A stretch of 32,465 bases of DNA from a virus (Duplodnaviria > Heunggongvirae > Uroviricota > Caudoviricetes), in IMG/VR virus record IMGVR_UViG_3300035520_000350, positions 1-32,465 of that record; one strand, given 5' to 3'. This document shows, in pieces, positions 1 to 32,465 of the stretch. The notes under the pieces are model-generated. The model saw only the letters and a program-made list of their open reading frames with translations, did no database searches and had not been told where the DNA came from. Positions within the stretch are counted from its first letter, which is position 1. The number at the start of each line of letters is the position of its first letter. The translations under genes were made by a program, and so were the position numbers.

Positions 1-1
1 T

Positions 2-187
2 CTGCATTGTAAGAGTTGGATCTCTTGGATCTACACCAGCCAAATCTCTATCGTATAAAACAAGAAAGAAAGCATTGTTCTTAATACCTTTCTGTTTTAA
101 GAAGTAATGCATATCTATAAAAGACTGGTTAGTGGTTTCCATTTGATAGTAGACTGTTTGTTGTGCCACAATCTGTGTTTGAACCAA
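2..187 (-). CDS. Terminase large subunit-like protein, N-terminal 62 codons (continues beyond left edge; not in ORF track)
   Basis: Minus strand reads TTG(187) VQTQIVAQQTVYYQMETTNQSFIDMHYFLKQKGIKNNAFFLVLYDRDLAGVDPRDPTLTMQ with no stop. GGAGGT RBS lies 7 nt upstream. Clearly homologous to the N-terminus of 13147..14175 (YYDLNPANKSFLDMHKYLKSVGVKNNKFMLTL...VDPYDPNL). Confidence 0.8.
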   Translation of the reverse strand, partial: MVQTQIVAQQTVYYQMETTNQSFIDMHYFLKQKGIKNNAFFLVLYDRDLAGVDPRDPTLTMQ

Positions 188-283
188 ACATACCACCTCC
201 TTTTATTTAGTAAGTTAAAATTTTACCGAACTATCGGATTCACATTTTAGTAACTATAAATCACGTTGTAAGGAGGTATTCTT

Positions 284-949
284 ATGGAAGTTACCACTAT
301 TGCTGGCGGTGTGATACTCGTAGTATTAATCATCGCTGTTTACTGTTACTACAAGTTTGCTGTTCCGAAGGACAGTGACAAGAACGCGGCATCAGAGTTT
401 ATCAAAGGATACTCAAACGTATTCGAGAAGACTATTGAGAAGATCATCGGAGAGATTGATATTACTCAATATCATACTGTAGAAGAGTTTGAGTCGGATA
501 TCTTTGCTATCGCCTATGATGAATGCTGGGACTACACATCAGGGGCTATTCAGGAGGCTCTATCTAATTCTACGATCGGCTCTTTGGTAGCAAAATGTAT
601 TACCAAAGAAAATGTAGAGACTATCGTCAGTCAAATTATTAATAGTAGGTATATCACAAAGATCGACGATATCGCTGCAGATAGAATCTCTCAGGCAAAC
701 GAGGAGGCTTTAGAAGCAGAGAAGAAAGCTCTGGAAGAGGCTGACTTGTATGAGTCTGGCGAGAAAGAAGTAGACGAGTATATTGATCCGAAAGATGATG
801 AGGAGGAAATGAATGGTACATTAAATCCTCCTACTGATGAGGAGGGAGCTTACAGTCCGGATGATAATAGCCAGGAGATAGTAGGTGATGTAAGTACTAC
901 TACTCTTAATCTTGATTCCGGTGATGATGGCTCTCCTGATGAAGAATAA
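284..949 (+). CDS. Hypothetical membrane-anchored protein with acidic C-terminal tail
   Basis: AAGGAGG RBS; hydrophobic N-terminal segment (IAGGVILVVLIIAVYCYY); D/E-rich C-terminal third. Confidence 0.85.
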   Translation: MEVTTIAGGVILVVLIIAVYCYYKFAVPKDSDKNAASEFIKGYSNVFEKTIEKIIGEIDITQYHTVEEFESDIFAIAYDECWDYTSGAIQEALSNSTIGSLVAKCITKENVETIVSQIINSRYITKIDDIAADRISQANEEALEAEKKALEEADLYESGEKEVDEYIDPKDDEEEMNGTLNPPTDEEGAYSPDDNSQEIVGDVSTTTLNLDSGDDGSPDEE

Positions 950-1025
950 TATCATTACATAATACTACACTCTGTACATATTGGTAATGATATAAAATTG
1001 GTTGATAAACTGCATCCTTAAACTT

Positions 1026-1054
1026 AAGGCATAGTGGATATTCCACTATGCCTT
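1026..1054. terminator. Hairpin between convergent genes (probable terminator)
   Basis: AAGGCATAGTGGA-tat-TCCACTATGCCTT, 13-bp perfect stem, followed by a T-run on +. Confidence 0.75.
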
Positions 1055-1063
1055 TTGTGTGTC

Positions 1064-2443
1064 TTATTTCTGTACTTCAATTCTTGTCTTACCAAACTCT
1101 GCTAAACTAGTCATAGTTTCGTTTACATACTTCCTATCAGCATATATTGCTATATAGACAGTTTCTTCATCCATATCTTCTAAGAAGTATAATTTCTTCT
1201 CTTCAAAGTCCATTCTAACTTTTACTTTACAAGCTCTATCATCATTACGGAATACTTGTATATCCATAAAAGCTAAAGGAGATATAAACTGTTTAAGATT
1301 ATACTCCATAACTATATCTAAATTCGTATTACCAGAGAAGACTTCTTTCATATCAACGAATTTCTCACCCTTATCGCATAGATAAGACGTTAAAGCGATT
1401 TGAGACCATCCTAGAGTGTTTTTCTCTGGTATCTCAAAGTCATTAAAAGAATATAAACCAATAGATCCTTTATCATTCTCGTGTATAGTGATACCACTGT
1501 CAAGATTATCTTGAGAGTAATATACATAGAAGTGTGGTACAGGCATTCTTAGCTCAGTAGCAAAGTCTAAGTTATAGTTATTATCTAACTGGTTAGTTCT
1601 CTCACCATCGTCCGGTGATATCTTATCTCTACATGCAATATGAGCATACATATCTCTTACTCTTATAAAAAACTCAGGCTTCTGATTTATAGCTCTAAGC
1701 TTATATAAGATAGGAAGATCAGAGTTAGCATTAAGATATGCTACAAACTGCATAGTGTCTTTGATAGTCTGAGTCTCTCTATTAACCTCAAACCCAGCCG
1801 CTTCTGCTATAGATAGCATTACATCTTTCGGAATATGGAAGTCAGCAGAGAAGTATTCTCTTTGAGTTGATCCTAATCTAAATGCTAACTCCATTTTCTT
1901 CATAAGATCTAACTGTTGAGCTCTAGTATTCACTCTTATTCTAAAAGCAAATCCCATCTTAATCTCCTGGAATTGTACTCCAAGATACTGATCTCTTTCC
2001 ATATCTCTAAAGAAAGACTGCTGATAGTTAGATCTTCTTAAGAATATAGAAGGATCAGCTAAGTATATATCAAGACCTTCTCTATCGTAATCAAACTCTA
2101 CAGTAGGTACTATAGCTAATACCGGATTCTCTCTCTTCACTACATTCTTATTAAGATACTTATAGTCATCTAAGACATGTTTACCGTTTATATATACTGT
2201 CTTAAAGTAGTCTTTGCCTAAACCCATACGTTCAAATCTCTCTAAAAACCAAGATCTCATATACTCTATAGCTAAGGAATATCCATGAATATAAGATGGT
2301 ACTGCAAGATCAGAATGTAATCTCTTTACTTTATATTCACCATGCTTGGTTCTTAGTCTAAGCTGATGCGTTCTATCTTCAGTATTGCCAAGAATATCAC
2401 CTATCTGGTCTATACTAACAGATTCTCTACTCATATCTAACAC
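1064..2443 (-). CDS. Conserved jumbo-phage hypothetical protein, possibly virion structural
   Basis: 459-aa ORF with GGAAGG RBS, preceded by the late-type motif AACT-N6-TA (2463-2474). The structural role is inferred only. Confidence 0.6.
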   Translation of the reverse strand: MLDMSRESVSIDQIGDILGNTEDRTHQLRLRTKHGEYKVKRLHSDLAVPSYIHGYSLAIEYMRSWFLERFERMGLGKDYFKTVYINGKHVLDDYKYLNKNVVKRENPVLAIVPTVEFDYDREGLDIYLADPSIFLRRSNYQQSFFRDMERDQYLGVQFQEIKMGFAFRIRVNTRAQQLDLMKKMELAFRLGSTQREYFSADFHIPKDVMLSIAEAAGFEVNRETQTIKDTMQFVAYLNANSDLPILYKLRAINQKPEFFIRVRDMYAHIACRDKISPDDGERTNQLDNNYNLDFATELRMPVPHFYVYYSQDNLDSGITIHENDKGSIGLYSFNDFEIPEKNTLGWSQIALTSYLCDKGEKFVDMKEVFSGNTNLDIVMEYNLKQFISPLAFMDIQVFRNDDRACKVKVRMDFEEKKLYFLEDMDEETVYIAIYADRKYVNETMTSLAEFGKTRIEVQK

Positions 2444-2480
2444 CCTTCCTTTCTGTTCTGATTATTATAAAGTTTTGAGG

Positions 2481-2498
2481 TATATATTATATATACGG
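2481..2498 (+). promoter_or_regulatory. Putative early-type phage promoter (TATATATTATATATACGG)
   Basis: Near-identical to 14228-14243; both precede clusters of small accessory genes in divergent intergenic regions. Confidence 0.5.
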
Positions 2499-2533
2499 TA
2501 ATCTAAAGTAAATTAAGAGAGGAGAAAAGACAA

Positions 2534-3127
2534 ATGAAAAAGTCATTAATGACTAAAATCCTAATCAAGTTAGGATACAAGAAAGTTATATTCAAGCCCG
2601 GAATCAACATAGTTGAGTTCCCAGACAAGTATGATGAAGCACGCAGAAGATTTCTGCAATATATTGCAGATACTCATTCGGAGGACGAAGTGAGGTTTAC
2701 CGGAAGGTGTGACTATCATATAAACAAAGCGACTAACGGCGATGACATTGAAGATCTTGCTACCAGAGAAGGTTGGAAGAATGTTGTTGTGATAGATGCT
2801 ATTAGCCAGTCTATCGATAATGTGTATGGATGTACTTATTGTGCTACAAGTGATTTCTATAAAAATCATAACTGTACAGACATTAATACATCCATATTAT
2901 TAGCGGATGGTTCGTGGGCTGTAGAGAATGGTGTTGTTGTTATTTTTCTTATCGACGATATTGCCAATCTTGACAATATCGAGTATGCTTATGAAACAAC
3001 TAGAAGCATATTATTCAACTTATCTGGAAGTTTCACTAAGTACAGAATTCAGCCAACTAAAGACTGCATGGAAATTAGCAGCAAAGATATCAAATTGAAC
3101 CAGATAGCATCAATATACTCAAAGTAA
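2534..3127 (+). CDS. Hypothetical protein
   Basis: 197-aa ORF, GAGGAG RBS, first gene of a co-directional cluster; no recognised motif. Confidence 0.8.
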   Translation: MKKSLMTKILIKLGYKKVIFKPGINIVEFPDKYDEARRRFLQYIADTHSEDEVRFTGRCDYHINKATNGDDIEDLATREGWKNVVVIDAISQSIDNVYGCTYCATSDFYKNHNCTDINTSILLADGSWAVENGVVVIFLIDDIANLDNIEYAYETTRSILFNLSGSFTKYRIQPTKDCMEISSKDIKLNQIASIYSK

Positions 3128-3140
3128 AGGAGAGAACAAA

Positions 3141-3710
3141 ATGTCAGACAATTTTTTATCAAAGGTATTAGGGATTAAGATGAGAGCATTTAACCCTAAT
3201 CCATCTCAGGATGTAGAGTCAATGGAAGACTTGTCCGATTGTTCAGTCAGAGCAATATGTGGCTTAACCGGATTTTCTTGGGAAGAAGTATACAAAGGTC
3301 TATTTCATGCTGGTCTAAAGAAACATCGTATGATGGACACAGGCAGATCAGAGCAAATTTATCTTGCAGAGTATGGTTATGTAAACATAGCACATTATCT
3401 GGATGACATTGAAACAGTTGCGGAGTTTCTTTATACGTATAAAGAAGGAGAATATATTGTAGGATGTGACGGTCATGTCTTCTATTATGCGGATGGAACT
3501 ATATATGACAACGCATATTGCATTGCAAGATTCGAGAGTTTATATACTAATGTAGTGAATATTGTGTTTGTCAGCATAGACAATCCTAAATTCCGCAAAG
3601 AGATCGATAAAGCACTATATGCTATAGAGACAATAAAAGACGCTGAAGCTTATCATACAGATAAGTTGAGAGCTATGTACGAGAATGCCATTAAGAGAGA
3701 AGAAATCTAG
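3141..3710 (+). CDS. Tandem paralog 1: putative papain-fold (C39-like) Cys-His protein
   Basis: NPNP...DCSVRAICGLTG.SWEEVY, GHVFY, IYDN motifs; AAGGAG RBS. Confidence 0.7.
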   Translation: MSDNFLSKVLGIKMRAFNPNPSQDVESMEDLSDCSVRAICGLTGFSWEEVYKGLFHAGLKKHRMMDTGRSEQIYLAEYGYVNIAHYLDDIETVAEFLYTYKEGEYIVGCDGHVFYYADGTIYDNAYCIARFESLYTNVVNIVFVSIDNPKFRKEIDKALYAIETIKDAEAYHTDKLRAMYENAIKREEI

Positions 3711-3722
3711 GGGAGGAAACAA

Positions 3723-4292
3723 ATGTCAGACATTTTCTTATTAAAGGAATTAGGAATAAAGACAGAAGTTTTTAACCCTAATCCATCTCAGGAAACTGAT
3801 TCAGTGTTAGATTTGCATGATTGCTCAATTAGAGCAATATGCGGTTTAACAGGAGAATCTTGGGAGGAAGTATATACAGGGTTATCTAATATAGGTCTTA
3901 CTCGTCACAGAATGATGAATGCATGTAGCGTTTTGGAAGAATATCTATCAAGATATGGATTTATCAATATAAAGTTTTATTTATATGATTTTACAAACCA
4001 ATTAGAGTTTATGCACAAATATAAAGAGGGTAGGTATATCATAATAGACAAAGAACATTGCTTCTATTATTCTAATGGAGTTATATATGATAATGCGAAC
4101 TCAATTGAGCATATAGAAGCATCGTATAGCAAAAAAATACGTGGTCTATTTGTATGTGTTACTAATCTTCAATTCAAATATGAAATTTCTAAAGCGTTAA
4201 CTAAATTAGAAAGTTCAAGTGAAGCTAAGGATTTTCATGCAGATAAGCTTAGAGCTATGTACGAGAATGCCATTAAAAGAGAAGAAATATAA
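3723..4292 (+). CDS. Tandem paralog 2: putative papain-fold (C39-like) Cys-His protein
   Basis: Same motifs (DCSIRAICGLTG, EHCFY, IYDN); starts 582 nt after copy 1. Confidence 0.7.
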   Translation: MSDIFLLKELGIKTEVFNPNPSQETDSVLDLHDCSIRAICGLTGESWEEVYTGLSNIGLTRHRMMNACSVLEEYLSRYGFINIKFYLYDFTNQLEFMHKYKEGRYIIIDKEHCFYYSNGVIYDNANSIEHIEASYSKKIRGLFVCVTNLQFKYEISKALTKLESSSEAKDFHADKLRAMYENAIKREEI

Positions 4293-4303
4293 GGAGGAAA
4301 TAA

Positions 4304-4885
4304 ATGTCAAGCAATTTTTTATCAGAGGCATTAGGAATAAAAACAAAAGTTTTTAACCCTAATCCAGATCAAGAAACTGATTCAAGTGAAGATAGATATG
4401 ATTGCTCAATTAGAGCAATATGCGGTTTAACAGGAGAATCTTGGGAGAACGTGTATACCGGATTATTTCGTATAGGTCTTGCTCGTCATAGAATGCTGAA
4501 CACACCTTATGTTGCAGAAGAATATCTATCAGAATATGGCTTTATAGATATAAAATCTTATTTAAATGATATCACTAACCCATTAGAGTTTATGTATAAA
4601 TACAAGAATGGTGAATATATCATGATTATCCCTGGTCATACTTTTTACTACTCTGATGGAACCGTATATGATAATGCACATTCAATAAAAAGGCAGGCAT
4701 TATATAGCTCCAAAATAATGTATCTGTTCGTATGCGTAAACAACCTTCTCTTTAAAGATGAGATTGCTAAAGCTTTATGCAGATTAGAGGAAACATGTGA
4801 TACAGAAGCTTTTCATGTAGATGCTCTCAAAAATATCTACAATAACGCTCTTGATGAAGAGTCCAGTAAAGTAGAACCTAAGTAA
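4304..4885 (+). CDS. Tandem paralog 3: putative papain-fold (C39-like) Cys-His protein
   Basis: Same motifs (DCSIRAICGLTG, GHTFY, VYDN); starts 581 nt after copy 2. Confidence 0.7.
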   Translation: MSSNFLSEALGIKTKVFNPNPDQETDSSEDRYDCSIRAICGLTGESWENVYTGLFRIGLARHRMLNTPYVAEEYLSEYGFIDIKSYLNDITNPLEFMYKYKNGEYIMIIPGHTFYYSDGTVYDNAHSIKRQALYSSKIMYLFVCVNNLLFKDEIAKALCRLEETCDTEAFHVDALKNIYNNALDEESSKVEPK

Positions 4886-4892
4886 ACAAAAA

Positions 4893-4934
4893 ATAAAAGG
4901 TAGCAGGGTATTCTCAAGCCCTGCTACCTTTTAT
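4893..4934. terminator. Bidirectional intrinsic terminator
   Basis: ATAAAAGGTAGCAGGG-N10-CCCTGCTACCTTTTAT, 16-bp perfect stem with A-tract before and T-tract after, between convergent genes. Confidence 0.85.
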
Positions 4935-4989
4935 CTTATTCTACGGAGGATTTGTTTTTTATGACTCTTTGCGCTTTACATATATGTTC

Positions 4990-5508
4990 TTACGACTCAC
5001 TAGTAGTAAGTATAATAAGCTTAGCTACAAGATTTTTATTAAGTTCCTCAACGAATTCTAAGTGATCATCTAGTTTAAACGTAAAGTTCGGATCTTCATC
5101 ATCAAGGTTCTCTTTAAAGATTCTATTATAAGAGTCTAATGCACACCATACCTCATTCTTATGCTTTATATTAAGATATATCAAAGAACCCATCATAAAT
5201 GGGAGTGACATACCCATCTTTACAATGTCTAGTCCATCTTTACTCAATAGCATAGATTGCATATAAGTATTATTGATAGATAGTATCAAGATATAGGAAT
5301 TAGTATCCCTAACCTTGAATACCTTACCAGACTTATATTTCTTATTAGGTGTAGTCTTACTTAAGTCTCTAGTACTAGTACTAGAGACTTTTGATGTTTC
5401 TGTCCCTCCAACAGAGTATTTAGCAACTATCTCTTCAAGCTCCCTCTTATAGTCACTAAACTTATCATCATCAACTACTGTCAATATATTGGATCTAACT
5501 CTTTTCAT
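4990..5508 (-). CDS. Hypothetical protein
   Basis: 172-aa ORF; start overlaps the upstream stop by 4 nt; AAGGAG RBS. Confidence 0.8.
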   Translation of the reverse strand: MKRVRSNILTVVDDDKFSDYKRELEEIVAKYSVGGTETSKVSSTSTRDLSKTTPNKKYKSGKVFKVRDTNSYILILSINNTYMQSMLLSKDGLDIVKMGMSLPFMMGSLIYLNIKHKNEVWCALDSYNRIFKENLDDEDPNFTFKLDDHLEFVEELNKNLVAKLIILTTSES

Positions 5509-6143
5509 TTATTGTTGTCTTCCTTTGTTAAGTATTCACTATTCTTACTTTCATAGATTTCCTCTTTATGAGATAGATCACTGATAGCAGTAATAATGGT
5601 AGAAGTTAAACCATCTGTCAGTAGTATCTTCTGGTTCAGATGCTGTTCTTCTATACCGTATTTAGCATATCCCTCACTATAATAGATCATCTTAAAGCCT
5701 TCATCATAACGAAGTTCTCTACTCTTCAGTTTAGGGATAACCTTTCTGAAGAATTGCAACTTATTGCGTACCCGGCTGTTAAAGCCACCTATTGAAAGAA
5801 TATCTTCGTTGGTAGCAATAAGAGTATTAACCCAGTACTCACTAAGTTCTTTTACATACATTACTCCATCAGGAGTGATATCGTATACGAGATAAAATAC
5901 CTTATCCATATGAATAGTGTCATCACTGGTATAAATACCACCTATCTCATACTTGTTATCTAACTTCTGGTCTAATGCATGTCTCTCAAACTCTTCCACA
6001 TGCACCCCTTCATGTAATGGATAGCTAGACATATTCCGGATATCTTCAAGAGTCTTCTCTAACTTGATAGCATCATCCTGACTAAGTACTACATCCAATA
6101 CAAGCCTTACATGTGAATTGTCTTTCTTCATCATAATTTTCAT
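5505..6143 (-). CDS. Hypothetical protein
   Basis: 212-aa ORF, ATGA overlap with the upstream gene, GAGGAG RBS. Confidence 0.8.
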   Translation of the reverse strand: MKIMMKKDNSHVRLVLDVVLSQDDAIKLEKTLEDIRNMSSYPLHEGVHVEEFERHALDQKLDNKYEIGGIYTSDDTIHMDKVFYLVYDITPDGVMYVKELSEYWVNTLIATNEDILSIGGFNSRVRNKLQFFRKVIPKLKSRELRYDEGFKMIYYSEGYAKYGIEEQHLNQKILLTDGLTSTIITAISDLSHKEEIYESKNSEYLTKEDNNK

Positions 6144-6502
6144 TTCTCCTCTACTTTGATTATATTTTCATACTGACTTAAGATAGGAATTCTATATCCT
6201 ACTACAGTAACCTCATAAGTATTACCTACTTCAAGTTTACCCTGGATATCAGAACTATTGAACTTAAATCTTATGAATAGATCTGTATTCTCAAATACAT
6301 GTATTTCTCCAGATTCATCCTTTGTAAATACTATGTACTTAGAATCTGCTGACTTATCATCAGAAGATTCATAGATACGATCTTTGTCAGTTACTGTTAC
6401 CACATAAGTATGGTCATTGAAGACTGTACTTACAGAGTATAATACTCCAATGATAATAGTAGCTACTACAAGACAAATAACAATAAATCTAGTCTTACTC
6501 AT
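6140..6502 (-). CDS. Membrane-anchored/secreted small protein, DUF1523-like phage family
   Basis: N-terminal hydrophobic helix; VFENTD...KFNSSDIQGKL...Y.V.V.G.RIP.LS.Y.NII pattern recalled from a widespread phage family; AAGGAGG RBS. Confidence 0.6.
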   Translation of the reverse strand: MSKTRFIVICLVVATIIIGVLYSVSTVFNDHTYVVTVTDKDRIYESSDDKSADSKYIVFTKDESGEIHVFENTDLFIRFKFNSSDIQGKLEVGNTYEVTVVGYRIPILSQYENIIKVEEK

Positions 6503-6529
6503 TCATCTCACCTCCTTTCAAAGATAAAA

Positions 6530-6559
6530 AGAGTAGGAGATATTAATATCTCCTACTCT
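6530..6559. terminator. 30-bp perfect palindrome downstream of the radical SAM cassette
   Basis: AGAGTAGGAGATATT|AATATCTCCTACTCT; the preceding + strand A-run gives a U-tail on the minus transcript. Confidence 0.7.
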
Positions 6560-6567
6560 AGAGTTCT

Positions 6568-7575
6568 TTACTTATTCTTCTTGTAATCCTGAACAAGATT
6601 ACCACAGCAAAGTGGAAGCTCTGCTTTAGCTGCTACGTCTACGATAACCTTTAAACCACAGCTCTCTACTCTTTCCTTGATCTTATTCATGTTCTCCCAG
6701 TTCCACTGTATTGCATCCTCAAGACCATGTTCTTTAGTAGCGTTTGTTACGTTCAAAGGTGTAATCTTTACACAGAACACATCAGGGTTCAATCCGTATA
6801 ACTTATCCGGATTAAGCTCCCATCCTGCTCCACAGATGAAGTTTAAAGTAATAAGTCTATTGCTGTTAGGCAAATAGTTAAACTCTTTCTTCATCTCTTC
6901 TATAGTTACTACATTAGCTCCACCAAACAAAGCTCTTCTTTCATCTTCGTTAGTAGAGTTTGTAGAGATCTGGATATGCATGAAACCATCCAGATATGCT
7001 TTAGTATACATTACATCTTCCTTAAGTACTTCTATCGGTCCTTTACCAAACACATTTACCTTAGGTAAGATAGTGTTGTAGCAAGGTAAGAAAGTGAATC
7101 CCTCTCTGTAATGTTTCATATCACTCATTACTTCGAGGATATTCTTCCAATTGTACTGTGGTTCTCCCATTCTGGCAAAACCTACCTTGATCTTGTCACT
7201 CTTAGTAACTTCCGGATGCTGAGCAAAGACAAACTCTAACTGCTCCCACATCTCTTCTTTACTAAGGTTTCCTCTGAAACCAAGTTCCGGTACTAAGCAG
7301 AACTGACACTTCTGTGGGCAACCATACTGGGTGCTGATAGCAGTTAGCCACTTCTCCTCATATGGTACAAGATTCTGCTTAATCAAAGATTCATCATCAG
7401 TCATGATGATTTCCTGAGACTTACCTTTTGTGTTTACATCCTGCATGGATGTAGTCTCGATATAGAAGTCTTTCTCCTTGTTGTATAACACGTATACACT
7501 TCCGCTAGGATACTTATACTCCTTTACTAACTCAAAGTGTTTACTTCCCAGTCCATTGTTTTCTAAGGTCTTCAT
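6568..7575 (-). CDS. RlmN/Cfr-like (class A) radical SAM methyltransferase homolog
   Basis: IETT (RlmN VETV/E105), ISTQYGCPQKCQFC (SSQVGCxxxCxFC), GFRGNLS, RMGEP (MGEP), C-terminal CCGNL (ACGQL/C355). Start reassigned to ATG 7575 (GGAGAGG RBS). Confidence 0.8.
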   Translation of the reverse strand: MKTLENNGLGSKHFELVKEYKYPSGSVYVLYNKEKDFYIETTSMQDVNTKGKSQEIIMTDDESLIKQNLVPYEEKWLTAISTQYGCPQKCQFCLVPELGFRGNLSKEEMWEQLEFVFAQHPEVTKSDKIKVGFARMGEPQYNWKNILEVMSDMKHYREGFTFLPCYNTILPKVNVFGKGPIEVLKEDVMYTKAYLDGFMHIQISTNSTNEDERRALFGGANVVTIEEMKKEFNYLPNSNRLITLNFICGAGWELNPDKLYGLNPDVFCVKITPLNVTNATKEHGLEDAIQWNWENMNKIKERVESCGLKVIVDVAAKAELPLCCGNLVQDYKKNK

Positions 7576-7981
7576 TTGCAATCCTCTCCTTTGCTTCATA
7601 TAGTATTCTATAAGCTGAACTCAATCCTGCTCTATCATCAAGCAGAATATTGTAGTATATCTTATCACCAGTGAATGGTATATAAGGTGGAGACTGGTTT
7701 ACATAGTCTACCTTAATACCAACACTTTCACAGTAATCAAGCATAAACTTGTTCTTTGATTCATCACAACAAGTGCTTAGAATCAGTGTACAACCCATAC
7801 TCTTACATTCCTTAAGTAAGTTTATTACTTTAGTATAGGTATACCCCTTATTGTAGTAATCATATATCACATTATCAAAGTCAAATGCGATAATGATACA
7901 GTTATGAGCTCTCCAGTTCTCAACTAATCTATCTACACATAGTTTATCATTGAGATATGGATCGTCTAATGGATATTCCAT
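7541..7981 (-). CDS. HAD-superfamily phosphatase
   Basis: Motif I IAFDFDNVI, motif II LST, motifs III/IV KIYYNILLDDR; AAGGAGG RBS. Confidence 0.8.
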   Translation of the reverse strand: MEYPLDDPYLNDKLCVDRLVENWRAHNCIIIAFDFDNVIYDYYNKGYTYTKVINLLKECKSMGCTLILSTCCDESKNKFMLDYCESVGIKVDYVNQSPPYIPFTGDKIYYNILLDDRAGLSSAYRILYEAKERIANEDLRKQWTGK

Positions 7982-7996
7982 TAATCTAGTCCTCCT

Positions 7997-8731
7997 TTAA
8001 GAACAAGACTGTTCGATGTCTTCATACTTCTTCATCCATATCTTTCTTTCTTCTTCACTATTGCCAAAGAAATACGGATACAGAGTATTGTTTGTTGTAA
8101 AGAAGTAGTTATGATACTCGCCATCCGGTAAGAACAATACTCCTTCTTCTGATATCTGGTCCTTTATAGCATTGAAGTTTTCATAAGCCTTTCTGTTACC
8201 AAACATCTGTCTAAATGTAATCTGCTTAACTCCAATACCTTTCATTGTCTCTATATAAGCTAAGCAGTCATCTTTAGTCATTCTCTCATTAAGTACATTG
8301 ATGACTCTTACCTTAGTACTTTCTTCAATATAGGGAAGCATTATTCTAAGTCTATTTATCATAAACTGATCATCCTTCTCTATACTGAGAGCAATCTTCC
8401 GGAACAATGGTACAAGTTGTGAACTCTTATCCGGAATGATTCTTGTATGTACGTCTAATCTCTTACCATAAGCTCTACCAATATCATAGACCTTATTGAA
8501 GAAATAAAAGTTGTCTTTATATCCATAGAATGGATCTCCTCCACCAGAGAGATTTATTGTCGGTGCATTTGATTCAGATACACACTTCTCTAAGTAGACC
8601 CAGTCTATCTTACTTACATCTGTCTTTTGATTCTGCAATATCGGATGATGTTTACTGATACAGTACTTACATCTCTGATCACATCCGAAATTGGTTATGA
8701 TAGTGAAACCTTTATTAGTTTCAGTATACAT
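7997..8731 (-). CDS. Radical SAM protein of unknown reaction
   Basis: ITNFGCDQRCKYC (CxxxCxxC) and LSGGGDP. Start reassigned to ATG 8731 (GGGAGG RBS). Confidence 0.8.
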   Translation of the reverse strand: MYTETNKGFTIITNFGCDQRCKYCISKHHPILQNQKTDVSKIDWVYLEKCVSESNAPTINLSGGGDPFYGYKDNFYFFNKVYDIGRAYGKRLDVHTRIIPDKSSQLVPLFRKIALSIEKDDQFMINRLRIMLPYIEESTKVRVINVLNERMTKDDCLAYIETMKGIGVKQITFRQMFGNRKAYENFNAIKDQISEEGVLFLPDGEYHNYFFTTNNTLYPYFFGNSEEERKIWMKKYEDIEQSCS

Positions 8732-8758
8732 AATGTACTTCCTCCCTTTCACAAGCAA

Positions 8759-8792
8759 ATAGAGTAGGAAGCCGTTAGACATCCTACTCTAT
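8759..8792. terminator. Hairpin downstream of the RNAP beta-prime gene
   Basis: ATAGAGTAGGA-N12-TCCTACTCTAT; same AGAGTAGGA arm as 6530-6559. Confidence 0.6.
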
Positions 8793-8806
8793 AGTTTATA
8801 GTTACT

Positions 8807-9058
8807 TTAATATCCTATACCGTAGATCTCTTTCTGCCTAGCTTTAACAGCCATGATCTTAGCTTTCTGAGTCTTGTTATAGTTGTTTCTTCCTAACCAC
8901 ATCAATGTATTAGCATTAATGATTGTATCACGTTGTACTAATACAGATGCATTGATCTTACCATCGTTCCTAGATATATACATAGCATTACGAGGATTGA
9001 ATATCTCATAACACCTCTCAAAGAACTTACGGTTTATGATCAAGAAGATATTGAGCGC
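8807..9058 (-). CDS. rpoC: RNA polymerase beta-prime N-terminal subunit, exon 5 (ALNIFLIINRK...YGIGY*)
   Basis: Extends the 78-aa track ORF 5 codons upstream to GCG(9058), just after a terminal G (9059). Joins in frame to DYDGD to give DYDGD-ALN. Confidence 0.85.
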   Translation of the reverse strand, partial: ALNIFLIINRKFFERCYEIFNPRNAMYISRNDGKINASVLVQRDTIINANTLMWLGRNNYNKTQKAKIMAVKARQKEIYGIGY

Positions 9059-9433
9059 CGTATTAGTCCATTGTTTCCAATGGTACTGACTATATTTTAC
9101 TATCTATAAAGATAGAATGCTCTTTCCAGCTACGTATCAATAGTAGCCGTACTCCTCCTCAAGAGGATAGTCGATACAGGTTTCTATAATAAAGTACATT
9201 ATAGTTTCCCACGGTAGTACCAAGCTAACCATATCTAAGATATGGTCCTTAGGCTTTCTTAGAGAGCTACTTCGTCTATGGTCTAAGGGTATATATCTCC
9301 TCTCGGCTTCATATACCAGTCTTATTCAACTCTTACCGTTAGCCATTATAATATAATGACCCCTGTGATGAACAGGAAAAGCATTTTCTGACACACCTAG
9401 TACCTAATTGCACCTATTTAGGTACGATCTGGT
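9059..9433 (-). mobile_element. Group I intron 4 (375 nt, no ORF), immediately after the catalytic DYDGD
   Basis: P7 strands ATCGACTAT (9175-9167) and ATATAGTC (9095-9088); P9 CCATTG-GAAA-CAATGG (9083-9068); 5' exon ends in U; terminal G. Confidence 0.85.
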
Positions 9434-9538
9434 ATCACCGTCGTAGTCCGCCGCCAAAGGTGGTAATATTTGCAGCGGAGTTTGCATTACAAAATCGTCA
9501 TTATAACCAACACAGAACATTTGCATAATTGAGCCGTA
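9434..9538 (-). CDS. rpoC: RNA polymerase beta-prime N-terminal subunit, exon 4 with the catalytic motif
   Basis: Translates YGSIMQMFCVGYNDDFVMQTPLQILPPLAADYDGD, matching bacterial beta-prime NADFDGD. Too short for the ORF track. Confidence 0.9.
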
Positions 9539-9958
9539 TATCTCTTCATACTAGTTCGCTACACTAGTACAGTTCTCTTATGAACTTCTATAGTTGTTGT
9601 CTATACGTTGAGACTATATCATCACCTTTTACCTATTTATATAATAAGCAGTCAGGTGTCCCTCCACTTCGAGTATACTATACTCTACATAATAGTCGTT
9701 GAACCTTTATCTATAATAAATATAGATACTTGGTTGCTGATTGGACATTGTTAACAACACTTAGGACCTATACTCCTATGCAAAAAAGTATAAGCTTTTA
9801 TTTCACCATATGTCATCTCTCTACTTGTTTCTGACTTTCGTCTCCTTTTATTAAGGCAAGAGAGCCTTAGCCTATTCCAGCTAGATCTTCTCAAAAAGAG
9901 TTAGATCATTCAAAGGGATTATACCACTATATTTCTATAATAGCAGCCTACGTAATCC
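9539..9958 (-). mobile_element. Group I intron 3 (about 420 nt; boundaries uncertain by 3 nt)
   Basis: AGCTGGAA (P), CAATCAGCAACCAAG (Q), GGTTCAACGACTA (9705-9693, R), GATGATATAGTCT (9623-9611, S). Confidence 0.88.
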
Positions 9959-9982
9959 AGCAATGGTCGGATTTCTATTAAT
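9959..9982 (-). CDS. rpoC: RNA polymerase beta-prime N-terminal subunit, micro-exon 3 (INRNPTIA)
   Basis: ATT AAT AGA AAT CCG ACC ATT GCT supplies the NRxPT motif (E. coli NRAPTL) missing from all neighbouring segments. Confidence 0.85.
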
Positions 9983-11207
9983 TGCACGATTTTAGGTATC
10001 ATTACGCACCTAATACACTTCGTAGAGTGTAGAGTAGTCTTTCACTACTTTCCAGAGCACATCTTTATCTGCCATATACTGTTACCATATATGGCAGATA
10101 GCAATCGTTTCTATTTAATGGATTTACTTAGAGCTAATATCACTCTAATACCAACCCCTAACGTTTGGGTTATACTATACTCAGTTCGTGTATACTATTG
10201 TATACCTTATTTTCAAAGAGCCTGGGCTATTTTCAGGTTGCCTCCCATTTAGATATTTCTATCAATGCTCTTATCTACCTTTCTATGCTCGTTGTACTAG
10301 AAATTATATTCACAGGTAATACTCCTCCAAGTTTTATACTTAATATTCTGAACTTGACCAAGATTAACCCCAGTAACTTCTGATATCTGTTTTAAAGTAA
10401 GATTTCCTTCTTGCAGACATTCGCAAACTGACCTAACTTGTTCTTCTGTAAGTTTAGAACTTTCTTCGATTTTTCCTGTATGAGGATGCTTTAAACCAAG
10501 TCTAATAGCTTCTTTTTGATTGTAAGAGCCATCACACCATTCCAAATTATCTGGATTGGCAATTCCTGGATAATCAATCCAGTTAGCAGTCTTTCTTCCA
10601 TTGATATGGTTAACCATCATATCCTCACAACCTGGAAAATATCTGAATGTAAGCATCATAAGACGATGTACTCTACAAGTGTGAGCCATACCATCTTTAA
10701 ACCTTAATACAGCAATTCTATATCCTGGACCATCCCATGAAGTACTCATAAAACGATTCATATAAACATGCCATATTCTTCCGAATGTACTTATTGCGTA
10801 ATAAGGCAATATTCCTGGAGCTGCTTGATCTGTTATCATTTCAAACCTTTCTCCTGGTAACCATTCTGGAACTACAAATACTGGTGATTGATGCTCCAAA
10901 TCATACTTAAATTCTTTAGATATTTTACCCATTTTAAGAAACCTCCTTGTAATGTATTTTAGGGTTATAGTAAGGTTTCTTAATTTGTTATAATATAATT
11001 CTAGTGCGGACTGTGGATTGTTAAAGTACTTAGGCTTACTATCACCATATACCATCCATAAGATTTGTTTCTAGGTTTCCCAAGCCTAATAAAATATTTC
11101 ATTTATTAGGCACTTATGGCTTTACCAGTTCCCCGCTTTTAGATTGCTGTTTCACAGAGAATCACTTCCCTGATGACCATTATTCAAAACCCAATGAATT
11201 ATTGTTT
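9983..11207 (-). mobile_element. Group I intron 2 (about 1225 nt) carrying an HNH homing endonuclease; boundaries uncertain by up to 4 nt
   Basis: AAAGCGGGGAAC (P) and GTCCGCAC (Q) lie 5' of the ORF. ACAACGAGCAT (10295-10285, R) and AAGATGTGCTCT (10065-10054, S) lie 3' of it, followed by a GAAA-capped P9-like hairpin. CTAGAATT/AATTTCTAG closes a stem around the ORF. Confidence 0.88.
10297..10932 (-). CDS. Intron-encoded HNH homing endonuclease (NUMOD4/I-HmuI-like N-terminus, C-terminal HTH)
   Basis: YAISTFGRI, RVHRLMMLTF, VNHINGRKTAN...NLEWC...YN. Start reassigned to ATG 10932 (AAGGAGG RBS). Confidence 0.9.
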   Translation of the reverse strand: MGKISKEFKYDLEHQSPVFVVPEWLPGERFEMITDQAAPGILPYYAISTFGRIWHVYMNRFMSTSWDGPGYRIAVLRFKDGMAHTCRVHRLMMLTFRYFPGCEDMMVNHINGRKTANWIDYPGIANPDNLEWCDGSYNQKEAIRLGLKHPHTGKIEESSKLTEEQVRSVCECLQEGNLTLKQISEVTGVNLGQVQNIKYKTWRSITCEYNF

Positions 11208-11462
11208 AATCACTGGCAACCCTTCAGGTGTACTGTTCTTGATTATTGTGTCGATTATACTTGCCACTCTATCGTCTTTTGTTGCTGTAGCACGATATAC
11301 TACATCATAAGCTTCAGAATAACTCATGTTATACAACCTGTTGAGTATATTGATAATCTGTGGTTGAAGCATTATCACAAGCATAGTATAAGGTAAAGTA
11401 ACCTGATCAATTCTTAATGATGGCTTCTGTGAGATTACCGCTCTACCCGAGAAGTTATATCT
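11208..11462 (-). CDS. rpoC: RNA polymerase beta-prime N-terminal subunit, exon 2 (RYNFSGRAVI...EGLPVI)
   Basis: Matches beta-prime RVDYSGRSVI...PVLL; begins right after a terminal G at 11463. Confidence 0.88.
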
Positions 11463-11799
11463 CCTTCTGTTCATTCAGATTCGTCACATCTGAACCAAAA
11501 CTCTAAAACTTCTAGAGTTGCTATATATTTCTATATAGAGCAGACTATATCTTCATCCAAGTATATACTTGGAGCTAACCATTTCGATTTGAGTCGACTT
11601 ATATTGCACCAATAATGCGACACCCCTTTTAATGACTTGGGCTCTACGTACTTACGTACTAGTCGTTGAACGCTTCTTATATATTGATATATAAGATTCG
11701 CAGCTAGTTCTCTTATAGACACTTCTCAAATCTATAAGCTTTTCCAGCATAAGGAAAGTCGGCATCTATATATTACTACATAGATGGGCTAATCTCTTA
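11463..11799 (-). mobile_element. Group I intron 1 (337 nt, no ORF)
   Basis: P1 GGU|UAA-GAGA-UUA-GCC with U.G at the splice site; TATGCTGGAAA (P); TTCAACGACTAG (11670-11659, R); AAGATATAGTCTG (11553-11541, S); GAAA-capped P9 (11538-11521); terminal G. Confidence 0.9.
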
Positions 11800-12855
11800 A
11801 CCTGCAACTAAAGATCTTAACTGCCCTTTCTTACCAGAGCAGATAGCAATAATCTCATCATGTAATTCCATGAACTTCATCTGTAACTTATACAACATTT
11901 GATTCTTCTTCTTTGGATCTCTCTGCATACGAGTCTTATCAGCGTTAATACGATGAACGTGTTTGTTGATCATATTATAGATACCATTGATAGGCTCGTA
12001 ATACATGTTCTTGTCTCTGATATCTGCTGGTCTAAGATGTGTAGTAAACACCGGAATAGAATGAGTGAATACTTTATCTCTATCCTGCATAATATCGTCA
12101 TAATAGTCTTTCTTCTTCGGATTCTTCTTGAGATAGTATTCCATAATCTCATCGAATCTCTGATAGAAAGCCATCATGCCAATTCCAAAGAATGGTTCAT
12201 TAGAAGGAGGGTTGATTACCTCACTTTCATGACCGTTCTGATCAATCTGTACATTATAGAACAAGATGTTCTGTAGTACAAATCCTTTCTTGGCATTCTT
12301 CTGCTCTACGTTAATCTTTGATTGACCAAAGAAAAACTCAAGAGACTTATAAATGTCTGGATGTATTACATGGTACTGATCTTTCAATACTACCCATCCA
12401 AACATCTCGAAGTTGTCGTCTACATACTTACATTTAGTATGACACTTCTCACAGACGATCCCATGATTTATACGGCTCTTAAGATTACCGCACTGACATG
12501 AGTATCGATCTGCAAACGGATTCAAGTCACCTAACTTCTGTCCATACTTGGTACTGAAGATTCCATTAGGATCTTTGATATCCTTCTTGATAGTTGCTTT
12601 TGGAGAAGATATGATGAATCCATTACCAGTGGCAATGTCATGATCTTTCTCTTCATCCAAGTTTATCCGTTCAAGTATAGTGTAATAATCGTACTCAGGA
12701 GAATACGGATAAGAGTACGATATGTTGATAGTAACTTCATTAGGTTTCTTTTCTTCATTGTCTTCCACAGGTGGTGTAATGAAGTTCTCACTACCAACAA
12801 ATGAATTCAACAGATCTTGTATATCATCGGTTAGAATTCCAGTTGAATCACTCAT
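11800..12855 (-). CDS. rpoC: RNA polymerase beta-prime N-terminal subunit, exon 1
   Basis: Zn finger CQCG...CEKC, IPVFTTHLRP, ends GKKGQLRSLVAG (E. coli GKQGRFRQNLLG); AAAGGAG RBS. Confidence 0.9.
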
Positions 12856-12943
12856 ATATTATGACTCCTTTCTCTTAATGATATAATTGGTTTGAACTTA
12901 AACTACCCTCCTTTCAAAGTTCGTATCTATAGTTTATTATTAA

Positions 12944-12989
12944 CAGACAAATTTGTCTGGAGCCATTAATTAGCTCCAGACAATGTCTG
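12944..12989. repeat. Four CAGACA/TGTCTG half-sites forming overlapping inverted repeats upstream of the beta-prime gene
   Basis: CAGACA-aatt-TGTCTG (12944-12959), TGTCTGGAGC-N9-GCTCCAGACA (12954-12982), CAGACA-a-TGTCTG (12977-12989). Confidence 0.7.
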
Positions 12990-13160
12990 CCAAAGTTCAC
13001 CTTTTCTCTTTAAGAGAGCTTTGTTGATAGCAAGTCTCAAAGTAGAAGCAGTTACCGAATCCAACTTACTATAGTCTATAGAAATAGTACCAGTAGTATT
13101 AGCTTTAATAAGCTTTTCTACTGTCTGGTAAGAGTCTTTCATCACGTCAATGCCTTCCAT
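12966..13160 (-). CDS. Small hypothetical protein (64 aa)
   Basis: Start reassigned to ATG 13160 (AAGGGAG RBS), overlapping the end of the upstream gene. Confidence 0.7.
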   Translation of the reverse strand: MEGIDVMKDSYQTVEKLIKANTTGTISIDYSKLDSVTASTLRLAINKALLKRKGELWQTLSGAN

Positions 13161-14175
13161 AGAGTATACTCCCTTCTTTTCTTTCAAGTAATATTTCTCT
13201 TCTGATAGCATCCTGATCATTAAGCAGCATTGCACTCATCTCGTTATAATACTCATCTCCCAGACCAAGATCTTTATATGTAGTATAAATATGAAACATC
13301 TTATACTGCTCTAAGATATAACGAAGTCCTACATCTGATGAATCATAGAACTCATCATCCCATTTGATACAGTTACTCAGTATCTTATCTGCTCCGGATT
13401 TAGAGAGATCATCATTGATAGTAGAGCAACAGAGTATTGCTTTATGCTTAAAGATCTTAGAAGCTTCCTTAAACCAAGGTAGTTCATAACTATCTTTATT
13501 AGCATTATCAATGATCAGATTGACATAGTTGACAAACTCTGCTTCGTCAATAAAGACAGTCATAGAATCGAGATTCTTAGCTACTCTTACAGCTTCCTCC
13601 GGAGACTGCATTCTTCCATGTGGATTTCCATACAAACTCTTAAACTTATCAATATCAAAGTCCCGGATACACTTTGGTAATAACTTGGTATACTCTTCCA
13701 TTGTATCTCTCAGTACATTATTATCCCTGACAGTTCTTGAGATCAAAGCAATGTTTAGGTTCTCTTCTTCGTCATCGATATAACCATCAAAGATTCTGAT
13801 CCAGTTAAGTAAAGCTAGAGTATATGATGTCTTCCTTAACATTCTTGGTTTTGTAACCCAAGAAGAGCATTCTCTCATTGTAAGATATACCTGAGCCATG
13901 TTGGAACGATCAAGTATATATGGCACTGTTCCGCCGCCTGCATCTGGTAAACGGATGATTCTTAAATAGTACCAAACATTTTCCATGCATTCTCTTATAA
14001 CAGCGAACTTCGTAGTCCAAGGTAAGTTCGGATCATAAGGATCTACGTTCAGAAGTAGATCATTATTAAGAGTAAGCATAAACTTGTTGTTCTTTACACC
14101 AACACTTTTCAGATATTTATGCATATCTAAGAAAGATTTGTTAGCCGGATTTAGATCATAATAGGGTTGATCCAT
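13147..14175 (-). CDS. Terminase large subunit-like ATPase paralog (no nuclease domain)
   Basis: Jumbo-phage terminase-type N-terminus (N.SFLDMH.YLK..G.KNNKFML.L), Walker A-like KPRMLRKT, Walker B VFIDEAEF; 342 aa from ATG 14175 (AAGGAGG RBS). Confidence 0.65.
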   Translation of the reverse strand: MDQPYYDLNPANKSFLDMHKYLKSVGVKNNKFMLTLNNDLLLNVDPYDPNLPWTTKFAVIRECMENVWYYLRIIRLPDAGGGTVPYILDRSNMAQVYLTMRECSSWVTKPRMLRKTSYTLALLNWIRIFDGYIDDEEENLNIALISRTVRDNNVLRDTMEEYTKLLPKCIRDFDIDKFKSLYGNPHGRMQSPEEAVRVAKNLDSMTVFIDEAEFVNYVNLIIDNANKDSYELPWFKEASKIFKHKAILCCSTINDDLSKSGADKILSNCIKWDDEFYDSSDVGLRYILEQYKMFHIYTTYKDLGLGDEYYNEMSAMLLNDQDAIRREILLERKEGSILYGRH

Positions 14176-14227
14176 TCTCTTATACCTCCTTTTATCTAAG
14201 TTACTAAAAAGTTTCAAGAATTGTGAT

Positions 14228-14243
14228 TATATATTATATACGT
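14228..14243 (+). promoter_or_regulatory. Putative early-type phage promoter (TATATATTATATACGT)
   Basis: Matches 2481-2498; precedes a small-gene cluster. Confidence 0.5.
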
Positions 14244-14271
14244 AGCTAGAAGAAAGGAGACATAAAAACAA

Positions 14272-14502
14272 ATGAGTTTAGCTAAACGTATTACACTCGA
14301 TGAGTTTATAGAGGAGGTGTGGAACATTGAACGTGTAAAGATTCATATTATCAGACAGGAGGACTTTGATAATGTATTAGTAGATCATTATCCTTACAGA
14401 GAAGCTTGTCCTATAGAGTATACTCTAGATCAGTTTCTCAATGAAAGGATATATCCTAATCTATATCCAATTCCATCTATGGTAATAGGAGTCAAGAAAT
14501 AA
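14272..14502 (+). CDS. Small hypothetical protein
   Basis: 76-aa ORF with AAAGGAG RBS. Confidence 0.75.
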   Translation: MSLAKRITLDEFIEEVWNIERVKIHIIRQEDFDNVLVDHYPYREACPIEYTLDQFLNERIYPNLYPIPSMVIGVKK

Positions 14503-14539
14503 AAAGAACTTAAAGAGAATCTAAAGGAGAGTTAAGGAT

Positions 14540-14986
14540 ATGAATAACAAGTATCATTCAGTAAATGTACCAATGTATAACTTTGCATTGATTACAGTAT
14601 CAAACCCAGAAGGCGGCGTTGTAGATATAAGTACTTATGGATTGAATAAGTATAATGGTTATGATCTACAGATCATTCCTGTACTAGGATATAGGGAGTC
14701 TATGAATCTACTATCTACTATAGCTAAGAATATCATTGACGAAGGTAAACCAGTTACAGATAATAGTGTTTTACACTATCTATCTGTGAAGAATGATGAA
14801 GCCATAGTGAAACTGATAAAAAGGACTAGCGATAGTAGAGTATTACTTAGAGTAATCATTCAAGATGAGCACGGAAGGTATCCATGGGATGAAGGATGTG
14901 ACCCGAAGTATACTAAGCAGTTTACTGATAGCGATGCTAGAAACAATGGGTTTATAGTCAATCGAGCTAAGAAGGTACCTGTATAA
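14540..14986 (+). CDS. DUF4262-like protein
   Basis: TYGL..., LRVIIQDEHGRYPWDEGC pattern recalled from DUF4262; AAAGGAG RBS. Confidence 0.55.
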   Translation: MNNKYHSVNVPMYNFALITVSNPEGGVVDISTYGLNKYNGYDLQIIPVLGYRESMNLLSTIAKNIIDEGKPVTDNSVLHYLSVKNDEAIVKLIKRTSDSRVLLRVIIQDEHGRYPWDEGCDPKYTKQFTDSDARNNGFIVNRAKKVPV

Positions 14987-14997
14987 GAGGTTTATAA

Positions 14998-15041
14998 GTG
15001 GGATGAGTAACAACAAAACTCATCCCACCTTTTTATTTTTT
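14998..15041 (+). terminator. Intrinsic terminator
   Basis: GTGGGATGAGT-N9-ACTCATCCCAC followed by CTTTTTATTTTTT. Confidence 0.85.
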
Positions 15042-15120
15042 GTTGTCATGGTAAAGATCTCCTGATAATATACTATTAACTTGTAAGAGAAAACTTTAAA
15101 TGAAAGAGAGGGCAAATTGT

Positions 15121-15588
15121 ATGGGTAATACAATGCACGTGACACTTGATCAACACAGACCATCTTCTTTTATAGAAGGTGATATCAAAGCAGTATTAGC
15201 TGCTATGGAAAAGAATGATGTAGATATTATCTACATTGTTTCAAACGAAGGAAGAACCGTAGAAGAAAAGTATAACAATCTGCGGTTAGTTCTGTCTCAG
15301 TTATCTGAGAACACAGATGAGCATACGGTAATACTGTCGGATGCTTACATTTCTGCTCAGGAATATCCGAAAGAAGTATATCCATTTCCGTATGGAATAA
15401 CTAATGAGAAGATCGAGTCTATTCTCGATCAGCAGTCGAAGATATTAGAGGATGCTGGATTCTTCAATATCAATGATTTCATCCAGTATGAGTACAAGAG
15501 AGGCTTCATCTACAAGAACAAGATCGGGAACGAAGTTATCGAGTTCATCAAAGGAACTAGTAAAAGAGCAGAAAAGGAAAGGAGTTAA
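15121..15588 (+). CDS. Hypothetical protein
   Basis: The track ORF starts at 15100; ATG 15121 has an AGAGGG RBS. No confident family. Confidence 0.7.
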   Translation: MGNTMHVTLDQHRPSSFIEGDIKAVLAAMEKNDVDIIYIVSNEGRTVEEKYNNLRLVLSQLSENTDEHTVILSDAYISAQEYPKEVYPFPYGITNEKIESILDQQSKILEDAGFFNINDFIQYEYKRGFIYKNKIGNEVIEFIKGTSKRAEKERS

Positions 15589-15593
15589 GAAAT

Positions 15594-16490
15594 ATGTATT
15601 TTTTAGAATTAATGCTAAACATCAAGGGAGAAGGAATCAGACAGAGTTTAAGCGGATCTCTATATGTGTCAGATCCATTACTTGGAAGTACTATAAATTT
15701 GTATAAGCCATCAATGGAGTTTGAGTTTGATAATGCTCATTTGCTATACGGGATTCCAGTAACATTCTCTGATGTCACTGGAGAAGTATCACTGAATTAT
15801 TCTCAGATTGGTACATGTTCTTGCGGCACCACCAGAACTTCCAAAAAGATAACAACTTTTGGAAAGAAGAAGAAAGAAGATACTGAGGAGGATATCCTTA
15901 CACAGCTTAAGCAGTTCAGTGAAGAGCTTAATGCTCAGAACAATTGTAGCTGCATCTTCCCGGGTACTTTCACTATCAACTTTGATACTAGGAGTTTACC
16001 AGGAGGAGTTGAACCTTATGGTCTTTCCATGAGTGCAACAATTCTGATTGATATCTCTGATGATAAGATCCGTATTCATTGGAGATATACATCCAACTTT
16101 GCTAATGGTATAACAGAAACATTCGGATCATCGGATGATTCTGTTATAGTTCTGGATCGTGAGTCAGAGAGTATGAGTATCCAATTAATTGCTCTTAATC
16201 CGACTTGCGATGCAAGCAGTAGAGGACCGATGTATCTGATGGCTAAAGAATTTGAATACGGAGATGCTTATGCACCAGTCATTGATCCGTCAACTGCTGA
16301 TATGTACGTTAAATGCATCAGTACTCATTCAGAATCTGAGTACACCTACAATATCGGAACGTTTGCTACTGTAGTAGAGCAGCCTGTTCAAACAGCTCAT
16401 TATCATAGCATTGAACAAAGCGGGGAACTGTTGTATAATATCGACGAAAAGGAGAATAATGATGCAGCAGTCGGGAATCAAACTGAGTGA
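15594..16490 (+). CDS. Hypothetical protein
   Basis: 298-aa ORF, AAGGAG RBS, co-directional operon. Confidence 0.8.
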   Translation: MYFLELMLNIKGEGIRQSLSGSLYVSDPLLGSTINLYKPSMEFEFDNAHLLYGIPVTFSDVTGEVSLNYSQIGTCSCGTTRTSKKITTFGKKKKEDTEEDILTQLKQFSEELNAQNNCSCIFPGTFTINFDTRSLPGGVEPYGLSMSATILIDISDDKIRIHWRYTSNFANGITETFGSSDDSVIVLDRESESMSIQLIALNPTCDASSRGPMYLMAKEFEYGDAYAPVIDPSTADMYVKCISTHSESEYTYNIGTFATVVEQPVQTAHYHSIEQSGELLYNIDEKENNDAAVGNQTE

Positions 16491-17172
16491 TATTGACAAT
16501 CCGTATACGTTAAACATTTTTACAGATGCTTCTATCTTTAATAAACGTAACGGATATGATGGATGCTATGGTGCTATCGCTGTGTTTAATGACACTAAGA
16601 TAGATGAGATCTATAGAATCAACACAGACACAACAAACAACAACGCTGAGATTAAGGGAGTGAGAGCCGGAGTATATCTGGCTCTCAAGTACCAGCATCA
16701 GTTTAGAATCATTAATATTTTTTCTGATTCTCAGATATCTATCTTTGGTATAAGAGATAGACTAATCAATTGGAGATATGACTTCACTACACAATCTCTT
16801 ATAGGAAATATGGATCAACAGATATGCAATCAGGAAATATTTATGGAAATAGTATACCTGATGCTCCAGAACAATCTTAGAATAAACTTCTTGCATCAGA
16901 AAGGTCATGTGAATGACAATATAAGAGATACATTCAATGCTAGGCATGTGTTTGCTAGTAGTAACTATATAAGAGGTAAGGTTGATCTTAATCTAATCAA
17001 GTTTATCTCTAAATGGAATGCTATAGTGGACTTTGAGTCTAGAAACAAGTTATATCAGAGAGATAAGAATAGAGTCTACAATGATGCAGTAGACTTTAGC
17101 TATGCTCCATTTGACAGAATCAGGTTTCAGGCTTTATCACAAAACACCATAAAGAAGGGTGAACTTACGTAA
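16459..17172 (+). CDS. rnhA: Ribonuclease HI
   Basis: IFTDAS, TNNNAEIKGV, IFSDSQ, HQKGH, N..VD catalytic pattern. Start reassigned to ATG 16459 (AAGGAG RBS). Confidence 0.9.
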   Translation: MMQQSGIKLSDIDNPYTLNIFTDASIFNKRNGYDGCYGAIAVFNDTKIDEIYRINTDTTNNNAEIKGVRAGVYLALKYQHQFRIINIFSDSQISIFGIRDRLINWRYDFTTQSLIGNMDQQICNQEIFMEIVYLMLQNNLRINFLHQKGHVNDNIRDTFNARHVFASSNYIRGKVDLNLIKFISKWNAIVDFESRNKLYQRDKNRVYNDAVDFSYAPFDRIRFQALSQNTIKKGELT

Positions 17173-17195
17173 GTTCACCCAACCTTTTATTTTTT
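17157..17195 (+). terminator. Intrinsic terminator (24-bp perfect palindrome plus T-tract)
   Basis: GGGTGAACTTAC|GTAAGTTCACCC then AACCTTTTATTTTTT; overlaps the rnhA stop. Confidence 0.8.
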
Positions 17196-17247
17196 GTGTA
17201 AGTTATATACTATAAAGACGAAACAAATAAATTTTTTAAGGAGGGAC

Positions 17248-18363
17248 ATGTTTATGTCATTGAAAAATCTTAAAGTTAAGGCACAAAAGGGTGTGTTCCC
17301 TAAAGTAAAGGAGGAAGCAAAGATAATCAAATTAGAGGTACCTAGAAAGGAATGTGATACTCATTATCGCATCAAAGAAGTATCAGAAGATGTAGATACC
17401 ACACTTCTTGACACAGCGGATGAAATGACCATTGATTTCAGTAATAAGGATGATCTGATCAAAGCATCCTCTCCTGTTTTCTATGTAGGAGAGTCTAACA
17501 GTCTTGAGAATTACCCAAACCCATATACACTTGTTATGCATAACCTGCATCATGCAGTAAGAGCTTTACAGAATGACTCTGGTTATGCAGAAGCAATGCA
17601 GAATAATCCGAAGATCTTTGAGAACCGGATTGTTCCTAGATTAAAATCCATTATCTATGACACTGTAACCATTGCTTATATGAATGCTATTCATAGCTCT
17701 GTTATATCTTTCCTGCAGAGCAAGCTTTCGTTTCTGCACAGATATTACATGGATGGATCACAGGGTTGGTCATATCCATATGTCCCTGATATCATCAATA
17801 AGTGCGCACGCAGCAACGATATCGGCTTTCAGATTGAATCTCTGACTCGTTGCATTACAGAGTTCTCTTATCTGAATTCTATCGGAAACATGACGATTGA
17901 GAATTTTAATTCCTTGATCTGCTATCATGTTAGCATCACCAGAGATGCTATTCTGGGAAGTATTGCAAATGATCTGAATGCTTTGGTTAGAACCTTTTCA
18001 TTCGGAGAACCGTTCCTTACTACAACTTATCCGTACCGTACATTTGAAGAAGTTAACGATGATCGTGCTAAACAACTGTATGGTCCTGGCAAGAAACAGA
18101 GAACGATAGCTTTACAACAATTGTTGTGCGAGTTTCAGCCAAATATTCCGGATGAAATTAACGGCATTGAAGATCAGGAGTGGTACTGGATTCTCTCTTG
18201 TGAGACAAGAGTAGAGTTAGAGGTTATGTCTCCGATGATCGAGATGTTCTTGTGGCAGATTGTAGCTGCTATCAGGAGCATTTTTACACCTGAATTTCTT
18301 AAGGTGGTCTATAAGGATTACAACAAGAGATGGTTACAGGGTATGGATGACGACGAATTTTAA
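17248..18363 (+). CDS. Hypothetical protein
   Basis: Long ORF; ATG 17248 follows AAGGAGGG; ATATACTATAAA motif at 17205. Confidence 0.8.
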   Translation: MFMSLKNLKVKAQKGVFPKVKEEAKIIKLEVPRKECDTHYRIKEVSEDVDTTLLDTADEMTIDFSNKDDLIKASSPVFYVGESNSLENYPNPYTLVMHNLHHAVRALQNDSGYAEAMQNNPKIFENRIVPRLKSIIYDTVTIAYMNAIHSSVISFLQSKLSFLHRYYMDGSQGWSYPYVPDIINKCARSNDIGFQIESLTRCITEFSYLNSIGNMTIENFNSLICYHVSITRDAILGSIANDLNALVRTFSFGEPFLTTTYPYRTFEEVNDDRAKQLYGPGKKQRTIALQQLLCEFQPNIPDEINGIEDQEWYWILSCETRVELEVMSPMIEMFLWQIVAAIRSIFTPEFLKVVYKDYNKRWLQGMDDDEF

Positions 18364-18428
18364 AGAGCGAACTGTTCATATACTATAAGTGTAATAAAAT
18401 GAGAAGAATCTTATAGGAGTGAAAGAAA

Positions 18429-19736
18429 ATGGTAAAGTATGATTACTATACTGGAGAGCTGTCTAACGACGGCTCTCCGCCTTTATCTGAACAAGAGATA
18501 GTTCAGAATGCAAACTTAATAAATCCTGCTTATGACTACGATCCGCAACAGAGATTGAATCAGATGCAGGCACAACAACAGCAACAAATGATGTATGGAG
18601 GATACTATACTAATGGAATGCCACAGTATGGTTATCCGCAGAATACATTCTATGCTATGAACTATCCACAATATGGTGGATATCAATCCCCTAGTGGATT
18701 TTCTGGTTATGCTGGTAATCCAGCATTCCAGTATATGCAAGGTAGTGGGTATCAGAGTCCTTATATGACTCAACAGCAGGACTATACTTACTACGTACCA
18801 GGCTTCAACACAGGTTCTAGAGAGTTGTTACCTCATGATGTAGAAAATATATGTAATGAGTTACAGAATCAAATGATGATGGAACTTGAAGAAGCTAATG
18901 TAAAGAGAATGGAACAACAGAAGAGTTATTATAATGCTCTTGGGTATAACAATGGGTACAACTATTATGGGATGCCGTATATGAATACTTTCTATGCAGA
19001 TCCTCAGATAGTTAATAAGTACAAGCAGAAGATAGAGAATATAAAGAAGGAGGCAAGAGAATCTAGGACTAATCTTAACAAGAACTTGTCTAGATTATGT
19101 CAAAATTATCTTGAAGGGACGGTTGATGAAGAAAGAATAGAAGAGATATATGCTGGAAAGACTGTTACTGTTCCAGGACAGCAGATTCAGTATGATTATA
19201 AGATGCAGATGTTAGCTAGTATGGTACCAGCAGATAATAGTACTATGTATCAGCAGCATCATGCTCAGGTATCAGCAGAGGTAGGTAAGTATTTTGAGAA
19301 TACAACTGATATGAATACATTCTTAAGAGATTGTGGTCAGTTGATATCTGCAGAGAGATTGGAGGCAGAAGATCATAAGAGAAGAGATGGAAGTAATCTA
19401 TATCAACAGAATGGTGCTTACAGAGCCCTTATCAGACAAAAGATAAAGGATAAGCATCAGATGGAAACAGGAGGTGGAGAAATAACATTACCGGGGTTAA
19501 ACCCGAATCAGAATGGAAGTAATATCCCAATGGGAGAATCCTTCCCGACACTAAACCAATCAGCAAGAATGTTGGATGATGGTACTTTACAGATAAGTGC
19601 TCCAGCTTGGTTAGGTAATAAGCAATATGTTGTAAAGAATGCTATGGAAGACGATTACGAGAAGAATCGACAATTGTTTATCCAATCGATATATAGAGAC
19701 AATCCTCGACCAGGAGGTGGTTCAAATGGCAGTTGA
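18429..19736 (+). CDS. Protein with Q/Y/G/N/M-rich low-complexity N-terminal region
   Basis: 435-aa ORF; segments such as QQQQQMMYGGYYTNGMPQYGYPQ and YPQYGGYQSPSGFSGYAG. Confidence 0.85.
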   Translation: MVKYDYYTGELSNDGSPPLSEQEIVQNANLINPAYDYDPQQRLNQMQAQQQQQMMYGGYYTNGMPQYGYPQNTFYAMNYPQYGGYQSPSGFSGYAGNPAFQYMQGSGYQSPYMTQQQDYTYYVPGFNTGSRELLPHDVENICNELQNQMMMELEEANVKRMEQQKSYYNALGYNNGYNYYGMPYMNTFYADPQIVNKYKQKIENIKKEARESRTNLNKNLSRLCQNYLEGTVDEERIEEIYAGKTVTVPGQQIQYDYKMQMLASMVPADNSTMYQQHHAQVSAEVGKYFENTTDMNTFLRDCGQLISAERLEAEDHKRRDGSNLYQQNGAYRALIRQKIKDKHQMETGGGEITLPGLNPNQNGSNIPMGESFPTLNQSARMLDDGTLQISAPAWLGNKQYVVKNAMEDDYEKNRQLFIQSIYRDNPRPGGGSNGS

Positions 19737-21405
19737 TAGAAACTATATATTGAATAAGATGAAAGGGAGGATTATAACACCTGCAGAGTTTAACTTCGAT
19801 GCATTACAAGCACCACCTATATATAGTTTACTTACACCTACTGATATAGGTGATCTACACCAATTAGCAACATCAATAAGATATGCCGGTAATCCTCTTC
19901 TTAGATTTGATAGAATCAATTATATCATGGTTAAAAGAGGATTCAAGAAGATGACTGGTGGAACAAATCGGTTAATCTATAGATTCTTAGAGGACAATTC
20001 CTTCATATTTAAAGTAGCATCTGATGCAGTAGGTATTGGAGATAGTCCTAGAGAATATATCAATCAGCAAATCTTTAAACCATTCGTCACAAAAGTTTTT
20101 GAAGTAAGTCCTTGTGGCACTGTTGGAGAATTTGAAAGAGTTAATCCAATTACCTCAAGGGAAGAGTTTCTATCAGTAGCTCCTGATATATTTGAAGCAA
20201 TAACAAATATCTTCACAGGAGAATATGTAATGGATGATATAGGGAGTGAATTCTTCCTTAACTGGGGCATTCGCGCAGGCTTTGGCCCAGTTCTACTTGA
20301 TTTCCCTTATGCATATAAGCTAGATGGAAATAAATTGTATTGTAATATACCATCTCATGAAGATACTACACAACCTTGTGGTGGTGTAATAGATTATGAT
20401 GATGGTTATAACCACCTTAGATGTACTAAGTGTGGAGCACATTATAAAGCACGTGAATTATCAAGTAACGTTAAAAACAATTCAGTATTAATCAAAGGAG
20501 GAAGAACAAAAATGAAAGTCACATTTGGGTATGGAGAAGGATCTACAGTAACATCCGATTCTAAGAAGTATATGGATGTATCTCCAAAGCTGGTGTCGAA
20601 GAAGCGTGGAGAGAAAGCTAAGATCGGTGATCAGCTTAAGGTAAAGGTTACTGCTACTGAAGTACCTGTTAAAACTAAGAAGGTTCAGGTAGCTGGTAAG
20701 ACAGTAGAGATCCCGAAGGAAGAGAATGCTCCGGGATACAAGGCTTATGCCGGTGATGTAACAAACATCAAGGATCTGATTGATACAGATGAGAGCATCA
20801 AGTGCATTGCTCTTGCTGGTAAGAACGGATATCTCAGAAATAATGGAGAACAGATCGTGATCATTGATAGACTGTGCGGTTCTCCGCTTACTGATCTGGC
20901 TATCCTTAAGCAGGAAGCATATCAGAAACTCATTGATGCTATGGCGGAGCGTAACGCTTTACAGGAAGTAAACAAAGAGATAACAAGAGAGAAGGATGAA
21001 GCAATTGAAAACTATACTTCTCTTAAAACTGAGATGGATGAGCTTCAGGCTAAGTATGATGAGCTCATTCAGTCTGCTTTGAATCAGGTGAATGAACCAA
21101 AGGAAGTAGAAAAGGTAGAGCCTAAGCGTAAGAAAACTACCAGTAGTAGTAAAGCAAAGAAAGCTGTAGTAAAGGAAGAGCCTAAGGAGGAACCGACTGA
21201 AACTCCGAAGGAAGAAGAGACAGCACCTGCTACAGAGGAACTTCCGGATGATGCAGTATTAAAAGAGACTCCAAAGGAAGAAGCTCCTGTAGAGGATATT
21301 CCGGTAGGAGCAGCTCCGCCAACTGTAACTAAGGCTGTAAGAAAGTCTATGAGATACGATCCGGAGTTCTATGACAAGAAAAAGAAAGCCGCAAAGAAAA
21401 AGTAA
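19726..21405 (+). CDS. Protein kinase-like domain + Zn ribbon + coiled coil + K/E/P-rich tail
   Basis: GGTNR (Gly loop), FKVA (Lys), PREY (Glu), MDDIG...LNWG (catalytic loop), VLLDF (DFG-like); C...CGG...CTKCG. Start reassigned to ATG 19726 (GGAGG RBS). Confidence 0.65.
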   Translation: MAVDRNYILNKMKGRIITPAEFNFDALQAPPIYSLLTPTDIGDLHQLATSIRYAGNPLLRFDRINYIMVKRGFKKMTGGTNRLIYRFLEDNSFIFKVASDAVGIGDSPREYINQQIFKPFVTKVFEVSPCGTVGEFERVNPITSREEFLSVAPDIFEAITNIFTGEYVMDDIGSEFFLNWGIRAGFGPVLLDFPYAYKLDGNKLYCNIPSHEDTTQPCGGVIDYDDGYNHLRCTKCGAHYKARELSSNVKNNSVLIKGGRTKMKVTFGYGEGSTVTSDSKKYMDVSPKLVSKKRGEKAKIGDQLKVKVTATEVPVKTKKVQVAGKTVEIPKEENAPGYKAYAGDVTNIKDLIDTDESIKCIALAGKNGYLRNNGEQIVIIDRLCGSPLTDLAILKQEAYQKLIDAMAERNALQEVNKEITREKDEAIENYTSLKTEMDELQAKYDELIQSALNQVNEPKEVEKVEPKRKKTTSSSKAKKAVVKEEPKEEPTETPKEEETAPATEELPDDAVLKETPKEEAPVEDIPVGAAPPTVTKAVRKSMRYDPEFYDKKKKAAKKK

Positions 21406-21411
21406 AAGAAG

Positions 21412-22092
21412 GTGGTAGTAGTGAATGATGTGTGTATTCTTAAGGGTACTATTTATGTAACAGATGATCTGAATTTCGTTCGTAATGTACCTGATAAGAG
21501 TGTAAAGATCATATCATTGGATGAAGAAGGAGCTTTGAGTCCTAACGATCCTAATGTGGTTGTTGGGACTTGTCTACTTCCTCCAATAGAGGCATTGATA
21601 GCAGAGGCAGATGGTGATGAGGATCTTTATGATGCTCATTATCTGGCACATCTTAACTCACCGTTTGTTCAGGAGTTCATAGGGGCATTGATATCAGCGT
21701 TATATAGAAACACTTCGTTGTTATTATATGCTCCAATGATGAAAGAGAATATATCTATTAGGAAGCTTAGACAACATCTGTTTAGTCTATATGGTATTAT
21801 GATAGGAGTCGTAGGGCAACAGCCTTGTCAATATGATCCTAGATGTATACCAATATGGCTGACTATGATCTATAGCGCCAATGTGATATATCCTGAAGAG
21901 TTTCTTTTAAATTATCCAGAAGATGCTGCTTTCAACAATGTAATAGTTGATAAGCTTCTTATTGATCTAAGACCTATTGGAGATAGTTATAATGATAGGC
22001 TTAAGACAATAAAAGAGTTTCAACTTAGACTTAAAGAAAAGCCAAAGACTCAGATGGCAGTCTTTGATTTAAGAACAGCAGGAGGAATCTAG
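21412..22092 (+). CDS. Hypothetical protein
   Basis: 226-aa ORF, GTG start, tightly packed operon. Confidence 0.8.
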   Translation: MVVVNDVCILKGTIYVTDDLNFVRNVPDKSVKIISLDEEGALSPNDPNVVVGTCLLPPIEALIAEADGDEDLYDAHYLAHLNSPFVQEFIGALISALYRNTSLLLYAPMMKENISIRKLRQHLFSLYGIMIGVVGQQPCQYDPRCIPIWLTMIYSANVIYPEEFLLNYPEDAAFNNVIVDKLLIDLRPIGDSYNDRLKTIKEFQLRLKEKPKTQMAVFDLRTAGGI

Positions 22093-22093
22093 T

Positions 22094-22561
22094 ATGCTTT
22101 TATATGGAGATGCTAGAAACATCCAGGATCAGTGTGTAGTATTGAATTATACCTCCTATATCGAAGGGTATAGGAGGTTAAATTTGCTACCACCTAATTC
22201 TTTGGGTGCATCTAGTGATTATCAATTTGACCAGTTATATATGCAGTACATCTTATCTAATGATGCTCTCTTTATAGAGTTCTTTAGTCTTATTGAGATG
22301 CTTAGGAATGGTAGAGATGTATATATCATTGTATCCAATGATGATTGGTCAGAACAGTTAATTGAATCTTTACTGAAGTTGATTCAGCAGAGATATGGAT
22401 ATAATGCGACTCGTATCAATTGTTTTGAGGATCTGATAACAGCAGAACCTGGAAACTTTAATAGTTCTTACGGACTATTTAACTACGATACAGATGCAGA
22501 TAGATATACTGATCTAGTAATGAGAATAAGATTAGCACAAGGAGGTTCTATTCATGGCTAA
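22094..22561 (+). CDS. Hypothetical protein
   Basis: 155-aa ORF with GGAGG RBS. Confidence 0.8.
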   Translation: MLLYGDARNIQDQCVVLNYTSYIEGYRRLNLLPPNSLGASSDYQFDQLYMQYILSNDALFIEFFSLIEMLRNGRDVYIIVSNDDWSEQLIESLLKLIQQRYGYNATRINCFEDLITAEPGNFNSSYGLFNYDTDADRYTDLVMRIRLAQGGSIHG

Positions 22562-22970
22562 CTGTGGTGCTTTATTAGCCGTCGATCCTATACCATTAGG
22601 AGGTAAAGACGAATCTTATATTAAGGAATGGATGTTAGATCCGTGGTTTGACATTACGTTTGTTGATGCTGCTGATACAAATATAAATCTTGTAGATAAT
22701 AGAGTAGCTCATATCTGTTATGATAGACCAGACTATAAACCAATAGATGCTAAAGCAGATCTATTACTCAATGAGAACTTATGGAATATCTTTCTGTTTG
22801 ATATAGCAAATGAGAATGTCTATGGTCAGGCTATGAATCTAGCCTCAACGTTTCTACGAACTCAAGGTATATATCATGTATTTGCATTCCCTAACTATAT
22901 ATCACTTCCGTTCATATCTAACAATAAGCGTATAGTTACATTTATTCCTAGAGGAGTGTATAACACATGA
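22554..22970 (+). CDS. Hypothetical protein
   Basis: 138-aa ORF with AAGGAGG RBS, overlapping both neighbours. Confidence 0.8.
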   Translation: MANCGALLAVDPIPLGGKDESYIKEWMLDPWFDITFVDAADTNINLVDNRVAHICYDRPDYKPIDAKADLLLNENLWNIFLFDIANENVYGQAMNLASTFLRTQGIYHVFAFPNYISLPFISNNKRIVTFIPRGVYNT

Positions 22971-23764
22971 GTACGTTATATAAAAAAGTCAATTACCTTA
23001 TCAATGCTGTCTTTCTAAAGTCAGTATTGATAACAGAGTATGATATAAGTAAGGCTAATATATCTATTCTATTAGATAAGGGATTGATAACGAAAGATCA
23101 ATATAATTACTTATATAGATTACCTAAGATAGATAGAGAAGTATTTGTTGGAAATATGATTAGACATGATCCAACTAAGAAAACCATTTATAATGCTATC
23201 AAATCAGGTATAATTACAGCAAAGCAAAATCTATTTTTGCAAAATAACGTACAAGACCCTGAGGTTATACGTATTGCTAACGATGCTGTATTTATAATGC
23301 GGAATAGTCTTCTTACGAAGACTAAGTTTGGTGTTATAGAGTTTAAGCAGAAGAAGCAATACAGTATCTTTGCTAGAGTAGGAGGATTATCTATATTCTA
23401 TGGTAGCAAGATGGGAGACATAGACCTTGATGTATTAGGTCTAGGAAAGGATCAAACTCTCTTACATGCAGACTATATGCTAACCTTTATAGGAAACTTG
23501 TTCTATCTTATAGAGAGTAGTACATTATCTCATGTAATGGAATACTATCTAGTATTCTATCAGAAGTATCTTAAGAGAGAACTTGAACCTGGATTCTATA
23601 GAGAACTCAATGAAGCTTCCCTGTTTACTGTTCCTGCTCCTAGAGGTAATGGTAAATTTGGAATGATGTTTACTAATGAGATTAGTAAGATAGACATATC
23701 TTATAATGCTGGTATACTGAGAGAGCTCTATGGAATCATTACTAGTTCAGATTTGAGTAATTAG
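22967..23764 (+). CDS. Hypothetical protein with DNA-polymerase-palm-like acidic motifs
   Basis: EYDISKAN (motif A-like) and IRIANDAVF (motif C-like). The ORF is solid; the function is tentative. Confidence 0.5.
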   Translation: MSTLYKKVNYLINAVFLKSVLITEYDISKANISILLDKGLITKDQYNYLYRLPKIDREVFVGNMIRHDPTKKTIYNAIKSGIITAKQNLFLQNNVQDPEVIRIANDAVFIMRNSLLTKTKFGVIEFKQKKQYSIFARVGGLSIFYGSKMGDIDLDVLGLGKDQTLLHADYMLTFIGNLFYLIESSTLSHVMEYYLVFYQKYLKRELEPGFYRELNEASLFTVPAPRGNGKFGMMFTNEISKIDISYNAGILRELYGIITSSDLSN

Positions 23765-23803
23765 CCAGTAGGACTTACAATCCTACTGGCTCTTTTATTT
23801 TTT
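23763..23803. terminator. Intrinsic terminator between convergent operons
   Basis: AGCCAGTAGGA-cttacaa-TCCTACTGGCT then CTTTTATTTTTT. Confidence 0.85.
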
Positions 23804-23804
23804 T

Positions 23805-24275
23805 CTATTCTTCAATCTCTGCATTGGTTTCTAATGAGTAAGATAGTACGTATAGCTTTACCTTCTCATAGATAAAGTGTACTAACTCCTCATAGTTGTT
23901 TATGTTATAAGTAAGTCTAAGTAAGCTAAACACAGCAGGAGTAACTTTCTCCATTACATCCTTAACCATAGACTTAACCATCTCGTTCATCATATCCTCT
24001 GTTAGATATAACTTCTCCGGATCTTGATATTCAAAGTTGTTTAGCTTATATAGCTTACCTGCATCTTGTACATATCTGTCTATCCTTTCGTCTATCTTGT
24101 CAAAATCAAAGTTACTATAGATCTTAATCCTTTCTGTCTCATCATTGATAGAGGCTACTCTTATATTAGCCTCATTTTTCTTTTTTGTATTGATCATACT
24201 AGATACTAAGTATCCTACAGTGATAATCAATACAGTAAAGCAGATTACAATAGTTATAGCCAATTCGTTAGTCAT
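23805..24275 (-). CDS. Hypothetical membrane-anchored protein
   Basis: N-terminal hydrophobic helix (LAITIVICFTVLIITVGYLV); GGAGGG RBS. Confidence 0.8.
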   Translation of the reverse strand: MTNELAITIVICFTVLIITVGYLVSSMINTKKKNEANIRVASINDETERIKIYSNFDFDKIDERIDRYVQDAGKLYKLNNFEYQDPEKLYLTEDMMNEMVKSMVKDVMEKVTPAVFSLLRLTYNINNYEELVHFIYEKVKLYVLSYSLETNAEIEE

Positions 24276-25011
24276 AATAACCCTCCGTGTCTTCTATCAT
24301 ATTTCCATTTAGATAACCACATTGCTCTTTAGGCATACCATATTCATTATAGTACGCAAAACTAAGTAGTTGCTCTTGTTGTGTTACATCTATAGTTATA
24401 GGTAACTTGTCGTTGTATTTCTTTATATACTTCAATACCTTATATGCTATATCAAGAGTTATACCATATCTATACTTATACAGTAACTCCCACCACTTAC
24501 CAAATGTCATCTCTGGTGGTATATAAGCATTAGGATCATTAGTATACATTTGATGAGCTGTTTCTGATAAGAATGTAATAGGTATAGTATTAGCAAAGTG
24601 CTCTTGTATAAGTAACTGTACTAAGTCAAAGGTACTTATTATACCTACTGTATTTATAGTGTGCTCTGTTATGAGTATAGCTATATCATATAGGGGTATA
24701 ATATTGTGGTGTAACTCTATACCTCTTTCTCCTACATCATCAGATGTAATGTTTCCCATTACTTGACATCTATCAAACCCCATACTCATAAGATAACTCT
24801 TGTAAGTCTTATAATACTTACAAGCTCTAAATCTTCTAACAGCATTGTTTATGAATGATCTATATACTTCTACATCCATAAGACTCTCTCTAGTTTGATA
24901 AAACATAAGATCAAATTCTGTATTAGGAGACCTTAGAGTAGGGTTCTGTTTATCATATGAGATCACATCTGGGTACTGATTATATTGATCACATATCTGT
25001 ACTTCGTTCAT
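24268..25011 (-). CDS. Hypothetical protein with degenerate HNH-like (His-Me) signature
   Basis: CQVMG...IELHH...LSETAHQMY; AAGGAGG RBS. Confidence 0.55.
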   Translation of the reverse strand: MNEVQICDQYNQYPDVISYDKQNPTLRSPNTEFDLMFYQTRESLMDVEVYRSFINNAVRRFRACKYYKTYKSYLMSMGFDRCQVMGNITSDDVGERGIELHHNIIPLYDIAILITEHTINTVGIISTFDLVQLLIQEHFANTIPITFLSETAHQMYTNDPNAYIPPEMTFGKWWELLYKYRYGITLDIAYKVLKYIKKYNDKLPITIDVTQQEQLLSFAYYNEYGMPKEQCGYLNGNMIEDTEGYYD

Positions 25012-25102
25012 TTCTAGCCCTCCTTTTTATAAAAAAGTTCAACTTGTTTCCAATCACATAATAATAAATAACATTATATAGTTTGGAGGTGAAGACAATC
25101 CG

Positions 25103-28100
25103 ATGGCTTACACTATAAATGGTAAGGTGTATTCAGACCACCCGTTAATGGATGAGATGATATATAACCTGGACATCATTATGAAAAAGATAGAGATCAA
25201 GAATGAAGAGTTAGCATTGAAGTATGAGTCTGAGGAATCAATAACAGCCTCAGATACTTTAATGTCTATCGAAATCGGAAACATCAGATTCGATACCTTT
25301 CCATTTACAGAAGAAATACTTTTAGCTTATGGATATGATCTTACATTAGCAAGTAAGTATTCTCTAGATAAGTACTTGATCCCTGAGAAAGACAGAGATT
25401 CTGTGTTCAACTTCGCCTGCAGATACTTTGAGGAAAACTATGAAGAGAAGAATAACTATTACAGATCTCTTATTGGTTTACCTTGGATAGACGAGAATCT
25501 ACCAGAAGATACTTACTATGTATATCTTGATGAAAGCTATATTACTGATAAGACAGTAAGAGATGTATTTGACTTCTCTATACCCTTACATGAGTATGAA
25601 AGCTATCAGATAGCAGTACTTAATACAACTGGTATCATGGATAAGATATATGCTAATTATTCTGCTAAGCAGTATAAGTATATCCATTTTTTAGGTGATA
25701 CTAAGATGGATGTTTACTATGTACGTAAGGCTACTAAGTGGGATATCTTATATATGCCTAATGTAGAGACTCTTGTATCTGATAGATTCAAAGAGTTATA
25801 CCAGATCAATAAAACTCTATATCTTAAAAGATTCTATAGTCAGGCTTATGAAGCTAGTTCTGATTACTATGATGAGTTTATGATTATCATGTTATTGTGT
25901 CAGACATATACTGATATGATAGCTGATATACCTGAGTGGTATGTGCGGCGTGACGTATTTGACTTACGTTCTTGCCAATACTTCTTAGAGTCTAATGGTA
26001 TTGAGTTCTTTGATGAGATACCTCTCAAGTATCAAATCAAGTTAGTAAAGAATATCAATAAGCTTATAAGATATAAGTCTACTAATCAGAATATCTGGGA
26101 TATCATAGATATCTTTGGTGTAGATGCTACAGTCTATAAGTATTATCTCTTTAAGCAGAGAATAGCAAACGATAAAGGTTCTTATGCTACAGGGCAAGAA
26201 CCTAGTGATGCTTATGAATTAAAGTTTATCAAAGCTCCTATTGGAGAATCATATGATGATAGTATTAAGAGTAAGACTCTTATATCTGACTACGATGATA
26301 TTACTTTACTTGATAAGTATTGGGATGGAGAGGATGATCATGAAGAGGTAAAGAATGCTCACTTAGCTAAAGACTTTACTATAGAAGGCACCAAGTTCAT
26401 TACTCTTGAGAATAAGGTATCGATCAATGATTATTCTTTCCAGTTAGAGTACTTCTTTGGTCTCATTATGGATAGTGATATGCATATGAGTGATATAGCA
26501 ATCAATATACCTACTATATCTAGTATGATATCGTTTCCTATATCTGACCTGTTTATTTTACTGCACTGTCTTACTGGTAGCTATGACGACTATAGAGTAT
26601 TGATTAGAACGCCTAGGGATGTTACTAACAATACTGCTACAGAGTTTGAGTTATATCAGGAGTACGACGGTGGGTACGTGTATACTAATAAAGCAGAGAT
26701 AGACTTATTCGGTGGTAGTCCGGGTATTGATCAAGACTATATGTTTGGAGTAGACGGAGGCAATCATCCTAAGTATACTACTCTTAACGAAGAATCCTTC
26801 TATGAATGGTTGAGATGTAAATATCCTAATATGTGGATTGATATGACTGCTAGAGTCTATGGATTCAATATGAAGGCTGATCTTAAATGGTTAGCTGAAG
26901 TGGTATCATTTAGACATTCTAACTTCCATTTCCAGAAAGGATATACTCTTGAGGAACTTGGAGTAAGTGGTTATATTACTACTACAAACATTACTACTCT
27001 TGATGATCTGATGAAAGTATATGAAACAAATTCTACTATTCATGATAATTTACTTGATAAGATTGTTAATGCTGATTCAAGAGATCAGAAGGTAGTATAT
27101 CAGTTTGTATTTGACTATCTCTTCACTAGGAAGTTTGACTACGATAGGTATACTCTTAAGGCTACAGGGCAGTTAGCTGAGTCTTATGATGAAGTATTAA
27201 AGGAAAAGAACTATGTCTTATATGAGTACCATCTTTCTGTAACAAGTGAGATAGATAAGGAAACAAGACAAGACCAGATTAGATCTGCTATGAATGATAT
27301 AGTGAATACTTTGGACTATTATCTTAGTTATGATAGTTTGAATCATATCTTCTCTGTGTTTACTACTAGCTCTTATACTAATATACTTCATTACATCTAT
27401 CTTGTAGTAAACTTCTTTAAGTCCTATAAGGTACACTTTCTTGATACTTACGTTACATTCCAGACAGATAATAAGTTAGACAACTATCTTAATATCACTG
27501 ATAACGTAAAGGAGTATTGCTTAGACTATCTTAGACCAGATCAATTGTTTATAAGAGACAATAACAAACTGGTTCTTGATACTAAGTATACTAAAGCAGA
27601 TAGTTTAGGTATTAGAGATACTGCTATAACTACTTTCAATACTAGTAAGATAGATCGAATGATTATAAAAGATCTTATGCTTCCTACTGCTTTATATGAG
27701 TCTAAAGAAAAGGTGTCTCATAGAGATAGACTAGGAGATATAGATACTAGTCTTGACTTTGAAGATTCTCTTGCTTATCAATATAAAGAGACTCTTGATG
27801 TATATGGATACTATGAACCAGATCCTACTATTGATATGAACTTAGATGGTGGAGAAGTATCTACTACTTATGATGAAAGTGGTGATATAGATGGTGGAGG
27901 AGTTACTCTTAAAGCTAGTGCTCCATTCATTACTTATAATGGTGGAGAACAGGGTATAGAGTTAGCTCTATTTGATCTTGATGGTGGAAGTACTCAAGAT
28001 GCAATAGAAACAGTAGATATAGATGGTGGTGGAACTGAAGAGTGGGAAGATACTCAGTTAGCAAACAATACATTGTCTTATGTAATAGATGGTGGAGTAC

Positions 28101-28531
28101 CTAATCTACATCATTACTATACTACAACTATGGCTACTGACATTAATGTCAATAAGTTATCTCTCAGTGTACGTGTTGAATCTCAGTATCATGGAAGATA
28201 CAATACATTAGTTATACTGGATGATGGACTTGCTATATTGGATAACTGGATGAGTGAAACTCGGTATGCTATTATAGAGTCTAATTTAGAATTTCTATAT
28301 GACGATATAGACAAGTTTAAAGTTACTTATGACAACTTTACAAAGGATCTTGAGGAAACGAACACAAGGGTAAATACTGTAGTTGATGATTATTTCAAAG
28401 ACCCAGTAAATGCAATGAATAATTTTTCATGGGATTCTGCTAAGACTCTTAATACAAATAAGAGTTATACAGACCAAAAGTCCCGTCAGCTATATGACTA
28501 TTGGAGAAACTACATCAATAGCAAATATTAG
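25103..28531 (+). CDS. Large virion structural protein, probable baseplate wedge subunit
   Basis: 1142 aa; NNYYRSLIGLP and IRYKST...IIDIFG (reminiscent of baseplate wedge RxKGT-type motifs); DGG repeats; late-type motif upstream; adjacent to another structural-type gene. Confidence 0.6.
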   Translation: MAYTINGKVYSDHPLMDEMIYNLDIIMKKIEIKNEELALKYESEESITASDTLMSIEIGNIRFDTFPFTEEILLAYGYDLTLASKYSLDKYLIPEKDRDSVFNFACRYFEENYEEKNNYYRSLIGLPWIDENLPEDTYYVYLDESYITDKTVRDVFDFSIPLHEYESYQIAVLNTTGIMDKIYANYSAKQYKYIHFLGDTKMDVYYVRKATKWDILYMPNVETLVSDRFKELYQINKTLYLKRFYSQAYEASSDYYDEFMIIMLLCQTYTDMIADIPEWYVRRDVFDLRSCQYFLESNGIEFFDEIPLKYQIKLVKNINKLIRYKSTNQNIWDIIDIFGVDATVYKYYLFKQRIANDKGSYATGQEPSDAYELKFIKAPIGESYDDSIKSKTLISDYDDITLLDKYWDGEDDHEEVKNAHLAKDFTIEGTKFITLENKVSINDYSFQLEYFFGLIMDSDMHMSDIAINIPTISSMISFPISDLFILLHCLTGSYDDYRVLIRTPRDVTNNTATEFELYQEYDGGYVYTNKAEIDLFGGSPGIDQDYMFGVDGGNHPKYTTLNEESFYEWLRCKYPNMWIDMTARVYGFNMKADLKWLAEVVSFRHSNFHFQKGYTLEELGVSGYITTTNITTLDDLMKVYETNSTIHDNLLDKIVNADSRDQKVVYQFVFDYLFTRKFDYDRYTLKATGQLAESYDEVLKEKNYVLYEYHLSVTSEIDKETRQDQIRSAMNDIVNTLDYYLSYDSLNHIFSVFTTSSYTNILHYIYLVVNFFKSYKVHFLDTYVTFQTDNKLDNYLNITDNVKEYCLDYLRPDQLFIRDNNKLVLDTKYTKADSLGIRDTAITTFNTSKIDRMIIKDLMLPTALYESKEKVSHRDRLGDIDTSLDFEDSLAYQYKETLDVYGYYEPDPTIDMNLDGGEVSTTYDESGDIDGGGVTLKASAPFITYNGGEQGIELALFDLDGGSTQDAIETVDIDGGGTEEWEDTQLANNTLSYVIDGGVPNLHHYYTTTMATDINVNKLSLSVRVESQYHGRYNTLVILDDGLAILDNWMSETRYAIIESNLEFLYDDIDKFKVTYDNFTKDLEETNTRVNTVVDDYFKDPVNAMNNFSWDSAKTLNTNKSYTDQKSRQLYDYWRNYINSKY

Positions 28532-28580
28532 TAAAGGATGACTTTTATCAATCATAATATCAAAGGAGGTTTATAAGATA

Positions 28581-29438
28581 ATGAGTGGTACAAACCTTAT
28601 ACAAAAGAAGGATAACTACGATATCAAAGATGATTTTACCATTGTACGTTCATACGAGGAGATCGGTGGTATCATCAGAAAGGGTCCTAAAGCAACAAGG
28701 ATTGTTATTAGAGATTATGATACAGAAAAGATCTTACATGATACTCATAACAAGATCCTTATCAGTGCATCTCAGTTTACCGCATGTGACCAGTTCGGGT
28801 TAGATACATCAGTGATCTTCCCCTCTTATAACGAGGAGCTTGGATTACAGAATACTCTAGATTACAAGACAGTACAGCCAATGAATAGACCTATTGTATG
28901 TCTGTTCTGCGCTGGGCAGGGTGGATGTGGCACTGTAGCGAGTGATGTTTATACAGTAAAGTTTACTGATAGACTTGCTCCTAAAGATATGCTTCCTTTC
29001 AGATATGTAGATGAGAAGAATGACTTGAGTGATGAGTTACGTAAAGTATACTTCGGTAGATATAAAGACAGCAACGGTATGATCAGGTATATGTTTAAAG
29101 CTTTCGATACCGATCCTCAGTTACATCTGAGATATATCGATGGAACACAGATCACATCAGATATGTGGTCTATTGACTCTACTCAGGCTGCTGAGTGTTA
29201 TGTAGAGGTAAAACTTGATATCGATCGTACTGACTTCAGAGATTACTTTGAGAAGGTTACTGGCTGGGATAATGCTATCATTAACAGTCTTAGCCTTGTA
29301 TACGGTTGGTACGACAATACCATTGATAAGTATCTCTGGTATCAGCAGTTGCTTCCGTACTCCAAGCTCAATATTCCTAATGAGTATCTTATCGATGAGA
29401 CTAAGAGACTTGCTATCTCTTATGAGATTTACTACTAA
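28581..29438 (+). CDS. Probable virion structural (baseplate-associated) protein
   Basis: 285 aa, AAAGGAGG RBS; HNKILISASQF and C-terminal I.Y.IY resemble phage baseplate proteins (recall only). Confidence 0.5.
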   Translation: MSGTNLIQKKDNYDIKDDFTIVRSYEEIGGIIRKGPKATRIVIRDYDTEKILHDTHNKILISASQFTACDQFGLDTSVIFPSYNEELGLQNTLDYKTVQPMNRPIVCLFCAGQGGCGTVASDVYTVKFTDRLAPKDMLPFRYVDEKNDLSDELRKVYFGRYKDSNGMIRYMFKAFDTDPQLHLRYIDGTQITSDMWSIDSTQAAECYVEVKLDIDRTDFRDYFEKVTGWDNAIINSLSLVYGWYDNTIDKYLWYQQLLPYSKLNIPNEYLIDETKRLAISYEIYY

Positions 29439-29446
29439 AATCTATA

Positions 29447-29479
29447 GGGGTAGGAGTAATATCCTACCCCTTATCTTTT
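29447..29479 (+). terminator. Intrinsic terminator
   Basis: GGGGTAGGA-gtaata-TCCTACCCC then TTATCTTTT. Confidence 0.8.
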
Positions 29480-29529
29480 GATATGTGATATATTTCACAT
29501 TAGTATAATTTACTTAAAGGAGGTATATT

Positions 29530-30837
29530 ATGGCTACTGAAGTAAGAAAGCCTAAGATGTGGGCTTGTAATGATACTTCTGTTATAGAAGACTTAAAAGA
29601 AGTTACTGTAGATAAGAATAACCTAGTTCAGATACTCTTATCATTAAAAGAATCTGATATAACCTATACGTTTATGATGAACCTGTTTGGAGATTTTGGT
29701 GGTACTCATCTGTGTGCTCCTTATGATCTTATAGAGGTGCCTGCTGGTAGATATACCTATAAGAATAGTAAGGGTAAAGAAGTCTCTAATAAGAATAAGT
29801 TTACTACCACTATTGGTATATGGGTATTCAACGTATACTTCTTAAGAGATGATGGAATAGCTCATCTGTTTAGTTATCTTAATGAGCCTGTTGGAAAGAA
29901 GTTGTTTGGTAGAATCAACCAGACTATGTCTTATGCTCTACTTGAAGATAAGATTACTATAGAACAACATAAGAGATATCTTGAAAAGACTCAGTGGATA
30001 ATGCCTTTTGAAACAGTATTAGCTCCTAATCATTCTGAGAAGATGCTTACTTGCACTAAAGCTATAGATAAGAAGAAGAGAGAGTTATATAAGAAGTATA
30101 AAGCAGATATAGATGCTGGTAAAGTAGATGTAGCCGAGAAGATGGAGAAAGAGTTACTTGCTTTTGCAGAAGAGTATATGGGCGATGATCCGGGTATGGA
30201 TATGTTTACATCTGGTGGTGGAGGAAGTTTTGAGAACAACTTCAAGAATCTCTATATAATGAAAGGACCTATTAAAGATCCTGATCCTAATGCTAAGCAG
30301 GAGTATAATGTAGCTTTGTCTAATTACTGTGATGGAATATCTGCCGATGAGTATACTCTTATTGCTAACTCTTTAGCTGCTGGCCCTTACTCTAGAGGTA
30401 AGAAGACAGAGACCGGTGGCTACTGGGAGAAGTTATTCGTATCTTCTTTGCAGCATGTAGTACTTGATGATCCAGGTACAGATTGTGGTACTGATAAGTA
30501 TATCACTGTTACTCTTACTAAGAAGAATATATCTCTGTATATGTATAACTATATCATAGAAGGTAGTAAGTTAGTAGAGCTTACTTCTGATAATAGAGAT
30601 AAGTATATAGATAAGAAGGTTAAGATGAGATTCTCATCTATGTGTAAGAGAACTAGTGGCAAGATCTGTAATCATTGTGCTGGTAATCTATTCTATAGAA
30701 TTGGTATTACTAATATCGGTGTAGCTACATCTCAGATAGCTTCTACACTTAAGAATATCTGTATGAAAGCTTTCCATGATGGAACTGTATCTACTACAGA
30801 AATTGATCCTATGCACGCTTTTAGCATAAAAGATTAA
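29530..30837 (+). CDS. rpoC: RNA polymerase beta-prime C-terminal (bridge helix to trigger loop) subunit
   Basis: KTETGGYWEKLFVSSLQHVVL..DCGT (E. coli [21 protein letters not shown]..DCGT), second Zn site C...ICNHCAG, NIG...MKAFH (MRTFH). Confidence 0.88.
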   Translation: MATEVRKPKMWACNDTSVIEDLKEVTVDKNNLVQILLSLKESDITYTFMMNLFGDFGGTHLCAPYDLIEVPAGRYTYKNSKGKEVSNKNKFTTTIGIWVFNVYFLRDDGIAHLFSYLNEPVGKKLFGRINQTMSYALLEDKITIEQHKRYLEKTQWIMPFETVLAPNHSEKMLTCTKAIDKKKRELYKKYKADIDAGKVDVAEKMEKELLAFAEEYMGDDPGMDMFTSGGGGSFENNFKNLYIMKGPIKDPDPNAKQEYNVALSNYCDGISADEYTLIANSLAAGPYSRGKKTETGGYWEKLFVSSLQHVVLDDPGTDCGTDKYITVTLTKKNISLYMYNYIIEGSKLVELTSDNRDKYIDKKVKMRFSSMCKRTSGKICNHCAGNLFYRIGITNIGVATSQIASTLKNICMKAFHDGTVSTTEIDPMHAFSIKD

Positions 30838-30870
30838 TCATATACTATAAACTTGTAAACAATCATTCAT

Positions 30871-30897
30871 GTCGGTAGAGTAATATACTCTACCGAC
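30871..30897. other. Palindromic hairpin between a promoter-like motif and an RBS
   Basis: GTCGGTAGAGTA-ata-TACTCTACCGAC; followed only by an interrupted T-rich tract. Confidence 0.7.
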
Positions 30898-30924
30898 TAT
30901 TATTTTCAAGGAGGATTTAAAAGT

Positions 30925-31392
30925 ATGTATAATTATGAAATCAAAGTCAAATGTTTTAATGAGGAGGTGTATAATCACGTCAAAAGTCAATTAGAGAGTC
31001 AGTTAAGACTCAGGAGATGGTCTATAGATAACTTTTTTATCTGCTCCAGTGAAGAAGGGTTTGTCTTTACTGCATCTATAGAAAGCAATTTCTATCCTAT
31101 CGTTGGATTTGATGTTGTAGCATATGATACATCCCTGTATGATATGAACAATGATAAGGATAATAAGTGTGAGATCACTATCTGTGCTAAAGGTATGCCG
31201 TACGAAGAGCGTTATAAGAAGATTGGTCAGGCTACACATTTCCAGTTCGTCGGCACGAAGGAATATGTGGATAGTAAGATTCTTATCAACACAGATGATC
31301 CGGATAAGACAGATGAGGCTGTGCTGATTGTATTCGGAATGGATCAGGTATTGATGCCACATTTCATCTTCTTACATGATGAAAATGAATAA
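30925..31392 (+). CDS. Hypothetical protein
   Basis: 155-aa ORF with AAGGAGG RBS. Confidence 0.8.
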   Translation: MYNYEIKVKCFNEEVYNHVKSQLESQLRLRRWSIDNFFICSSEEGFVFTASIESNFYPIVGFDVVAYDTSLYDMNNDKDNKCEITICAKGMPYEERYKKIGQATHFQFVGTKEYVDSKILINTDDPDKTDEAVLIVFGMDQVLMPHFIFLHDENE

Positions 31393-31450
31393 TCTGTGAT
31401 ACTGTATTACATGGATTATAAACTATAAAAATGTAAACGAGAGAGATAAT

Positions 31451-31485
31451 AAGGACAGTAGAGCTTAGTACACTCTACTGTCCTT
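31451..31485. other. Palindromic hairpin downstream of a promoter-like motif
   Basis: AAGGACAGTAGAG-N9-CTCTACTGTCCTT; no T-tract on +. Confidence 0.7.
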
Positions 31486-31619
31486 AAATTTATATCAAGA
31501 AGGAGGATAGAAATAAGTTTACAAACTTTACATAAGATAATTAGTGATATGGGGAATCACTTAAGAGATTATCTTGATAAAGTGTACTAAAAGAATAACT
31601 TCGAAAGGAAACTAAAGAC

Positions 31620-31982
31620 ATGGAAAATAACTTGACAAGGGAGCAAGTTGACAACTTGGAGATACTTGAAGAGAACGTGCAGGGCAGTATTAAAAGAATA
31701 GCTAGGTATTATAATGTGAACTATTATACCGTGTTAAACATCATGCGCGAGACTGGATATGGTCCTGAGGGGGCAGTTGAACTTGCAATTGAGAGAGAAG
31801 ATGAGAAATGGTTCTATCTTAAAGGCAAAATGTACGAGAACGTGGAAACCGCTTGCAAAGATTGTGGCTACGATTTGGATATAACCAAAGAAGTAGCTGC
31901 TCGGCAGAACTTAGAGCTTTCCGAAGCTTTACAACTATACTCTTATCTCTTAGCATCTAAATCACGTAAACGAGTGATTTAA
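31620..31982 (+). CDS. Small protein with two HTH-like repeats
   Basis: SIKRIARYYNVNYYTV and YENVETACKDCGYD resemble NUMOD1/HTH-type repeats; GAAAGGA RBS. Confidence 0.55.
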   Translation: MENNLTREQVDNLEILEENVQGSIKRIARYYNVNYYTVLNIMRETGYGPEGAVELAIEREDEKWFYLKGKMYENVETACKDCGYDLDITKEVAARQNLELSEALQLYSYLLASKSRKRVI

Positions 31983-31999
31983 TCAAAACGGAAAAACAC

Positions 32000-32026
32000 A
32001 TAAGAGGTGGGATAACCACCTCTTAT
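32000..32026. terminator. Hairpin between convergent genes
   Basis: ATAAGAGGTGG-gataa-CCACCTCTTAT followed by a T-rich tract. Confidence 0.8.
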
Positions 32027-32052
32027 TTCTTTCTTGTAAAGAAGTTTATTTT

Positions 32053-32265
32053 TTAGTCTCTTATCTTAGTACCTGTACTATATGGAAATCCTTCGAACTT
32101 AACATAGTAGCAGTTGTCTTCCATATCTCTCATTATATAGAGATGCTCAAAGTCTTCTGTTATCTCCTGTCTTAGTAATTCCCTAGTGGTATGTCTTACT
32201 TGGTTCTTATTATAAGTCTTTCTTACTATTCCAGGTATGAATATAGTGATATTGTCAGATCTCAT
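32053..32265 (-). CDS. Small hypothetical protein (70 aa, MRSDNITIFIPG...)
   Basis: Start reassigned to ATG 32265, coupled to the upstream TGA at 32257-32255. Confidence 0.65.
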   Translation of the reverse strand: MRSDNITIFIPGIVRKTYNKNQVRHTTRELLRQEITEDFEHLYIMRDMEDNCYYVKFEGFPYSTGTKIRD

Positions 32266-32464
32266 ATCTTTCCCACTCTCCCTTATCATTCTTCTTGTAA
32301 GTATATCCTTTGATGCTATAGATAATACCATCACTTCTTATATATTGATCCTTAGGAACCATAGCTATAGGAGAGAACTTATACTCATAAATCTTCTCTA
32401 AGTCTTTCCTATTGTCTAATAAGATATCTCCTACTTTTTCAACATCTACAATATCTTCTTTTGT
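32255..32464 (-). CDS. C-terminal part of a hypothetical protein entering from the right edge (not in ORF track)
   Basis: Open frame TKEDIVDVEKVGDILLDNRKDLEKIYEYKFSPIAMVPKDQYIRSDGIIYSIKGYTYKKNDKGEWERYEI*. Confidence 0.7.
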   Translation of the reverse strand, partial: TKEDIVDVEKVGDILLDNRKDLEKIYEYKFSPIAMVPKDQYIRSDGIIYSIKGYTYKKNDKGEWERYEI

Positions 32465-32465
32465 A

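What the first reader, a model, noticed from the sequence alone, without database searches (positions are those of the whole stretch)
6530..8792. Palindrome-bounded cassette: radical SAM + HAD phosphatase + RlmN-like radical SAM
Seen: three co-directional, tightly linked genes flanked on both sides by hairpins with the identical arms AGAGTAGGA/TCCTACTCT, directly downstream of the RNAP gene. Known: radical SAM plus phosphatase/kinase combinations occur in nucleotide- and RNA-modification pathways; RlmN makes m2A on 23S A2503 and tRNA A37. Inference: a phage module for a new base/nucleotide modification or RNA-targeting activity (protecting phage tRNA/DNA, altering host ribosomes, or removing a defence nucleotide signal). 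I do not recognise this trio as a described system. Linkage could also be incidental.
Basis: partly seen in the sequence, partly recalled or inferred. Interest (0 to 1): 0.8.

Follow-up and report, generated by a model that had tools for sequence, protein, structure and literature searches.

The report
Phage radical-SAM pair with NAD-linked phosphatase
A jumbo phage of gut anaerobes carries a small operon whose core is a widely conserved but undescribed pair of radical-SAM enzymes; the phosphatase between them comes from phage NAD-rebuilding operons, so the set probably acts on an NAD/ADP-ribose-type nucleotide, not on ribosomal RNA.

Summary
Three minus-strand genes lie between two stable hairpins with identical 9-nt arms, just downstream of an intron-split RNA polymerase gene. 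They encode a 244-aa radical SAM, a 146-aa HAD phosphatase and a 335-aa RlmN/Cfr-fold radical SAM.

The hairpins are not cassette borders. They belong to a genome-wide family of GTAGG-armed terminator hairpins and are absent from 88%-identical relatives.

The conserved unit is the two radical-SAM genes: they are adjacent in 54 of 58 distinct loci, down to 36% identity and in both gene orders. The HAD lies between them only in this phage's close clade (16 loci, split in two).

The RlmN-like enzyme keeps the methyl-carrier cysteine. It lacks the resolving cysteine and the RNA-binding N-domain.

Each gene has NAD links elsewhere:
- The small enzyme is fused to, or follows, an NMN-adenylyltransferase-like domain in seven lineages.
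- More distant HAD relatives sit between Prs/Adps-like and Nampt/Namat-like genes, a NARP1-type operon, in most of 49 phage loci.

I read it as an undescribed radical-SAM module acting on an NAD/ADP-ribose-type nucleotide; the product is unknown. This scan had already noted the same enzyme pair on other DNA. I found no paper describing it.

The parts
8759..8792 (-). Upstream hairpin: 11-bp stem (ATAGAGTAGGA / TCCTACTCTAT) with a 12-nt loop, lying between the stop of the RNAP beta-prime-like gene (8807) and the operon's first start codon. It has no clean U-tract (tail AUUUGCUUGUG), so it is probably a leaky terminator or an RNA-stability or processing element.
   Evidence: -20.7 kcal/mol, z -4.2; not called by the terminator scan
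7997..8731 (-). Small radical SAM enzyme, 244 aa (P0003). It has CX3CX2C at C17/C21/C24 and an SGGGDP SAM-binding motif. It is a minimal radical-SAM core with a C-terminal beta extension, and it is the conserved partner of the RlmN-like enzyme.
   Evidence: phrog_17662; pLDDT 90.8; viperin Z 14.3, MoaA 13.2; adjacency
7541..7981 (-). Capless HAD-superfamily phosphatase, 146 aa (P0002). The catalytic motifs are intact: D34xD36, T/S70, K107, D115-D116. It belongs to a family that normally lies between Prs/Adps-like and Nampt/Namat-like genes in phages.
   Evidence: phrog_1238; 2obb
6568..7575 (-). RlmN/Cfr-fold radical SAM enzyme, 335 aa from the ATG at 7575 (343 aa from 7599; P0001). In 335-aa numbering it has CX3CX2C at C86/C90/C93, a GFARMGEP motif, invariant C165, and a C-terminal CCG motif in which C324 aligns with the Cfr methyl-carrier Cys. 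It has no resolving Cys and no RlmN N-domain.
   Evidence: phrog_24834; pLDDT 92
6530..6559 (-). Downstream hairpin: a perfect 30-nt palindrome (13-14-bp stem) followed on the minus strand by UUUUUAUCUUU. This is the intrinsic terminator of the operon.
   Evidence: terminator-like on the minus strand; -23.6 kcal/mol, z -5.2

Best explanation
The stretch is one three-gene operon on the minus strand. It lies after a leaky hairpin downstream of the RNAP gene and is closed by an ordinary intrinsic terminator.

Its core is a conserved two-enzyme radical-SAM module carried by many jumbo and mega phages and by a few CPR, Bdellovibrionales and archaeal MAG contigs. One enzyme has the RlmN/Cfr fold. 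It keeps the methyl-carrier cysteine but lacks the resolving cysteine and the RNA-binding N-domain. The other is a minimal radical-SAM enzyme; its nearest solved folds are viperin and MoaA, but peptide-modifying cores score within about one Z unit.

In this phage lineage a capless HAD phosphatase has been placed between the two genes. It comes from the family that normally sits inside NARP1-type (Prs/Adps - HAD - Nampt/Namat) NAD-reconstitution operons.

Inferred mechanism:
1. The pair performs radical, probably C-methylating, chemistry on a small adenine or nicotinamide nucleotide of the NAD / NMN / ADP-ribose family, not on rRNA or tRNA.
2. The HAD removes a phosphate from the precursor or the product.
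3. The module serves NAD supply or counter-defence against NAD-targeting immunity in strictly anaerobic hosts.

Shown: gene identities, motifs, folds, gene linkage, fusions and contexts. Inferred: the substrate class, the methylation, the role of the HAD and the biological purpose.
For: Pair linkage. The two radical-SAM genes are adjacent in 54 of 58 distinct loci, at 36-88% identity and in both orders. They often overlap by a few to about 50 nt, judged from longest-ORF calls. No other neighbour is shared by the distant loci.

RlmN/Cfr relationship.
- The profile hits RlmN at 4e-15 and Cfr over its full length at 3e-12.
- Foldseek's top hits are all RlmN.
- C324 aligns with the Cfr methyl-carrier Cys.

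Departures from RNA-acting RlmN.
- The resolving-Cys column is A or T in all 34 sequences.
- The N-terminus is three beta strands and aligns only from about RlmN residue 83 onward.

Small-enzyme NAD link.
- It carries an N-terminal NMN-adenylyltransferase-like domain in L070, L085, P0376, P0381 and P0511.
- A stand-alone NMNAT-like gene lies directly upstream of the pair in MAG loci L083 and L084, and L083 has a Nudix gene directly downstream.
- L004 has AAA_28 and NADAR genes next to the pair, and L005 has a YpsA/SLOG gene.

HAD NAD link.
- In 49 phage loci with 38-51%-identical HADs, a Prs/Adps-like gene is adjacent in 40 and a Nampt/Namat-like gene in 34, usually with the HAD between them.
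- That gene pair is the NARP1 operon of Osterman et al. (bioRxiv 10.1101/2024.02.11.579819).
- The radical-SAM-linked HADs form one clade (100/99) among the NAD-linked ones.
- L132 has a weaker RlmN-like gene (47.8 bits against the profile) beside Prs-HAD-Nampt.

Hairpins. GTAGG-type arms occur in 12 of 125 perfect hairpins genome-wide, against 0.6 expected.
Against: - No substrate, product or phenotype is known. The NAD link is guilt by association.
- This phage itself has no Nampt, Prs/Adps or NMNAT-like gene, so the link is not visible locally.
- In the distant viral loci most neighbours are DNA methylases, helicases, ligases and other replication genes. Only single NMNAT-like, Nudix and deoxyribosyltransferase genes appear there.
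- The small enzyme's fold match to viperin is tied with peptide-modifying cores.
- The HAD is dispensable in relatives: it is absent in many and split in L023 and L046.
Confidence: 0.5

Rival explanations
1. RNA modification module. The RlmN-like enzyme methylates an adenine in host or phage rRNA or tRNA, as RlmN and Cfr do. The small radical SAM makes a second RNA modification. The HAD trims an RNA-end or nucleotide phosphate.
For: RlmN and Cfr are the only close solved or curated relatives, and the methyl-carrier Cys is kept. RtcB and RNA ligase genes occur near the pair in single distant loci. The phage encodes a tRNA-Tyr.
Against: The resolving Cys is absent in all 34 family members and the N-terminal RNA-binding domain is missing. 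NCBIfam scores of 42 bits are far below the RlmN cut-off of 290 and cover only the cluster region. The family is mildly acidic, with median pI 6.1 (weak evidence). The recurrent partners are NMNAT-like, Nudix and NARP1-type genes, not tRNA genes.
Confidence: 0.15
2. DNA or dNTP hypermodification. The pair alters a deoxynucleotide or the phage DNA to evade restriction, and the HAD dephosphorylates a nucleotide intermediate.
For: Neighbours in the distant loci are rich in DNA methylases, helicases, DnaB, topoisomerase, ligase, a nucleoside deoxyribosyltransferase, a dATP/dGTP diphosphohydrolase and PTPS. The operon sits among early or replication-type genes next to the RNAP gene.
Against: No base-exchange or transferase partner (DpdA/TGT-like, glycosyltransferase, kinase) is conserved with the pair. 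The pair also occurs in cellular MAG contigs beside NMNAT-like and Nudix genes. The replication-gene context is simply the usual home of accessory genes in jumbo phages.
Confidence: 0.12
3. The HAD is a passenger. The radical-SAM pair works on its own, on an unknown substrate, and the HAD gene merely landed between the two genes in one lineage without sharing their pathway.
For: The HAD is confined to the close clade, absent from 38 of 54 pair-bearing distinct loci, and interrupted in L023 and L046. Its family's normal home is a different operon.
Against: It is inserted precisely between two genes that are coupled elsewhere. Its ends overlap or abut both of them, and it is retained in 14 distinct intact versions. 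Its own family and the small enzyme's fusion partners point independently to the same NAD/ADPR metabolism.
Confidence: 0.2

Closest known systems
RlmN / Cfr (class A radical-SAM methylases; PDB 3RFA, 5HR7, 6FZ6, 9P0P; TIGR00048, TIGR04432)
   Same: Same fold and core motifs: CX3CX2C, an MGEP-type motif, and a C-terminal CGQL-type motif whose Cys aligns with the methyl-carrier Cys. They are the best sequence and structure matches.
   Different: The resolving Cys (E. coli C118) is A or T. The N-terminal RNA-binding domain is replaced by a short beta region. A second Cys sits next to the carrier Cys, and there is an extra invariant Cys in LPC[FY]N. Scores are far below the family cut-offs. The enzyme is always paired with a second radical-SAM enzyme, and its context is nucleotide/NAD genes, not translation genes.
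NARP1 (Adps + Namat) phage NAD+ reconstitution operon (Osterman et al., bioRxiv 10.1101/2024.02.11.579819)
   Same: The middle gene of the cassette belongs to a HAD family that in most other phages lies inside Prs/Adps-like - Nampt/Namat-like operons.
   Different: This phage has neither Adps/Prs nor Namat/Nampt. Here the HAD is flanked by two radical-SAM enzymes. The preprint mentions no phosphatase or radical-SAM component.
Viperin / MoaA (radical-SAM enzymes acting on nucleoside triphosphates; PDB 5VSL, 1TV7)
   Same: They are the nearest solved folds of the small radical SAM: Z 14.3 (rmsd 3.1 A, 208 aligned) and Z 13.2 (rmsd 4.5 A, 222 aligned).
   Different: There is no sequence-level family match. 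The scores are tied within about one Z unit with SuiB and PqqE cores. The small enzyme is much shorter and has its own C-terminal beta extension.
BT0820-type capless HAD phosphatases (PDB 2OBB; NF046079)
   Same: Small cap-less HAD fold with all four catalytic motifs; it is the best solved-structure sequence match.
   Different: It scores only 21 bits against a cut-off of 165. The substrate of either protein is unknown.

Membership tests
RlmN/Cfr class A radical-SAM methylases | CX3CX2C radical-SAM [4Fe-4S] cluster motif | tested here: met
   C86/C90/C93 (335-aa numbering) are invariant in 34 sequences and align with the RlmN/Cfr cluster.
RlmN/Cfr class A radical-SAM methylases | C-terminal methyl-carrier cysteine (E. 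coli RlmN C355 / Cfr C338) in a CGQL-type motif | tested here: met
   Invariant C324 in (L)CCG(Q/N)L aligns with the Cfr AACGQL motif.
RlmN/Cfr class A radical-SAM methylases | Resolving cysteine upstream of the cluster (E. coli RlmN C118) | tested here: not met
   The column aligned with C118 of wild-type RlmN (3RF9) and with the Cfr equivalent is A or T in all 34 family members.
RlmN/Cfr class A radical-SAM methylases | N-terminal accessory (RNA-binding) domain preceding the radical-SAM core | tested here: not met
   Profile alignments start at RlmN residues 83-109. The AF2 model shows only three beta strands before the core.
RlmN/Cfr class A radical-SAM methylases | Score above the curated family cut-off (TIGR00048 290 bits; TIGR04432 550 bits) | tested here: not met
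   42 and 36 bits, with partial matches only.
RlmN/Cfr class A radical-SAM methylases | C2/C8 methylation of A2503 in 23S rRNA or A37 in tRNA | not testable with these tools
   Needs biochemistry.
Radical SAM superfamily (small 244-aa enzyme) | CX3CX2C motif, glycine-rich SAM-binding motif and partial TIM-barrel fold | tested here: met
   C17/C21/C24 and SGGGDP are conserved. AF2 pLDDT is 90.8. Radical-SAM cores fill the fold-search list, with a top Z of 14.3.
Viperin family | Sequence-level family match and a fold match that stands clear of other radical-SAM cores | tested here: inconclusive
   Viperin ranks first (Z 14.3) but is tied within about 1 Z with MoaA, SuiB and PqqE. There is no Pfam or NCBIfam viperin hit.
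HAD phosphatase superfamily | Motif I DxD, motif II S/T, motif III K, motif IV DD | tested here: met
   D34, D36, K107, D115 and D116 are invariant and T70 is nearly invariant in 26 sequences. There are weak NF046079 and TIGR01681 hits and a match to PDB 2OBB.
NARP1 (Adps + Namat) NAD+ reconstitution pathway | A Prs-family Adps gene and a Nampt-family Namat gene in the same phage | tested here: not met
   There is no PF04095 match, and tblastn with Prs-like and Nampt-like queries finds nothing in the 243-kb genome.
Anaerobic ribonucleotide reductase activase (NrdG) | A small radical SAM enzyme partnered with NrdD | tested here: not met
   NrdD lies 50 kb away (58.8-61.5 kb) and has its own weak Fer4_12 ORF directly downstream. 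The small enzyme's conserved partner is the RlmN-like gene.

The most novel reading that the evidence does not exclude
The radical-SAM pair, with the HAD or an NMN-adenylyltransferase-like enzyme as interchangeable third parts, is a fourth, radical-chemistry route by which phages of anaerobes handle NAD. It would make a C-methylated or otherwise altered NAD/ADPR-type nucleotide. That nucleotide either resists bacterial NADase immunity or neutralises ADPR-derived immune signals. The RlmN-type methyl-carrier mechanism would here be applied to a small molecule for the first time.
Probability: 0.3. Interest if true: 0.85.

Novelty: new variant of a known kind. Interest (0 to 1): 0.6.

Why it matters
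Class A radical-SAM methylases are known only as RNA enzymes. One of them, Cfr, is a clinically important antibiotic-resistance determinant. A large phage-borne branch that has lost the RNA-specific features, always works with a second radical-SAM enzyme, and keeps company with NAD and ADP-ribose genes would widen the chemistry known for this fold.

NAD depletion is a major bacterial anti-phage strategy, and three phage NAD-rebuilding pathways (NARP1-3) have been described. None of the three NAD papers searched by term mentions a radical-SAM enzyme or a HAD-type phosphatase as part of such a pathway. This work gives two concrete leads for bench work:
- the radical-SAM pair itself;
- the unreported HAD gene lying inside NARP1-type operons.

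It also warns annotators not to call these genes rlmN or cfr.

Tried and rejected
- **Mobile cassette bounded by inverted repeats: rejected.** The exact arms occur as hairpins only here. Similar GTAGG-armed hairpins are spread over the whole genome. Relatives at 88% identity have different terminators.
- **Stop-codon recoding** to explain the ORF-poor stretch 9043-10297: rejected. Neither TAG=Q nor TGA=W opens it. It is intron sequence.
- **Small enzyme as NrdG: rejected**.
- **blastn of the region against deposited phages:** no match.
- **Direct binding of the two radical-SAM proteins:** Complex prediction gave no verdict, with scores of 0.00 and 0.00. This counts neither for nor against binding.
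- **Profile search of the small enzyme against PDB sequences:** only chance hits to L23.
- **Protein atlas:** only generic radical-SAM clusters, mostly viral, with automatic 'molybdenum cofactor' names.
- **Literature searches** for phage radical SAM, RlmN, adenylyltransferase, anti-defence, and NARP with HAD: no description of the pair or of a HAD in NARP operons.
- **Isoelectric points:** the family is mildly acidic, which is too weak to weigh much.
Full report
**What is there**

The window is the first 32.5 kb of a 243-kb virus record estimated 99% complete. It is 36% G+C and uses the standard code here.

Between 6530 and 8792 the minus strand carries three tightly packed genes:
- A 244-aa radical SAM enzyme at 8731..7997. 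The ATG at 8731 follows GGGAGGAAG. The longer ORF from 8782 would start inside the hairpin.
- A 146-aa HAD-type phosphatase at 7981..7541.
- A 335-aa RlmN/Cfr-like radical SAM enzyme at 7575..6568, which overlaps the HAD gene by 35 nt.

Upstream lies an RNA polymerase beta-prime-like gene broken by group I introns. Rfam finds RF00028 at 11521-11809. Pfam RNA_pol_Rpb1_2 matches ORF 11199-11474. A DYDGD motif is readable near 9480.

**The hairpins**

The arms AGAGTAGGA/TCCTACTCT flank the operon exactly as reported. There are 5 matches in the window against 0.64 expected, and no other hairpin with these arms in the genome. Both fold stably, at -23.6 and -20.7 kcal/mol.

On the minus strand the downstream hairpin is followed by UUUUUAUCUUU and is called terminator-like. 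The upstream one lacks a clean U-tract.

They are not cassette borders, for three reasons:
- Of 125 perfect hairpins (stem 9 bp or more) in the genome, 12 carry GTAGG in the arm, against 0.6 expected. Many read AGGGTAGGA, GGGGTAGGAG or AGCCAGTAGGA. This is a genome-wide terminator style.
- Relatives whose operon is 88% identical have unrelated terminators.
- Only the 100%-identical contigs L009 and L010 keep the arms.

**The enzymes**

*The large enzyme.* Its profile hits RlmN (4e-15) and, over its full length, Cfr (3e-12). Its AF2 model has pLDDT 92 and finds RlmN first. The cluster motif, a GFARMGEP motif and a C-terminal CCG(Q/N)L are conserved, and invariant C324 aligns with the Cfr methyl-carrier Cys.

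Two RlmN features are missing. The position of the resolving Cys (E. coli C118) is A or T in all 34 aligned members. The N-terminal domain is replaced by three beta strands. NCBIfam scores of 42 bits are far below the cut-offs. There is also an extra invariant Cys in LPC[FY]N.

*The small enzyme.* It has CX3CX2C and SGGGDP and a minimal radical-SAM core (pLDDT 90.8). Its nearest solved folds are viperin (Z 14.3) and MoaA (Z 13.2), tied with peptide-modifying cores.

*The HAD.* It keeps all four catalytic motifs. It matches only BT0820-type capless HADs, and weakly.

**What is conserved**

I collected loci from IMG/VR, from metagenome look-ups and from GTDB genomes and scored their ORFs with profiles of the three proteins.

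Among 58 distinct loci:
- 54 have the two radical-SAM genes adjacent. The order is RlmN-like then small in 20, small then RlmN-like in 18, and small-HAD-RlmN-like in 16.
- Identities run from 36 to 88%.
- Judged from longest-ORF calls, the two genes usually overlap (by about 4 to 55 nt) or lie within about 14 nt of each other, with larger gaps in a few loci.
- The four loci without a partner are at contig ends or truncated.

No other neighbour is shared by the distant loci. The HAD occurs only in the close clade, is missing from part of it, and is split in L023 and L046. So the pair, not the trio, is the unit.

Two members (L072, L132) carry a large insertion at the cluster motif of the RlmN-like gene; in L072 it is an intein with LAGLIDADG and intein-splicing Pfam hits, while L132's was not scanned. 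Such elements typically sit in conserved active sites.

The family is rare in cellular genomes: 9 loci among about 185,000 species, several of them probably phage contigs.

**What the partners say**

*The small enzyme.* It carries an N-terminal cytidylyltransferase-fold domain, closest to archaeal-type NMN adenylyltransferase, in L070, L085, P0376, P0381 and P0511. In MAG loci L083 and L084 a stand-alone NMNAT-like gene lies directly upstream of the pair, and L083 has a Nudix gene downstream. L004 has AAA_28 and NADAR genes beside the pair, and L005 has a YpsA/SLOG gene.

*The HAD family.* It gave the clearest signal. In 49 phage loci holding 38-51%-identical HADs, a Prs-like gene is adjacent in 40 and a Nampt-like gene in 34, usually as Prs-HAD-Nampt. 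The Prs-like plus Nampt-like operon is the NARP1 pathway, Adps plus Namat, which rebuilds NAD+ from ADP-ribose and nicotinamide (bioRxiv 10.1101/2024.02.11.579819). I did not test whether these particular genes are Adps/Namat or true Prs/Nampt. That preprint mentions no phosphatase and no radical chemistry.

In a HAD tree the radical-SAM-linked HADs form one clade (100/99) set among the NAD-linked ones. The root is uncertain.

L132 has a weaker RlmN-like gene directly beside Prs-HAD-Nampt.

**Caveats**

- This phage has no Nampt, Prs/Adps or NMNAT-like gene of its own.
- Its only radical-SAM genes are these two.
- Its NrdD has its own NrdG-like ORF.
- In distant viral loci the neighbours are mostly replication and DNA-methylase genes, with single nucleotide-metabolism genes.
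- The test for direct binding of the two enzymes gave no verdict.
- No product is known.

**Reading**

The best-supported explanation is an undescribed radical-SAM pair that acts on a small nucleotide of the NAD/NMN/ADP-ribose family. In this lineage it is joined by a phosphatase recruited from NARP1-type operons. The likely role is NAD supply or counter-defence in anaerobic hosts. Close relatives occur in assemblies named Hungatella hathewayi and Enterocloster citroniae and in an unclassified isolate (Bacterium 1xD42-87).

Rivals remain open at lower odds: RNA methylation, DNA or dNTP hypermodification, and the HAD as a mere passenger.

Earlier notes of this scan reached a similar NAD reading for the same pair on other DNA. 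I had found the NMNAT-like fusions before reading those notes, and afterwards tested the adjacency in MAG loci myself. The HAD-in-NARP1 link is new here. Literature searches found no description of the pair.

Noticed in passing
L124-L172 (e.g. L124:4138-6901, L089:2935-6005): A capless HAD phosphatase gene sits between Prs/Adps-like and Nampt/Namat-like genes in most of 49 phage loci. The NARP1 preprint describes a two-gene operon and mentions no phosphatase, so this looks like an unreported third gene of NARP1-type operons.
   Followed up: partly
window 8807-12855: The RNAP beta-prime-like gene is fragmented by group I intron(s). Rfam RF00028 matches 11521-11809, Pfam RNA_pol_Rpb1_2 matches ORF 11199-11474, and a DYDGD motif lies near 9480. 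A 252-aa intron ORF (10297-11055) has no Pfam hit. Other first-reader notes cover this.
   Followed up: partly
L072:4735-6789 and L132:2209-4137: The RlmN-like genes are interrupted by a ~345-aa insertion next to the CX3CX2C motif. In L072 it has LAGLIDADG and intein-splicing hits; L132's insertion was not scanned against Pfam. This suggests the site is catalytically essential.
   Followed up: partly
own genome C1:58810-62277 (outside the window): Anaerobic ribonucleotide reductase NrdD lies in a 1021-aa open frame. Its Pfam match is split into two pieces about 800 nt apart, which may mark an insertion or intein. A weak Fer4_12 (NrdG-like) 124-aa ORF follows, and then the genome's single tRNA-Tyr at 62567-62649.
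   Followed up: no
whole genome; in the window e.g. 23763-23791, 29446-29471: A genome-wide family of perfect hairpins has purine-rich arms containing GTAGG/TAGGA: 12 of 125 against 0.6 expected. Most are followed by T-runs, which suggests a phage-specific terminator consensus.
   Followed up: partly
L002:4820-5902, L003:6954-8333, L007:8124-8891, L008:8124-9071: A third, non-homologous radical-SAM gene sits next to the pair in several phages. In L003 it has a weak B12-binding-like N-terminus, and in L007/L008 it has Fer4_12 plus a zinc ribbon. It is not conserved across the family.
   Followed up: no
L023 and L046 (HAD at 5592-5768 and 5784-6020): The HAD gene between the two radical-SAM genes is split into two ORFs in these relatives. 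The phosphatase therefore seems dispensable.
   Followed up: no
window 6140-6502: The gene just after the operon's terminator encodes a DUF1523 / phrog_301 'secreted protein' with an N-terminal hydrophobic segment. It is not conserved with the pair.
   Followed up: no

Follow-up and report, generated by a model that had tools for sequence, protein, structure and literature searches.

RlmN and Cfr are, to our knowledge, the only characterised cases in which methylation proceeds via a protein-bound methylene radical. In RlmN, Cys118 is considered indispensable for turnover, while the strictly conserved Glu105 deprotonates Cys355. RlmN is a dual-specificity C2-methyl synthase acting on A2503 of 23S rRNA and A37 of tRNA (TIGR00048; PDB 3RFA, 5HR7, 6FZ6), and Cfr is the C8-methyltransferase of A2503 in 23S rRNA (TIGR04432; PDB 9P0P). 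Exchange of Cys118 for Ala leaves E. coli RlmN cross-linked to RNA (PMC9692996; PDB 5hr6/5hr7). An RlmN-like radical SAM protein encoded by a 243-kb gut phage (CheckV completeness 99 %) carries Ala at the position of Cys118 and retains the methyl-carrier cysteine. Such a combination suggests either that the adduct is resolved in another way or that another reaction is carried out on the same scaffold.

The gene A locus and its product

Gene A (product P0001, 335 aa) occupies positions 6568–7575 of the minus strand, including the stop codon (6570–6568), in the window, that is, the whole 32,465-nt stretch of DNA analysed. Its open reading frame is preceded by a ribosome-binding site, with AAGGAGAGG upstream of the ATG at 7575, and its product matches PHROG 24834 (E 7e-34); the enzyme is intact and probably active. 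The start of the gene shares 35 nt with the 3' end of a gene encoding a HAD-like phosphatase of 146 aa (7541–7981, minus strand; PHROG 1238, E 2e-23, with weak NCBIfam HAD matches), which, according to neighbour clustering of homolog loci, is kept in close relatives only. Gene B (7997–8731, minus strand), recognised as the partner gene by its adjacency to A, encodes a small radical SAM protein of 244 aa when read from Met18 of a 261-aa open reading frame, its typical relatives being 243 aa long. A 13-bp hairpin followed by a T-run (6530–6559, minus strand), located 9 nt past the gene A stop, is a likely operon terminator. With their overlaps or close spacing and the terminator at the end, gene B, the phosphatase gene and gene A, in this order, constitute a predicted three-gene operon.

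The window is devoid of tRNA genes; the sole tRNA of the phage is tRNA-Tyr (GTA). Searches of the 243-kb genome for NAD genes (Pfam PF04095, PF01467 and PF00857; tblastn with homolog proteins) returned none, and NAMPT/NAPRTase, NMNAT-like and isochorismatase genes are absent from this 99 %-complete sequence; nor was a gene for a TGT/DpdA-type glycosylase or transglycosylase found in the phage. The locus has no megablast match among cultured phage genomes, in which tblastn detected distant homologs only (at most 29 % identity), none of them characterised.

The AF2 model of the gene A product (pLDDT 92.7) comprises a radical SAM core, an N-terminal beta-extension and a C-terminal Cys loop, the elements of the RlmN-type fold. 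Among solved structures, it is matched best by those of RlmN (6fz6, 3rfa and 5hr7; Z 24–25, rmsd 3.1 Å over approximately 278 aligned residues, TM 0.64), compared with Z 18 for Cfr and at most 13.9 for unrelated radical SAM enzymes, and RlmN was the sole named family that a fold search of the Swiss-Prot part of the AlphaFold DB returned. As far as the model goes, the likeness to RlmN exceeds that to unrelated radical SAM enzymes and is not due to chance. The sequence scores, on the other hand, lie far below the cutoffs for both RlmN (42 bits against TIGR00048, cutoff 290 bits) and Cfr (36–40 bits, cutoffs 468–550). In the structural alignment, the N-terminal helical RNA-docking domain of RlmN has no counterpart: the alignment begins at model residue 3–13 and at residue 52 of E. 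coli RlmN (58–66 in other RlmN proteins), and because it starts at RlmN residue 52 or later, the gene A product is taken to lack this domain. The N-terminus of the model consists of three beta-strands.

The first-pass annotation had placed an Ala at the Cys118 position and a Cys-Cys pair at the Cys355 site, and both assignments were confirmed. Ala79 (codon 7339–7341, minus strand), seven residues ahead of the first cluster cysteine, falls on Cys118 in three concordant alignments, obtained with phmmer against the PDB RlmN chains 6fz6, 4pl1 and 5hr6, by matching the family profile to five genuine RlmN proteins with hhalign (probability 99.7 %, E 1e-24) and from the family itself. Within the C-terminal LPLCCGNL motif (Cys323-Cys324; 6604–6609, minus strand), phmmer and hhalign place Cys324 (6606–6604) on Cys355 and the extra, adjacent Cys323 (6609–6607) on the preceding Ala/Ser. 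The cysteines of the CxxxCxxC radical SAM cluster motif (Cys86, Cys90 and Cys93; 7297–7320, minus strand) and Cys324 are invariant among 45 family members and aligned with RlmN, the GEP motif being likewise invariant in the family alignments. A further cysteine, Cys165 (codon 7081–7083, minus strand), lies in a core beta-strand (residues 160–168 of the model). In both sequence-based alignments, the position of RlmN Glu105, a residue that the first-pass annotation had read as retained, is taken by Lys66, which is not conserved, residues 62–66 being helical in the model. However, the third N-terminal strand contains, within an 'IET' motif resembling the 'VET' strand of RlmN, the family-invariant Glu40 (codon 7456–7458, minus strand), which is a candidate structural equivalent of Glu105.

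Family, partner gene and genomic context

The loss of Cys118 was initially regarded as peculiar to this one phage enzyme, a view that did not withstand comparison with its homologs. A cysteine occupies the corresponding position in all five genuine RlmN controls, but in only 4 of 415 homologs, those four being RlmN-like outliers. In the phylogenetic tree, true RlmN proteins form a clade (support 100/100, branch length 2.48) apart from three clades that lack Cys118, namely Cys-Cys, Thr-Cys and Asn-Cys. The gene A product falls outside the RlmN clade and within the Cys-Cys clade (support 99/96), the signature of which it bears (W-x3-S-T-Q-x-G-C, R-M-G-E-P, N-S-T-N/D-E and a C-terminal C-C-G-N/Q). 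By this phylogeny, the absence of Cys118 is an ancestral trait of the family and not specific to phages. Bacterial genomes with family members also encode a genuine RlmN, suggesting that the family comprises paralogs with another job. These proteins make up a large uncharacterised sister family of the class A radical SAM methylases RlmN/Cfr, whose members number in the hundreds to thousands and come from phages and from gut bacteria. Many of them have been automatically annotated as '23S rRNA (adenine2503-C2)-methyltransferase', a label that is probably wrong.

The Cys-Cys pair is confined to the clade of gene A, Cys118 being absent far beyond it. The same clade is characterised by an invariant Cys165, replaced by Val or other residues elsewhere, and by the adjacent partner gene; the Thr-Cys and Asn-Cys clades have neither the Cys-Cys pair nor the additional Cys165 nor the partner. 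Gene B adjoins gene A in 23/25 Cys-Cys-clade loci as opposed to 0/16 Thr-Cys-clade loci, and the pair is still adjacent in a contig (L009) where the homologs of A and B are 39 and 51 % identical, respectively. The correlation between Cys-Cys and partner B was considered as evidence of a functional link and dropped, since the pair, Cys165 and the partner occur together in one clade of single origin and their co-occurrence is thus not independent evidence. The earlier proposal that the extra cysteine or the partner resolves the adduct agrees with the presence of all three features in one clade, but the single origin and the fact that the other clades manage without them weaken it.

The sole sequence match of B is a weak, generic Radical_SAM, comparison with PDB sequences yielded nothing meaningful, and a protein-atlas search returned viral clusters only, with uninformative automatic names. 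Its fold is nearest to that of viperins (Z 15–16), followed by MoaA and SuiB (Z 14–15; MoaA, 14), and the use of NTPs by viperins is in keeping with a small-molecule substrate. As other radical SAM cores score only approximately 1 Z unit lower, a function cannot be transferred to B. Prediction of an A–B complex gave a median score of 0.05, which is evidence neither for nor against an interaction.

Of 80 cellular loci examined for the genomic surroundings of the gene, 10, belonging to three or more lineages, have it within a PncA-like/NadE/NMNAT/NrtR operon; in the Thr-Cys sister clade, the gene is chromosomal and found in NAD operons. Some sister-clade proteins occur as fusions with an ECF S-component, an MTA/SAH-type nucleosidase, an isochorismatase or a TrxR-like flavoprotein. 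NAD islands also lie beside homologs in three phage contigs (L009, L010 and L011), of which L009 alone connects NAD with the Cys-Cys clade. By contrast, in 34 diverse viral loci (149 of 159 ORFs of at least 150 aa within 4 kb scanned), DNA methylases, helicases and RNA ligases predominate among the neighbours, and NAD genes do not, the commonest Pfam family being N6_N4 DNA methylases (9/149), and the A/B pair is usually located among replication and recombination genes. These mostly non-NAD viral neighbourhoods and the lack of NAD salvage genes in the phage speak against a small-molecule substrate, as does the location of some relatives in tRNA arrays or beside RtcB, RlaP or PTH2, where an RNA substrate is possible.

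Substrate and chemistry

The family membership, residue pattern, fold and operon and partner linkage observed for gene A allow a substrate class and a chemistry to be inferred. Since the state without Cys118 is normal in the sister family and a second radical enzyme is present here, both a different chemistry and a target other than the ribosome are probable. The gene A product is believed, with a probability of roughly 0.55, to have a non-ribosomal target (most probably a nucleotide or a small molecule of the pyridine/purine-nucleotide type) and not to trap RNA. A non-RNA substrate was one of three options put forward in the first-pass annotation and is the best supported of them, the support coming from context in relatives, namely the NAD operons and fusions of the sister clades.

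The family has retained the [4Fe-4S]/SAM core and the mobile C-terminal Cys324, Cys118 and the RNA-docking domain being ancestrally absent. Cys324 might function as a methyl carrier, as in the first half-reaction of RlmN, or as a hydrogen/thiyl donor; methyl transfer is assumed from one conserved cysteine. The product would be released without the need for Cys118, and in the Cys-Cys clade the vicinal Cys323 and Cys165 are candidates for the release step. A further-reaching scheme, which should be regarded as speculative and rather doubtful, is that A and B of the Cys-Cys clade, aided here by the phosphatase, work as a two-enzyme machine making an adenine or pyridine nucleotide that is C-methylated or bears another radical-derived modification, with release in cis via Cys323 or Cys165, and that the product serves to manipulate the host nucleotide/NAD pool or to escape NAD-depleting immunity. 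If so, the users of this product would be jumbo phages of gut Clostridia.

Among the alternatives, modification of RNA, with tRNA a likelier target than rRNA, is unlikely but holds up best; it would involve RlmN-type methyl transfer and resolution of the adduct by Cys323 or Cys165. The fold is far closer to that of RlmN than to any other, and the cysteine that carries the methyl group is invariant; moreover, a Thr-Cys-clade homolog is located inside a 21-tRNA array, adjoining RlaP, genes for RtcB, RNA ligase and PTH2 are close to some homologs, and the phage has a tRNA-Tyr gene. However, this context is weak because unrelated accessory genes also gather in the tRNA regions of large phages. The missing N-terminal domain of RlmN, the NAD operons of the sister clades and their fusions to transporters and small-molecule hydrolases also argue against RNA, as does the locus itself, where tRNA genes are absent from the window and gene A shares its operon with a viperin-like radical SAM protein and a HAD phosphatase.

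Modification of phage DNA or of a DNA precursor nucleotide, in which two radical SAM enzymes and a phosphatase would generate a hypermodified base that counters restriction, is less probable still. The prevalence of N6_N4 DNA methylases around viral homologs and the position of the pair among replication and recombination genes are compatible with this role, as are the resemblance of B to NTP-using radical SAM enzymes and the phosphatase within the operon. Nevertheless, DNA methylases are plentiful in large phages and their adjacency may be due to chance, the phage has no TGT/DpdA-type gene, and the Thr-Cys sister clade is chromosomal and resides in NAD operons.

Kinship with QueL of Clostridioides difficile (YP_001088187.1), a radical SAM enzyme that converts queuine to preQ1 and is encoded in a queK-qrtT-queL operon (PMC11477304), would make the gene A product a lyase and not a methylase, and it is highly improbable. 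It was suggested by Thr-Cys-clade fusions with a nucleosidase and with an ECF S-component that resembles QueT (37 bits for P0121, against a cutoff of 33.7), an arrangement mirroring that operon, and by the only tRNA of the phage, Tyr-GTA, which belongs to a queuosine-modified tRNA family. Yet the phage lacks a TGT gene, and no preQ1 riboswitch was detected in five other homolog loci scanned whole at the Rfam gathering threshold or, at E up to 0.1, in the 4-kb surroundings of the fused gene in L001. Furthermore, among the commonest neighbour Pfam families of 45 cellular loci, QueT, QueK and TGT do not feature, whereas NAD genes recur.

The covalent RNA trap proposed at first, a natural suicide enzyme that would resemble the C118A variant and jam translation by cross-linking itself to host rRNA or tRNA, accounts for Ala at the Cys118 position together with a retained Cys355 equivalent but is the least credible reading, given that the same loss is seen in almost all 415 homologs, including chromosomal genes in operons with metabolic enzymes, that bacterial genomes with family members also encode a genuine RlmN, that the RNA-docking domain is missing, that a stoichiometric trap would have no need for a conserved partner radical SAM protein and phosphatase, and that gene A has decayed in close relatives.

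Comparison with known systems

Phage NAD+ reconstitution by NARP1, NARP2 and NARP3 (bioRxiv 10.1101/2024.02.11.579819; PMC13464706) offers one point of comparison. In some phage contigs (L010), NAMPT and NMNAT-Nudix genes flank or adjoin homologs of gene A, and in close relatives of this phage (L042) the same locus houses Prs-NAMPT-Macro-NadE, whereas the NARP genes searched for are all absent from the phage studied here; the full text of the NARP papers (bioRxiv 10.1101/2024.02.11.579819; PMC13464706) nowhere mentions a radical SAM enzyme. The repeated occurrence of sister-clade genes in NAD operons, together with the presence of another radical SAM enzyme beside the phage homologs, suggests an undescribed nucleotide or cofactor chemistry that is relevant in infection. 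Like viperin, the prokaryotic viperins and MoaA, the partner B folds as one compact radical SAM domain, but it is only 10–13 % identical to them and has no family-level sequence match.

With Cfr, the gene A product shares the same class A architecture and two-SAM logic, but Cfr has both mechanistic cysteines (Cys105 and Cys338) and is a weaker match than RlmN. With RlmN, it has in common the core, the extra N-terminal beta-strands, the C-terminal loop of the Cys355 type and the CxxxCxxC and GEP motifs. It differs from RlmN in its low identity (16–18 %) and its place outside the RlmN clade, in having Ala79 for Cys118 and Ala at the position of Met176, and in lacking a counterpart of E. coli RlmN residues 1–51, while possessing the additional Cys323 and Cys165 and a partner radical SAM gene that appears to be obligate.

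Gene A and the missing RlmN resolving cysteine

Gene A occupies an open reading frame at 6568–7599 (minus strand), with an ATG at 7575 preceded by a good ribosome-binding site (AAGGAGAGG), and its 335 aa product, P0001, contains a CxxxCxxC motif formed by C86, C90 and C93. When all PDB sequences were compared with P0001 using phmmer, the only matches were RlmN and Cfr chains, with RlmN C118A mutant chains scoring slightly above the wild type. These alignments placed Ala79 (codon 7341–7339) opposite RlmN Cys118 and C324 (6606–6604), the second Cys in the C-terminal LPLCCGNL, opposite RlmN Cys355. The same correspondences were obtained by profile–profile alignment of the family with five genuine RlmN proteins taken from bacterial genomes (probability 99.7 %, E 1e-24). 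The AF2 model of P0001 (pLDDT 92.7) has RlmN as its nearest solved structures (Z 24–25, rmsd 3.1 Å, ~278 residues), followed by Cfr (Z 18), with every other radical SAM enzyme at Z ≤13.9. The sequence and fold comparisons confirm the resemblance to RlmN and the coordinates reported in the first-pass annotation, while the two alignment methods agree with its assignment of Ala to the C118 position and of Cys-Cys to the C355 site. For RlmN Glu105, described as kept in the first-pass annotation, there are two candidate positions. In sequence alignments it falls on the non-conserved Lys66, located in a stretch that is helical in the model; alternatively, its counterpart may be Glu40, which does not vary within the family and belongs to an ‘IET’ motif of the third N-terminal strand that resembles the RlmN ‘VET’ strand.

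P0001 is nevertheless not RlmN. Its best NCBIfam match, TIGR00048, reaches 42 bits against a cutoff of 290, and the protein matches PHROG 24834 (function unknown; E 7e-34). Structural alignments start at model residue 3–13, opposite residue 52 of E. coli RlmN and approximately residue 60 of other RlmN structures, so the N-terminal helical domain of RlmN has no counterpart in P0001, the N-terminus of which is modelled as three β-strands. Genuine RlmN above the cutoff was present in all five of the checked bacterial genomes with family members, which makes the family a paralog that serves a different purpose. A second RlmN-like gene, at 277 bits just below the RlmN cutoff, is encoded in two of these genomes (G001:C1:465010–465855 and G003:C95:105–947) and could be a paralog resembling Cfr.

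The family is broad: of the two very large protein sets searched, the first yielded 84 homolog clusters (E ≤0.001) and the second 143 (E ≤1e-10) or 1038 (E ≤0.001). In a tally of 415 homologs with the motif, the position seven residues ahead of the first cluster Cys held Thr in 294, Ala in 38 and Cys in 4, the remainder being mostly Ile, Asn, Val, Met, Ser, Gly or Leu; in each of the five true RlmN controls it is Cys. The four Cys-bearing homologs are the most distant matches and have RlmN-like Ala-Cys or Ser-Cys C-termini, and in a maximum-likelihood tree they form one clade with true RlmN on a long branch (100/100). The absence of C118 thus characterizes the family rather than this phage protein. 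Proteins without C118 fall into three clades, named after the dipeptide at the C355 site: Cys-Cys (99/96), which includes P0001, Asn-Cys/Ser-Cys, and Thr-Cys (100/100). The dipeptide counts in the 415-homolog tally were 241 for Thr-Cys, 65 for Cys-Cys, 23 for Asn-Cys and 9 for Ser-Cys, and the C355-equivalent Cys is invariant in a 45-sequence family alignment. In P0197, an ECF-fused family member, Ala-Pro-Gly-Gln replaces this Cys, leaving both mechanistic cysteines absent.

The Cys-Cys clade, partner gene B and the phage

Members of the Cys-Cys clade all have C324 and a further cysteine, Cys165, located on a core strand as part of an LPC[FY]N motif, and Cys323 is nearly invariant among them; neither Cys323 nor Cys165 is present in other clades. 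The constant neighbour in this clade is the small radical SAM gene B (7997–8731, minus strand). It adjoins A in the same orientation at 23 of 25 loci of the Cys-Cys clade, compared with 0 of 16 of the Thr-Cys clade, and tblastn detected it at 56 of 76 viral loci. On contig L009, for instance, an A homolog of 39 % identity is immediately followed downstream by a gene 51 % identical to B. The Cys-Cys dipeptide, Cys165 and B all belong to one clade, so that finding them together represents a single origin and not independent evidence of coupling. The relatives of B form a family of limited size (144 matches), and their nearly uniform length of 243 aa supports Met18 as the B start. The structures nearest to the B model (pLDDT 93.4) are viperins (Z 15–16), with MoaA/SuiB next (Z 14–15); the predicted fold is a hint of a nucleotide substrate, not proof of one. 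All conserved cysteines of B lie in its cluster motif, so it has none to offer in trans for resolving the adduct.

A HAD-like phosphatase gene (7541–7981, minus strand; PHROG 1238, weak HAD matches), common to close relatives only, lies between B and A, and the three genes are tightly packed, with a 16-nt gap followed by a 35-nt overlap. On the minus strand, 9 nt past the stop of A, lies a likely terminator consisting of a 13-bp hairpin and a T-run. The gene directly downstream of it (6140–6502, minus strand; PHROG 301) is small, is annotated as DUF1523/‘secreted protein’ and has an N-terminal hydrophobic segment.

The phage record to which the window belongs is 242,978 bp long and 99 % complete by CheckV; its multisubunit RNA polymerase genes are split, as is typical of jumbo phages. 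Lachnospiraceae hosts are suggested by close homologs in Hungatella and Enterocloster assemblies. The phage has one tRNA gene, tRNA-Tyr (GTA), at C1:62567–62649 of its own genome, outside the window. Four tandem genes of 189–197 aa (2534–4885, plus strand), one matching PHROG 3754 (function unknown), look like a local paralog expansion, the translations of three (3141–4885) having a similar N-terminus (…LGIKT.VFNPNP…). At 10297–14217 (minus strand), an HNH endonuclease gene (10297–11055) lies near an RNA polymerase beta-like fragment (11797–12855) and a terminase large subunit ORF (13147–14217) whose matches to terminase profiles are restricted to their N-terminal part; a split or invaded gene may be present here.

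Genomic context of the relatives

Clues to function come from the fusions and gene neighbourhoods of relatives. In 14 species a QueT-type ECF S-component, an RlmN-like radical SAM domain and an MTA/SAH-type nucleosidase form a triple fusion; these proteins (~810–940 aa) derive from Clostridia and Bacilli MAGs (L088 and 13 other genome loci, e.g. P0121). Other members are fused to isochorismatase or to a thioredoxin-reductase-like flavoprotein, and isochorismatase, flavoprotein and radical SAM are also seen as an operon of separate genes. Of 80 loci with cellular Thr-Cys-clade genes, 10 (in Alphaproteobacteria, Firmicutes and CPR bacteria) have the gene within a PncA-like/NadE/NMNAT/NrtR operon, and among 123 close neighbours no theme is more frequent than NAD families. 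On phage contigs, homologs are flanked by NMNAT-Nudix and NAMPT (L010) or by QRPTase and isochorismatase (L011), and the L009 island, of the Cys-Cys clade, holds NadA, two NMNAT-like genes, NrtR, Nudix genes, an ADP-ribosyl glycohydrolase and a nucleoside hydrolase.

The NAD/nucleotide link is thus solid for the sister clades but only suggestive for the B–HAD–A operon, for four reasons. No NAMPT/NAPRTase, NMNAT-like, isochorismatase or TGT genes were found in the 242,978-bp phage. Among 34 diverse viral loci (ORFs of at least 150 aa within 4 kb, 149 of 159 scanned), the neighbours are mainly DNA methylases, helicases and RNA ligases. Two close relatives, L042 (7851–8870) and L043, carry a decayed A copy (86 % identity; 5′ end lost, in-frame stop after LVPEL) without the B and HAD genes, directly downstream of Prs (PRPP-synthetase-like)–NAMPT–Macro–NadE, an arrangement compatible with either replacement or merely an accessory-gene hot spot. 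Finally, the Thr-Cys-clade homolog P0328 (labelled Clostridium innocuum) lies within a 21-tRNA array, with an RlaP-family gene downstream, in what looks like a phage or prophage region (L007:1–6300). Radical SAM is not mentioned in the full text of the phage NAD reconstitution papers. A relation to QueL was also considered and received no support from the context (e.g. no TGT gene in the phage).

Mechanistic readings and comparison with RlmN and Cfr

In RlmN, C355 is methylated by SAM, the 5′-deoxyadenosyl radical then generates a Cys-S-CH2 radical that adds to adenine C2, and resolution of the covalent adduct depends on C118, which serves as a base and possibly works via a transient S–S species (PMC9692996). 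P0001 keeps all requirements of the first half-cycle but lacks C118; RlmN Met176, thought to stabilize the thiyl radical, is also missing and aligns to a nearly invariant Ala134. The favoured reading, held at a probability of roughly 0.55, is that P0001 is functional and acts on a non-ribosomal, nucleotide-like substrate. The non-RNA substrate proposed earlier gains from the fusions and NAD operons of the sister clades; the phage’s own gene content, which lacks NAMPT/NAPRTase, NMNAT-like and isochorismatase genes, speaks against an NAD role in this operon. C324 would serve as methyl carrier or hydrogen/thiyl donor, and release might proceed via Cys323 or Cys165; alternatively, a substrate with a pyridinium or other activated ring would require no cysteine base. 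The thioredoxin-reductase-like partner of the Asn-Cys clade would fit cluster reduction or a thiol/disulfide cycle. The suggestion that an extra Cys or the partner radical SAM resolves the adduct survives in part, Cys323 and Cys165 staying candidates and B having no conserved Cys to give beyond those of its cluster motif. That P0001 is instead a suicide enzyme that covalently traps RNA, as the cross-linked state of RlmN C118A (PMC9692996) had suggested, is very improbable because the protein is not RlmN (no N-terminal helical domain, 42 bits against 290), C118 is missing family-wide (Cys in 4 of 415 homologs) and the Cys-Cys clade has a constant partner, B.

RlmN and Cfr are the closest known enzymes to P0001, sharing its fold, cluster and carrier Cys. 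Set against these are the absence of C118 and of the RNA domain, the low family scores, the placement in a separate clade, the extra cysteines and the partner enzyme.

Follow-up and report, generated by a model that had tools for sequence, protein, structure and literature searches.

The window (the whole 32,465-nt stretch of phage DNA analysed) contains on its minus strand, from position 12855 to 8807, what appears to be one gene encoding the N-terminal half of beta-prime, a subunit of a multisubunit phage RNA polymerase. This gene is predicted to consist of five exons separated by four group I introns (Table 1). Each exon has a length divisible by 3, and the joined exons form a 1692-nt reading frame that encodes 563 aa and a stop codon with zero internal stops. 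A first-pass annotation of this DNA had proposed these exon coordinates and their in-frame joining to 563 aa; translation of the joined exons reproduces both exactly. The 384 nt that it gave for the active-site stretch equals the sum of exons 2–4.

Table 1. Predicted features of the intron-split polymerase gene (window coordinates).
Feature	Position	Strand	Basis or remark
Shine-Dalgarno AAGGAG	12865..12870	(-)	9 nt upstream of ATG 12855-12853; read from sequence
Exon 1, 352 aa	11800..12855	(-)	phrog_2987 'RNA polymerase beta subunit', E 2e-25
Intron 1, 337 nt, group I	11463..11799	(-)	RF00028 58.3 bits; P1; last base G (11463)
Exon 2, 85 aa, RYNFSGR...GLPVI	11208..11462	(-)	Pfam PF00623 and homolog alignment
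Intron 2, 1225 nt, group I	9983..11207	(-)	Consensus fold and homologous introns; last base A (9983)
Intron 2 P10 guide UAAU	11182-11179	(-)	
Intron 2 P1 guide GGUCAU	11178-11173	(-)	
Intron 2 P2	11172-11155	(-)	
Intron 2 P3	11148-11142 and 10106-10100	(-)	
HNH homing endonuclease gene, 211 aa	10297..10932	(-)	phrog_59 HNH endonuclease, E 1e-22
Intron 2 P7	10290-10285 and 10060-10055	(-)	
Exon 3, 24-nt micro-exon, INRNPTIA	9959..9982	(-)	Protein and DNA homolog alignment
Intron 3, 420 nt, group I	9539..9958	(-)	RF00028 22.3 bits, E 0.014; last base A (9539)
Intron 3 P10 guide CGUA	9952-9949	(-)	
Intron 3 P1 guide GGCUG	9948-9944	(-)	
Intron 3 R element	9703-9691	(-)	
Intron 3 S element	9620-9609	(-)	
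Exon 4, 35 aa, YGSIMQMF...LAADYDGD	9434..9538	(-)	Catalytic aspartate triad; homolog alignment
Intron 4, 375 nt, group I	9059..9433	(-)	RF00028 27.2 bits, E 5e-4; last base G (9059)
Exon 5, 83 aa + stop, ALNIFLIINRKFF...	8807..9058	(-)	Homolog alignment

Exon 1 contains a zinc-binding Cys cluster and has GKKGQLRSLVAG at its C-terminal end. Exon 2 is matched by PF00623 (RNA_pol_Rpb1_2) with 29.9 bits against a cut-off of 25.3. The joined protein contains GKKGQLR..RYNFSGR and NRNPT, exon 4 contributes AADYDGD with the triad, and the protein stops 83 aa past DYDGD. Three of the introns and the micro-exon would fall within the catalytic double-psi barrel, in the part bounded by the NRNPT segment and the DYDGD metal-binding loop. 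The predicted spliced protein includes the stretch PVIINRNPTIAYGSIMQMF. A search of the 243-kb genome found no further copy of the gene. The expectation that automated annotation would miss the active site is borne out by public gene calls, in which the exons figure as individual truncated ORFs (352 aa and 91 aa in the window phage and its relatives). A split annotation as short ORFs is also present in about two thirds of the 120 closest homologs. The catalytic subunit of the phage's own transcription machinery is in this form invisible to gene callers, and its exons are databased as unrelated short ORFs.

In intron-less relatives the gene is a single continuous ORF. The spliced protein aligns without gaps at every junction to ten intron-less homologs (metagenomic, 523–558 aa). 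In a blastn search, one intron-less coding sequence (L016:6001-7638) is collinear with the five exons, which it matches in order (query pieces 52-998, 1000-1253, 1256-1278, 1279-1383 and 1396-1625). The third of these pieces recovers the micro-exon (23 nt, 87% identity, local E 0.019), and in the relatives L020, L018 and L003 the bases of exon 3 are found as uninterrupted exon. The best solved matches of the intron-less homolog P0006 are chain d of 7S00 and 7S01 (E 2e-37), deposited as 'DNA-directed RNA polymerase beta' subunit' and presumably the structures of the AR9 non-virion polymerase in PMC9209446. P0006 also matches PhiKZ 7OGP (E 5e-14). In tblastn searches, matches are found to phiR1-37 g274 and to the AR9 beta-prime N-terminal gene (28% identity to the latter). 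The enzyme would correspond to the AR9 non-virion polymerase, and the phage, with its 243-kb genome, would belong to the jumbo phages of the AR9/phiR1-37 type.

The reading of all four gaps as group I introns, also made in the first pass, is supported by Rfam, P1, core elements and the fold of intron 2. The curated gathering score of RF00028 is 50 bits; intron 1 alone reaches it, and introns 4 and 3 have lower-scoring matches (Table 1). Introns 1, 3 and 4 contain the R and S core elements. P1 places a U.G pair at the 5' splice site of all four introns, and introns 2, 3 and 4 also allow a P10 to be drawn. The exon and guide strands of P1 are GGU/GCC (intron 1), GUGAUU/GGUCAU (intron 2), UUGCU/GGCUG (intron 3) and UGAU/GUCA (intron 4, guide region 9397-9388). 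These helices are short, with three exon pairs in intron 1, four in intron 4, and five positions including one mismatch in intron 3. Intron 1 is 100% identical in the sister strain L003. Intron 4 has a copy in the topoisomerase gene (genome positions 183,091-183,425) that is 91.5% identical from nt 41 onward. Intron 3 has paralogs elsewhere in the genome with a common layout (P10 guide, P1 guide, P2), and its ends are identical in the independent assembly L029. Two scans of viral contigs found no copies of intron 3 at the same site.

Intron 2 has ORF-less homologs at the same insertion site in L021, L022 and L003. Because Rfam returned no match to these ORF-less copies, nor to intron 2 itself, a comparative fold was used. 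The consensus from three copies of intron 2 contains P2, P3, P4, P5, P6, P8 and P9, with 32 compensatory pairs. P7 of intron 2 is a variant, GAGCAU/GUGCUC, that covaries with GAGUAU/GUACUC. For further copies, an exact-pattern scan of metagenome contigs found none, and a viral-contig scan returned only the window phage and an unrelated DNA-polymerase intron. With the read-through tail of intron 2 as a protein query, the only matches were P0042 and P0087. The ORF in intron 2 lies between the two P6 strands, in the P6 loop, and comes with a ribosome-binding site of its own, AAGGAGG. The L003 allele lacks the stretch 10303-10998, and a contig from an RNA library joins 10302 to 10999, i.e. it lacks the endonuclease gene. 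The family match, the location in a peripheral loop and the presence/absence polymorphism mark the ORF as a predicted HNH homing endonuclease.

Judged from its sequence, the locus is very probably one beta-prime N-terminal gene with four group I introns, spliced to a 563-aa product. The gene would be transcribed as one pre-mRNA in which every intron folds. Guanosine would be used to cut after the U of the P1 U.G pair, and the flanking exons, aligned by P10, would then be joined to give the protein. As the first-pass annotation proposed, splicing may gate production of the catalytic subunit. RNA contigs at the locus contain intron pieces and one unspliced boundary between intron 1 and exon 2. 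In the public RNA contigs, which come from four animal-gut metatranscriptome runs and cover small shares of the locus, no exon-exon joint is present. It is highly improbable that the gaps are not introns at all and represent separately translated polymerase fragments or an assembly artefact: jumbo-phage polymerase subunits are naturally split and callers list exons 1 and 2 as separate ORFs, but the 8-aa and 35-aa exons lack both start codons and ribosome-binding sites, group I cores are present in the gaps, intron-less relatives have one continuous ORF, and several samples yield this architecture in independent assemblies.

The 3'-terminal guanosine (omega-G) is present in introns 1 and 4. Introns 2 and 3 end in A and are termed variants rather than plain group I members because they lack omega-G. 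Their end positions are fixed by P10, homologous introns and exon homology. The aligned last base of intron 2 is G in L021 and L022 versus A in the window and L003, and P1, P10 and P7 are otherwise alike. The intron-2 A also occurs in another six contigs, drawn from six samples (two contigs of the window strain type, four of the sister type), and the intron-3 A recurs in one. No compensating change was found in the guanosine pocket of P7, where the pocket pair is still G-C. A miscalled G caused by nearby base-modification genes was considered and rejected, as Pfam gives just two weak radical-SAM matches and the six contigs agree on the intron-2 A.

With the G-C pocket unchanged, a terminal A is expected to make exon ligation much slower, so introns 2 and 3 may splice poorly. 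The spliced coding sequences of the window and L003 differ by 14 synonymous and 2 non-synonymous codons, and by this comparison the gene is under purifying selection. From the G-C pocket together with this selection, we infer that both introns still ligate their exons at the terminal A. The hexacoral mitochondrial ND5-717 group I intron lacks a terminal G, yet its exons are correctly ligated in vivo (PMC6545197). For the window, that two unrelated mobile introns flanking a 24-nt exon complete ligation with a 3'-terminal A and an ordinary G-C pocket is about an even bet.

The near universality of the terminal G and the unchanged P7 pocket pair would also fit a reading in which the A cripples ligation of intron 2, and perhaps of intron 3, leaving the gene inactive or barely expressed. 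Alternatively, intron 3 could use the G at its position -4, three bases upstream of its end, which keeps the frame and lengthens the product by one residue, an extra Ile. Both are unlikely. Both strains behind the 14 to 2 ratio have the intron-2 A, the allele recurs in the six further contigs, and the subunit bears the catalytic triad with no second gene copy found. For intron 2, no alternative keeps the frame if the conserved 5' site is retained.

A somewhat less likely reading places introns 2 and 3 at shifted canonical sites that are cut after U and end in G. Intron 2 would be cut after CCAGU and end in ..AAAUCG, intron 3 would be cut after ACCAUU and end in ..GAAGAG, and the product would have equal length and read PVAINRNPTIIYGS. 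Both pairs of shifted sites exist and keep the frame (a chance of about 1 in 16 per intron), and the U/G rule holds in every other intron examined in the window genome and its relatives. They were discarded on the evidence of P1, P10 and homology. In the conserved P1, the shifted U of intron 2 pairs with A, not G, and that of intron 3 falls at a U.U mismatch. P10 pairs solely with the exon starts AUUA and UACG, and the alternative start AUAU has 0/4 pairs. The homologs of intron 2 end exactly one base ahead of AUUA. The junctions with A-ending introns recreate PVIINRNPTIAYGS, which is uninterrupted in the closest relatives. All exon boundaries of the first-pass annotation are the best supported ones, with P1, P10 and homologous introns backing the A-ending pair. 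Two further approaches to the boundaries were dropped: locating the 3' site by the length of the tail that follows the last hairpin (a paralog's tail is 22 nt) and automated junction scoring, which was too noisy to contribute.

If introns 2 and 3 do ligate at A, the terminal G would be dispensable in their ribozymes. Ligation might then be aided by the contiguous P1/P10 guide, a neighbouring intron or a protein factor, and a slow second step could set the splicing order or the amount of polymerase. Two natural terminal-A introns with an unchanged G pocket in a selected gene provide a direct way to test whether exon ligation requires a terminal G.

The sister strain L003 is 99% identical to the window. 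It lacks the intron-2 endonuclease gene but has, 7 nt downstream of the intron-3 site, another intron that does bear an endonuclease. Among the relatives, AR9 included, introns occupy about ten sites within roughly 130 codons. The introns are probably mobile, given the HNH gene in intron 2 and a site occupancy that varies among sister strains and relatives. The reciprocal endonuclease-bearing introns, 31 nt apart in two co-occurring strains, may reflect intron-mediated competition between strains; such a role for the window introns is a conjecture from this reciprocal endonuclease content. The locus shows how far homing introns saturate one catalytic motif, with occupants replaced between 99%-identical strains.

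Bacillus phage AR9 (NC_031039, BI022_gp269/gp270) has a gene of the same family, annotated as two joined pieces with an HNH endonuclease ORF inside. The AR9 insertion is in the same catalytic loop, after DYDG, at a site 3 nt upstream of the window's intron 4. AR9 has one intron and no micro-exon, whereas the window gene has four introns. In PhiPA3, the gp210 intron of an RNA polymerase beta-subunit gene, a putative group I intron, adjoins conserved catalytic residues of a jumbo-phage polymerase and contains an HNH endonuclease that mediates competition between co-infecting phages (PMC11620839). The PhiPA3 case differs from the window in subunit and phage lineage and has a single intron. Three group I introns with exon skipping are present in orf142 of Staphylococcus phage Twort, and up to three introns in Bastillevirinae polymerase and terminase genes. 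Unlike these, the window gene encodes a catalytic subunit of RNA polymerase and has four introns, two of them separated by a 24-nt exon, with splicing that is predicted. Gut jumbo ('Jug') phages, which belong to another clade and have genomes of 360-402 kb, are described as carrying numerous group I introns in each genome, with essential genes interrupted by them; metatranscriptome reads confirmed about half of the introns tested (PMC12880540). The parts of that account considered here make no mention of four-intron RNA polymerase genes or a terminal A. The ND5-717 intron likewise lacks a terminal G. However, that giant intron is organellar and inherited vertically, and host factors are thought to help it, whereas introns 2 and 3 of the window gene are small, mobile, adjacent phage introns from different families. 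An intron-split polymerase gene is of a kind already known; the density of introns and the terminal A are new.

The minus-strand reading frame that starts at 12855, preceded by an AAGGAG ribosome-binding site, runs to a stop at 11797 after ...GKKGQLRSLVAG. The first-pass annotation joined this frame to four further exons, and all five, each a multiple of 3 nt, do join in frame: 1692 nt encode 563 aa with no internal stop, and exons 2 to 4 combined come to the 384 nt claimed. The exon 1 protein has 605 homologs, metagenomic without exception, and 38 of the 120 closest are full-length (516-558 aa). When the joined protein is aligned with intron-less homologs, it is gap-free at all four junctions in ten full-length sequences. 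In blastn, the coding sequence of a relative (L016) matches all five exons in order, exon 3 at 23 of its 24 bases. This homology in protein and DNA argues that the exon structure is real, far beyond chance. Automated annotation does overlook the split gene, as had been expected, and exon 2 appears in public databases as a separate 91-aa protein (8 contigs). Within the window, a 91-aa ORF begins at an ATG in the 3'-terminal part of intron 1 and takes in exon 2 plus two codons of intron 2; it is an artefact of annotating a split gene.

Exon 2 matches Pfam RNA_pol_Rpb1_2 over the family cut-off, and exon 1 matches the phage family 'RNA polymerase beta subunit'. The tblastn matches include Yersinia phage phiR1-37 g274 and the AR9/PBS1 non-virion polymerase beta-prime N-terminal gene. 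For an intron-less homolog (P0006), the top-ranking solved structures are 7S00/7S01 chain d (E 2e-37), which we take to be those of the AR9 non-virion polymerase in PMC9209446; the PhiKZ non-virion enzyme comes next. The source virus record is 242,978 bp long and rated 99% complete, with 35.9% G+C, and the window makes up its first 32 kb. A search of this genome gave no further copy of the gene. The polymerase gene is followed directly by two genes with CxxxCxxC motifs and weak radical-SAM matches that stay below threshold.

The first-pass annotation read all four gaps as group I introns. A search with the Rfam group I model (RF00028, threshold 50 bits) recovers intron 1; introns 3 and 4 fall below the threshold and intron 2 has no match. 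Introns resembling 3 and 4 are present at other loci of this genome and in known Staphylococcus, Bacillus, Clostridium, and Enterococcus phages. For intron 2, the sister strain (L003) and two distant relatives (L021 and L022) have ORF-less homologs at the identical position. Their consensus fold contains P2, P3, P4, P5, P6, P8, and P9; 32 of its pairs keep pairing through two-sided changes, and P7 likewise covaries. The 211-aa ORF of intron 2 lies between the two P6 strands and is an HNH endonuclease by family match. Judged by the model match, the R and S elements or, for intron 2, the covarying fold, all four gaps are group I introns.

Coordinates of the split polymerase gene and associated features (window positions unless G000:C1, the 243-kb genome, is named)
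Feature	Coordinates	Strand	Length	Remarks
Exon 1	12855-11800	-
Exon 2	11462-11208	-
Exon 3	9982-9959	-	24 nt	micro-exon
Exon 4	9538-9434	-
Exon 5	9058-8807	-
Intron 1	11799-11463	-	337 nt	RF00028 58.3 bits, over curated threshold
Intron 2	11207-9983	-	1225 nt	no Rfam match
Intron 3	9958-9539	-	420 nt	RF00028 22.3 bits; R and S core elements present
Intron 4	9433-9059	-	375 nt	RF00028 27.2 bits; R and S core elements present
Exon 2 ORF	11199-11474	-	91 aa
Genes with weak radical-SAM matches	6568-7599; 7997-8782	-
Topoisomerase intron	G000:C1:183,083-183,425			outside window
More group I introns	G000:C1: ~124.5k, 131.0-131.4k, 147.5-148.2k, 150.3k, 166.1k, 205.2-205.6k

We infer the splicing mechanics of the four introns from sequence and comparison. 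The U of the P1 U.G wobble precedes each intron, and G is the last base of introns 1 and 4. In intron 2, P1 pairs exon GUGAUU with guide GGUCAU, and P10 pairs UAAU, immediately 5' of the P1 guide, with AUUA at the start of exon 3. Both features are kept in L021 and L022, where the last intron base is a G that immediately precedes AUUA. The aligned terminal position is A in the window and L003, and the P7 pocket pair remains G-C. The conserved P1 and P10 pairings and the homolog ends fix the intron 2 junction. Two intron 3 paralogs (DNA polymerase gene, 205 kb; 131 kb) share the fixed order 5' site, P10 guide, P1 guide, P2. Read by this layout, intron 3 has P1 UUGCU/GGCUG and P10 UACG/CGUA, which fixes the proposed junction and its terminal A. 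Shifted sites for introns 2 and 3 would follow the U/G rule and give the same product length (PVAINR...TIIYGS). They are rejected because the alternative 5' U is outside the wobble pair, P10 does not fit, and the originally proposed junctions reproduce PVIINRNPTIAYGS, the uninterrupted exon in the closest relatives. Those junctions are borne out by P1/P10, by homologous introns or the paralog layout, and by exon homology. Public RNA contigs matching the locus contain no exon-exon junction.

The intron 2 terminal A recurs in another six contigs, spread over six samples (window strain type, two; sister type, four), and the intron 3 A in one further contig. Between the spliced coding sequences of the window and L003, 14 codons differ synonymously and just 2 non-synonymously; the gene has therefore been under purifying selection in lineages sharing the intron 2 A. 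No in-frame alternative 3' site for intron 2 goes with the conserved 5' site. In Tetrahymena, a G-to-A change at the intron terminus strongly impairs the second step when the pocket is unaltered, so efficient splicing of introns 2 and 3 is not assured. The hexacoral ND5-717 intron is without a terminal G, yet its exons are correctly ligated in vivo (PMC6545197), a natural precedent for what is proposed here. Productive ligation at the terminal A in both introns has about an even chance.

The exons of the sister strain (L003/L004) are about 99% identical to those of the window. Intron 1 is identical there, intron 2 is without the endonuclease gene, and intron 4 shows 97% identity. The strain has no intron 3; 7 nt downstream of that site, after YG plus one base, it carries a different intron (1053 nt) with canonical ends and its own HNH gene (34% identical). 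The JGI samples that contain the two strain types have neighbouring accession numbers. A 176-nt contig from an animal-gut RNA library joins window 10207-10302 to 10999-11074, with 4 bases replacing the endonuclease gene, so that community contains the ORF-less intron 2 allele. In the relatives L035-L038 (L035:4001-4800), an unrelated third intron lies exactly at the intron 2 site and ends ..AAAAGG, with terminal G, before ATTAAC. Exon 2 is 89% identical there and the intron 3 site is empty. Introns of other relatives lie at or near the intron 1 site, or after NRN, TIS plus two bases, AAD, AAD plus one base, DFD, and DGDT plus one base; that of AR9 follows DYDG. Across the 120 nearest homolog ORFs, first breaks cluster at the intron 1 site (31), in the NRNPT..YG zone (28), and at AAD (6).

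The phage is intron-rich overall. A topoisomerase/gyrase-B-like gene, split at DADVD|GAHI, contains a copy of intron 4 with canonical ends and guide GGAU/GUCC; from nt 41 onward the two share 91.5% identity. Only the first ~40 nt differ, the part holding the guide sequence, and the copy looks like the intron 4 ribozyme retargeted to another gene. The DNA polymerase is split by a group I intron at MMDFD|YKSLYPS, and at about 147,853 of the genome two introns, both with canonical U/G ends, enclose a 23-nt micro-exon.

Introns were said to be known in RNA polymerase genes of phiKZ-related phages, and group I introns with HNH genes do occur in jumbo-phage polymerase genes, in AR9 and MarsHill (database records) and PhiPA3 (PMC11620839). 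Gut jumbo phages rich in introns have also been described (PMC12880540). Genes of Twort and the Bastillevirinae have up to three introns (PMC11878797), whereas this gene has four. New here are the four introns, a 24-nt exon within the catalytic barrel, strain-level turnover, and two terminal adenosines.
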